The notes under the pieces: generated by a model
Databases searched by the model: none
Seen by the model: only the letters and a program-made list of their open reading frames with translations
What the model was told of the DNA's origin: nothing
Part shown: positions 1-64,000 of the stretch, piece after piece
Position numbering within the stretch: position 1 is the first letter of the stretch
Layout: the number at the start of each line of letters is the position of its first letter
Program-made: the position numbers and the translations under genes
Assembly (NCBI GenBank): GCA_965153285.1
Contig: OZ229110.1
Strand: one strand, 5' to 3'
DNA from: Podarcis tiliguerta
Taxonomy: Eukaryota
Length of the DNA: 64,000 nucleotides

Positions 1-1251
1 ATATTATTGGAGCAAACTGGGAAGCTTAACTGTACTTCTCAAAAATACCAGTTCTTTCAAATTTTTGTATTCCTTCCCCCTACCTCCACATATGAACTAA
101 GTCTGTTTTGTGATGGTTCAACATGCTATATCAAGCTTCATATTAATAAAAATTGATGAGGTCACATAACCATCCTGGAGGGTCTTTGATTTGGCATGTC
201 ATCATATATAAATCTTCTCTCTGATATGAATACATAGACATGTCTGTGCAATTACAAAGAAAACCAAACATGCCAAGCCTTGTAAAATCATTTTGTCATA
301 TTCCAATTATATTCCTTAGAATAAGCCTGAACTTACTAGGCAGTTCACTACACTTACATCAGATATATAAAATACTAAAGCCAAACAAAGCAAGTTCCTA
401 TGGACACCAAAATATTGCATGTAATTTTAGAGATTTCACCATACCATTATTCTGCACAAGAAAATAGCTAGCCTAGGGAGAAATATAATTCACAAAACAC
501 TAACAACCATAAACTCTGTAGAATTGACCACTGGGCTTGTTTCTTACATGCTGCCTTCATAACGATTAGTTTATAGTGACAGTGAAGCTGATATAATCTC
601 AAGTGCTTACTTTACTTATTACGCACATGGATAAGCAAGTCAACAGCTTGATTCAATTCCATGCTTTCACTAGAGGGATCTAAGTACAATTCATTCAACC
701 TATATAAACGCTTCTATATTCAGATAAATTTATAAAGCTTTCTTGTATAAATGGAAAGGATACTTCTTGAAAACCTGTGTAGTAAATTGTACAGCTCTGA
801 TGCTGAAGCCTTTACAATTTAATATTTACTGTTCTTATGACAGTATAGCCCACTTATGGTAGTACTACACAAGAATTCCCAAGCCAATGTTTGCTAATGA
901 AACACAAAAGGTTGAGTGGGTCCATTTGTGGAGAGAATCAACAGAAAAGAGAGAGGTGTTCAACAATTTATGCTGACTCCTCCCAAAATACCTCCCCCAG
1001 CCATTCCCCACACCAGCAAAGTGACTGGAAGAATATTTTCAATGGCTAATCAACAGAGGATGAAAGAGTTATTAAGTGCTCTTCCACTCTGCTATTTAAT
1101 ATTATAAGCCTAAGGTGGGGCAAAACACTTTTTGGAATAAGTGCTAAATGGTGTAGTTAGCTTATCATTTTAACAGGAAATTTTTGTCAAGAAATACTTT
1201 CAGTTTACCATACATCATTATTTGAAGAAATTACTATGAAATAAAATTTAC

Positions 1252-1386
1252 CTCCAGTTTTGGTATGTTCTGGTAACGCCAGGCTATTCTCATGGATTCC
1301 TGAGAATCTTGTTTGGACTTCACAGCTGCTGTTGCTTCTTCTTCTATTTCACTTACAGCGGTATTCAACAAAGGTGAGGGAAGTTC
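1252..1386 (-). CDS. ELP4: ELP4 coding exon 4 (135 nt); the gene continues beyond the left edge
   Basis: Acceptor ttcattcag|, donor |gtaaat. Reads ELPSPLLNTAVSEIEEEATAAVKSKQDSQESMRIAWRYQNIPKLE, with the conserved ELP4 motif M-x-IAWRY. Confidence 0.95.
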
Positions 1387-1489
1387 CTGAATGAAAAATA
1401 ATAAATGTTTTAGATGAGCTGCTTTTATTAAACATTTAGGGAAATATTGTTAAAGAAGATTTAACAGCTCACAGCAAACATTAATGATG

Positions 1490-3210
1490 GCATTGGAAGC
1501 TCACTTCAAGGTACTAAAGGAACCAGTGGGCGTACCATCAGAACCTTGGTCTATAATATTTGAGAAATACCAGAGAATGAATAAGGTGCCACAGGAATAG
1601 ACACAGGTAAATCTTGCCCCAATTTTCACAAAAGAGGAGGAAGGAGAATCCAGGAGACTACAGACTAGTCAGTCTCACTTCAATACCAGAGGAGTCAGTT
1701 TGTAAGCATCCTGATAACAATGCAGTGATTAGTAAGAAACAGCATGGATTTGTCAAGAATAAATCCTACTAGCTAGACTAATCTGATCTCTCTTTTTTAG
1801 TGGGTTACTTAGTAGACTATGGGAAGCCTGTCAATATAATTTCTAATGATTTCAGCAAGCCATTTGACAATGTCCCCTTTTATATTCAGTTTGGAAAGTA
1901 ATTAAATGTGGGCCACATAATAATACCAGCATGTAGATTTACAGCTGGTTGGAACACTATACTCAAAGAGTGCTCATTAATAGTTTTTCATCAAACTGCA
2001 AGGGAATTTTGAGAGGACTACCTTTGGGTTGGACCAGGTGCTCTTCAATATTTTCATCAGCGACTTAGATAAAGGGGTGGAGAGAACCTTTATCAGATTT
2101 GAAAAACACACAAAAACAGGAAGGATAGCTAATACTTCAGGACTGAAATTCAAGATCTTGATAGGAAACTAGGCTGGAATTCAATTGAGACAAATGTAAA
2201 GCTGCATTTAGGCAAATATAAAATGCACAAGAATAAGATGGGAGATACTTGGGTTGGCAGTAGTATCTATGAAAAGGGTCTGTCAAGCTGAACATGAATC
2301 AACAGAGTGATATGGTTGCAAAAAACCCCAAAAAAACTTAAGCAATTTTAGGCTGCATTAATTAGCCTATTATATATTTTAGAAATCAGTTTACCAGTTT
2401 GGTAAGTATTAGGCCAACTCTAAAAAAATTTGAACCAAGTTTTGTATGATCAAGTAGTAGATTTTTGTCTATGTTTGGATACCATTTTCAATCAAGATGG
2501 CATTCTCAAGCAATACCAGACAAGAAGAGGAGGAGGAGGAAGAGGAGAGAGACAGAGCAAAGCAGACCTGACCCGACCATGATGACTGCAAAGGAAGTCA
2601 CTGGTGGAGCAGGAAAGGCAACAAAAAACAAACTTTTTGAGTTTCTGGTTCATGGTCTATCCTGGCTTTGGAGGCACCAATACATCTCCTTGCCAAGAGC
2701 ACAAGGGTTGGATGGCGCCAATACAACTCCTTGCCAAGGGTACAAAGGAGCCTAGATGCGGCTCTGATAAGAGACAAATTGAAATGGGTTCAGGGGAGGA
2801 CAACAAAGCCTGTCAGAGGTATGGAAAACAAGTCTTCTGTGGAAAGGTTGAAATAACTGGATATTGTTTGAATGCAGGGAAGATGAGAGCAGACATGCTA
2901 GCACTCTACAAATGCCTCAAGAACTAACACAAATAAGAGAACAAAGTTTTGTTCTCTGCTACCCCAGAGGGCAGGACTAGATCTATTCTGTTTAAGTTTT
3001 ATTAGAGTAGGTTTCAGCTGAACATTAGGAAAAATGTTAAAATGTTAAGAGAAGTTTGACAAGGGAACCAAGTACCTGGAAATGGGCTGTCTTCATTGGA
3101 GGTCTTCAAGCAGAGACTAGAAAGTCATGTGTGGGGGGTGCTCTAGATATGGATTTTCTGCTTTGAGCAGGGACATGAACTAGCTGGCCTACAAAGCCCA
3201 TTCCAATTCT
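1490..3210 (+). mobile_element. Degenerate CR1 LINE (ORF2 RT and 3' end), interrupted by an insert at about 2362-2767
   Basis: CR1-like runs: aactacagactagtcagtct, cagcatggatttgtcaagaataaatcct, gatttcagcaagccatttgacaa, ggaggtcttcaagcagag, and the 3' end ccattccaattcta. Many frameshifts and stops. Confidence 0.8.
2582..2656 (+). pseudogene. Isolated fragment resembling the first coding exon of SMARCD3 (BAF60C)
   Basis: MTAKEVTGGAGKATKNKLFEFLVHG matches the recalled human SMARCD3 N-terminus MAADEVAGGARKATKSKLFEFLVHG at 20/25 positions. It is preceded by a GA-rich UTR-like tract, and no further SMARCD3 sequence was seen. Confidence 0.75.
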
Positions 3211-3469
3211 AAAGCCATTTATCATTTATTTATAGTGACACTTTATTCCAGGGATGGTGAACTATGGGCACATGGGCTGGGGTTGGCCTCCCACAAAAAT
3301 ATTTTTTGCTCTTGCATTACATCAGAGATATTTGCAGTGGCAAAAATAATCCAAACCACATGTAAGTCGCATGCCTTCTTCCCTGATTCTGAGAGAAAGA
3401 GAAAGGCAAGCATAGGACAGGAGCTAGATTACATTATGGAATGAACTGAAAAAAAGGTTTAAAGGATCC

Positions 3470-3800
3470 TTTCCTACAAACCCAGAAGCTTACCGTCTGG
3501 GTATAGTAAGGACAGAAGTCCTCCCAAAACAAGTGAGTCTATTGATGTATGCGACCACAGCTGTGCAGATTTTACTTGCACAAAAGTGGAGAACAGGCGC
3601 GGTTCCAACAAAAGAGTGGCATCATAAAATGCTGGAATACGCGGAACTAGCGGGTATGACTAATAGAATAAGAAACAGATAAAAAAACTTAATGAGGATT
3701 GGATGTTATATATAGAATATATGAAAAATTATTATAATAGGACAGTCAATCTAGCAGGATGAGCAGAATTCAGCAACGTAAGTTATAACTTGCGATAAAG
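3470..3800 (+). mobile_element. Probable L1/Tx1-type LINE 3' remnant
   Basis: A-rich degenerate coding-like stretch (tatgcgaccacagctg...cttgcacaaaagtgga) resembling squamate L1 ORF2 ends; recognised by eye only. Confidence 0.45.
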
Positions 3801-3913
3801 AGGAGAGAGGAAAATTTAGAAGAACAAGTAGATGTGGATAAGTTGGGAATAGAGAGGAAACCAGGGAAGGAGTGGAAGGGAAGTACATGAAAAGGAGTTT
3901 TCATTCCCCCCCC

Positions 3914-3915
<2 letters not shown>

Positions 3916-3949
<34 letters not shown>
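3916..3949. repeat. (AC)n microsatellite
   Basis: Direct reading, about 17 units. Confidence 0.95.
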
Positions 3950-3951
<2 letters not shown>

Positions 3952-6267
3952 AATGCAACAGTTGTTGTACTAATGTTGATATACCAGTGAAGAAGTGTAA
4001 TAGAAAAGCAAATAAAAGCAACAACAACGATAATAACAATAAGATTACATTATGGAGGCTGCAGGGCAGCAAGTGTGGGTTTTTCCTTGACGTTTACTCC
4101 TGAAGCGTTTCTCAGAAATGAGTATTGCAACAAGGCAGCAAAGGTTTAGGATCAGAGTTTTCCTTATCATAGATGAGCTACCTTCCCAGGTTCATGAGCC
4201 CCTTATTTTCCTCTACAGCACATGACCATTGGAACCACTATTTGTCTTGTGAGCTCAATCCACCAGAGCCTGTCACATGCATGGGAAGTCCCAGCAGTTC
4301 AAAGCCAATTATTAGGGGAAAGTGCTAAAAGCAGAGAAATGCCATACAATAAGACTCTGCTAGGAATAAACCATTGGGATCAACAGATGCATTTATTTGT
4401 TTGGATTTTCTCCTTTTACTTTTATTTCAAGCATGCCAAGGCATCAAAATTAAAGAACCCATTCATTGACAAATGGCGAGACAATTCAATCCTGATCTAA
4501 AACTGAAAAATTGCCAATGATCCCATTTACCTGCTATCCTTTACTCAAGTCAAACTCACCCTCAGACATATACAAACCTGTTACGCAAAATGGGTTTATC
4601 ATGCAAAAGGGACATGGGTGGCGTTGCAAAACACATCTCATACAATATTCGAGTATGTAATAACTTATGCAGAGTTCTCTAATGTAGACATTTTATAGCT
4701 GAATGTACACACATTCCTATGTTGTGGAGCCATATAAATAAACATTTAAAATATTATCTTAATGCCTGTTGAATGTTATAATTTTATAACCTTGGGGAAG
4801 GTGGATCAATCTATCGATTTTGGTTTTTCTAAGTTCCTCATTTTTTTCAATGTGTTCTCTTTCCACATCACTTTGAGTTTCTTAAATCCCCACACAAAAT
4901 CATATACATTTACGTACACATTTCTCCCACTATCACATTTTTGTACATCATTTTGCCTAATATAATTAAAAACATTTTTGCCAACAACTCCCCCCATACG
5001 CATATTTGCACATTGTTTTCACTAATATTTCTGAGAAGTGTGAATTCCAAAAGATAACTGTGTTTCAGTTCACATACTGAAATAAGTTTGAAATAAGTTT
5101 GCATTTCTCTCTGATTCCTACCTTGGGGAATTTTAAAAAAGATAAAAGATGCATATGTGTTTTATAAATAAATACTGACACGTCAGAAAAGTTTGTACAA
5201 ATGTAGCAATAAATGATTTGTGGTAGTGACTGTAGCATTTGCATTTCCTTTTTAGACCAGTGACTGCAGTGGAAATGGAGATACCAACTTGACAGGGCTG
5301 ATTTATTTATTTATTTCTGGCCTAGTTACATAGGCATTCTACCAATTGGGAGCTAACTTGCTAATCAGCTGAAAAGATTGCAAGGATATTGCAGCTGACC
5401 AAGTGTTGTAGTAATAGACATCTCAGTCTGTTATGTGCATGAGATAATGTGTTGAATGTTTTTTGAATACTAGGGCCTACCTAATGGATCTGGCATCCTA
5501 TTTCTATGGCATGAGTTGCCAGAGTGCAATTAGCATGCTAGAGTGTACCTTTGCAAGACACCCAATCTCAATTTTGATGCAGTGACCCAGAAGCAGAGGG
5601 GGATCACGACTCAGAATACCAAACATAGGCTAAATGAGAGCTGGTGTGGAGCAACAGCTAAGAAACTGAGCTGCAAATAAGAAAGTTCCTAGTTCAAATC
5701 TAGCCTCTGCCACTTAGTCCCGCATCTGCAAAACAGGGAGAATAGTGATCTAGCTTAAAGAAATACTAAGGAATATAACAAAATAAATCTGAAATGCTTT
5801 GAATGCTCTGAAATGGCATATGATGTTTAAAACAATCATTCTTTTTAAAAAGTTTACTCCCTGAATATATATGTTAGTCAGAATAGTAGTCAGACACTCC
5901 GTTAATATTCCAATAGTCTGGCTTAAAGAAACTTTATTCAGTGTTGTGTCTCTATAAATCAAATTGACTTAATTGTCAAGGAACAGTGTACACTCCTTGC
6001 TTACCTTTGTTGAGATTTTTGATCATTAGGACAACAGTGAGTAAGCAAATTATGACCCCTTCTTGCTATCCACTGCCATCTGTTAGACAAATCTAAATGA
6101 ACTTCTTTCTGCTACATCAACTACTGACATTCCTCTCCCTGTAGCCTGTACAGCAGCCTTCCCCAACCTGGTGCCCTCCAAATGTTTCAGACTCCAACTT
6201 CCAATAACCCAAACCAGAACTACCTCCCTAAGGGCAGCTGAGTGATCCAATTTCCTTCTTTCTGCAG

Positions 6268-6400
6268 TAAAGTTACCAGATCTTTTTCAATGAATCCGGG
6301 GAGACTTTTCAACTTCCTACTAAATAGATGGATTTTGTCAGGGGACTGATTTGTAAATCCGGGGACTGTCCCTGGGAAACAGGGATGTTTGGTAACCTTA
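6268..6400. mobile_element. hAT-type MITE
   Basis: TIRs taaagttaccaga / tttggtaacctta; 8-bp TSD ttctgcag / ttctacag (7/8); internal ggggac repeats. Confidence 0.75.
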
Positions 6401-7387
6401 TTCTACAGTAAGACAAACTATAGGAATTCAAAAGTCAATTTATAAAAATAAAGTTAAATCGTTTTCTTACCAGGTTCTATTATAAGCCTACAGAACAATC
6501 ACCCAACAATAGTTCACATTAAGCAAGTTAGTTTTTTTAAAACAGAAATTGGTATTGTAGGTTGCCATCCTAGAAGTTTCTTCCCTCGTTTCAAACTGAA
6601 TTTGTAATTATCTGTAAGAGTCTTGGAACAGATCCAAGGTTTAAATATAGAATTCATGATTCCTACTCTTCAAGCAGACTTGAGTACAATAAGAATTATA
6701 ATCAAGAGGCATGAGATGTGCTCAAGGAAGTGATTCTGCTGAAGTTCACTCACCATTTATCTCATTAGAACAAATCGTAACATTGTTACTAAGATAAGTT
6801 ACAGAAGTTGAGCCGGAGTTCTTCCTAATTAAGGGACAGGAGATTCAACAAAAGACAAATGGCAGTGTGAGAAGTAGATGTGGGTAAAAATGCTTTGAAC
6901 AGTATGATCGAGTGCCTGCCCAAAAGCAGATTGACCCTCTTCCAAGGCTGCCATTTGCAGACCAGCAGTTAATATAATTAAACTGTACCCAACACAGTTG
7001 TCCCATTCACACAAGGTCTTCCACTTTCACAATGGAACTTCCCCTCCCCCTTCTCCACTGTGTGCCTCCCCATCTGTTTTGGGTTTCCCCAAACCCTCTG
7101 GAGTGGACTTGAAGGGGTGTGGGGAGAAAAGAGGGAAGGAAAGTTCTGTTGCACAAGTGTAAGTCTTTGTACGAATGGGATGATTTTGTTGGCTACAGCC
7201 CATTTTGTTCAGATTGATTTTTCATCATCATATTTACAAAAAACAAACACAGGTGATTACTTTTTTATGTTGTCTTTTCCATGGTCTCAAAAATGTATCT
7301 AATCTCATGAAGGCTGAAATGTAGCTAGATATATATTTAGTGAAAAAACTAGATAAATAACCAATAAATAATTAAATAACATTATAA

Positions 7388-7729
7388 AAAGGTAAAGGTA
7401 CCCCTGCCCATACGGGCCAGTCTTGACAGACTCTAGGGTTGTGCGCCCATCTCACTCAAGGAGGCCGCGGGCCAGCGCTGTCCGGAGACACTTCCGGGTC
7501 ACGTGGCCAGCGTGACATCGCTGCTCTGGCGAGCCAGAGCCGCACACGGAAACGCCGTTTACCTTCCCGCTAGTAAGCGGTCCCTATTTATCTACTTGCA
7601 CCCAGGGGTGCTTTCGAACTGCTAGGTTGGCAGGCGCTGGGACCGAACAGCGGGAGCGCACCCCGCCACGGGGATTCGAACCGCCGACCTTTCGATCGGC
7701 AAGCCCTAGGCGCTGAGGCTTTTACCCAC
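7388..7729 (-). mobile_element. Sauria SINE, slightly 5'-truncated
   Basis: Starts aaaggtaaaggta (reverse of the ACCTTT tail) and carries a B-box (gattcgaacc). Highly similar to the copies at 40616 and 47212. Confidence 0.9.
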
Positions 7730-9326
7730 TTTTAAATGTGTTTGCGGCAGTGGGGTTACTGATTTGCTGCCAGTCAGTATAGACAAAAACAACCTAGATG
7801 GACCAATATTCTGACTTGGCACAAGGAAGCTTCCTGTGTCCTTGGCACATATATATTTGCACCCAAGACCAAGCTATGTACAGAGGATCCAATACTGACT
7901 TTTAAGTAGAATTTGCCTCACAAAAATACCCTTCCATGAGAAGAAAATGCATTGAGAAGTGGGGGAGGGGGGGTAACAGAGTTGTGCTCACTAGTTTTGC
8001 CCTCTGCCTTGTCATTCTTATTACCCTCAGCTCATGGAGGTGACTGTGTGAATTTTTACCTCTGGTTTTTGTTTCTGTTGCCCCCCCCCCCGTTTTCTTC
8101 ACATGGAATGGTAACACCTGAAAAGGACCAGTGACTTTATTTATCATATTTATCCATCAAATTTCTACCTAAAATCTTCATGGCAATATAGACAAATATA
8201 AATGCTATATTAGCGCTTTAAAAAGTTTTTAAAGACCCATTTTGTAAGCTCTTGGGTGAATAAAAAATGATTCACTCTACATTCAGATTCTTACATTACA
8301 CTAGCCTGACAAACTTCCCTGGGTAGCTAGTTCCAAAGCCATGACGATACCAGAGAAGACCCCACTGAGGCCCCCAAAGTTTTATTGCATACCCTGACAT
8401 GACTCAGAGCAAAGAAAGTTTTTGAAAAATGTTTGCTGGTCTTTGCTGACCAGAAAAATGAATTACTAGAAGGCAAGACGGTTTTATAATAGGGAAATAA
8501 TAAGGAAAGAAGATGTTTTTTAAACCAATCTTTGGGGTAATTTATGGGAAGCTTTTTCTGAGAGGAAACTCCATTAGCACAGTGAGACTTACTTCTGAAT
8601 AAACAAGTATAAAACAGAATGATACTAATCTGGAAGTAAAAATAAAATTGAATATTTTTAATCTCAGCATCTATAAGCAAAGTTGTTTTTTATTATTTGG
8701 TTAAGCTAATTGTAATATAGCTCATTGTTTCAAATATTAAAATAAGCTACTTAAATGTTTTTTAAGGCAAATGTTATGTAAATGTTTTTGCAGCTATAAT
8801 CCAATTTAAATTACTTTCCCAGGTGTTGTATTCAATAAAACTGCCGTCCGTTTTCTCTGTAACACCTGCAACACTTTAATTGACATAAAGATAACGGTAT
8901 GCTATATACAAAAACAATTCAGTGCAGCCATAGGCCATTGTTCTGGAAGAGATTATCATTAGTATAAATCCCATGTAAGCAGTCACTTAACTCACTAAGC
9001 TTCTCATTGTTTTATATTCTGCCTCTTACAATGAGGGGCACACCTGCTGCTGCAATGACTGCCTCACACTGTAGCAGAGGTGACCAAATGTCCTAGGCTG
9101 CACATTAAAATCTTGTGGCTGAGAGCCAGAAGAAACACTTTAATGTGGTCTCTCCTTAAACGGCGTTCTCCCCCTTGTTTTTACCAGTAGCACTTTTTAA
9201 GAATTCCCAAATGTTTTTCTTGTTACAACATGGAAACAAGGCAGATCATTATTTGATCTGTGCTGCAGACATATGAGAAAGCAAGCATGTGGTTGCCTCA
9301 TACATACAATTGAGGTATATCCATAA

Positions 9327-9371
<45 letters not shown>

Positions 9372-9650
9372 TTATTATTTGTACCCCGCCCATCTGGCTG
9401 GGTTTCCCCAGCCACTCTGGGCGGCTTCCATAGAAACCAAAAATACACTAAAATATCACACATTAAAAACTTCCCTGAACAGGGCTGCCTTAAGATGCCT
9501 TCTGAATGTCAGGTAGTTATTTATCGCTTTGACATCTGATGGGAGGGCGTTCCACAGGGCGGGCGCCACTACCGAGAAGGCCCTCTGCCTGGTTCCCTGT
9601 AGCTTTGCTTCTCGCCATGAGGGAACCGCCAGAAGGCCCTCGGCGCTAGA
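9327..9650 (-). mobile_element. L2-clade LINE 3' end with (AAT)n tail
   Basis: Minus-strand peptide RAFSVVAPALWNALP..FRRHLK (L2 ORF2 C-terminus); near-identical to 40031-40271. Confidence 0.85.
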
Positions 9651-10470
9651 CTTCCTCCAAATATTTTGCAAATACTTAAGACACCCCCAATCCCAAATCG
9701 TGTGCAATAGAGGTATGTCAGTCTATAAATGCAAATTAATGCAGTCTACAATGACTATAGCATCCCAGTGTCACTAGCCTGATGATGGTGAAGGAGCAGA
9801 AAAAGAAAATGTCAATTACAGTCCTCATCAGAAATAAACTGTCGATGCTAATAAGTAAATATGCCTAATTTGAAACAAAATTGTGAATTTGCAATTAAAA
9901 ACATGTAATCTGTACACATTAAAAATAGCTCCTCTAAGATATATGTCAGTTTAGCATAGTGGCTATGGAGTATCAGATCAGAAACGGGCAGATTCATACT
10001 TAAAACCTCACTCAGCTATGTAGCTCACTGGTGCACTTGAGCCAATCCCCCTACTTCAAAATGGGGTCCCGGAGGGGACATTGTATCTACCACCCTGAGC
10101 AACTTGTAGGAATGTGGCGCTTCAATGTAATAAATAAATGACTTCTCACAGTACTTTGGATTTTGAAAGGATTTAAAAACAACAACAAACAATTAAACAT
10201 AAATCTCTACTTTGGGAAGGTAAAATGTTTGGACAAAATTTACAAAATGTTTCCCTCTTGTATCCGGGAAATTAACAAGTAACTTTAAGAGATTCTTTAA
10301 AGTATCCAACAGCTATTTAATGAAAGGTAAATCTATTCAATTAGGTTGTTATAAAAATGATTCACGGTGCCCACACAGACACACACAAGGATCCTCAGAG
10401 CTCAAGAGAGCCCTGATTCTCCCTCCTCCTCATTTACAACTGCATGTGTACAGACGTAAGCATGCACTAC

Positions 10471-10608
10471 CAGCGGTTCTCAACTTGTGGGTCCCCAGAT
10501 GTTGTTGGACTACAACTCCCATCATCCCTGAGCTCTGGCCTTGCTAGCTAAGGGTGATGGGAGTTGTAGTTCAACAACATCTGGGGACCCACAAGTTGAG
10601 AAAGGCTG
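10471..10608. mobile_element. Palindromic hAT-type (URR1-like) MITE
   Basis: Near-perfect fold-back ttctcaacttgtgggtccccagatgttgttggactacaactcccatca / tgatgggagttgtagttcaacaacatctggggacccacaagttgagaa. Decayed relatives near 6151, 23990, 32180 and 58040. Confidence 0.8.
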
Positions 10609-12691
10609 CGACAGTCCAGAGGACAGGATGCCTCCCTCCTCTTCACTCCCAGGTTCATGTGCACAGAAACAAATAATGCACTGGAACAGTGTCGGGGACA
10701 GGACGCCAGTACGTATTTTTCAAAACCACTGCAGAGTAAGCATGTCAGGACTACTGGATGGGAGGTGTGGGGAAATCTGTTCTCCATACCAGCCCATCAT
10801 ACTCCTGCAACCTGGCTCACCCCATGTGAGAGAAGGGAGAAACAGATTTTAACCATTTGATTTTAATACTTTAAAAACCCTGATTTCCTCACATTAACTG
10901 GTTTTATGGGAGATTTGTAAACAAAAGGAACAGGGGAAAGGGGAGGGAGAGATAGTTTAATGTAGTTAAAATGATATGTGCTTTCACAGCTTCCCTTCAC
11001 AGGAATGGTTTCTTCTCCAGTACAACTAAATATCTTGCTTTTCTACATCAGAATGCATCTTCCTCATATCTGTTAGGAATTTCTGTTCCTTATGTCAACT
11101 GCTACATTGTTCTGCCTACTTTGGCAGATGCACTAAACAAAATCAGGTTCTAATAGTTTGACCTCCCTCTCTTCTTCTGTTCTCTAGGGCATAATAAAAC
11201 CCAAGCCACAGTCCTACAACAGTTAATGAAGCTTAACCTTACACCCTCTTAATTACCAATGCATTACACTAACTACAGGCATCATACTTCTCTCTAAGCT
11301 ATTTTACAATGCTGGAGAAGTACTACTGTGCTATTATTTAGCGACATAATTCATGCTGTATGTGAAATCCCTCTTAAATGAACTTCTTTGATCCTTTCGC
11401 TTTTTAAAAAATAGAATTTTAAATATTATCTATTATGTACTAATAATCATTTGCAGTTTTGTTGCTGCTATGATTAAGGGAAAAAAAGTATGAGTCTAAA
11501 TTAATTCCTGTTTGAAGTGATATTTATATAGTAATTTTTCAAAGATACATAAATAAGTGTTGTTCCTTAAACTTAGGACATTGGAAAAAAGGCAATTAGG
11601 AAAGGAACTACTTAAAGTATATTATGTATAGTAACAACCATTTATTTTTTATTTAAATAGGAATATGTTTTCCTGGACAAAGTCAAGCCCTATTTTTCAT
11701 TAATATAAACAAGTGGTTGTAGAGTTAATTTCTTCAAATGAAACTTGGTCCTGTGCTTTTTTTTTATTTAAACCAACTGAAGCCAACAGAACCTAAATTC
11801 AAATCTTTGTATTAACTACAAAAATTCTAACAGCTAAATGATAAATGAGGAACAGTAGCTGGGTTCTGAACATGAAGATGTCATTTTTTATTATTTCATT
11901 TCATTTCACTTTATGTTGTTTACCAGCTTTCTATATTGCTACACACAAGGTGGCAAAGATCACACATTTTATAACAATCTGATCCAATACAAAAGCATAA
12001 TAAAAAAATGACTTCTAAGTAAGTAAGTGGTCTAAGTCAAATCTATTATTTTCTATGTTTAAACTACTAATTTTTTTTAGTATATAATAAAATATATATG
12101 AAAGGATAATCCCGTTATTTTACTCTTTTACTATTCTCCTAGATAGATCAGGAGAATCTCAATGACACAGTATGAGTAAAATAGAATAAAGAGCATTAGC
12201 ACAATAAGAACAACAAGCAGGGATTTATTCAGTGAAAAACCAAACACACCCATGTATGGATAAATTTTTAAATAAAGGCTCTGTATTCACAAATGCTCAT
12301 TTTCAAAATGATGTTGGATATTGAAAGCACATATACATTTAGCACAAATGTAAATGTCCCTCTGAAATTTAAACCACTTGGGGGAAACAGTTTGACATTA
12401 AGGAATAGAAGTCTGAAGACAGATGGCATACTTTTGCATGCACATAAAATATCAGAAAGTGAGTTAAGGTTACCATCATATATACTCACAGCAAACTCAG
12501 GTGTTTGCCTAATACTCAGATTTTAACCTATTCATTCACTGTAGTCTAACTTTTATGGCATCCAAAATCCCTGTAACTCGAGATGGCCTCATTCTTCTTT
12601 ACAAAGGTGGCTGGTCATGGACACTGCTTCTACTATGTCCATCTTTGTCAGAATATTAAAGAACTTCCTTGAAAATGTGCATTGTGCTGTA

Positions 12692-12990
12692 CTATTCATT
12701 CTGAAGGAAATCAGCCCTGAGTGCTCACTGGAAGGACAGATCCTGAAGCTGAGGCTCCAATACTTTGGCCACCTCATGAGAAGAGAAGACTCCCTGGAAA
12801 AGACCCTGATGTTAGGAAAGATTGAGGGCACAAGGAGAAGGGGACGACAGAGTACAAGATGGCTGGACAGTGTTCTCGAAGCTACAAACATGAGCCTGAC
12901 CAAACTGCGGGAGGCAGTAGAAGACAGGAGTGCCTGGCGTGCTCTGGTCCATGGGTTCACGAAGAGTCGGACACGACTAAACAACAACAA
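12692..12990 (+). mobile_element. RTE-BovB LINE 3' end (5'-truncated)
   Basis: Encodes LKEISPECSLEGQILKLRLQYFGHLMRREDSLEKTLMLGKIEG..RRRGRQ; ends gagtcggacacgact followed by a (CAA)n tail. Confidence 0.93.
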
Positions 12991-13353
12991 AATCCAGATT
13001 TAAAATGTGCTAAGCTACAATACCCATATTTATGAATAACGTGGGGATGATTTACTCTCTAGTGCTAGAAGGGTTGCACAAAGTGATCTAAACTAAATAT
13101 AGGCTCCGTAGCTCTTTTTTTGGTGGGGGGGGGGGAGGCAGGAGGAAAATCTTCATTTTAGTTGATAATATAAGTTTGATTGACAATAACAGAACTTGCT
13201 TCATTCCTTGCATGCTTTCAAAATGTTACATAACTGCATCTGATAAACTCTGGCTACCATAAACGTTAGACTACAGTGGATGAATAGGAAAACCCTGAGT
13301 ATCAGACAAACACACACAAGTCTGTCTGCTCTTCCAGAAAATGCTTTCCAAAT

Positions 13354-13487
13354 TAGGGTTGTCATACATCTGGATTTTTCCAGACATATTTCCGGAATAC
13401 TGCAGTCGGCAGCAGTGTCCGTGTGGAAATAGGGAAAATCCTGGCAGCCCATGTTGGCAGTTCACTGTTTGAAATATGGCAACCCTA
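13354..13487. mobile_element. Short non-autonomous DNA transposon
   Basis: TIRs tagggttgtcata / tatggcaacccta; no clear TSD. Confidence 0.6.
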
Positions 13488-15633
13488 TGAATGCTTTAAG
13501 TTTTAAAAATGAGGACCCATGCAGAGGTAATGCTACTGAGGATTAGAGGAATTGGGAATAGGATGCAGGGCCACACTTTCTTTCCCTCCTCTTTCAGACA
13601 CTAATTCTCACTACCTTCAACTAGCTGCTTTGTCTGTCTTCTGTTAAAACTAAGAATATTACCAAGCTTCCATTTGGAAGTATGATTGGTAGCATCTCCA
13701 GAATGTAAAACAACAACACCTTAAACAATTCTTCCATACAATTAAATCAATTGTAAGGAAATCCTTTCCATAGCTTGCAGAAAACTAGAGGTGGAAATAA
13801 CAATCACAACATAATCAAATTCAGGAAAGTAAATAAAAATAAAAATAAAAATCATTTTGCTTCAGTCACCTCAAATCCTTAATTATACAAGCATTCTAGT
13901 TAAAATAATAATAATAATTAAAGACTGTTAACATGATTTTAAACCACAATGATAGTCATTCAGCACAGGTTTAACAGATTATAATATTTCTGAAATAATG
14001 TGAAAGAAACCAATGGTAGCTAATACAACAGCATTCAAAATAATAAAGGCCCACACCGGTTAAGAGTTATAAAAATGGACCACATTAAGTACTGTACTGG
14101 TTTCCTGTACTCCCCCTCAGCTGCTCTTCCATGCACAAGGCGACTGAAAGCTTTAATTTTTAAATAAACTAGACTTTACAATTACATTCATACTTGGGAA
14201 ACTCTTGTGTCTTTCAATGGTGGTTGGTTCAAACAAATGAGGATTAGAACCACTGTTTGATCCTGGATTGTTTACATTAAACATTGTTAGAATAAATAAT
14301 AGTTTCCCAAGTTTCAATGTAACCGGAAATGGTGGTTAGTTCAGAGTTTCACTGCTTTCAATCTCCTTCACACATGCACTAAGGAGAAGAAGGTACTGTT
14401 TATTGGTACAGTTTGTTCACAAAACACTAAAGCATAGCTTGTTATATCTGAACTGGGCCAAAGTTTGATCTAGGCAAATGAAAGAAAGGAAAATAAAACC
14501 ATGGATTTGAAGGAGCTGAAAAAAGGAGAAGGCGACTTAAAATGGATTTTGATGAATAAGCTAAAATGAACGAAAAATATCTCTTCCATGGCCACTAAGA
14601 CCTGGTGACTAATGTCTGGGACCAGGAATCAGATTCATTTTCACAGGATGACAGAGATGAGGACTCTAAAACTGAAGGCGAAGGACATGCGGGACCAGCT
14701 CCAGAAGTGCTGCTATCAGATGAACGTGTGGAGCCAGTGCCCACTCCCAAGGATGTGGTATTACATGTCAAGGAGGGGGTCACTTTCCCAAGTCCTCCCT
14801 CCAAGCTGTTAATCAATCAATCAATCAATCAATCACACGCAAGCACCTAACGGGTTACCAGGTTTTATTGACTTCTTCTCTGGCACCAGCTACACAACAT
14901 CAAACAGCAAGTCTAAAACATGGCCTGTTCTTTCTCTCCCCCAGCAGGTTAACTCATAGATTTATAGGGTCTGGGGGATGTTGGCAAATAGCCAGCCCCA
15001 TCACATGCTCCCATTCTGCCTGAGGGGCCCCATCCAGCAGTACTTGCTCACAGGATCGCTACTTCACGACACTACTGTCCTCTGACTCTGAGGATTCTAC
15101 TGCGGAAGGCTGAGGACCCTCCACTCTGTTGCAGTAGGCAATTACTAGAAAAGACTGGGTCCGATTAAGTCAAGCAGTATAGACAGTGTCTACAATTAGG
15201 TGGCACCTGCTGCTGCTACTGCTATATAAGGGCTCAGTTTCAACTTGTGCTGGAGCAACTTCAGAGCTCTGTGTTTTCCAGAGCCTTGCCTCCAGTCTGA
15301 ACCCTGTGCTCCCTTGCACTCTGGTTATGCCTTGCTAAAGAACAGGAAAACCAACAGCACACTCCTAATTATACATTTATGCTATGTATTTTTGTGTTTT
15401 TATACTTTGATCCTCACCTCAGATGAAGGGTGGTATATATATATTTTTTTGTCTACTCAAAAGAGGTCCTTTTGAATTCACGGGGGGGTGGGGTTACTCC
15501 TAGGTAAGTGGGGTAATGATTGCAGTCTTAGTGAAATTCTTGGCTGGAGATGCATTCTAACTGGAAGATAGGCTAGGCTGATAGCATTTGGTTACGAACA
15601 CTAAATGAGCTTCATGGCTGAGCAGAGGTTAAA

Positions 15634-15993
15634 GGGTAAAGGACCCCTGACAGTTAAGTCCAGTCATGGACGACTCTGGGGTTACGGCGCTCATCTCATT
15701 TTACTGGCCAAGGGAGCCGACGTTTGTCTGCAGACAGTTTCCGGGTCATGTGGCCAGCATGACTAAGCCACTTCTGGTGAAACCAGAGCAGCGCACAGAA
15801 ATGCCGTTTGCCTTCCCGCCCGAGCGGTACCCATTTATCTACTTGCACTTTGACGTGCTTTTGAACTGCTAGGTTGGCAGGAGCTGGGACCAAGTAACGG
15901 GAACTCACCCTGCCATGGGGATTCGAACCGCCGACCTTCGGATTGGCAAGCCCTAGGCTCAGTGGTTTAGACCACAGCGCCACCTGCATCCTT
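15634..15993 (-). mobile_element. Sauria SINE, different subfamily
   Basis: Full length. 16-bp TSD ctgagcagaggttaaa at 15618-15633 and 15994-16009. Confidence 0.92.
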
Positions 15994-18630
15994 CTGAGCA
16001 GAGGTTAAATGGACCCAAAAACCAATGAAACCAACAACACTGAAGCATACAGCTTCTCCCTGCTAACCTTCACTTGTTAGAATGAAAATGTGTCCCACTT
16101 ACAACTCATCACCTGTATCTTCCTAAGCACACTTTCTGGATTCTACAAAATACTGAAGAATAATTCTGCATGACACTGTAATCAGGTCACATAAAAATTT
16201 GGTTTAGTTTTTACTTTATAATTTATTATGTTCTAGTCTGCAGCAGTACAGCTGTCTGTTAGAAAGATGAAGTGACTGAAGAGAAATGTTTTAAATATCC
16301 TGTTTAAAACCCCCTGTATATTGTTCTATAGGATTTTTACAGGGGTGTAATTTTTCAACAATGTTACATCTTAATGCTGACTTCCTGAAGAAGCTTTGAC
16401 TACAATAGGCATGAATGTGTTTTCAAAGGATGATGGATAAATTGCTGGGTGGTAATATAATATATCTTAGGCAGCTGATGGGGCTTTTTTATGTTCTACG
16501 TGTCTTTTAGTTACACAGTTTTAACATAATTATGGTCTATAAAACCATCTCTTCCCTCTCCTAGAACCAGCAATATTTGTCTTGGTTATAGGATCAAGAA
16601 ACTCCCAATCACACATCATAAAATTAAAACAGGTCAATTCAAAAATTTCTACAGTGAATCATATGTATAAATTGTCTTAGCTTGTTATTAGTCACCCATA
16701 TACTGGATTAGTTGCAAGCTGATGATATGCTGTTAAGGAGCAATGGTTTATTGGGATGGAGTGACAGTAAGTAACATTGGAACATTTTCAAACCTACTGT
16801 CTAATAAAACCCAGATTATTGAGATAAGGGTAGATCAAACCAAAAGCCCATCTCATTCTTTTCTTATAGTGGGAAGCCAGATGCCCATGGGAAGTCCATA
16901 TGCAGGTTATGAGCACAAGACAACTCTTCTGATTGTGTTTCCCAGCAACTTGCATTTGGAGACTTAAATCCTCTGATACCACCAGTTTGACCACAGCCAT
17001 GGAAAGAGTTATCTTCTGTGAAAGATCATAGCATAACATATGAAATCAACCCTTAATGTGCTCAATGAATGTCTGATACACATGTCACTCTTTTGTTCAT
17101 GTTTAAGAGTATTAATTCAAGAAAAAAGCCCAATGAGGACACAAAAGTGAAGGTGAATTTACATTTCATAACAGATATTCAACAAAACATTTCCCTCTCA
17201 ACAGTGCAACCCTACAATTAGGCAGAGAGATGTAGGAGCCTCAGGCCATAGATGTGAGGGTGGAAGGAATAGGAATGAGAATGAAATGTTGTAGGACAGA
17301 GCTGTGTTTGCTATGAAGTCTGCCATACACTCCATGCGTTAGTCTGCTGTCCTTAGGTGTAATAGAGCACAGTGACCCATTATCAGCGTTTAAGTATGAT
17401 TCAGCTGCCAGTCTGATCATCCTCTGTATGTTGAATCTACTAGGGCACCATCTTGTCCTTTACCTCAAACAACGAAAGATCACAGCTAGAGCCTATCACT
17501 CAAACTTTCTGGATGCGGCGCTGGGGTTGTTAGATCCAGACCTTCCCCTATTGTCCTCCTAGCTACTAGTCTCAATCTCCATTGAGGTAAAGCTTCCCAG
17601 CTCTGATCCTCTATATTCTCTTCTTTCTCATTTTTCCTCTTTCTCTTCCTCCTTGTTCCCTTTTTCCAAGCCTTCACCTCTTGCTTCCTTACTCAGCCTC
17701 CTCCAGCCTTTTCTCTGCTTTGCTAATCTATCTACTGACTCATTATTCTATGGCCTCTTGGAGACTTGTGTCTGCTGCACAGCTAGCTGTCACATTATCT
17801 TTTAGCCAGATGTACTCACCAGTGTTGTCTGTGCTGCTGCCCCGACCTCTTTAAGGTAGGTTGTGGGGCCAACATAAATCAATGAATATCCAAATCCTAA
17901 GGCTCAGGCGATAAAGGCTAGGAAGAACAACGAGTACAAAAGCTACTTTTCATAGTTTGCTACATAATACTATATTTTTTAAAGACTTTTAAAATAAAGT
18001 CTTATTGTGGAGTATTGATATAATGTGTTGATATTAAGTGTATTTGATATTTTCAACTTCTGGCAACTGAAGTTTTTATATATGTATTTATATATGGTTA
18101 GTTTCAGTTATTTCTAAAGCTAGGCCCCACAACAATAACACAACACAACAATATAAAATGGCAAACTATTTCATAACACTGGCGCACACTACTCTGTGTG
18201 TACCACCAACCCATGCTTCATAAAAAATGGCATTCAGGCTCCTGTTTGGTCAATCACATTGGTACCTAGTATGAGAAGTACAAGCACTTCAAACTCAAGA
18301 TGTGATGTCATTTTACTACTTTTCTTTGACCCATTTTTCCAATACAATCTCCCCCCCCCCAAGTTTCTCTGAATCACTATAATTACTGAATTTAATCAAG
18401 GTACAGGTAACGTATTCAGGAAGATTTTAGGTAATTAATAATGCTATACTCTCCTGACACATACACTACTTTTTACATGGAGGGAGTAGGCAAGGCATGG
18501 TTGGTATGGTAACACACAAGTCCTTTACTAACAGGGCATAGGAATGTTCGCCAGCTTTAGGGTTGCTTTTAGCACCATCTAGATTAGAAGATATTAAGCA
18601 ATAATTACATGGATGTTGTTGTTTTTTTAC

Positions 18631-18752
18631 CTTTAAAATATCAGCAGGCTCCTCTTTATCTGAAGCAACAAATAAATGATGTCCACAGACTATTCCCTCT
18701 GAAAGGAAATGCTTGAACAACAGATTGGAATAAATACCGTATACATCTTCCT
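18631..18752 (-). CDS. ELP4: ELP4 coding exon 3 (122 nt)
   Basis: Acceptor ttttcacag|, donor |gtaaaa. Reads (E)[40 protein letters not shown]. Confidence 0.95.
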
Positions 18753-20199
18753 CTGTGAAAAAACAAAGCAAACACATTATTAGCATGACAAGCCACATTT
18801 GGTGGTGTGGAAGAAACATAGATAGGGCAAAAGAGACCACAACTATGCACCGTCAGTGCCTCTACCATTGGGCTTATACTGTTCCATATGTATTCACAGG
18901 ACTGCAGGGGCCCCCAAAAGATAGCCCAAGCGGATAGATAGATCCACTCTTAGAGAATCATGTGTCATAAGCCTTTCTTTTAGGCCAGTCTAGAAAAGGC
19001 ACATCTCTGAAAATATGAGAGACTTGACAGCAGCAGCTCTGCCACCACCACATTGTGCATAACCATTAGCAGGATGCCATTTTCACAACTTCCATTGCTA
19101 TCAAAGAAGCTCTTTAGAACATTATTAGAGATATGAAATTACAGTTTAACCAGTTGTGGCTTTTAGTGATTAAGAAGGAGTGTTACTCCTGCTGCAATCT
19201 TCATTGGCTTCAGAAATTTCCAGAATTTGCTATGTTATTACAAAGAAAAATATTTGATTTATTTATTTCAGTAGAGAAATAAATGTGAAATCTTAACCAT
19301 CATAACAGTACTGAGCTCTTATCAGCATCCTTAAGCATTGTGTTGAATAAACTATACATATATCCATATAGCTGTGAATCATAGGATCTGCTATAAATAT
19401 AATAGGGGAAAACCTAAATAAAAATAGTCTGCTGTGTTCCTTCAAGGAGTATGGGATCATGTAAAAGCCTTCCTAAACTAGTCAAAGGTGACACCATGTA
19501 CTCTTGCTCTCATGCTGAAAGCTGACCTATCATCACCTTTAGACCTCAGCATTCTAAATTCTGAAGCAGTGGCTTCCCTAAACATTGCCATTTGTATCAA
19601 TTCAGATTGTTAGAAATTTCTTTATCTACAAAGAGAAAGAATCCTTCTGCATCTTTAAAGGTGCATGGGGACTTCAACTTTAAGAATTCAACTGTAAGAG
19701 ATATTAAATATTAAAATCTGACATAAGGGGATCTGAACCAACATTTATATTTTGGTGCTTTGCTTAGGGTTCAGACATGTAGGCTGCAGGCAACTTTAGG
19801 CTACTTTAGAAGTAAGAGAAATGGATTAGATACCAGCTGTGACCTGAAGTACCGCCATAGTAATGGATGTTCCACTTTAGCCAATTTTTACCAGTACAAC
19901 AAAACTTTTGGATGTGGTAATAAATTAAATGGATTTTAGAACTGAAGGCCTGATTTTACTGAAATTATTATGCTGATATTTGATGATTACTCACATGCCT
20001 TAATTTTGTTTTTGTTTAGAGTTCTTACTTCTAGATTGCAGTAAGGATTTTAAACTTTCTCTTTAAAAAAGAACAACCTATCTTAATTTTTCAAAATACA
20101 GAGTATATTGTTGGCATCACATAGCCACAAAAAATAAGTCAAATGTTTAGTTTAATTAAGGAACTAGTATAGTACAATCCTGTGGATGTCTACTTAGAA

Positions 20200-20535
20200 C
20201 AGGGGGCAGAGAACCTCAGACACACCACGTCACGCCCCCCAAGTGCCGGAGCATGAAGCTCCGCCACTGGCTCAGGTAACACCCCTCCCCAGGCTAGCCT
20301 TTTCTGGCCCTGCTCAATTATTTTTCCTGGCTTGCCTGTTTCCTGAATGATGATAATGTATGTTGCTTGCCTGGATGGATGCGCGTCTGCATGGCTGGAA
20401 TGTAGCCTATTATACAACAGCAAAAATAACCCACATTTGCCTAGATCTATGCCCACCACTGGCATGCAGCCCCCAGAAAGTTGCCCATGAGGGAATATGG
20501 TCTTTCAGCTAAAAAAAATAAAATCCCAACCCATG
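20200..20535. mobile_element. hAT (Charlie-like) MITE inserted in a short palindromic element
   Basis: Starts cagggg, ends cccatg; TSD acttagaa / atttagaa (7/8). Confidence 0.65.
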
Positions 20536-20697
20536 ATTTAGAAGCAAGTCCCATCAAGTTCAATAGGACTTACTCCCAGGTAGGTGTGTACAGGACTGAA
20601 GCTTTAAACTGCTGAAGTGACCATTGTCCCTTAGGCTTCACTTCCCCATTCCTAGAAAAAAACAGGAACAAATGAAGTACCCTGTTAGATAATTCTA

Positions 20698-20832
20698 GTT
20701 ACAGGTAGGTAGCCGTGTTGGTCTGCCATAGTCGAAACAAAATAACTCCCCCCCCCCCTTCCAGTAGCACCTTAGAGACCAACTAAGTAAGTTATTGGTA
20801 TGAGCTTTCGTGTGCATGCACCCTTCTTCAGA
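20698..20832 (-). mobile_element. Penelope-like (Neptune-type) terminal-repeat fragment with a decayed hammerhead motif
   Basis: The run gtagccgtgttggtctg...gcaccttagagaccaac...gagctttcgtg...cttcttcag resembles reptile Penelope pLTRs. The minus strand reads CTGAAGA-A-GGGTG-CATG-CACAC-GAAAGCTC. Confidence 0.7.
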
Positions 20833-21469
20833 AACACATTATCTCATTGGATACACATTATTGGAGACACATTATCCCATTGGATAAGACTAAGATGCCA
20901 TCTAGTCCAGCATCCTATTTCCAATAGCGGCTGTGTAGACAGTTCTGAGGACATACAAAGGATGAAGGCCATAGCCCTCTTTGTTTGTTTGTTCCAAAGC
21001 AACTGGTATTCAGAGGCATATTGTCTCCGAACATGAAGGTTCCCTTCAACTACCATGAGTATTAACAATGATATTTATTGTTGTTATGAATAATAATAAT
21101 ACTGTGATTCATTACCTACCCTTCACCATAAGACCCCAAGGCAGGTTATACCAATTTAAAATACAACATAGAATCATAGAACTGCAGAGTTGGAAGGGAC
21201 TCCAAGGACCATCTAGTTCAACCCCATTGCAATGCAGGAATCTCAACATATGGTCCCCAATCCAATTTAAAACCATACTGGGCCCTGCCTAGCTTTGCAA
21301 ATGTGCTAGCAGTTTTATTGCTGCACTGCTAGCATTAAAAACAGTTTAAAACAAATTAGCATGCAACAAAAACCATAAAATGAAAGTGCCAGATGCACCT
21401 AAGTTGTGGGGAGGGAATCCCACAACTTAGAGGCTGTCACAGAGAATGTCCTCATCTAGGTCATTACTA

Positions 21470-21662
21470 TTTTTATTAATTAATTTATTGTGTTTTTATC
21501 CTACTTTTCCCCCTAACGAATTTGAGTTGTCATACCTGGTTCTCCTCTAAGAACAGTGGCTGGCCCAGGGTCACCCAGTGAGCTTCATGGCTGAGTGGGG
21601 ATTTGAAACCTGGTCTCTCCCAGGTCCTAGTCTAATACTCTAACCACTACACCATGCTGGCT
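21470..21662 (-). mobile_element. tRNA-derived squamate SINE (Squam3/MIR-like)
   Basis: gggtcacccagtgagcttcatggctgagtggggatttgaa...ctctaaccactacacca is the reverse of a tRNA-like A/B-box head. Confidence 0.7.
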
Positions 21663-21768
21663 GGCTACCAAAACCTGAGAGAGTAGTGAAACTACCATGA
21701 GGGTTCTCTCTGTTGATCTTAACACCAGTCCCAAGAGGTTCTATAGAAAAAGAAGCAATCATTTAGGG

Positions 21769-21997
21769 CAGGGGTCAGCAAATTTTTAAAGCAAGGGGCT
21801 GGTCCACTGTTCCTCAGTCCTTGGGGGGGGGGGGAGAACGAATTCCTGTGCCCCACAAATAACCCAGAGATGCATTTTAAATAAAAGGACACATTCTACT
21901 CATTTAAAAATATGCTGATTCCTGGAACGTCCATGGGCTGGACTTAGAAGGCGATTGGGCTGGATCCGGCCCCCAGGCCTTAGTTTGCATACTCATG
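21769..21997. mobile_element. hAT (Charlie-like) MITE
   Basis: Ends caggggtcagcaaa / tttgcatactcatg; TSD atttaggg / acttaggg (7/8). Confidence 0.7.
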
Positions 21998-24900
21998 ACT
22001 TAGGGCTCTAAACACTAAAGTGAACACTTTGAATAGGGCCCAGAAACAAAACTGGTAATGCACCTGTTTTAAAATGAAACCCCAGCTAGAAATCTGGGGC
22101 AACTCTGTGCAGATTGCAATAATCCAATCTGGAAGTTACCAGAGCATGGAGTGCAGTTGTTTCTGTCTAAAAGGAGTTGTAGCTAGTAAACCAGCCATAG
22201 GTGCGAAAAGGCACCTATGACTATATATATAACGACTGCAGCCACCTGAGCCTCCACTGAGCTCATACAAGCTATGAAAGTGTTCCTTCCAGAGGAATCT
22301 AAGAACATACAGTGTCCTCACCTCCAGGACTTGAGAACTTGGATACAAAACATCTCTGTATTTTCAGGATCCAGCTTTAATTCATTGGCCTTTATCCAGC
22401 TCATCACGGCCTCCAAGCACTCATCTTATACATCAACCACCTCTCTTGATTTATATAGAAGAAAGAGAAAGAGCTGAATATAATATGCACTCCAGTTCTC
22501 TTGATTCAGCTTCATATAAATGTCATCAACCAGAGTGACCAAAGCAGTTTCAGGGCCATGACTGGGTCTGAAGCCAGTCTGGAATGGCTCCAGATAATCA
22601 GTTTCCTCCAAGTATGCCTGGAGCTGGACCACCACACTCTCTCTTGCCCCAAAAGCTGATGTTCACCACTGAACAATAGCTGTTGAACAGTTCTTGATCC
22701 AAGGAGGGGGACACACCACCATATCCTTGTAGGTGGATGGTACCACCTGCTCCAGTGCAGCATTGATCACTCCCTGGATCCACCCCCTACAGTTAGCTCT
22801 AAGAAATGTGCAGGTAGTTGGCCACACTTCCTCAAGCTGCCTGCCCACATCCTCAGGACACAACAATTGAAACTAATCCAGCACAGATGGAACAGACAGG
22901 TGTTAAGAAACCTGCCCATTAATTTTGTGTATAATTAAATCCCCACTCAACCAGTAATCCCACTGGGGATCTATTGGCCTAAGATACCTTACAGGGTTGT
23001 TGTGCTGCACACTGTCCTGAGCTTCAAGGAAGGTCTGAATAAGAATGCACTAAATAAATAATCAGTGTTTGTTGTAGAAAAAAAATCTGATTCCAGCATT
23101 TCAACATGAAATGATACTCTGATTAGTAATGGGACATGGCTGCAAATTTTTTTATTAGTTAAGATAGAGCTATTTGTTTCTATTAGCTCAATAATTTTGA
23201 TACTGATAATCATCAATAACAATTAGTTGAAAGAAAAATATTTCAGCTGAGGTTTATATAAACACCGTGCAATTGGTCTCAAACAATACTGAAGCAATAA
23301 CATTTGCTATGTTACTAAAAGAGCCAGGCTGCATTTTATAGCTCACATTTGTAATGTTAGGTTTTCAAGTTTTCCAAAAGAACAAGGAGCTGTAAGAAAA
23401 TAAGTGTTTTGGTTCCTCTAATGCTAAACTTTCAGTGAGAGTAAACAGTGAGCAACCTAAATACAGAACACCTCACTGCCTGCTACAGTGCTCAAAGGAT
23501 TTAATGTGTTTCAGAAAACCTTCACAAACAATGTATCTTGGATGGTTAGAGTCAATGCTTCTCTAAGAATCCTTCAGTTATTCAATTTGTCACATAGAGA
23601 ATAGCTTTTTTTATTGATTCATTTCTAGGTCACTAAACTTTTGTTTATTCAAAAGATCTAAAGTGCACTCATATGGGGCTATTCTGATAGCAGCCATTGT
23701 TCCCAGCTTCAGTACTTATGTTACTATTCAAAGCCTACACAGCCTGGACCATTCTCCCCACCCCCCACCCCGCATCCCATTGTTTGCTACAGGTATTTTG
23801 ACACCACAGAAATTAGCTCCTGCATTTTCCTACCATACAATAGAAGTAACAATCAGAAAGTGAAGCATGTTCTTATTTATACAATATATCCTTGTGAAAA
23901 AGCAAGCTGCATGGGAACACAAACTCAGAAAGCTGATACATTTTTTTGAGCAAAAATTCCACAAATCCGTTAAGGCTAGTGTAGGCAATGTGGCATCCTC
24001 CAGATGTTGTTAGACTCCAACTCCTATCAACCCCAGGAAGCAGGACCATGGTCAAGTATGACGGCAACTGAAGCCCTACAACAGGGGCAGGGGCACCATG
24101 TCAGTTACTCCTGTAACCCATGATACTTGCCATATAGCTCCACCTTCTTGTGGTTTTGATTAGGACTTAATACCCAGCACATGTATACCCAGTGGCAACT
24201 TCTCATTAAGAGGGTAAAGGAAGCAGTCTCCCAAAGTCAATGCTCATGCTCTGGATGCACATTAGCACTTCTGTAATACTTGCCATAGATCTGACTGGCT
24301 GAGAAGAAACTTCCATGCTACAGTTTTGTCCCTTAATGTTTTTAAAAACTGGTTTTCATGTGAATTGTCCCTCTACCACGTAACAAGAAGCTCCAAGGGC
24401 ATGGGACATTTTAAAACAGAACCAACAGAACTGATTTTAAGTATCTTTTTAGACAAATACACATTCCTTTCTATTTCAGCTATTTATACACGGCTTAAGC
24501 ATGGTACCTAGAAATTATAAAACTTCTATGGTAGATAAATTCAGTTAACATTACTCATGAAAACAGGAAACTTTCTTAAAATGACAACTGAAATAGAAAG
24601 AGCCTCATCAAGCACCTGAAGTTCCATAGAATTAGGCCCATAATACTGAATGCACAGCCCACAGCCATGTAGTTAAGTCACAGGGAACCAATAACAGAGG
24701 ATTTCGGTGGTTGGGCAGGGTTACAAGGAATCAGGCAGCACTAAGGGTATCCTGGACCCAAGTTGTTAACGGCATTGTAAAAGAATACAAGAACCCAGAA
24801 CTTGACCTGCTAACATGGACAGCCAGTGCAAGCTTTTAAGCCTATCCCCACCAACAGTCTAACCACAGCCTTTCACAGCAGCTGGAGCTTTTGGACCAGG

Positions 24901-26741
24901 CCCAAGGGTAGTCCCACATTGCAAAAACCAAGAGGAGGTTTCAATAACCAAGTTTTGAGGTTACCAGTACATTAATCACTATGGTCAAGAATGGCCATTG
25001 TTGGCATACCAACTAGTAAAAGGCAGGCCTGTCCACTGAGGTTACCAGAGACTTGAGTAACATCCAGGATCACCCCACAAACTACAAACCTGTTACTTCA
25101 GAAGGGGTGCAATCCAGTTCCGAATATGCAACTGGCTCAGTTTATTATTATTATAGAGGTTCTTAATCTATTTAGAAGCTATATTAGAAGCTGAAAAAAA
25201 TAAGGAGACTAAACTAAACGCTATAATTGGTGCAGGAGCAGGAAAACAAGTCACTGTTAGTCTGTTGTATCTACTCACAGTTTAAGTAAATTATGTGAGA
25301 ATTAAGTACAGGATCTCCAATATATCTATTTTAATTTATATGCCTCTTTTCAGAGCATGATTTTATAAACAGATAATGCTGAATTACACACAATACAGAA
25401 CAACAAATGTGAGTACTTAACAGTTTTTAAATTATCGGTACTATCATTAGAAGCCCCTAAACATAACAAGCTCTGAAAGCTATGGTTGAGGAGAATTGAA
25501 TGCAGTATATCTGCAAATATGACAGTCTGTAGTGCAGATAGTCTAGACAGGTTGCCCTAGAGCTGCTGAGAATCTGTCACAACCCATCATTATTAATTTA
25601 TTAAATCATCAGCATTCATAGTACTATAGTCTAATAGTATGACCTAAGGTGAGCATTTCCTAAGTTATAGAACATCTTACCTAAAGTGCTGTAGGTAACA
25701 TGATAAGACTATTTTAATCATTCCCACCATCTAAAATTCCATCTAAAATATTTTGCTAATGTCCATAGTAGTTATTAAGCTCAGGGGAGGTTAGTCTGTC
25801 TCACTTGTTTTTAATTAGCACATGCCAAAACAAAGTTAGCAAACATATATGTTACAATACTTGGCACACTGCCATTCAGCAGGAAGGTAAATTTTGACAA
25901 GTTATATTTTGTATAATTATATTTAGCAAATCACTGTTTTGTACTTTCTAGAGATTACCTTTTTCAACTTTCAAAAAGGTGATAAAGTCAATTATGTTGA
26001 CAAGTGATGAGTACCCTTAATAGGCAGGTTAGATTGCATACCTAAAACAAAAAAATGGTAGCTAATTAAAATAGCTGAAATTGCTCCAAGGCTTAGACTG
26101 AACAAGAATGGTCCTGCCTTTAGTCAAGTTTTAGCTTTATAAAAACTTGGCCTCTGCTACTAAACAAAACCCTTTTGTAACCTAACCTTTTAAAATTTTG
26201 ACCTCCCAATTAAAAGACACACAAAAATTCACTTAAATTTGTTATGCAAGGTTTTCCTACTGGAATGCAGTTTCAATTTAGGAAATTTGCATATTCAATA
26301 AAATACGTAATAATTTTGAAATAAAATATAAAACTATATGGTTATTTAGGCTGCCAAAGTATCTGTAGGTAAAACATGATAAAAACAAATACTGGCAGCT
26401 GTGTATTAATACAGTAAAAATGAAGTTTTACTTTCAGCTCTGTGATAACGCTGTCACAGAGTATGGAAAAAGTAAAACTAGAATAACTATTTAAAATCAA
26501 AGAATCTTTGTTTTATCAAAAAACAAAGGCAGAAGAAAAAAGTACACAATTTTCCTATTGTTTGTAATCTGTGGCCTAGCAAGGATGGCCTCCTGAACAC
26601 GCCCTTCTTTTATCAAATACTAGTATGGTGGGGAAAACATACAAAGAGATTCTAGGCAATTATTTTTCAACTCTGAAATGGTCACAGTCCAAAAGTTTCT
26701 AAAGCAACACAAGGTTGAGTCTTATGGTCTGGTGTGTCTTA

Positions 26742-27923
26742 CATAGCTGTCAACTTACAGATTTGAAAATAAGGGACCAGCAGCCTTGAAAATAAGGGAT
26801 CAGCAGCCAAAATAAGGGACCTTCAGCCTCACCTGTTCCATGCACTCCAGTCTTCCTGTCCTCCTGCAGTCTGGTCAAACTCATGCTGGTAGCTTCGAGA
26901 ACATTGTCCAACCAACTTTGTAACCAGAGGTTCAACTGAATAGAATCTGAATCACATGCACCACAAGGCCTGTGCAGTCTCAACTTAAGATGGCTCCCTG
27001 GCCTGGCTTTGCACTGCAAAGTTTGCAGCAGCACGTGCAACAAAATAGCGTCCAGCATTCAAAAACCCCCTCAGCTTGCATTAACTAGCCACACACACAC
27101 AGCCTCCCCCCCCTCGCCATGAGATCGCCAGTCACCCACCATTTTAATCAACCAGCTCCTTTCTTTCCCCCCATAAGTCAATCGAAGGAGCCTCCAAAAC
27201 AAATTCAAAAGCCACCCCTCCCACGAGATCTCCTTTCCTTTCCCCCCACCATGTGCCCCCGCTCCAGACAGACCTTTTCGCCGGCAAGGGTTAGTGGGCC
27301 GTTGATGATGTATCCATCCGGTTCCGATCCGAGCACTCAGCACCAGTGGCGTAGCGTGGGTTGTCAGCACCCAGGGCAAGGCAAGTAATTTGCGCTACCT
27401 AACCCGTGGATTTTTGCACTCGGGCAGAGAGCTGCAAGTGAGAGTGTGCCCCCCCCCCGATGTTGCGCCCGGTGCGGCCGGCCCCCCCTGCACCCCCCAC
27501 ACTACGCCACTGCTCAGCACAGGTATGTTCAACTTCTGAGCCCCTCTGAGCCAAAGGCAGAAAGCCCAGCCAGCCGCCAAACGAAGCCTCAAGGAAAACC
27601 AACGTCACGTCTCTGCTGGGAAGCGCTGAGCAAAGGCGAGTCCCCAGGCAACGCAGCCGATTTGATCAGCAGAAGGCATGCAAGCTCCTACCCCCAGTCG
27701 TTCTTAGACTTCTTATTGGGTGAGCAACACAGCCAAGCAACACAGTTGGAGCCTCCCTCCTCCCTGGCTGGCAGGGAGGGAGGGAGAGGAGCTGCTTCCT
27801 TTGAAATTTAAGGGACATCGTTTAAGGGACATTTAAGGGACATCCATCACTAAGGGACAGCAGCAGGACATGGCGCTGGAATAAGGGACTGTCCCTTCAA
27901 ATAAGGGACGCTTGACAGCTATG
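26742..27923. mobile_element. Non-autonomous hAT element (1182 bp) with nested or captured pieces
   Basis: Perfect TIR catagctgtcaa / ttgacagctatg; perfect 8-bp TSD gtgtctta (26734-41, 27924-31); subterminal aaataaggga repeats. Confidence 0.9.
27344..27512. mobile_element. hAT MITE nested in the 26742-27923 element
   Basis: TIR cagtggcgtag / ctacgccactg; perfect 8-bp TSD ctcagcac (27336-43, 27513-20). Confidence 0.9.
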
Positions 27924-28997
27924 GTGTCTTAGAGAGCGAAAAATACGGAAATTTGCTGTGACATCCTAACCAGGAAACTGTGGTCTGAGTGCTCCATGCA
28001 AAACAGGGTTTCACATTCCCAACATAACAAACCACTGCTTGTTGGACCCAGGATATATGGGTCCAACGAGCAATGGTTTGTTACATATGAGATAGATTTC
28101 TGGGTTTTTCTCCTTTAGGAAAAAAAAATCCCTAGACAGGAGGGAGGGGGAAAGGGCTGACAACAATGCTATGAGCCACCTTAGGCCAGAACCCAGCTAA
28201 CCAGCTAAATACAAATGGCATTCAGGTAGTATTTCAAATAATATTTAACAGAATTTGAAGCCATTCTGTTATGCAATCTTCAGAAAACCTTAACAATAGA
28301 AACAGACATTTAATAATCTTTAATTTACTATTAGTTTGCTAAACTAGGCAGGATAATATACATCAAATAATGAAGATGAGCATTTGATTTGATAAGGGAT
28401 TTAATACTGAAGTGATGCAATCTATTCTTGAGACTGTTCAAAAAGGACCTAACCTTTTAACAACACAGAGTATAATACTGAAATATCCTCCTTGGAGGCT
28501 TAACTCCGACAGCTTCAATCTCATGATACAGAAAGCTTGTCTAGACTGATCTCATGACAATATGTTACTGTTGTCTGTATAATGACAGGCCATTCAACTA
28601 GAATACCAACTATACTTGCTTTAAAACCAACATCCAAGATACAGATTCTACACACAATAAGTATGAAAAATAGTCCATATAATTCAAAAATTAAAGTCTT
28701 AGGAACTGAAGTACCGTCACTTCCATGTTTTCAATTACTATCCTCACACAAGCTTAAATGATTCAAGTTGATTAGCAATTTCAGTGAAGAATTCTGGTTA
28801 TCTACAAACACATATGCACTTTTTTCATGATCCAATCACTATACAGTAACCATCTCCTGCATTAAGTCTAACACGGCCACAACTGTACACCTCACAATTT
28901 TATCTAATCCCTACATTGACCAGTATTTATTCTCAGAGATGACCTACTGAAATCAAAGATTGAAATTGCTGAAGCAATTATTTAAAACTTTTCTGAG

Positions 28998-29194
28998 CAG
29001 TGCTTTCTTCGGGGGCGGGGGTGCAGGGGGACACACACTCCTAAACCTTTTGCGAATCTTTGTACTTTTGTCCATTTACTGTATTTATTTTTCCCAATTT
29101 GAACTATAAAAAGGTGATTTTCTTGAGTCAAAATGAGAGTACCTTTAAACATTTTTTAAGAAAAAAAAACATTTTTAAAGAAAAAAAAGCACCG
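28998..29194. mobile_element. Probable hAT MITE
   Basis: Ends cagtgctttctt / aaaaaagcaccg; imperfect TSD tttctgag / gttctgaa. Confidence 0.55.
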
Positions 29195-29358
29195 GTTCTG
29201 AATATTGCCCCTTGTTTTTTTTATCATATTAGAGATATTAAAGTAACTTTTGAGAGGCTTTATTGTTTTTACCTTACCTGCATTTTTTCAGCTTTCCCTT
29301 CTGATCATATAGGATGAGTTGATCAATATAAGAACACTATGTAAACAACTGCTTAACA

Positions 29359-29684
29359 CAGTGGTTGCCAACCTACTTATGCCCATAGGCATGTTTGGAT
29401 TTTTGCATGAGTCCCATGGTCATCACCCCTCTGGTCATCCCTCTCCCCCCCTGCACCAGATTCAATGTGGTGCAATCTGGGTAAAAATCAGAACCAGTAC
29501 AATTAATCTGAAAGGAAAGGGTCATTCCTTGAACTTCCTCCTTCAGCTCTCAAGAGAGAAGAAGTCAACCATCCTCACCATTCCATGATCAAGGGGGCTG
29601 GAGCAGGCGCATAGAGTCCACAGGCCCTAGGGGAAGACCTCAGGGGTGCCACTGTGCTCACAGGTGCCATGTTGGTAACCCCTG
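29359..29684. mobile_element. Probable hAT MITE
   Basis: Ends cagtggttgccaac / gttggtaacccctg; imperfect TSD gcttaaca / ctttaaca. Confidence 0.55.
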
Positions 29685-30516
29685 CTTTAACACAATCCTG
29701 TGCTAGCCATGGTTTATGTGAAAAATGGTTACTTTTACTTTAATAGGAAGTGTGTGCTCATCCTTACTTGGAAGATCATTTATTCCTTCCAATGCACACT
29801 CTCTCTCTCTCTCTCTCTGTTTGTTTGTCCTCCCCCCCCCCCCCGAATTCTATATTTTTAAGGGTTTAAAATCTACCATCAGTTCTTTACATGAAAAAAC
29901 CTATGATGGGAGACACTTGGCATCATTGTGCTGGAAATGGGAACTGTGCTTCACAATAACTATGGGTTGTATTCAATGTAGCGCTAAGGCACTATCACTA
30001 TAAGAATTTTATTTGCATGGTGGAACCTTCCCTCTTCCACTGCGCTAGCACATATGCTTACCATGGCTTCTGCTAGCACAACTATTTAGTTGAATATGAC
30101 CCTATGATTAGTTTAAACCTGCCAGCTCCAGAAACCATGTTTTGAAACTGTTTCATTTTGAAATTAACTGACCATAATTAGTTATTCTCAGTTCAGGCAT
30201 AATGACAAATCATGTTTAAGGGGGAATGACAGAAAAACCTTCTGAAGTATTCTTCTGGCCATGTGGGAAGAGGGAAGTATGAGGGTTCCAGCTTGCGTAC
30301 ATTGTAGTAAATCAATGTTTAACATGATATGAGAATACGGCCACGGTGAAAGAAATTAATGTTTTCTTTACAACAAGTCCTTCATTATCTTTTAGAAGGA
30401 ACTCCTTAGAAAAACCATTCTAACATTTTTCCTAAAACACTTGCAAAAATAAAAAGATAATGCCATGACCATATAATTGCTAGTAAGTAAAATGTATTAG
30501 AAAATTTCATACTAAC

Positions 30517-30552
30517 CAATAAGAAGAAGGGTTCCAACTGCCAAACCTCCAC
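30517..30552 (-). CDS. ELP4: ELP4 coding exon 2 (36 nt)
   Basis: Acceptor ttcctag|, donor |gttagt. Reads (G)GGLAVGTLLLI(E), in phase with exons 1 and 3, matching ELP4 GGLAVGTVLLIE. Confidence 0.95.
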
Positions 30553-32937
30553 CTAGGAACAAATTAATTTAAGAAATTAGAATGCATAATAATGTTTCCA
30601 ACAATTAGTAGTATCAAGGAAAGGTGATACAGGAAGTTAAAAATGTAACATGAAAAACATTTTAATTACCTTTATAATACTTCTTACAATTCACTATTAA
30701 ATAATTATATATTGCATATAATTATATATCACGCACTACAATTACTTTCACAATATGGTGAAAAGATCCTGCATAGCGCTACATAACTAAACGCAAGTAC
30801 TTTAATAGTGTTGTCACAAGCCAACATTCCTTTGTTTTATTAAGACTATTCTACACATAAAGTAATCCTTCCTCATTAGAGCATTGAAGAACCTGGTACA
30901 GTTACAGTAATTCAGTAAGTTGCATTTATCATGAGTCAAAACTATCTACCGGTAGTTGCAGGAATGGACTCAGCTGCATATAGGATACTGATTAAGGCTA
31001 CCATCCTTTATATTTATCTGGAATCATTCCCACTGAATTCATTAGACTTTATTTTTGTTTAGTTATCTTACAATAGTGCAAGGGTGATAGCCTCCACCTT
31101 GCAACCCACATCCCACCTGCACCAGTGCAGAGAACAGCAAAGCAAAGCTAAACCCATACATCAATGCAGCATATCTGCACAAAGAGCTCAGATAGAGCCT
31201 AAATGAACATATAATAAGTTTACACCATTGCACAGTGGTACCCATCTCATATGAGCATAGGATTAGCTGAATCAACCCCTTTGATGAGTGGGCATCTTTA
31301 TCATCATCAGCCAGCTCCTAAATCTTTCTTCTCTCCCTCCATCTGGAGAAAAGAGCCTGGGACCTGGACTATAACATGAGGAGCTAGATACCAGAAGACA
31401 CTTCCATAAACACATGTCTATATTATGCCTTTTTCTGGATTTTTGGTAAACTGAAATCTTGACTAAAAGACTGATAAGCAATATTTTTGTACTTCAGTGG
31501 TTTAGCTGCATGTACTTTTGTTTATAGTTATTGTACTTTCTCTTCTTATCATGTTTGGATAAGAAGGGTGGGTATGGTATTTTACTCTTTCAAGTATGCT
31601 AGTTCATGTTTTACTTCCTGAGTTGTAAATCTTTTAATCTTAAAAATAGTTGCAGACCTTTCTATAGAACTAAGACTGCTCTAGACTGAATGGTTGTGGA
31701 TTCCAAATAAATGCTATGTTGCCGAAAGTAAACAGAGCTGTTTTCAGTCACCAGCAACAGAGGTCTGCTTAAGGTGCTAAAAAACCCAACAGAACCCAAC
31801 CAGCAATATCTCCAGAGTATGTAAAGCCAACGTACCATAATAATGAAATACAAAAGAAACATTCTGTGGGTACATCTAGCTGAGGTATTCTGATGGCAGT
31901 GGTTGTCATCTTAGTTTCAAAAAACATAACACACAAAGTAAATAAAATATCTTTAATTAGAAGACCTAAGTTGGTGTAGAAATAGGTAAACTTTCAACCA
32001 GAGGCAAAAACAAAACTATGAAGAATTAGGATAGAGAAAAGAAAGTAAAAATACGGAAATATTAGGAGCCCAACATCACAGAAAGGCCTTTTATTCATTA
32101 TACCATGATGGCAGATGCATTCCTTTACGTCATTTCCCACCCCAAGTTATTCAATTATGTCAGGGATAAGGGGCCCCGGTGCTCTAAATGTTGCCTCACA
32201 TCAACTCCCATCAGCCAGCATGGCCAACAGTCCAGAACAATGGAAGTTGTAGTCATTCAACATCTGAGAGTCACAGGTTCCCCATCTGTTTATATATACT
32301 GTTTGTAAAGTAAGGAAACACTGACATCATTAGATGAAATAATGTAAATTATTATTATTTATTGAATTTATATACCGCCCTAAAGCCAGAGGTCTCAGGA
32401 CAGTTCACAGAAAAGATCAACATAAAAGCCACAATATATATAATAATAATACCCCCCCACAAAGAGCCACATTTTAAATGGGCATAGGATATCAATCAGA
32501 TCAACCAAAGACCTGGTTAAAAAGGAACATTTTTGCCAGGCGCCTGAAGGTGTATAATGAAGGCGCCAGGCGAATTTCCATGGGGAAAGCATTCCACAAA
32601 TACATTGTGAATATATCTATCATGTTACATTTTTTCTAAGATATTTAGAACTCTTAGTCTAATAACAGAAATGGGCATCCATAAGTAGTAAGTGGATGAA
32701 AGAACTGTATAGGAATGAACACACTGATGACCGAGAGAAAATACTCTATCTGAAACAGACTAGTTAATGATGATGATGATGATGATGATGATAACATCTG
32801 GGATCTCCAAATAGGAACAGGATCATTGATGGCAAAGGGCACTGTCTACTTGGTAGATGTCAGATTAGGGAGATCCAAGTTTAAATCTTTACACAACAGT
32901 GAAACTCACTTTGGTAACATTGTGCCAGTCACACATA

Positions 32938-33177
32938 CAGTGGTACCTCTGGTTGCGAACGGGATCCGTTCCGGAGCCCCGTTTGCAACATGAGCAGAAC
33001 GCAGCCTGCGTCTGTGCGTGTTGCAATTCGCCGCTTCTGCGCATGATGTCATTTTGAGCGTCTGCACATGCGCAAGTGGCAAAACCTGGAAGTAACCCTT
33101 TCCAGTACTTCCAGGTCACTGCGGGACACAACCTGAAAACACTCAACCTGAAGCAAACGCAACATGAGGTATGACTG
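32938..33177. mobile_element. Tc1/mariner (Tigger/pogo-like) MITE
   Basis: TA|cagtggtacctc ... gaggtatgactg|TA; TA target duplication. Confidence 0.8.
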
Positions 33178-35719
33178 TACTAACCTACCCCACCCCACAA
33201 GATTGGAGACCTTTGTGGACACCCCAAAGCTCTTTGTGGGAAAGCATATAAAATGCAAAATAAATGAACATACATAATTTTTTTAAGCTAATGGTCCTAG
33301 CTTGGATCCAGATCAAGTTGGCTGAATTTCATTTCTATTGAAATAAATGGGATGACAGTTATGACTGAAATCACTTCTGAATGATGTGTTCACGGTCATG
33401 TGTGAAATTTAAATGTCCTCATAATGTGAAGAACTAGATCTTGTATTTCAGAATGGCAGCATCATTCAGGTTGGGGGATCCCAAAATGATCTCATCCCAC
33501 CTAAAGATTATATATATTTTGGAGAAGGCAAAATAACACAAAAAAATTAAGTAGTACAAAATTTGAGTACAAAATTTGAGATGGGGTGCAGCCAATGGCA
33601 TTTGGCAAAAATGTTCAGCTAACAGTTTTCCTATTGAGTAAGCATTAAAATGATCTACTAGCAACTGTTCCCTTCCTAATGATGATAAAATGAGATGGAA
33701 TCAGTGATAGTTTTTCATTTCCGTTCTTTTCTGTCTGAAGAGCATGTCTTATCTAATCTAGTACAATGGTTGTATCAAGCAGACCACCCAAGGCCTGATT
33801 AGTGCATTACACTTTTGAAGGTGTTTGTTGATGTGAGAATTGCATACACATCTACGTATATACTCACAACAAACATTACTGAACTCATGCCCAGCCAAGC
33901 TAATATATAACCAAATATGTGCACTCACTTACAGGTTTGTGTGCATGGGAATCTTAGAGTGAGAGTCATATATTGTTTTCCACATGACCTTTCACACATC
34001 TGTTCTGTCAGAAATGGGAACACAGAAAAACCACAAAACTGGAATAGTACCACTGCCAAGCAGGAAAAAAGGAGGGGTAGAATTCTAGCTGCTCAAATTG
34101 TTGTTTATTATAAGTGAATTGCATTTGGGAAATTCCTCCTTCGGGGCACATTTTTAACAATTCTCGCATCTAATGTATATTGCAGCAACTCCTGCTCCTA
34201 CTAAATTATCACTCACTTCCTCATAGGCCTTTCCCTTAAAAAGATGGCAGAGAATTCCCTATGGTAGTGACATCCCACCAAACCACTACATTCCCAAATC
34301 TGTGAGCCCATGAAATGACCACTTTTAGATAAAAGACCTGATGCATGATGCAACTCATATCTGAACATAAAGAGATACGTGAAGTTCTAGCTAGATTCAA
34401 AATGAGAGTCCTAAGTGTCAGGAAGAAGAAATTAATTGTAAACCAAGGTCTTGACCACAATGTCCATGTCCCACTGGCTTCAAGTATGATTATTGAAAAG
34501 TGAGGACTAAATTTATAGGATCCAAATGGTGTACTGCACATATAAACCAAGTGGCCTTAAGCATAATTTTACACCTGAACCATTGTGTTTTATTTATAAC
34601 TTGCACACACAGTGCACAACTCCTTTAGAAATTTCAGAGTGACTACCATGAGGTGTCAGAAGTTTCCCAAGCAGAAACACCAGGTCCACACCAACTTTAT
34701 AGTAGCTTTAAAACAACTCCATTATGTTTATTTTGCAGAAACTACCCACTTGGGCACTTTGGGTATGAAGCAGGATGCACAAGTTTAAAAACGAATGAAT
34801 AAAAGAACTAATTGCTCCCACACAGTTTTTTAAACATACATGCCCAGTCTCTAACACAACGCACATTTAACTCAGTATTCGAGAAGTTTTACAGCAAGTC
34901 AAATGGGCTGAGGGTGGTCTGCAGGGTGAAACTGGTGTATGCTGCAGCTATTACATGGATATGTTGAATACTGCTGGGTTCCACTCAATCCATTCGTATC
35001 TTGCTACTATGTGCCCTGGAGCGTTAGATTTTCGAGTTTCTTTTAAATTCGATATTGAGCAGACCTACACAGAGCCTCTACACAGAAACTGCTGCGCGAG
35101 GCTGCTTTGTATTCATGGACGCTTTGATGCGAGAAGGCACTCGTAGGCAACGCCATCCTGACGGCATGGCATCTGCCAGCGAGCAAGGGGAAACACGCGA
35201 AAAGAGGACAGCCAGCCAGTGGCTATCTGGGTGACGGTACGTCTCTTTAAAAAAGCCATGCCTGCTCTGCCGGGACTGACTCCACTTCTCATCCTCAAGG
35301 CTCCGCGCGCATTTCAAGAATCCATGCTCTCCTCGAGCATCCTCAAGTTTCCTTGGGCGGAATCCTTAGCCCCCTGGGACAGCGGAGAGTAAGTACCACG
35401 GGGCTCGGTGGGAACGCGGGGGTCGAACCCACAGCCCTGTCCCGGCACGAGGCGGCCGGATCCGTCCCGCTCCCCACCCCCGCTTCCTCTCGCAGCCTCC
35501 CCGCTTTCCTCCGCAGACACTGAGACCGACAGCGGTTCAGTCAGGAGGGAAGCAGCTCTGGGGCTCGGAGGGGCTGCTACTGAGGGGAGCCAGGCAGCCC
35601 CCCCAGCGCCTCGCCTCGCCTGCCCTCCGAGGCCACCTCAGCCCGCTCGACTACCGCGAAACCCGCACGGCGAGGTGGCGGGACATGTCAGGAGACTGCG
35701 CAGCGCTGCCGGCACCAAC

Positions 35720-35912
35720 CTAGCACATAGTCCAGAGAGGGGACCCCGCTGGAAAGCAGCAGCTGCCCGTGCCGGACCGAGGGCCGGGTGCCCGGCAGAA
35801 CGGCCAAGCGGCCGCCTCCTCCTCCTCCATCCGGCCCTTTCCTTTGGAAACTCGTCGTAGCCCTGGCATTCGGCTGCTGTTGGGCCAGCCCGCCGGTCGC
35901 CAAGGCCGCCAT
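35720..35912 (-). CDS. ELP4: Elongator complex protein 4, coding exon 1
   Basis: ATG at 35912 in AAGATGGCG context. Encodes [64 protein letters not shown](G), matching the ELP4 motifs TSFQR and GTRPSVRNGQLLVSTG. Donor G|GTTGGT at 35719, phase 1. Confidence 0.95.
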
Positions 35913-36029
35913 CTTAGCTTCTGCGCCGTTGACAGGGAAGAGGCGACCGGCGCGGAGGAGGAGCGGCGGGGCGGGTGGAGGGGGGACGGACGCGCGGCGA
36001 GCCAATGGGGAGGCCGGTTGTTGGCAGGC

Positions 36030-36094
36030 GCAGTGGCGTCGACCAGGGGTAGGCGAGGAGGGCTCTCGGTCCCCGCGGCTTCTGGCCCAGGCAG
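36030..36094 (+). other. IMMP1L: Putative non-coding first exon (5'UTR) of IMMP1L; start position approximate
   Basis: Perfect donor CAG|GTGAGT at 36095, inside the CpG island just downstream of the GC and CCAAT boxes. IMMP1L has a non-coding first exon head-to-head with ELP4 in other vertebrates. Confidence 0.6.
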
Positions 36095-39000
36095 GTGAGT
36101 CAAGGGCAGGAAGAGGCAGCTCGCGAGCCTGTACGCAAGAGTTGTCGTTCGTAGCGCTCCGTGAAGGAGGGGAGTGCCAGTCGGGCCTTTCTAGGCAACG
36201 TGACGCTTCTGAGGAAGCTATTTTAAAATAAATAAATAAATAAATTTGGAAACGAGAAACAGTATACTCTACGTCCCTCTTCCTGTTTAGGTGCAGGAAG
36301 TGGTGGGACCCTGGGGGAGTGGGGAAAAATATTTGCTACTACCTGTGACGAGCGGGTCGGAGCCCCCTCACCTCATTCCACCCACCTGGCTCGTTATGAG
36401 AACTTAACTTTCTAAAGTGTTGGTGTTCTGTGCATACTTACCCGAAAGTAACGCCCTCCCCTCCTCCAAGGCACCTTGGGGTTGACTGGAGAGTAAGCAT
36501 GCATTGGATCGTGCCGCAGTGAAGTCGTTTATTCGAATTGTTTTCCGTGTGTGTTAGTTTACCAGCTAATGCTGGTGAGGCCAATTGGGAAGGTGGGTGG
36601 TTGGTGCCTGGCACAGTTAAGACTGTAATTCGGTGCAAGAGGTGTCTGAGGATTTCATTGTACATGACTCAGAAGGTTCTGGCTACACGGTGGAAAAGCC
36701 AGGTTAGCTCTCCAGGATTAATGCAGAGTAGCACTCTTAATCACTTGCTTGACCTTGGCTGTGGAGACCCATTGGAACTTGTACATGGATACCAATTTAA
36801 ATCGCTTTATATGGCAGTGAAATTTTGTGTATACCTTTCTGTTGTGCATATTAGGTTCCCACTTCATATTTACCCCGCTGCAGGCCATGGAGATGGAAGG
36901 GTAGCAAAGGGTGGGATCCTGGTTCACAGGGTGGGTCAGTAGACCATTACAATTTGCCTTGCAGAGCAATTTGAAGCATCCTCCATTTGCATTTTAACAT
37001 ATGCATTGCCTCTGAACTCTTGAACCTGGACTTGCCTTCAGCTATATATATCTTCTGTTGAGATCAGTGCACTAGTGAAAGTGCACAGGGACAGACAAGT
37101 ATAGAGCACTGGCAAAATGTTGAAAAATGTTTCATCCACAGATGTGACTACTTCAGAAGATTATTGGGTCTTTTCTCCCATCACCAGATTCTTTAAGAAT
37201 ACTTGTGTTAATGTCATATCTGGACCCAAAGATTGGTTTGTTTTTTGTTTTTTATTTTATCTAGGCCAATAAGAACTTTTGTCTCTTGCCATCACTATTT
37301 TCCTCAGTTTCCCTTCCTGAGAACGTTACTTCAGGCACAGGGGTCTGCCCAACATCTTCCACACTGAAGTCAATGCAAAGAATCCCTTCAGTTTCAGTCT
37401 CCTTTTTCTCTTTTAGTATGCCCTTAATGTTTCAATAACACACTGTGCACATTTTTGCATCCTTCAGTATCTGCTTTCATTTCTTTTGCCACAGTTCAGG
37501 TTCTTTTTTATTCTCATTTGGAAAAGACTTCTGTTTCCTGACATGAGCCTTATTGCCTCTAATATCTCCTGTGACACTGTTCATTAACCATGCTGGCATC
37601 CTCTTGGCTTTGGTGAGGCCTTTCCTGATCTGTGGTGTACATTCTATCTGAGTTATAAATAATTTTTAAAAACCGTAAGCATCTATCTGCTAATGGGTAT
37701 GGGTCAATACATTCCAAAGTCAGGTTGCAACTAGATGCAAGCAAGGTAATTTTAGGGGGTGAAACTTTTTTTTGTAAATTTCTTTAGTGAGGGCCTTAAA
37801 AATATGTTATTGGGTGTGAGTTAAAATCTGCTATTATTTTTTGATTGGACAAGATTTAGCTTGGTAAGTCTGCATTTAATGAAGAAGCACATAAACTTCT
37901 TTTGGAATTTTAGTTTTACCTTCTGAAAATATCAGATAATGCTAAATGATAATGATAATAATATTAATATTAAATATAGCTGCAAGTACTTGGTAACCAT
38001 TTTTTAACAATTTCTATGCAATTTTACGCACATTTTACTTACCAAGCAAAGCGAAATTATATTAATTTAACCAAAATATATTTTGAACTCCCAAGTCATG
38101 TTACAACTTTTTAGCACCCCTAATTTTGGAAATTTGAAAGTTACAAAATTTAACATACCCTAATGCTATAAGGTACTTTTTAGCACGATGAGACATTTTG
38201 TTTCTTTTTTCATATGGTGTAAATATTAAAATCTGTATTTGAATTTATAAAATTCTATAATTCTTATTTTCACAAAGCTATGCTAATTTGAATACTTTCA
38301 TCATTGTTTCTCATACTGAAGGAGAGAAGCAGATGATTTAGTGTAGGGGGTAACACCTGCACTGTCGTCAGTTACATTGCTATTTTAAATAATCTTCTTA
38401 GCGGCACCTGTCCTTTATACACAAAACCCTCTTTTCTCATCAGTTCTGGAATGTAATAGTATTGGATTTTGTTGATTAAAGTTTTATAGTCACTAAATCA
38501 GATTAACTGTTGAGTCATCTGACAAGGAAAGCTACCAGCCATGCGGTACAGCTCCCTGAAGTGTCTGTGCTGTGAGCTCAAGCTTCTTGAGATGTTCTTA
38601 GGTATTTCAATAGAATGGGTCAGAGACTACAGGTGCAAAGATGATGGCTTCATTTTCTTAATCCCTTTACAAACAAAGAGGGGATAAGCTTGAGAAATCT
38701 AGTACCTTCAGTCCAGAAGCCAACATTTTGAAAACACATTGCACCCAGCAAGTTCCATAACATGCCACCCAGTCATAGGCATTTTGGAATTTCTTCCCCG
38801 AATGCCTGTGCGATGCCACTTCTCTTCAAGCATCTCTACAAAATCCACCTTTTCTGTTAAGGCTTTGATGTAACCACTACTTCTCATGCCTTACTGTAAC
38901 TGGGCCTGTAACTAACTCTAAGCATCTTTAATGGAAACAATTGCCTGTTGCCTTCCCTTCTTGTGTTGTTACTTGTGTGCAAGCTTCTTGGGGCAGGAAC

Positions 39001-40030
39001 CTGTCCTCTAAAGTGCCATACAGACAGCTGCTGCTAAAAGAATAAAAAACCCACCATGTTCAGTGGAGCTTACTCCCAAGTCATTGTGCATATTATTAGA
39101 GGCTGAAAAGTTGTTTCTTAGCTCTTGGATCCTGACCATGGTGGTATTCTGTGGTGCTTCAAACCTGTTGTATTGTTTTCTTTGTTGCACGGATATAACC
39201 CATCCAAATTGCAAGCTTGCTCGTGTAGTGAAGTGTTAAGGCTGAAGTTTTGTTTTTTTAAGTCATATAATTTCATGAAAAATACATGGATTTATATATA
39301 TTTTATAAGTGCCAACTTAATTATAGTGGCTGCATTCCAGAAAGACAGACTGGTGTGTACAAGTAGTGCTAGTCCACAATTTGCTATGGAAAATCAAAGT
39401 TCCCTGGGCAAACTTGATGTCTTCCATCTCATTGCTGGGGCTATGGATTGCGGCCATATTGTACAAACAATAGATGGTATTGTGGAGATGGGTCTTTCTG
39501 GGAACCATCCCAAGGAAAAACAGAGAGCATAGATTAAAATAATTATTGCTGACTTTTAAAAGCTTCCTGAATATTAAAAAGGAACACAAAAAAGAAATGC
39601 ATACTATTATTTCCAAGGTTTCAATAATATAATATAAATGGTGTAATCCTAGCTTGGTGCAAATTAGCTGAATATTTAACATGAGGAATTTAACATGAGG
39701 AAAATTAGGAATTTTGGTGCTGGAAAATTATTTTCTCATAATGAACTATATCTTTGTATGCTATAGAATAGTTTGGATCAATTCTCGCCTAAGAAAACTT
39801 ACTTTCTGATAAACTGCAGATAATCTAGTAGCATCTCAATGTCTTAAAAATTTAGGCTGCAGTCATATATAGTATGAGTAAGTAAGTCTCCATGAATTCA
39901 GTAGGGCTTACTTCTGAGTTGCACTGTTAGTATAGCATGAGCTTTTGTGGGTTATGTTAGATGCATATGATTTTCCCGTGTGTTCGGCTCTACCCTTTTT
40001 GATTTCCTCCCATATTTTTCAGTTTTTCTC

Positions 40031-40271
40031 AATAATAATAATAATAATAATTTATTATTTATACCCCGCCCATCTGGCTGGGTTTCCCCAGCCACTCTGG
40101 GTGGCTTCCAAAAGAATATTAAAATACTGTGATACATTAAACATTAAAAGCTTCCCTAAACAGGGCTGCCTTCAGATGTCTTCTAAAAGTCTGGTAGTTG
40201 TTCTTTGACATCTGGTGGGAGGGCGTTCCACAGGGAGGGCGCCACTACTGAGAAGGCCCTCTGCCTGGTTT
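40031..40271 (-). mobile_element. L2-clade LINE 3' end with (AAT)n tail, same family as 9327-9650
   Basis: Shares ccccgcccatctggctgggtttccccagccactctggg and gggagggcgttccacaggg with the 9327 copy. Confidence 0.85.
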
Positions 40272-40615
40272 CCAGGCTGAAATGAGCACAGAAAGTGGGC
40301 ATTATAATTGTTTTACATTTTTATGACTTCCAAGAATCAAACAAAGACATGTCTCAAGTTGCCAGGTTGTGAAACAGCATGTACTACTACCAGTACTACT
40401 ATTACTGCAAGTGCTTTAGAAGCTTATTATCAAGCCTTTTATTTTAACATTAGTTGTTACCACGAACACATGTAAGCTGCAGGTTCATATGCATGTGTGT
40501 ACGGGCACACAAGGAAATCAGGTGACACTGTGAAGCATATCACTATGAGATACCATTCATGCTTTATATTTTTCCCCTCCTTTGGGTGTCTGAACTGACT
40601 TTCACTCCCATATTA

Positions 40616-40975
40616 AAAAAGTAAAGGTACCCCTGCCCGTACGGGCCAGTCGTGTCCGACTCTAGGGTTGTGCGCCCATCTCAAGAGGCCGGGGGCCAGC
40701 GCTGTCCGGAGACACTTCCGGGTCACGTGGCCAGCGTGACGAAGCTGCATCTGGCGAGCCAGCACCAGCGCACACACGGAAACGCCATTTATCTTCCCGC
40801 TATAAAGCGGTACCTATTTATCTACTTGCACTTAGGGGTGCTTTCGAACTGCTAGGTGGGCAGGAGCTGGGAGCGAAAGACGGGAGCTCACCCCGCCGCG
40901 GGGATTTGAACCGCCGACCATGCGATCGGCAAGCCCTAGGCACTGAGGTTTTACTCACAGCGCCACCCGCGTCCC
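40616..40975 (-). mobile_element. Sauria SINE, full length
   Basis: 15-bp TSD ttcactcccatatta at 40601-40615 and 40976-40990; ends cgccacccgcgtccc. Confidence 0.93.
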
Positions 40976-41354
40976 TTCACTCCCATATTAGTGATAGATA
41001 ATTAAGAGTTGGAGAGCATGAATTGCCTGAGGCCACACCAAGAGTCCATGGCAAAGATGAGAGTCTCTGATCTGACATCAGGTCTCTAGAACTTTTCCCA
41101 CTGATACACATAGTTTCTGTGTCTCTAGCATCAAAGGACTATTCATTATTGTAACTTCTCATGGGGTGGGGTATGTATGAGTCTCATAGGTAGCTTTCTG
41201 GTAAGAAGAGCTGTACTGAAAAAGCTATCCACAGAACTGACTTCCCTTTTTCTACATCAATAAGTTGGTAGTACTTTAATGCTAGAAGGCTGACATATCC
41301 GCTTAGTGGTCTTATTTACAGTTAAATGGTATGAAATTTTAGTTAATGAAATAA

Positions 41355-41364
41355 ATAGATAGAT

Positions 41365-41398
<34 letters not shown>
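41355..41398. repeat. (GATA)n microsatellite
   Basis: Direct reading. Confidence 0.95.
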
Positions 41399-41859
41399 AG
41401 AGATGGGAGGGAGAAAGACATCTAAGGGAGCAATTTCTTTTGCTCCAAGAAATTATATTTGCTCCAAGAAATGGTACCATTTCTTTACCAAGAAATGGTA
41501 AAGTTTACAGCTTATGTCCTACTTTAAATTGGAATGATGTTCTGTGAGGAAAGTAAAATGTCATTTGCAGAAGCTTTGGGTGGTGTTCAACTGTGTTTTA
41601 CTCAGAGTAGACCCATTGAAAATTTTATGGATCCAAGTAAAACATGGTTGACTACCACCTATTGATTTTTACTGTTTAAGGAAATACTGTGAATGGAATC
41701 AATCTGTGTACCAGTTTCAGCAGTGACATGTTAAGGTAGCGCTATGAGTGCCCCAGGCTGCTATGCTCTTCCGCAGCAGATATTACGCATCGGGGACATA
41801 GTGAGAGTGTTGCTTCCCAAACGTTTCTGGCTTCTTCTGGTTTGCTGACTTTGTCCACT

Positions 41860-42400
41860 CCTGAACAGGGATAGTCAGATGTCAGTTATTCATGCTCTAG
41901 CGACTACATGATTGGTCTACTGCAATGCACTCTGTGTAGAAGTATCTGTGAAAATGATCCAGAAGCTGAAGCTGGAACAGAACACAGCTGCAATGTTATT
42001 AAGTGGGGCAGAAAAATGGGATTATATAGCTGCTCTGGTGACCTGTTAATCACCAGAACCAACTCATTGTGTTGACACTAGTATATAAAACCTTAAATGG
42101 CTTAGGACCCAAGGACTAAAAGGTACACCTCTCCCAATATCTGCCAACCTGAGCTGTGATTCTTCAGGGAAGTCCTTTCTTTGAGTCCCATCTATAGGCA
42201 TAGCATGTTGTACAGGAATATGGGTAAAAGCATTCTGTGTTGTGGTCTTCTGGCTGTGGTACTCTCTCCTGATGGAGATGCAGTTGGCACCCTCATTAGC
42301 AGTCTTCTGATATCAACTAAAGACATAGACATACCTTTTGGTTGGACTGTTAAGAGTTAGCATCCCAATAGTTTGCTCCTCTTTTGAACTGATTATGATT
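41860..42400 (+). mobile_element. Old L2 LINE 3' remnant
   Basis: tactgcaatgcactct (YCNAL-like), cagaacacagctgca (QNxAA-like), cattctgtgttgtggt...ctgtggtactctctcc (FSV..LW-x-SL-like); heavily decayed. Confidence 0.6.
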
Positions 42401-44131
42401 GTAATGTGTTTTTATGTGATTTTTTTAAAAAATCACATAATGTTTTATATTTTTATTTGACTGTTTCAACTCAGGGAGAAAAAAATACTGCTGGTTACTC
42501 AGTAGCAACATCTTTTCAAATATGGACAAGTCTTGTATAAGTTTCCCCCTCATAAGGGATTCTTTGCTTCTGATGAGCAATACCAATTTCAGTTTGAATT
42601 CCAACAGAAATATCTCAAAATAGTATTTACACTTTTTAAAAGTCTGTACCAGGAGTCTAAATTATAGCATGCTTTAATCATCTTAGAGCTGAGAAGAATA
42701 AAAGTGTTAAACAATATTAGAAATATCTAAGCTGAAGGAAATTTGCTTTCTGTTAACACATGTCAGTGAAAACCAAAAGACGCTTTCATTGTCTGATGAT
42801 CACTCAGGTGAATTTCGATCAAACAAATTATCTCTGAGAACAATCCCATAAACAGTTCTCTAAATAGTTATTTTTATGAATTACAACCAATACAGTGATA
42901 GTGTTTTCAAGACCTTGAAAAATTTAAGATCCCAGGATGTAAGGCATTTCTTCCACCGTGTTTGCTTTACTAATGCTTGAACTAGCAGATGAATGTACTG
43001 TGTTATCTGCCATTATTCAGTAAGTTCAGTATCTTTGAAAAAACAGGCTATAAAATTTTACTGCAGGACAGCACAGGTCATTATGAATATGGGTTTTCCA
43101 AGGTTTATAGAGTTCTTGCTCAGATAATATTTGTCATTGGTAGGCAGCACTTCTAATGTGTACTGTGCATATTCAAAACAGAAAAAGGTGTACATATTTG
43201 AAACAGGAAAACATACACAGAGCAAATGGAAGAGATAATGCATGACTTGTACTAGTGCAAAGATTAAGGAAGCACATGAACTACATCAAGGGTTTAGTCC
43301 TAATGATACCTAACTTGGAAATAAATTCCATTAAAATGAGTAGTGTTTATTTATTTAGAAATACTTAATATCCTGGTGTGGGATTTGCCTAAGCAGCCCC
43401 ATTAGTGGAAGCCCTTCACAAGGACTTCCACTTGCACAATGGAGTCCCCCCCTTCCCCCCCATCCCGTGTGCCCCATGACCGTCGCAATTGGCTGGGGGG
43501 GGAGGCATCACAACAACTCACCCCTTCTTATTCTGCAGTTATCTCGGGTGCCACATTCCATCCTAAAATTATGAGGGCTTTGTGGGGGTGGGTGGGAGGG
43601 AAGTAGGCTGTATGCGAAATCCTTCTAACCTCTGGATCCAGCAAGTGTTAAAATATAACCCAGGCTAGCTTCCTGTATTGAGGTCCTAGCCTGTTTGATG
43701 GACAATTAAGGGAAACAAGGGAAAGGAGCTCTATGTGAGATAGCAAATCGGTGAGGCCACTCCCTCAACTCATAATTAGAAGGGCAAAGCCTGAGTTTAG
43801 AGTGGAGTTGGTGTGATGTGACCTGGAAGTAAAGTTGTCAGCTGGAGAGAGAGTCAGAGCAATGTTTGAGAACTGTTTGAATCCAAGGCTGCGACTATGG
43901 GAGAAGCAAGACCCTCTAATGCTGCAAACCCCTCCATTGTAGACTCTGGTTTTATATATGTGTAAATGAACCATGTATCATAAAGACAGTACAGTCTCCA
44001 CTGTACCTCATTCCAAAGGAAACACAAACCCCGGGTAAGCACATGGAACCCATGAAAGATTAGGGCAGGGTGCCACACTATTTTAGAGGGATCTTCATCC
44101 CTAAACATTCAGGGTGTTTGCATGCCGAGGG

Positions 44132-44318
44132 CATAGCTGTCAACCTTCCCTTTTTTGCGTGAAATTCCCTTATTCCAGTGCCGTTTCCCGCTGATTCCCG
44201 CTGCTATCCCGGATTGGTAGATATCCCGTAGACTGTCCCCGGGACAGGTGAGGCTTCTGAACCCTTATTTTTGAGGCTGCTGATGCCTTATTTTCAAATC
44301 TGAAAGTTGACAGCTATG
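44132..44318. mobile_element. hAT MITE related to 26742-27923, opposite orientation
   Basis: TIR catagctgtcaac / gttgacagctatg; perfect 8-bp TSD gccgaggg (44124-31, 44319-26). Confidence 0.9.
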
Positions 44319-45915
44319 GCCGAGGGTTACAAAGGAACAGGGGAGACAGGAAAGCCCTTTTCAATGAACTGAACTCAATTCCATGAGTTAAAAGTTTGTT
44401 AGGATCCAGGTCACTATGTTGAGGATGAGAAATTAGTGCTCAAAGTTAAGTATAAGTAAACGTTCCTTTGTTTCGGGTAGCTAATTTCATCAATTTGTTA
44501 TAGGGAAAGGCATGAGGTGGCATGGTAAACAGGAGACGAAAGTGCAGTTATACTGATTACATGTACCTTGGCATACTTAACAACAAGTTGCAAGGCTGGT
44601 CCTAAACATTTTGCTACCAATAAAAGGACAAGAGGGGACCTTCTTCCCCATTCTGTGTACAGAAGCCAATTGGACTGACAGTGGATTTTATTTAAGTATA
44701 CCTGAAGGCAGCCAGCTATTTATGGCTATTTATGGGGGTGTTATGACTGAAGGGCACAGCCAGAAGGCTCAATGGAACAACCTGGGGGGGGGGTGGCTGC
44801 CTTTACTGCCCCCCCACCTCCAGATTAGTTGCCTGAGGCACTTGCTTCACTCTACCTAATGATAAGTCTGACCTTGGTTTCCTGGGACTTGGGTGTTGTT
44901 CCAATGGCTTCCCAGAGACTTGAGTTTTGAAGAGAGATTTGTAGGGAGTAATTTACTATCACCTAGCAATGTTATTCTTCAAAACATAGTTCATATCTAC
45001 TTTCATTTAACCAATGACACAAATTGCATTTGTGGGTCTTGTGTGCATCTGACTGAAAATAAGAAACATCTGTGAATCCTGTTTCACTTGCTCATTAACA
45101 TTTTAGAAGCAATGGAAGAGGTCAGTAGTTCTTCAGAATGGCTTTTCCTTAAATATGACCACTGTTTTCTTTATGACTTCTTGATATGCCAGGTCTTAGT
45201 CTCGGAAACAAATATGGCAACAGTCAAACTCTATTCTGCTACATAACTTATTAGAAGGCTATCAGTACTTCTGTACAAGGAAACATAAATTATATGATAT
45301 AAAGATAGTATGTAGTCATATCAACAGGTACTGCTATAAACGAAATGGCATGGCAGAGACTCAAAACTTTTTTCCCTTTTGTAAAATTTTAAATATGCAT
45401 ATATATATACACACTTATATGACCATTCAAAGCTAAAGCTGTATTGTTGCTTTTAAGTTCAGGCCTTCATTTTTTTGACATGATACTGATGTAGAAAAAG
45501 TTGGCTGTACTTGGCTTGTGAAGGGCTTGATCCAAACCCCATTAAATACAATAGAAATAGGACCTCTGACTTCACAAAGCGATGACTGAGGCTTGTTTGT
45601 CTTTGCTATGCCAGGTTTCCCCCTTCTCTTTTACTTAAAAACATCATATTTAATAATGTTTGGTGCTGCCTTTTATTTTATTTCATGCATTTAAAAAGTG
45701 GGCTAAAAGATAAAAGATTGTTTCCAAATACATTCAGTATATCATTTATGAGTAGAGCAACACATTAGCATTGAGTTCACAATAGATCATATCGCTTTTA
45801 TGCCATCTTACAAGCTTAGCAGCACAAACAGAATAATCAACATATTATTTGGCTGTCATCTGCTGAACAGAAACCAGAGATCACAAGGTGGTTTTCCCTA
45901 GCTGCAGTGATGGCC

Positions 45916-46151
45916 NNNNNNNNNNNNNNNNNNNNNNNNNNNNNNNNNNNNNNNNNNNNNNNNNNNNNNNNNNNNNNNNNNNNNNNNNNNNNNNNNNNNN
46001 NNNNNNNNNNNNNNNNNNNNNNNNNNNNNNNNNNNNNNNNNNNNNNNNNNNNNNNNNNNNNNNNNNNNNNNNNNNNNNNNNNNNNNNNNNNNNNNNNNNN
46101 NNNNNNNNNNNNNNNNNNNNNNNNNNNNNNNNNNNNNNNNNNNNNNNNNNN
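45916..46151. other. N run (236 nt), assembly gap or masked sequence
   Basis: Direct reading. Confidence 0.99.
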
Positions 46152-47211
46152 TATTCATGGATTTAGATGTCTGGGGATTAACTTAGACTGAATATCATTG
46201 CACTCATCTATTCATGTTTAGAAACTGTGTATTTGTATTGCTTATCCAAAAATAGAGGAAAATTTAGCCATGTGATTAAATATTGATTTCTTTTATTTGT
46301 CACATAAATGCAAACAGCCTCAAATGAGTATTAATGGAGTGTTAATTATCTAATGTGGTTCCATACACTATTATTCTGGTCATATGCATCCCAGTTTTTG
46401 TCTAAGTAGCTAGGTCCATAGCAATGGGGCTTTCTTCCAAAAGGGTATACATAGACATGGGTGTTAGATATTTGAAGATGGTTGGAATAATATGTGTTGA
46501 GAATTTATGTAGAAAAATTATGTAGTGTCATAAGATGTATACAAAATATAATAGTTTGGGCAAATTCTCTGCCTATTATTTACAACTTTCAATAATTTCT
46601 ACCCATCCTTCATGCGGGCAGTACTTATAATATCAGTTTCCTATTGACTTAAATGGCAATAAATTCTACACATCTAACAAGCATACATGTGCAGAGATGA
46701 TCCTGACATTTAAGCCATTGGGGAAGCCCTCATCTTCATGCAGAAACTATATGTGTGAATTGGATCTCCTAGGCGCAAAGCACACCCTGGAATGGGTTGG
46801 ATATCCCTGATGGGTTCACTTTCATTTTGAAGTTTTTTTGAAAATCAGGGCTGAGGGAGGGGAGTGAGTTTTAGGCTAGGAGTGGATACTGGATATTGAA
46901 GTTGTAAAAAGACCTTTTCAGCAGAGATCTTTGGGGCAGCTGCCTACGAGCAGCCATCCTCCCTCCCTGCAGAATGTCCCAGAACAATGCTATGTCTTGA
47001 TGCACTGTGATTCCAGTGGACATTGTGGGGGCAGTCCCTGATGGAAGTGGTTGTTCCCCTGCCATAACCCTTCTAATGAGGTTACATCATCATGTAGCTT
47101 TTTTCCACATTTGAAGGGTGGCAGATGGAAAGTGGCTGCCACAGTGAGCTTTTGCAGCAGTAAAAACGGGAGAGGAAAGGACTTATTAGAACTTAAGTAC
47201 CCTCCAACTAA

Positions 47212-47568
47212 GGGACGCGGGTGGTGCTGTGGGTAAAAGACTCAGTGCCTAGGACTTGCCGATCGAAAGGTCGGCGGTTCGAATCCCCGCGGCGGGGTGC
47301 GCTCCCGTTGCTCGGTCCCAGCGCCTGCCAACCTAGCAGTTTGAAAGCACCCCCGGGTGCAAGTAGATAAATAGGGACCGCTTACCAGCGGGAAAGTAAA
47401 TGGCATTTCCGTGTGCTGCACTGGCTCGCCAGATGCAGCTTTGTCACGCTGGCCACGTGACCCGGAAGTGTCTCCGGACAGCGCTGGCCCCCGGCCTCTT
47501 GAGTGAGGTGGGCGCACAACCTTAGAGTCGGACACGACTGGCCCGTACGGGCAGGGGTACCTTTACCT
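47212..47568 (+). mobile_element. Sauria SINE, full length
   Basis: Starts gggacgcgggtgg, B-box ggttcgaatcc, tail gtacctttacct. 12-bp TSD taccctccaact at 47198-47209 and 47569-47580. Confidence 0.93.
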
Positions 47569-49044
47569 TACCCTCCAACTGGTAACTCCCACCACTCAAA
47601 AACCTTAGGGACCCCCTCCTCAGATTCCAAAAGCCCTTATGAACCTAGCCTCTTACTTTCAAGGCAAAAGCTGATGACCAAAAACTTTCAGCTCAACACC
47701 AAAAGAAAACACGTATCTGTGTTGACTGCCCCTACGAAAATGACCCTTGCATGCAAAATGACACCATGTCTAGCACCTGTGCTCCGTGCGCTCAGACAGC
47801 TTTAGGACTACTAATTTCCAGAGAAGCGGTAAATAATTCTCACTTACATATTGATAGCCATTAGTTACAGATGTATGTCATGATACCAGCAATACAGAAG
47901 CAGTTTCATGAATAAAGATTTTGGAAAGCGGATTGAGGAAGAATTTTGAAACAAACACGTAGCAGGAAATCCCTTTCTTCAGCAAACTGGTGAATGATTC
48001 TGAAGGCTACTTACATTTCAGACCTCTTCTGTAGTTACATTTCAAGGAAGGCTTGACTGTCTGCTTCTTCCAGTACAATATGGACATATGGCAACTCAGA
48101 TGGTCCTTACACGTCTTCAAATTTTGCTGTGGTGTGGGATTGCACAACCTTGTTTAATTATTTGCAATCTTGCAATATGTATTTAGCCTGTTTATGGCTG
48201 ATATCTTACCATGCAGAACATGTATAAATGTATCTTTACATTTCAAGTATTAATCCTAAAATGTGAAACTGGTGACACAGATGATAAAAACATTTGGCCC
48301 CTTCCATTTTGTATGTGCATGGAGCTTGTTTTTCTAATAATGTGTTAAAATCAATAAAGTATTGACTTCTTTATTTTTCCAGAAAAAAAGATGGATTGAT
48401 ATATCTCAAAATTCTACAACTCACATAAACGTCAAGGTGCAATAAGCACATGTATATGTACTTTTCCTTGATTTCAGTTGGAATTTATTAAGAAGAAAGT
48501 ACCGTAGTTATAATCAGGTACCCTAAGTAAGACAGCACAGAAACAAAAATGTTCATAATCAGTAAGCTTATTGATTAATTTATGTGTCCACAGCAAACAT
48601 GATTAATTAACAGGGAGGATTTGAGTGTATATTAAATTTAAAAATATATTTGGCTTACTTAGTTGTGTATTTAATTGGTTTAACGATTATTTATGAACGG
48701 CAACAACATTTAAAAAATTCTTATCTTACACTATTTATTTCATGAATTTGAGAAAGCCTTTGGTTTCAGGAAGAGGATAATTCTATCCATGTTTCCTGCT
48801 TTTATTATGCACAATGTCAATTGTAATCCAAGATTACAGCAAACAAGATGTTAATTTCCACACACAGTCCATGTACATTTCACTTAGAGAGCTCCATTGT
48901 TTCAGAAGCCAACAGCAAAAAAGAAATAATGATTGTGCTATCCTCACAGGAGCTGTCAATAAAAGATGTAATAGGGGATTTAGGAATCTGGAAATGGCCA
49001 ACTAATTTATGTGAATCTATTTTACTTCATCTAGAAAGGCAAAG

Positions 49045-49272
49045 NNNNNNNNNNNNNNNNNNNNNNNNNNNNNNNNNNNNNNNNNNNNNNNNNNNNNNNN
49101 NNNNNNNNNNNNNNNNNNNNNNNNNNNNNNNNNNNNNNNNNNNNNNNNNNNNNNNNNNNNNNNNNNNNNNNNNNNNNNNNNNNNNNNNNNNNNNNNNNNN
49201 NNNNNNNNNNNNNNNNNNNNNNNNNNNNNNNNNNNNNNNNNNNNNNNNNNNNNNNNNNNNNNNNNNNNNNNN
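49045..49272. other. N run (228 nt), assembly gap or masked sequence
   Basis: Direct reading. Confidence 0.99.
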
Positions 49273-49466
49273 TAAAGGGTATTCCCCAGACACTAGCAGA
49301 GATAGACAGCAGAACCTGCTGCCTTTTTGGAAGACAAGACCAACATGAGGTCCCTGGTAGGATTAAACTTGATTTGTAGCTGTAGGATTTTTTAACAGAT
49401 GTATTATTGGACAGGGAATAGGGGCCACCAGCACAGCGAAATTGGATCACGATTGGCATTCTCGGG

Positions 49467-49614
49467 NNNNNNNNNNNNNNNNNNNNNNNNNNNNNNNNNN
49501 NNNNNNNNNNNNNNNNNNNNNNNNNNNNNNNNNNNNNNNNNNNNNNNNNNNNNNNNNNNNNNNNNNNNNNNNNNNNNNNNNNNNNNNNNNNNNNNNNNNN
49601 NNNNNNNNNNNNNN
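49467..49614. other. N run (148 nt), assembly gap or masked sequence
   Basis: Direct reading. Confidence 0.99.
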
Positions 49615-50580
49615 TATCGCTAACACCTTCGCTGCAGAAAAAGCCACCTGGCGCTATAACTGGCAGCAACTGTGAACTAATCCTTTCCCATCTCTTGGAT
49701 GTCATTCATGAAGCTCACAGCGATTTCTACCCTGCTAGCTGTGATTAATTTTATAAACACGGGGTGGGGGTGGAATCGGGTAATGAAAAATGCAAAGATT
49801 CTTGTATTTATATTTCAGATTTGACTTTGGACTGGATGAAAAGTATCAGGTAAAATGTGTATTTTATATCACAAATCTGAATAAGTGTCTTCCCACATCA
49901 GTTTATATTTCTTGAATGAAGCCTTGACAGTGAGTTATCGCATAGTACGTATCAGTGTCATGAATTAGCCATAAGCAATTAAGGCTGCACTCCATAAAGG
50001 CCCACACTTGAAAAGAAATCTGCACACACACAAATTACCATGCTGCATAGGCACGATCTGGAGAACCACACAAACTGGTTTTTTCAAGGGAGCACAGAGG
50101 TGATATACCATACCTTTTGAACTGTTTTACAGCCTAGCACAAGGTTACGCAGTTTTGTGAACTTCTCTCCACAGTGTACCACACTTCAGATTTTGGCTGA
50201 AGGAATGTTTATGCCCATGGTTGTAGGTATATGAAAGTTGGTGGTGTTCAAATAGTACTCTTGTTGCATACTTGCTGTATTTACCTGCAGACAAGTGTAC
50301 TGTGTGACAAATGGTTAAGCATCTTGAAGTATTACATTAATCTCTTTATAATTAAGGCAGTACTGTTTAGGAAATGTGTGAAGAATATTTTTTCAGGGAA
50401 ATGCCACTAATATACGCCTTCTAATGTAAATTTACAAGTACTGTAACTGAAGCACAGTTCTTCATTATGCTGGATAACCACTTTGTTCGAAGACCAGAAA
50501 CTCTGTATAGTCTCAGGAGCTTCAGTTAAAAGGTCTGTTAAAACAATATAAAGTTGTGCATCCCAGAAAAAAATAATTAT

Positions 50581-50585
<5 letters not shown>

Positions 50586-50616
<31 letters not shown>
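50586..50616. repeat. (TA)n, left flank of the PLE insertion
   Basis: Direct reading. Confidence 0.95.
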
Positions 50617-50618
<2 letters not shown>

Positions 50619-50693
50619 TTTCGTAGATTTTCACGGGTACAGGAATGCAGGTTTTGGTGTCCTCGGGTGTCTTCCCGTGTAAAAGTTGGGGTG

Positions 50694-50741
50694 TCTAGGC
50701 GACGTTTCGACGAGGTCTCACTCGTCATCTTCAGGCTGGTG
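50694..50741 (-). ncRNA. Mirror copy of the hammerhead ribozyme motif
   Basis: Exact reverse complement of 53165-53212 (gacgtttcgacgaggtctcactcgtcatcttcag at 50701-50734). Confidence 0.75.
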
Positions 50742-51769
50742 CTTTCGGCTTCTTGTTACTGGAACAGAGCAGGATCTCAGTGTTTGAGTTCCTATAAATA
50801 CTGTTGAGGAGGTGTGGTGTATAGCCTCCAATGTTCTGGGCAGAGAGGAGGTTCCCAGGCTAGTGTGCCTTTTCTTCTTTTGTTCCTTAATTACTTGAGG
50901 GATATCTTGAGTGATTTCTTGAGTGATTTCCTGAATCCCACTTAGGTGGGTCATTAGGTGTGGATTAGTTGCTAAAGCCTTCGTGTCTTGAACTCTTGAA
51001 CTTTGTGAAGAGTTTTTCTGAGAAGATGGCTGTACTGCACTTGGTTGTGCTCTGGCTTGGCTTCGTGTATAGGGGCGAGCTGTGGTTTTGTGGCCTGTGC
51101 CAGCCAGATCTGTGTAGGGATTGCAGGGGGGTGCAGCATCCGGAGGTGCCACCCTGGTTTGGCTACTGGATGGTGTCTGTAATTTATCTGTGGAGAGGGT
51201 CTGGGTTTGGGTCTGGTGTGGTTGATTGGTGATGGCGTTCTGTGTGCCTCTGGATCTGGTGTCAGATTTTGTGGGGAGGGCTAATTTCCAGATGTCTGGC
51301 AAGCGGGATGTGTCGTCACGCTTGTTCATGTTGTGAGGGTGTTTCTCTATCTCGATGGCTTCCATGATTATTCTCTTGTGGTGATGTTCCATGTTAAAGA
51401 GCAATTTGGAATCTGCAAAATTAATTTCGTGTCCTGTTTCTTTCATGTGTTGGAAAAGAGAGGAAGTTTTTTCTTCTTTTTTGACGGCATTCTTGTGTTC
51501 TGCGATCCGTGCATTTATTCGTCTGTTTGTTTGTCCAATGTACGTGGCTGGGCAGACTTTGCAGGGTATTTCATAGACCCCTTGGTTTTCCAACTGAATT
51601 TTATCCTTGGGGTTTCTGAGGATATTGGCTATTTTTTGGTTGGTGCAAAAGGCTGTTTTGATATTGTGTTTATGGAGGATTTTGCTAATTTTATCTGTAG
51701 TGCCCTTGATATAAGGAAGGAGGGCTATGCCATTGTTTTCTTCTGTGTCTTGGTTTTTGGGGGGTGTTT
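50718..51769 (-). CDS. Inverted, more heavily truncated copy of the same PLE ORF (linker, GIY-YIG, tail)
   Basis: The ORF-track peptide 50718..51593(-) is identical to the C-terminal part of the plus-strand ORF. Confidence 0.88.
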
Positions 51770-51781
51770 TGGGGGGTGTTT

Positions 51782-53188
51782 CCAGAAAAACTGGATAGCT
51801 TCCTCACACATCTCAACAGCCTACACCCCAAAATACAATTCACTATGGAAATAGAAGCCAACAACCAACTTCCCTTCCTTGACGTCCTAATCTACAAAAA
51901 ACCTGATGGCTCCCTAGGACACACTATCTACCGGAAAAAAACACACACCAACCGCTACTTACATGCACAATCACACCACCACCCTGCACAAATAAACTCC
52001 GTAGCCAAGACTCTCATCTCCAGAACCAAACGCCTGGCTGACGAAGACCACTTGACAACTGAGTTACAGAATCTCTCAAATGTGTTAATTGCCAATGGAT
52101 ACCAGCAAAACAGGGTTACGAAGCTAATCCAAAAAGAAACACCCCCCAAAAACCAAGACACAGAAGAAAACAATGGCATAGCCCTCCTTCCTTATATCAA
52201 GGGCACTACAGATAAAATTAGCAAAATCCTCCATAAACACAATATCAAAACAGCCTTTTGCACCAACCAAAAAATAGCCAATATCCTCAGAAACCCCAAG
52301 GATAAAATTCAGTTGGAAAACCAAGGGGTCTATGAAATACCCTGCAAAGTCTGCCCAGCCACGTACATTGGACAAACAAACAGACGAATAAATGCACGGA
52401 TCGCAGAACACAAGAATGCCGTCAAAAAAGAAGAAAAAACTTCCTCTCTTTTCCAACACATGAAAGAAACAGGACACGAAATTAATTTTGCAGATTCCAA
52501 ATTGCTCTTTAACATGGAACATCACCACAAGAGAATAATCATGGAAGCCATCGAGATAGAGAAACACCCTCACAACATGAACAAGCGTGACGACACATCC
52601 CGCTTGCCAGACATCTGGAAATTAGCCCTCCCCACAAAATCTGACACCAGATCCAGAGGCACACAGAACGCCATCACCAATCAACCACACCAGACCCAAA
52701 CCCAGACCCTCTCCACAGATAAATTACAGACACCATCCAGTAGCCAAACCAGGGTGGCACCTCCGGATGCTGCACCCCCCTGCAATCCCTACACAGATCT
52801 GGCTGGCACAGGCCACAAAACCACAGCTCGCCCCTATACACGAAGCCAAGCCAGAGCACAACCAAGTGCAGTACAGCCATCTTCTCAGAAAAACTCTTCA
52901 CAAAGTTCAAGAGTTCAAGACACGAAGGCTTTAGCAACTAATCCACACCTAATGACCCACCTAAGTGGGATTCAGGAAATCACTCAAGAAATCACTCAAG
53001 ATATCCCTCAAGTAATTAAGGAACAAAAGAAGAAAAGGCACACTAGCCTGGGAACCTCCTCTCTGCCCAGAACATTGGAGGCTATACACCACACCTCCTC
53101 AACAGTATTTATAGGAACTCAAACACTGAGATCCTGCTCTGTTCCAGTAACAAGAAGCCGAAAGCACCAGCCTGAAGATGACGAGTGA
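51782..53188 (+). CDS. 5'-truncated PLE ORF: end of RT and thumb, GIY-YIG endonuclease, low-complexity C-terminal tail
   Basis: Open frame with FLTHLNSLHPKIQFTMEIE..LPFLDVLI..YRKKTHTNRYL (PLE RT motifs downstream of YxDD), GVYEIPCKVCPATYIGQT (GIY-YIG with CxxC), R-I-x-EH and EAIEI. No YxDD and no genuine ATG start. Confidence 0.9.
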   Translation, partial: PEKLDSFLTHLNSLHPKIQFTMEIEANNQLPFLDVLIYKKPDGSLGHTIYRKKTHTNRYLHAQSHHHPAQINSVAKTLISRTKRLADEDHLTTELQNLSNVLIANGYQQNRVTKLIQKETPPKNQDTEENNGIALLPYIKGTTDKISKILHKHNIKTAFCTNQKIANILRNPKDKIQLENQGVYEIPCKVCPATYIGQTNRRINARIAEHKNAVKKEEKTSSLFQHMKETGHEINFADSKLLFNMEHHHKRIIMEAIEIEKHPHNMNKRDDTSRLPDIWKLALPTKSDTRSRGTQNAITNQPHQTQTQTLSTDKLQTPSSSQTRVAPPDAAPPCNPYTDLAGTGHKTTARPYTRSQARAQPSAVQPSSQKNSSQSSRVQDTKALATNPHLMTHLSGIQEITQEITQDIPQVIKEQKKKRHTSLGTSSLPRTLEAIHHTSSTVFIGTQTLRSCSVPVTRSRKHQPEDDE

Positions 53189-53212
53189 GACCTCGTCGAA
53201 ACGTCGCCTAGA
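53165..53212 (+). ncRNA. Minimal type-I hammerhead ribozyme motif in the PLE terminal repeat
   Basis: CTGAAGA core 53172-53178, extra T, helix II GACGAG/CTCGTC (53180-85/53192-97) with a 6-nt loop, GAAA 53198-53201, palindromic ACGT helix III, GTC cleavage triplet ending 53205. Helix I pairing is weak. Confidence 0.75.
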
Positions 53213-53256
53213 CACCCCAACTTTTACACGGGAAGACACCCGAGGACACCAAAACC

Positions 53257-53260
<4 letters not shown>

Positions 53261-53287
<27 letters not shown>
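53261..53287. repeat. (TA)n, right flank of the PLE insertion
   Basis: Direct reading. Confidence 0.95.
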
Positions 53288-55753
53288 TCTGCACAGCTGA
53301 CTTCCATCTATTAGTGTGCATTACAGCTCATCCCCCCAAAATAGATTCTAGTGGCCAGAAGCACTTGACTTAACATTGTTACTAATCAGCATGTCCAAGC
53401 ACGTGTTTGTCGCTGCCTGAAAACGGGGCTGGAGGGGCTGGGTGAGTTGGGTTTGGCTCATGTGTGCTCTGCCAATGTGCACAGGGGTCAGGAACGGAAC
53501 CCCTGCACAAAATGGTCACCACCTGTACTCTATGGGTCAGCGTAGGACCTCTATATCCTGGTACTTTATCCATTTTCCCTTCTCCTTTCGGTACTGTCCC
53601 ATTCCACCTGATAAAACTTGACATGACAATTTCTCTTCATCTCTCTCTCCCCTCTTTCCTTCCATTGCTCAGCACATTCTTGGAAAGCTATAGGAAACCT
53701 CTCCCTTTTGGTATTTGGAGGGCTTTGGAAAGTTACCCGACCTTCCCATTATGTTGAAGTACTCTCTCTTCTGCTATTAAAAGCATGGTATGGTCAAAAC
53801 CTAACACTTTGTGAATGGAACAGTGGGCAGTCTGCCTGCTTTGTATATTTAGAGCATGCTGTATGCTTTAATGACATCCTTAGGAGGAGGACTCAGTTTC
53901 TGTAATAAGCCTGGTGTAATAAGCACTATAACTCAGACTAATTTAATATCAAATGAAATCATTTCACAAGAAATGGCCCATATATATGAGTAGAAAATCG
54001 GACAAAAAGCCCTCATGAGATCTGTGCCAGAGCTTTAACTTCAATATTTTCCTTGCATTACACATTTTCTTGACATCTTGAGTGTTGGTTTCCAAAAGTT
54101 TTCATATGAAATATTTATTTTATGTAGTGCTTACCACCTAACATTCTTATGTCTATGCTTTCTCATGCTCTCCGCAGGTGTCTGGGCCTTTCTTTCTCTT
54201 GTTATAGTCATCTTGTGTTTGAACTAGACAACCAAGCAATTTCTTTCAGGCTCAAATTGCTCTTTAACCGAGGAGGCCATTCTAGCAATTATTGCAGGAG
54301 AGACTTTGTTACTGTAGCTCCTGCTAGATACTTTGTGGTCATTAATTCCCACCTGTCCTATGACACTGAGTGATCTGCTGACACTCAATCTTTCTTTTAC
54401 TACCTACACAAAATGTTTTAAACTCACAGCATTTTGCCCTCTGACATCAAGGTTTTACCCATAGTCTTATAATTTCCTGGGTTGATTAAAGTGCAACACT
54501 TTTTCTGTGGCTTCTGAGTAAACTATGATTGAAAGCATAATTAGTTCAGAATACAGCTGTTCCCGTTTCAATTTACGGGTGCCCTTTTGCCCATATTCCT
54601 GGCGCTGCATACATCAAAAAGGAAGATAATTTATTTTAAGGTTTTGCCAATGGTATACCTTACATATCAACTTTGTGAATAGCGGGTTAGCAATTCCAGC
54701 ATGTTACTGAAATAGTTTCTCTGTGCCTCTTACTGTTGAATAGTGCATTAGTAGCTTATACTAAGACTGCTAAATCCTTGATATACTTAGGTACAGTATT
54801 CTAGAGATTTCAGCCCATGGAGGATCACAGCTTGGAAAGCAGACAAGTATGGAAAACAATTAAAAACAACAACAGCCAAGAAGTCAGTTTTGACTAAAGA
54901 AAAAACAACCACAATAAAACCACCATCTCTATAGGCTTCTGTTTCTCTTTATAGTTGAGTTTTTGCATTTACGGTAAACATAAAAGTAATTTTCCTATCC
55001 CAACACTGGAATTAGCTGCACAATAATTTAAAGCTTTTTCTGTCTTTCCTCTAAAATTTGAAAGATATCCACAAGTGGATATAGGGATACTGGATAGGTA
55101 GAGAGCTAATTAATGTTTCTCTCATGACAACTGTGCTTCTGTTATTGTGTTAATGTGTTTTGCTTCAGTTGTCATCTAATTTCCATATAAAAGTTTTAGA
55201 AGTTTCTTCTATATTCAATTGATGCATTTGACACCCAGAAATAAGCACTTTGTTTTCTCATAGGAACGCATTAAATGGAACTAACACAGGAGAATCTTGA
55301 TAAGTCTTAATGTGACTGTGAGCCAGCAATGTGATGAGGCTACAAAGGAGGCAAAAGCTATTCCACAGTGAGATGTGAGAACTTCCAGTAGGGTTAGGGA
55401 AACATAGTCTATAAGAAATGGGTAATGTGTATTTCTCTTCATGTTTCTGGCACATATCTATTATATTGCCTATTATCCCAAATAATAACAGAAGCAGCTT
55501 GCCTTGTGGGGTGGAGCTGCAAGGCTAGCTTCCTGGCAGGTGTGTCACTGCCTCTTACCAAGAGGGAAAGAGCGAGGTGTGATGTGTGGTGCAGGTGAAG
55601 TAGTTGGGTAAAACGAATACTCCTGTTGCACTTGCACTACACTTATCTTCCCTTCGCCTCGCCCCCTACTTCCAGGTCAGCAGTGGCAGCACACCTGCCA
55701 GAAAGCTAGTGTTGTGATTCTGTCCCATCAGAACCACCTCTGTGTTTTGAATA

Positions 55754-56005
55754 CAGTGGTACCTTGGTTTAAGAACACCTTAGTTTATGAACAACTTGGA
55801 TTAAGAACGCTGCAAACCTGGAAGCAGGTGTTTTGTTTTGTGAATTTTGCCTTGGAAGCAGAACATGTTCCGCTTTCTGCTGAGTGTGTTCCACTTGTAA
55901 ATTGAATCCCCCGCTGCTATGGGAAAGCACACCTGGGTTTAAGAACGCTTTGGTTTAAGAACGGACTTCCGGAACTGTTTAAGTTCGTAAGCCAAGGAAC
56001 CACTG
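55754..56005. mobile_element. Tc1/mariner (Tigger/pogo-like) MITE
   Basis: TA|cagtggtaccttgg ... ccaaggaaccactg|TA; internal tttaagaac repeats. Confidence 0.82.
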
Positions 56006-57243
56006 TATCTAGACTGGGTCTGGCGGATACCATATTGGGATGGTACCAGATTGAGTGCACATTTGACGCCCATCTTTCATAATGAATGAAACTTAAGGAT
56101 ATATGGGGGATCTAATATCATAACAATTTACAGAGGGATGATCAATGACCATATAATTCTATATGAACAATTAACCCTCTCATGAAAGGTTTTCACTCAG
56201 TAGGTTGGGGTTTTTTATATTTTCAAGTCAGATATATTGTAACATGCTAAATTCAGCCATCCTTATAATGCTTAAGCGTTTGATTCTTGTACAACAAATC
56301 ACAACACCCAGAAACTGATTAGTAAGATATACCATTTGTTACCCAAACACAAATAGCCCAAATCTCTTTCAAGAAGAAATGTAATGATGATTTTAATTTT
56401 CCAGTTCAGAACAAGAGTGGTCATATTTAACAGCATTCCTTCAAATGATGTTATTCACTGATTGCACGTTTAACTGTTTGCTGTCTGTATATTGTAATTT
56501 ACTGTTTTATTGTGAAGTAACCCACCATGGGACTTTTTGTGAAGGAATGGTAACAAATATGCTTAATAAAGACATTTAAAGGGTCTAAAAAAATACTTAC
56601 CAAATCACATTTTACTCCATACAGGTTGAAATCTACCATACGGAACTTACTCTGATAGTTCTGATTTATGTTGGAGATGCTGGGCTCCAAAAGCAGACTA
56701 CATACAACATTGTCTGGACTTGCCTAAACAAACAATTCTGGAATGACGTTATAGCCAAAATTCATCAGTTCACAGTCTACCAGTACCAGCTACCAGAAAA
56801 CTGCAAAGTAAATCTTTATTATCTAAAACTTGAATTAAATCATGTTAATTAGTTATTTTAATCTCTTATTCTCATTGTTTGTGTTACTTGTTTTGTATCA
56901 ATGTTTTGTAATTCTTTAATTAAGTGAAATATGTAATGAATGAAACGAGAGATTAAGAAGAAAGCCTAAGTGGTAGTTTACATTTGGAATGTCTTGCTGG
57001 AAGGATAGTTGTGCTTTTAAGCAATGAGGACAGCTCCACATAACCCACATTAAAACTCTTCTTGAACTTTTGACCTAATTAATCTCCCTGAAAATTAATT
57101 TGAATCCTGGTTTTTGAAATGTTGCATCTTAGGTTAGTGTATTTTATAAATTCTGTTGACTGCTTGTACTATGGTGAGAATTCATATCTGGTGTATTTCT
57201 GATCCCTTAAAGCTAGGACCCGCTGCACAACCATAAAACTGCT

Positions 57244-57348
57244 ATGTTGCAAGATGTTATTAGAAAGACTCTCCGACTTCTTGGATATACTATTCAGTAT
57301 GGGTGCATAGCACATTGTGCCTTTGAATACATTGGAGGAATTGTTGTG
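57244..57348 (+). CDS. IMMP1L: Mitochondrial inner membrane protease subunit 1, first coding exon
   Basis: ATG 57244. Encodes [35 protein letters not shown]. Donor |gtgagt at 57349; upstream acceptor AG at 57211-57212 or 57215-57216. Confidence 0.96.
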
Positions 57349-58269
57349 GTGAGTTAACAAAGGCTATCAAATAAACAATAAAATTACCACGTCAATTTTC
57401 AGTTTCTTAGCTTTCACACTCCAGCCTTCTGTTTTAATAAAGAAGTATTTGAAGTATACTCATCTAGACTTTATAACTTGAACCTTTAAAGCTTTCTTTA
57501 AACTGAGCAGAGAGCTCATGATTCTGACCCTGGTGGGTTTTCACCACCTATTAACACCTTTTTTTATTTCCCCAGGTTTTAGATTAGTTTTAGCTATGGA
57601 GTTAGGCAGTTGTGCTCACAGAATTTGTTGACTGGTTTTATAGAATTGCTTTTGCCTAGTTATTTCATGTACTGTTTACTTGTAGTATCCCACACTAGGA
57701 TTGTTTGAATGAAGAGTTGGCTAAAAAGAAGTAACTAAAATAAACGATGCTCCTCTATTTAACTTCAGCCCCCGGAAACTATCGGTACATGGCTATTTTC
57801 ATAGGTTTAGGGCTGAGTAAGCAAGAGAACGTAACTCAGGAATTATTCTCTGGCTCATTATTTAATCTGAGCCATAGAAGAATGTGTAGGTTTGTAACGC
57901 TTGCCTCTTTGATCTCCCAAAACTAATACTAAACTTCACTGACATCTCAGGTGAGAATTCAGGGCCCAGTGGAACCAGAATCTATAGAGAGACATCACAC
58001 TTATAGAAATCAAGGGGACAGGTTTACATATGAAAATCAGCCTGGTGCACTCTAGATATTTGGAGTACAACTCACATCTGTATGGCCATCCAGGCTGGGA
58101 CTTCTAGGAAGCTGCAGTCCAAATATCTGAGGGGCACCAGGTTGGTGAAAGCTGAGCTGTTTTATATTTACCAGATTGGCCTAAAGATGCTGTAATTTAT
58201 TTATTTAAAATACTACATGTGATAACATACTTCTCAAATAGTAATTGTCCTCTTTATTTTTGTTTTTAG

Positions 58270-58358
58270 TGTTCAGGACCTTCAATGGAGCCTACCATTC
58301 AAAATTCTGATATTGTGTTTTCTGAGAACCTTAGCCTCCAGTTTTATCACATTCAGAA
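58270..58358 (+). CDS. IMMP1L: IMMP1L second coding exon (89 nt), carrying the catalytic Ser
   Basis: Acceptor ttttag|, donor |gtatgc. Reads CSGPSMEPTIQNSDIVFSENLSLQFYHIQ(K), with the S26 peptidase motif GxSMxPT (Ser40). Confidence 0.96.
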
Positions 58359-59255
58359 GTATGCTGCTCCAATTTTCCATAGTTCTGGTTGTACAGATAC
58401 TTGCTTTCTGATTATGCTTATCTTTATAATCATACTGCTGCTTTTATTGTTAATTTTGTTAACATTTTTCATAAATTCTTAAGTTACCTATTTTAAATTG
58501 ATTTGGCATATTTTCGCATTAATTCAGAAACTGAGAATTCATTGTGGATTATCTCCGCAGGTTTTCTTTATAGCCACCCTACTTTAGGATTGCTTATTTC
58601 TAGCTTATCTTGCCCTATATTGTAATGGACAACTAGAGTATATCTCCAGGAAGCAAATTCACAAAGCAATTCTCTCCAGAAATGCCATAAATGCCATTTA
58701 TTATGTTATCCAAATGCTGCTTTATTAGTAGTTTATAGAGCTGGGGATGTGTACACAGTGCTCAACGGTCATATAAAGGGCCAGGCCCTATGCATTAATC
58801 CATATATTTGCAATCTAACACTTAATTGCTGCTGGATAACAATTTGAAAATAGGTTGTGGTGCAAGGGAAAGCATATTGTTAGCCAGCTTGCTGAATGCT
58901 TTAGAAAATGGGAGGCCAGCCTGTGTTATGGGTGTTGTGTTGTCACAAGGAGCCATAGTTTGTAGCACTTGATGCTGGTCACACACAGGAGAGGCTACAG
59001 GATTGGTTATGTATGACATAATAAGCGGGACAATGATTCTCCAACACTGCACTGCTCCCTGAATTGGTAGATAGAAGGCAATACCACCTCAAATTGTAGG
59101 GGCAGGGTGGAGCTTGCACTAGAATGGCATTCCCTAATAATTCAGACTTGACATTTGGCACAGTGTCCCAAAGAGTTGGCCAGCAGCAATCTGAAAAGTG
59201 CACATCATCGACATCTTTTTGGATCCTGACATTTCCTCACAACCTTTTTCCTCAG

Positions 59256-59382
59256 AGGTGATATCATCATTGCGAAAAACCCAAGTGACCCCAAATCTAA
59301 CATATGTAAAAGAGTAATTGGCTTGGAAGGAGATAAAGTCTGTACAAGCAGCCCTTCAGATTTTCTTAAGACCCACAGTTAC
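59256..59382 (+). CDS. IMMP1L: IMMP1L third coding exon (127 nt), carrying the catalytic Lys; later exons not found in the window
   Basis: Acceptor ttcctcag|, donor |gtaagt. Reads GDIIIAKNPSDPKSNICKRVIGLEGDKVCTSSPSDFLKTHSY, with the KRV motif (Lys83). Confidence 0.96.
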
Positions 59383-62097
59383 GTAAGTAGCATTGCTTAT
59401 CATTCTTTTTGAGGACACTTGTAAAGCACCTTTTTGTTTGCATGGCTTGAAATTTAATTCAGCATTTCAGGTGGTAAAGGTTCAGTTGCAGTGGGTTGTT
59501 TCCACTTCAGCACTTGTACAGTGACATTTGCTGAAAGGGAATTTCGCAGTTCCTTTTCCACACTCCAGCCCACCACACACATTCACACATTCCTTGAAGT
59601 TCCGTGGGACAAGTTATAAGAAGGCATCTCTGCTGAAGAATCAAAACATGTCAAAGTTAAGCATATCCACATTTCCCAAAGACTGACCGGATATTTCTGG
59701 GTTGGGCCCAAGATCTATTCTTAAGCATGACCCTTTAGGCAGGGAACGACAGTTGTAAAGTAGTCAACAACTTTTGGAGATTGACCTACGTTAGGTCAAC
59801 TTTTTAGCACCTGAATGTATTGTAACCTCAGAATGAATGGAGCAAAAATCCTGTTTGGTATATTATATGTTCCATATATAAATAAAATTCTAGTTCAGCG
59901 TGGCAAGTGGGTGCCATTTTTTAGTACGTGGTAACCATGGTTTCTATTTAAATGGTTTTCAGTTTTGGCTATATTAAAAAAATTACTACATGAATTTATA
60001 TAGCAAGTCCTTTCCTGTGGAATCCATTTTAAAAATTCAGATTGAATAAGTTCTGCTCTCATAATCTACTTTATCTTGCTTGATCCCTGGAGTGAAAAGA
60101 ATAATGTCGTGTTTGACATGACACCCCTTTGTTATGGAGATAAACATGCAAGGCCCTAAGACATGGAGGAGTATCACTATTAGTCTCAAATTCATTACAG
60201 GATTAGACAGGATAAGATGTGCAGTGTTAATGTGGCAGGGTTAACACTGGTGTATCATTCAGTCACTAAAACTCACAATGTATACAGGATTAACACCAAT
60301 ATTGCATTAATTCTTTTCCTATTTAATTTACTGACAAAAATACAGTGATTCCAGTGATTCCATTTTAAAGCATTATGTGCTCATGCTTGTTCGTGAATTC
60401 TGATGAAACAATTGAGGAAAGACAAATGGAAACTGAAGCTCCTTTCTGAAAATGCAATGAATATAAACTTTATCTGGTTTTGGCTTAGGAAATATGTCAC
60501 CATGCCAACATTATACAGCTGCATGAGCAGCTTTGTGTTAAGATAGGACTGGGGGATTTGAAATAAAGCATGACTTTAAATGTTTCTTGCACTTAAATGG
60601 AATGGAACACCTCAAAATTTGAAAATACTAGGAAAGGTGAGGGACCTAGAAGACTGTGACATCACATTTCACCTTGGAACTAAGGCAAAGCCTCACACAT
60701 TTTCTGAAGTCTCCAATGTCTTTTCCATTGACTAGAATAAGAACATCAACAGCCACATAAAACTTTCATATGTTGGCATAAGCCTGCCAAATTTGACAGA
60801 TAAACGCAGGGGGTTTTGTGCAAGAGGGGCTTTTAAAGTTTGTTTTTTTAAAAAAAGGATGCCCTCCCTCAACCTGTGTTTTGTGGCCAATTTGCTGTGT
60901 TCTTTGTTGTGTGTTGTTTGACAATATATGCTGTGTAACACAGAGTTAGAGAAGTGCTTGATATAAACTATATAACCCTATATACTTGTAAAGCCCTCAA
61001 TGACCCAGTTTAATGATTTGTAACAGCATTCTAAAACAAAATGTGTTTCAGTTATTCACTTCAATTAACAAAGGGAATTAGGGTTTCTTTAGAAAATGTA
61101 TGGACAACAAAACTTGGGGTTTTGTTCATAATTGTATTAAGTGCATTTATTGCAGTTCAAATTTAGAACTATATATATCAAATAATGAATATTGTATTGT
61201 TGCATTTGCCTGTGATTTAAAAATGTGCCTGTGTTACATTCTATTTACCATATGTTCAGTTGGTGCTGTTGCTATTTACAGACTGAAGAGGCAAGCAGGA
61301 AAATTGTAATAAACTAGGTTATATATCGCAAGGCACTGATATGCTCAGCCCTTGTGTCACTTCAACAGAAGAAGGGTCTAGTAATGTCACTTAATACAGA
61401 TAGGACCTGTAAATAAGGAACCTGCTTTTTGCAAGTCGTAGTGATAAAAAGCTGAGATACAACTCCATTTCTCAGCAACACTCTACTGATAATCAATTAC
61501 CACACACTGCTAATGCCCTGACAACAGCTGATGTGGAGAAAAATGTTTACTTTGTGCTAAAGTGAAGTTCACTGAGGAGATGACCTGCCCTGTTCATCCT
61601 GTGGCTATCTCTAAAACTAACACAGGCTGAAGATTGAGTGTCTTAATATCTGCAAATCTGAGAACAGGTTTTATTCAGCTCTTTGTTACATTCACCATTG
61701 TAGGCTCCTAGGCTTTAATATTCAACATGTACAGTACAGTAGATACCTCCTTATTCAATAGGAGTTTCTCTGGAAGCAGTATTCTTAAGAGGTCTGTGAA
61801 GATTCTGAAGTGAGAAATAGGGCTGCTGTTTTGGGCATGGAGGTAACTGAGGGTGGTTCTTGTCAGGAAAGATTACTGCAAAATCAAAAGAATAAGCATT
61901 ATTTTTTCATAAGCCATTTGTTAATTGTATGTTTACCTTGTAGATATTGAGACAAGGAAGCACCAGTTCTACAGGTCTCCCCTTCAGCCTGCCTATAACT
62001 TTTTACCAGGCAATTATTGTTATTTTAAAATCAATTTTCTTTCAAGTCATACATTTCCCAATACATAAGAAAATAAGAAGAGCCCTGCTGGATCAGA

Positions 62098-62126
62098 CTA
62101 TACCTATACCTATACCTATACCTATA
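62098..62126. repeat. (CTATAC)n hexanucleotide repeat
   Basis: About 5 units, direct reading. Confidence 0.9.
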
Positions 62127-64000
62127 GGAAGCCCGCAAACAACTCATTCAATGCATGATTGAGTTACTTAGAATTGTACAAAAGTACAATCCTTTTCAGT
62201 AGGATGGTGGTATCTCCATGTATCAAATAGGTGACATTGCACTGAGTTTTGCTGCAATATTTTAAGTTCTTGTTTTTGTAATCTGTCCTCACAAAATTGC
62301 TCTCCCCCCCCCCATCCAATTTGTCTATCCAAATTGGCTTGCGTTATTTGATTTCTTTTTGGAAAATGCTTTCTGATTACAGCTGGCAACATGTACACCC
62401 TAAAAGAATAGCCTTATTTCCAAGCATGCCTATGCCAAATTTGAATGGTTTGGCTTTCTTATCCATTCAGGGGGAATTGATTGGTTGCTTCAGTATGGTG
62501 GCAATTCCTTTTCGCTTTCATTTACATAGTAAAAGTACTTCACCCAGGTTCAAAGGCTCCAAATATTTTTTTCCCCATATCATCTACAAGTTTTCTGTAA
62601 CATTAATGTATTTTATTACGTTGTTGTGCATACTTCTTTCTCTTATAAGGGGGTGCTTAGTCCCTTTTTTATGCTGTTAATGTTTCCATTAAAATCAGAA
62701 TCCTCGTTCATAACTATGCAGAGCTAAAAAACACACAAGGCCAGGTGGGGAATATGGAAAAGGAAAATATTTTTAAAAATACAAGCATGAACTTGGTTAT
62801 ACAAGTTACAAAGGAGTTTGGAGAGCTGGTAAAGAGAAGATTAATGGTTGAATTAGTCGGTATGGAAGGGATAATGTTAATAGCTTTATGGTTAGTGTCC
62901 CAAAGGCCTAATCTGTAAATAAAATACAATGACCACAAAAGAGGTTGCCTATGCAGAGGTAACAATAAAAGAATAAGGAGCTGCTTCAGTAGTATATATA
63001 AACCTAAAGGATAGCAGTCTTAAAAGGGAGAGAACAATGCAATATACTGTTAAGTAATAATTAACAACGTTTGCCTTTAGACAGCAGTGAAAAGTTTCTA
63101 TATTGCTTTAAACCTTCCATGTATGGGTCCAAATAACATCTAGGCAATCGTCAATTTTACGGACTATCCCACCTGGCTCTAAGTTCTAGCTGCAATTTTG
63201 AACACAGTGGATGGAAGAAAACTAGATATTCCACTTTTAGGATTTTGTTAGCTCAGTTGTGCCAGCTGAGTTTACTAGCACATTCATATACTTCCTTAAT
63301 CAGCTCTTTCTAATTAAACACATACTGCACCCTCCAAATTGATTATAATATACCAAGAGTAATAAATGAGTAAATGATTTATTTAAAATCATACTACATA
63401 GAGGATTAAAGCTGACAATTCAGGGAATAGGTTTTGTGATCAGTGAGCAGAACTTTTGATAAGCTTGAGCCATTCGCATCTAAGTCCCCCTGAAGTCATG
63501 TGGCTTATTCCTAGGTAAGTGCACCCTAAAGCTCACTGTACACACACACTACGTATTGAAAACATACATTTACTACATACTTCACAACATAATGCCTCTT
63601 AATGCTACCAATATGATTCTTTTACAGACAAGTGTAAAGACTAACTGATGTAATAAAAGCGACATGGTGGTGGTTTACTAAACTTACATGCATCTCCAGA
63701 GCAAATGTCATGTAGACATTCTGGGACCATTTAAAGAGTAAAATAAAATAATCTGTATTCCATGTGACCTGAAACATACAGGAAAATCTATTACTTTTGA
63801 GGGGTTTTTTTTTTAAATTATTACTTTAGTTTGTTAATTATGTGCAGTTTAACTAATCAAATATATAAATTTCATTAGTAGCCAGTAAATTTGTTATTTG
63901 ATATGGCAGACTCTTTTATCGTGTTTCACTTTAATCAAGAAAGGTAACACCTGTGGTTTATTCACAAAAGCTTCTTTTGTCAGATGAATACCCACAGGCA

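Follow-up and report, generated by a model that had tools for sequence, protein, structure and literature searches.

The window (the whole 64-kb stretch of DNA analyzed) contains an insertion in which two copies of one mobile element, a Penelope-like element (PLE), lie head-to-head between two (TA)n runs, with the following features:

50586-50616, no strand assigned: left (TA)n run of 31 nt, immediately next to the 3' end of the left copy.
50617-50644, minus strand: tail, 28 nt of extra PLE sequence present in the left copy only and corresponding to +85 to +112 after the AUG.
50645-51769, minus strand: left arm, a 5'-truncated PLE copy comprising the linker, GIY-YIG endonuclease, C-terminal extension, putative hammerhead and first 84 nt of the next ORF.
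50701-50734, minus strand: putative minimal hammerhead of the left copy, mirroring 53172-53205 as the identity of the arms dictates.
51770-51784, no strand assigned: head-to-head junction of 15 nt, made up of a 12-nt direct repeat plus CCA.
51785-52136, plus strand: further 5' sequence found in the right copy, the longer of the two, from the C-terminal region of the reverse transcriptase (RT), starting at the equivalent of E319 in the Podarcis muralis gene model P0001.
52137-53261, plus strand: right arm, in which the PLE segment of the left arm recurs, ending at +83/84 without the tail.
52325-52620, plus strand: GIY-YIG endonuclease region (GVYEIPCKVCPATYIGQT...), aligning with the endonuclease of PAc (Anolis Poseidon).
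53172-53205, plus strand: putative minimal type-I hammerhead motif, CUGAAGA-U-GACGAG(UGAGAC)CUCGUC-GAAAC-GUC.
53260/53262-53287, no strand assigned: right (TA)n run, directly following the 3' end of the right copy.

The two arms (50645-51769 and 52137-53261, separated by 367 nt) form an inverted repeat of 1125 nt with 100% complementarity, as found concordantly by a repeat finder and an exact string test, and neither arm can be extended at either end. This bears out the initial annotation, which had placed an inverted repeat of 1124 bp at 50646-51769 and 52137-53260; the two figures differ by a single A/T base at the edge of the TA run, which may be counted on either side. A perfect inverted repeat of 1.1 kb cannot have arisen by chance. 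Also as first described, both copies are 5'-truncated and meet head-to-head, TA runs adjoin both outward-facing 3' ends, and the left arm is the longer at its outer end: an extension of about 29 nt to 50617 had been claimed, and 28 nt (29 with the ambiguous base) were measured, with none on the right. For the supposed 367-bp spacer, the distance was correct, but the segment is not foreign DNA. Based on protein alignment and on contigs from other copies of the family, 352 nt of it (51785-52136) are further 5' coding sequence of the right copy, leaving a junction of 15 nt. The first 12 of these (51770-51781) duplicate, in direct orientation, the 12 nt with which the left arm ends (TGGGGGGTGTTT), and the final three (CCA) match neither copy. 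Just upstream of 51785, the loose ends of contigs reveal a family consensus that departs from the locus sequence: contigs from other copies run on with ...TGGCCACACGGGAAG, encoding WPHGK. Self-BLAST of the 64-kb window found no other copies of the element. The flanks outside the TA runs are unique and unlike each other, and the right flank does not recur in inverted form on the left. The window runs on for ~10 kb and ~50 kb on either side of the insertion, with N runs 1 kb to the left. The insertion is intronic.

Judged by its sequence, the element is a Penelope/Poseidon-type PLE that encodes part of an RT and an endonuclease of the GIY-YIG type and has a putative minimal hammerhead. The C-terminal part of the PLE protein is encoded by an ORF on the plus strand (51764-53188) and again by its mirror image. 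From 51785 onward, the translation is 93% identical over 415 aa to P0001 (residues 319-733), an alignment that begins right after the YVDD...WPHGK motif, and 44% identical over 281 aa to Anolis carolinensis Poseidon (P0141, residues 519-798), with the GIY-YIG region included. Together with a Pfam match to GIY-YIG, which is weak (E = 5e-4; 20.7 bits, under the 22.6-bit cut-off), these similarities support the original reading of the element as a PLE with this type of endonuclease. The relatives carry RVT_1 and YVDD; the copy at the locus retains only the portion of the RT downstream of YVDD. The RT catalytic core is absent because of the 5' truncation, and both copies were therefore dead on arrival. 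In the translation, the CX2-5CxxC linker is absent upstream of the endonuclease, with one cysteine in the 60 residues before GVY. Absence of this linker sets Penelope/Poseidon apart from Neptune and Nematis (PMC8557442), and this criterion places the element in the Penelope/Poseidon clade. As in a pseudo-LTR, the terminal region (hammerhead and ORF start) is present on both arms, here inverted; a direct pseudo-LTR is absent because the locus holds no full-length unit. When the 3' end of the element was compared with metagenomes, a single match was obtained, a chance similarity in a gene for a bacterial membrane protein. An origin as a DNA transposon bearing terminal inverted repeats was also rejected.

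The motif at 53172-53205 is a putative hammerhead and has the hallmarks described for the minimal hammerheads of PLEs: a G10.1-C11.1 pair, a long helix II, palindromic 15.2/16.2 and no helix III (PMC4209133). RNA folding recovers the 6-bp helix II, with just 2 bp in helix I. Rfam scans of 4 kb (E≤1) and of 133 nt (E≤10) gave no hammerhead family, which we attribute to the models, since minimal PLE hammerheads lack helix III, and do not count against the motif. The AUG of the element, at 53178, overlaps core position A9 of the motif and opens the frame MTSETSSKRRLDTPTFTREDTRGHQNLH..., while the stop codon of the upstream ORF falls in loop II. PAc and the lizard element are alike in having the AUG at the start of hammerhead stem II.

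With this AUG as the reference, the right copy terminates at +83/84 and the left one at +112, positions that can be read directly at the locus. On the minus strand, the left copy runs through ...CCTGCA(T) into 28 more nucleotides and then the 31-nt TA run, whereas the right copy passes from ...CCTGCA(T) straight into the TA run that reaches 53287. The tail keeps the N-terminal frame open (…HSCTRENLRK-H), and in a multiple alignment its peptide SCTRENLRK(H) lines up with …DSGHESLRQH of PAc and …NTRENL of another PLE, just ahead of the conserved LYGE motif. The 37-aa N-terminal peptide by itself gave no significant BLASTP alignment with PAc, and this placement came from the multiple alignment of PLE N-termini alone. 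On this alignment, the 28 nt of the tail derive from the element, not from the target. Purified PAc nicks and extends both strands of AT-rich DNA in vitro (Frangieh et al. 2024, PMC11167929). The same study reports that the enzyme prefers AT-rich DNA and starts reverse transcription at two adjacent internal sites on the RNA, the main one lying 111-118 nt into the ORF, and that the tail of genomic PAc copies (about nt 85-119) is the sequence between the two start sites (PMC11167929). The termini at the present locus, +83/84 and +112, coincide with the positions of these two sites, in agreement with the earlier proposal that the two ends of a break primed at different template positions. Since the tail on the left belongs to the element but is missing from the right copy, the left arm cannot have been copied from the right one, and each arm must have had its own initiation. 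Priming at both ends of a break is thus well supported by the match of the outer ends to the start sites and tail of PAc and by the ability of that enzyme to extend both strands.

The two flanking TA runs are the sole (TA)≥6 runs in the 64-kb window, which has an overall A+T content of 60%, and there is no TA between the two copies. As both outer ends of the insertion are 3' ends, the locus alone does not distinguish (TA)n as the target from (TA)n added at initiation, nor can a target-site duplication or the pre-insertion state be read there. A preference for AT-rich or microsatellite DNA has been described for PLEs (PMC8557442, PMC3846280, PMC11167929), and contigs of this family from other loci also end in (TA)n. 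The possible (TA)n targeting raised in the initial annotation therefore draws on the family and the literature, and not on this insertion by itself. It is less likely that the TA runs were made at initiation by the telomerase-related RT instead of being the target.

We surveyed the family in contigs from four sequencing runs representing three organisms. The survey skipped TA runs as repeats and applied a filter that makes holes in coverage, such as that at the left flank, meaningless. Thousands of contig pieces from the family were recovered in the runs, and 2533 of 3524 pieces in X15 were at least 99% alike. Contigs that end at the proximal terminus and continue as pure (TA)n numbered 16, 6, 17 and 15 across the four runs, and a TA run also stands ahead of at least one 5' junction of the family. 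In more than 130 contig joints, an antisense copy meets a sense copy at some other breakpoint; these suggest many other head-to-head insertions of the family, even if their shorter sides measure just 22-29 nt. At the present locus, the right flank was found in all four runs, with 100% matches in X15; among the contigs listed from the four runs, searched with TA runs skipped, none bridges 51769/51770 or reaches across one of the outer junctions.

With no differences over 2 x 1125 nt and an assumed rate of ~1e-9 substitutions per site per year, the insertion is roughly less than 1 Myr old, an age that gene conversion between the arms could make too low. Across lacertid genomes, the family looks to be both young and abundant. 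The initial annotation had gone further in calling it currently active. Recent movement is indeed suggested by the identical arms and by the thousands of contigs at least 99% alike, making current activity a reasonable reading, but a second protein search (query P0001) found no intact full-length lacertid ORF of the family.

Taken together, the locus is probably the product of one very recent, dead-on-arrival PLE insertion into a (TA)n microsatellite, in which both ends were primed and the two cDNAs were joined head-to-head. In this scenario the GIY-YIG endonuclease would cleave the TA tract on both strands, and reverse transcription of element RNA would be primed from each of the exposed 3'-OH ends. 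Initiation at the left end would use the distal internal site (+112), giving rise to the 28-nt tail, and initiation at the right end would use the proximal site (+83/84), giving none. The cDNA on the right would extend to RT codon ~319 (1477 nt), and that on the left would halt after 1153 nt. Finally, the 3' ends of the cDNAs may have been joined head-to-head via a template jump of the RT, which would leave three untemplated nucleotides before a slip at an A/C-run (AAACACCCCCCAAAAA) that recopied 12 nt. Cutting of both strands, the use of two start sites and the preference for AT are carried over from the published biochemistry of a relative that is 44% identical and would have to apply to the lizard element as well; that there was a single event, and that the cDNAs were joined in this manner, we infer from the structure of the locus.

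Several other origins would leave an inverted repeat. In snap-back self-priming, a single target-primed cDNA folds back and copies itself, a model that has been published for head-to-head PLE inverted repeats (Arkhipova et al. 2013, PMC3846280) and that would account both for arms that are 100% identical and for a slippage-type duplication in the junction. However, the left arm carries 28 nt of real element sequence that are missing from the right copy and hence were not copied from there, the left flank beyond the TA run is unique and not the inverted right flank, and the junction has no palindrome, with 352 nt of one-sided sequence in its place. We therefore consider self-priming quite unlikely here. 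The same one-sided features bear on whether the structure was created during assembly, through a false join or a long read that was chimeric or folded back, or arose from a later inverted duplication of one copy at the DNA level. Tandem and inverted PLE structures are known to trouble assembly (PMC8557442), N runs lie close by on the left, and the contigs listed from the four runs do not confirm the junctions. Against this, neither mirrored flanks nor a contig end at the fold was found, and the 352-nt segment and the tail are each confined to one side; the flanks are distinct and unique, with the right one recovered from every run; and the copies share no same-orientation overlap able to cause a false join. 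Moreover, neither an artifact nor a duplication would reproduce the asymmetry predicted by two published, biochemically mapped RT start sites, and such an origin is very unlikely.

Two independent insertions of the same family into one TA tract, at different times and in opposite orientations, are conceivable in so far as the family is very abundant and regularly ends beside (TA)n, so that a tract might be hit again. Yet the truncated 5' ends abut through 15 nt of non-TA junction with no leftover TA between them, and no differences have accumulated over 1125 nt, making this history highly improbable. Twin priming of the L1 type, in which one RNA is primed both at its 3' end and internally to yield an inversion, likewise produces inverted 5'-truncated retrocopies with both DNA ends serving as primers. 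In the L1 twin-priming inversions reportedly described by Ostertag and Kazazian in 2001, the second DNA end of the break is said to prime as well, giving rise to inverted segments. There, the second priming is internal and the product joins non-overlapping parts of the RNA with a single 3' end; here, both primings took place at dedicated 3' initiation sites, so that the arms duplicate each other, each containing the same 3'-terminal 1125 nt and ending at an initiation site of the element. We exclude this mechanism, the chance that it formed the locus being next to nil.

Among characterized elements, PAc (Arkhipova 2006; PMC11167929) offers the closest comparison for a double-ended insertion of this kind. 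Like PAc, the lizard element has an RT followed by a C-terminal GIY-YIG endonuclease without a Zn-finger linker, two 3' termini about 28-34 nt apart (~+85 and +112-118 after the AUG) and AT-rich flanks, and the nicking and extension of both strands by PAc in vitro would explain double-ended insertions. In contrast, protein identity is 44% over the C-terminal part of the RT and the endonuclease, and the lizard family has a low-complexity C-terminal extension of ~190 aa, as a result of which its ORF runs into the hammerhead. The tail is 28 nt in the lizard family versus about 34 in PAc, and the flanks are pure (TA)n versus AT-rich/ATT. More generally, 5'-truncated copies inverted head-to-head, a tail of ~30-40 nt confined to one end and a hammerhead in the terminal repeat are hallmarks of PLEs, and AT-rich or microsatellite targets hide their target-site duplications (PMC8557442, PMC3846280). 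The general statement that PLEs often show inverted partial repeats thus accords with a literature in which head-to-head copies are typical. The present locus shares with generic EN+ PLEs the 5' truncation, an inverted head-to-head copy, a tail at one end, a microsatellite site and the hammerhead (Evgen'ev & Arkhipova 2005; Arkhipova 2006; PMC3846280; PMC8557442). It differs from them in arrangement: generic EN+ PLEs usually have a full-length unit with direct pseudo-LTRs and a short inverted pseudo-LTR, whereas the locus consists of two long truncated copies (1153 and 1477 nt).

If double-ended priming is taken one step further, the head-to-head palindromes of this genome may be a regular product of a dimeric PLE particle that cuts dyad-symmetric (TA)n on both strands, with two RTs moving in convoy on one RNA from starts 28 nt apart. 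We put this forward as a speculative extension that is rather unlikely to hold. In that case, the tail-bearing cDNA from the distal start could never overtake the cDNA from the proximal start. Here, the arm with the tail falls 352 nt short of the other, as a convoy would lead one to expect. If the tail-bearing arm were always the shorter genome-wide, these insertions would offer a readable trace, formed in vivo, of the second half of PLE integration.

Both the architecture and the mechanism have already been published for PLEs; what is new is the lacertid family and one insertion. This insertion is an unusually clean natural specimen, with no full-length unit, no decay and each of the published RT start sites used once. 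Their use once each provides in vivo support for the both-strand priming observed in vitro with a lizard PLE and, for this locus, argues against the older self-priming model of PLE inverted repeats. For the host, a perfect 1.1-kb inverted repeat in an intron could form a hairpin or add to instability. Because the family looks young and abundant, a survey of its junctions could reveal how the two cDNAs are joined.

Downstream of the endonuclease, the open reading frame of the Penelope-like element (PLE) adds a low-complexity C-terminal extension of ~190 amino acids, and its end overlaps the hammerhead and the start of the next PLE unit, whose ATG lies 8 nt upstream of the stop codon in a different frame:

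53178–53180, plus strand: ATG of the next PLE unit, overlapping hammerhead core position A9
53186–53188, plus strand: TGA stop of the PLE reading frame, within hammerhead loop II, ending the C-terminal extension

Only two (TA)n runs of at least six units occur in the 64-kb window (1–64000), both flanking the PLE, and TA microsatellites therefore look rare there unless tied to the element. The 5 kb to the left of the PLE contain three N runs:

45916–46151: N run
49045–49272: N run
49467–49614: N run

On the right, the flank at 53658–53888 is represented by two haplotypes in sequencing run X15, one identical to the window and the other carrying 12 substitutions, along with 4 gaps, over 227 nt; the variants of this second haplotype are also present in run X1 from the same organism. 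The right-flank locus is therefore highly heterozygous; the PLE insertion could be polymorphic. Closer to the element, 53484–53527 is a short multi-copy repeat, at which contig depth spikes and the contigs of all four runs compared break with divergent loose ends.

A metagenome scan with the element's 19-nt 3' end returned a single match (L001, 1850–1868), a chance match within a bacterial membrane-protein gene that has no relation to the PLE. In protein searches, the lacertid PLE family showed 82% identity to a Vipera latastei protein, 59–62% to Logan/ENA contigs and 50–58% to many insect PLE proteins, but just 44–47% to Poseidon of Anolis carolinensis. Deep paralogous lineages might account for this pattern, as might horizontal transfer.
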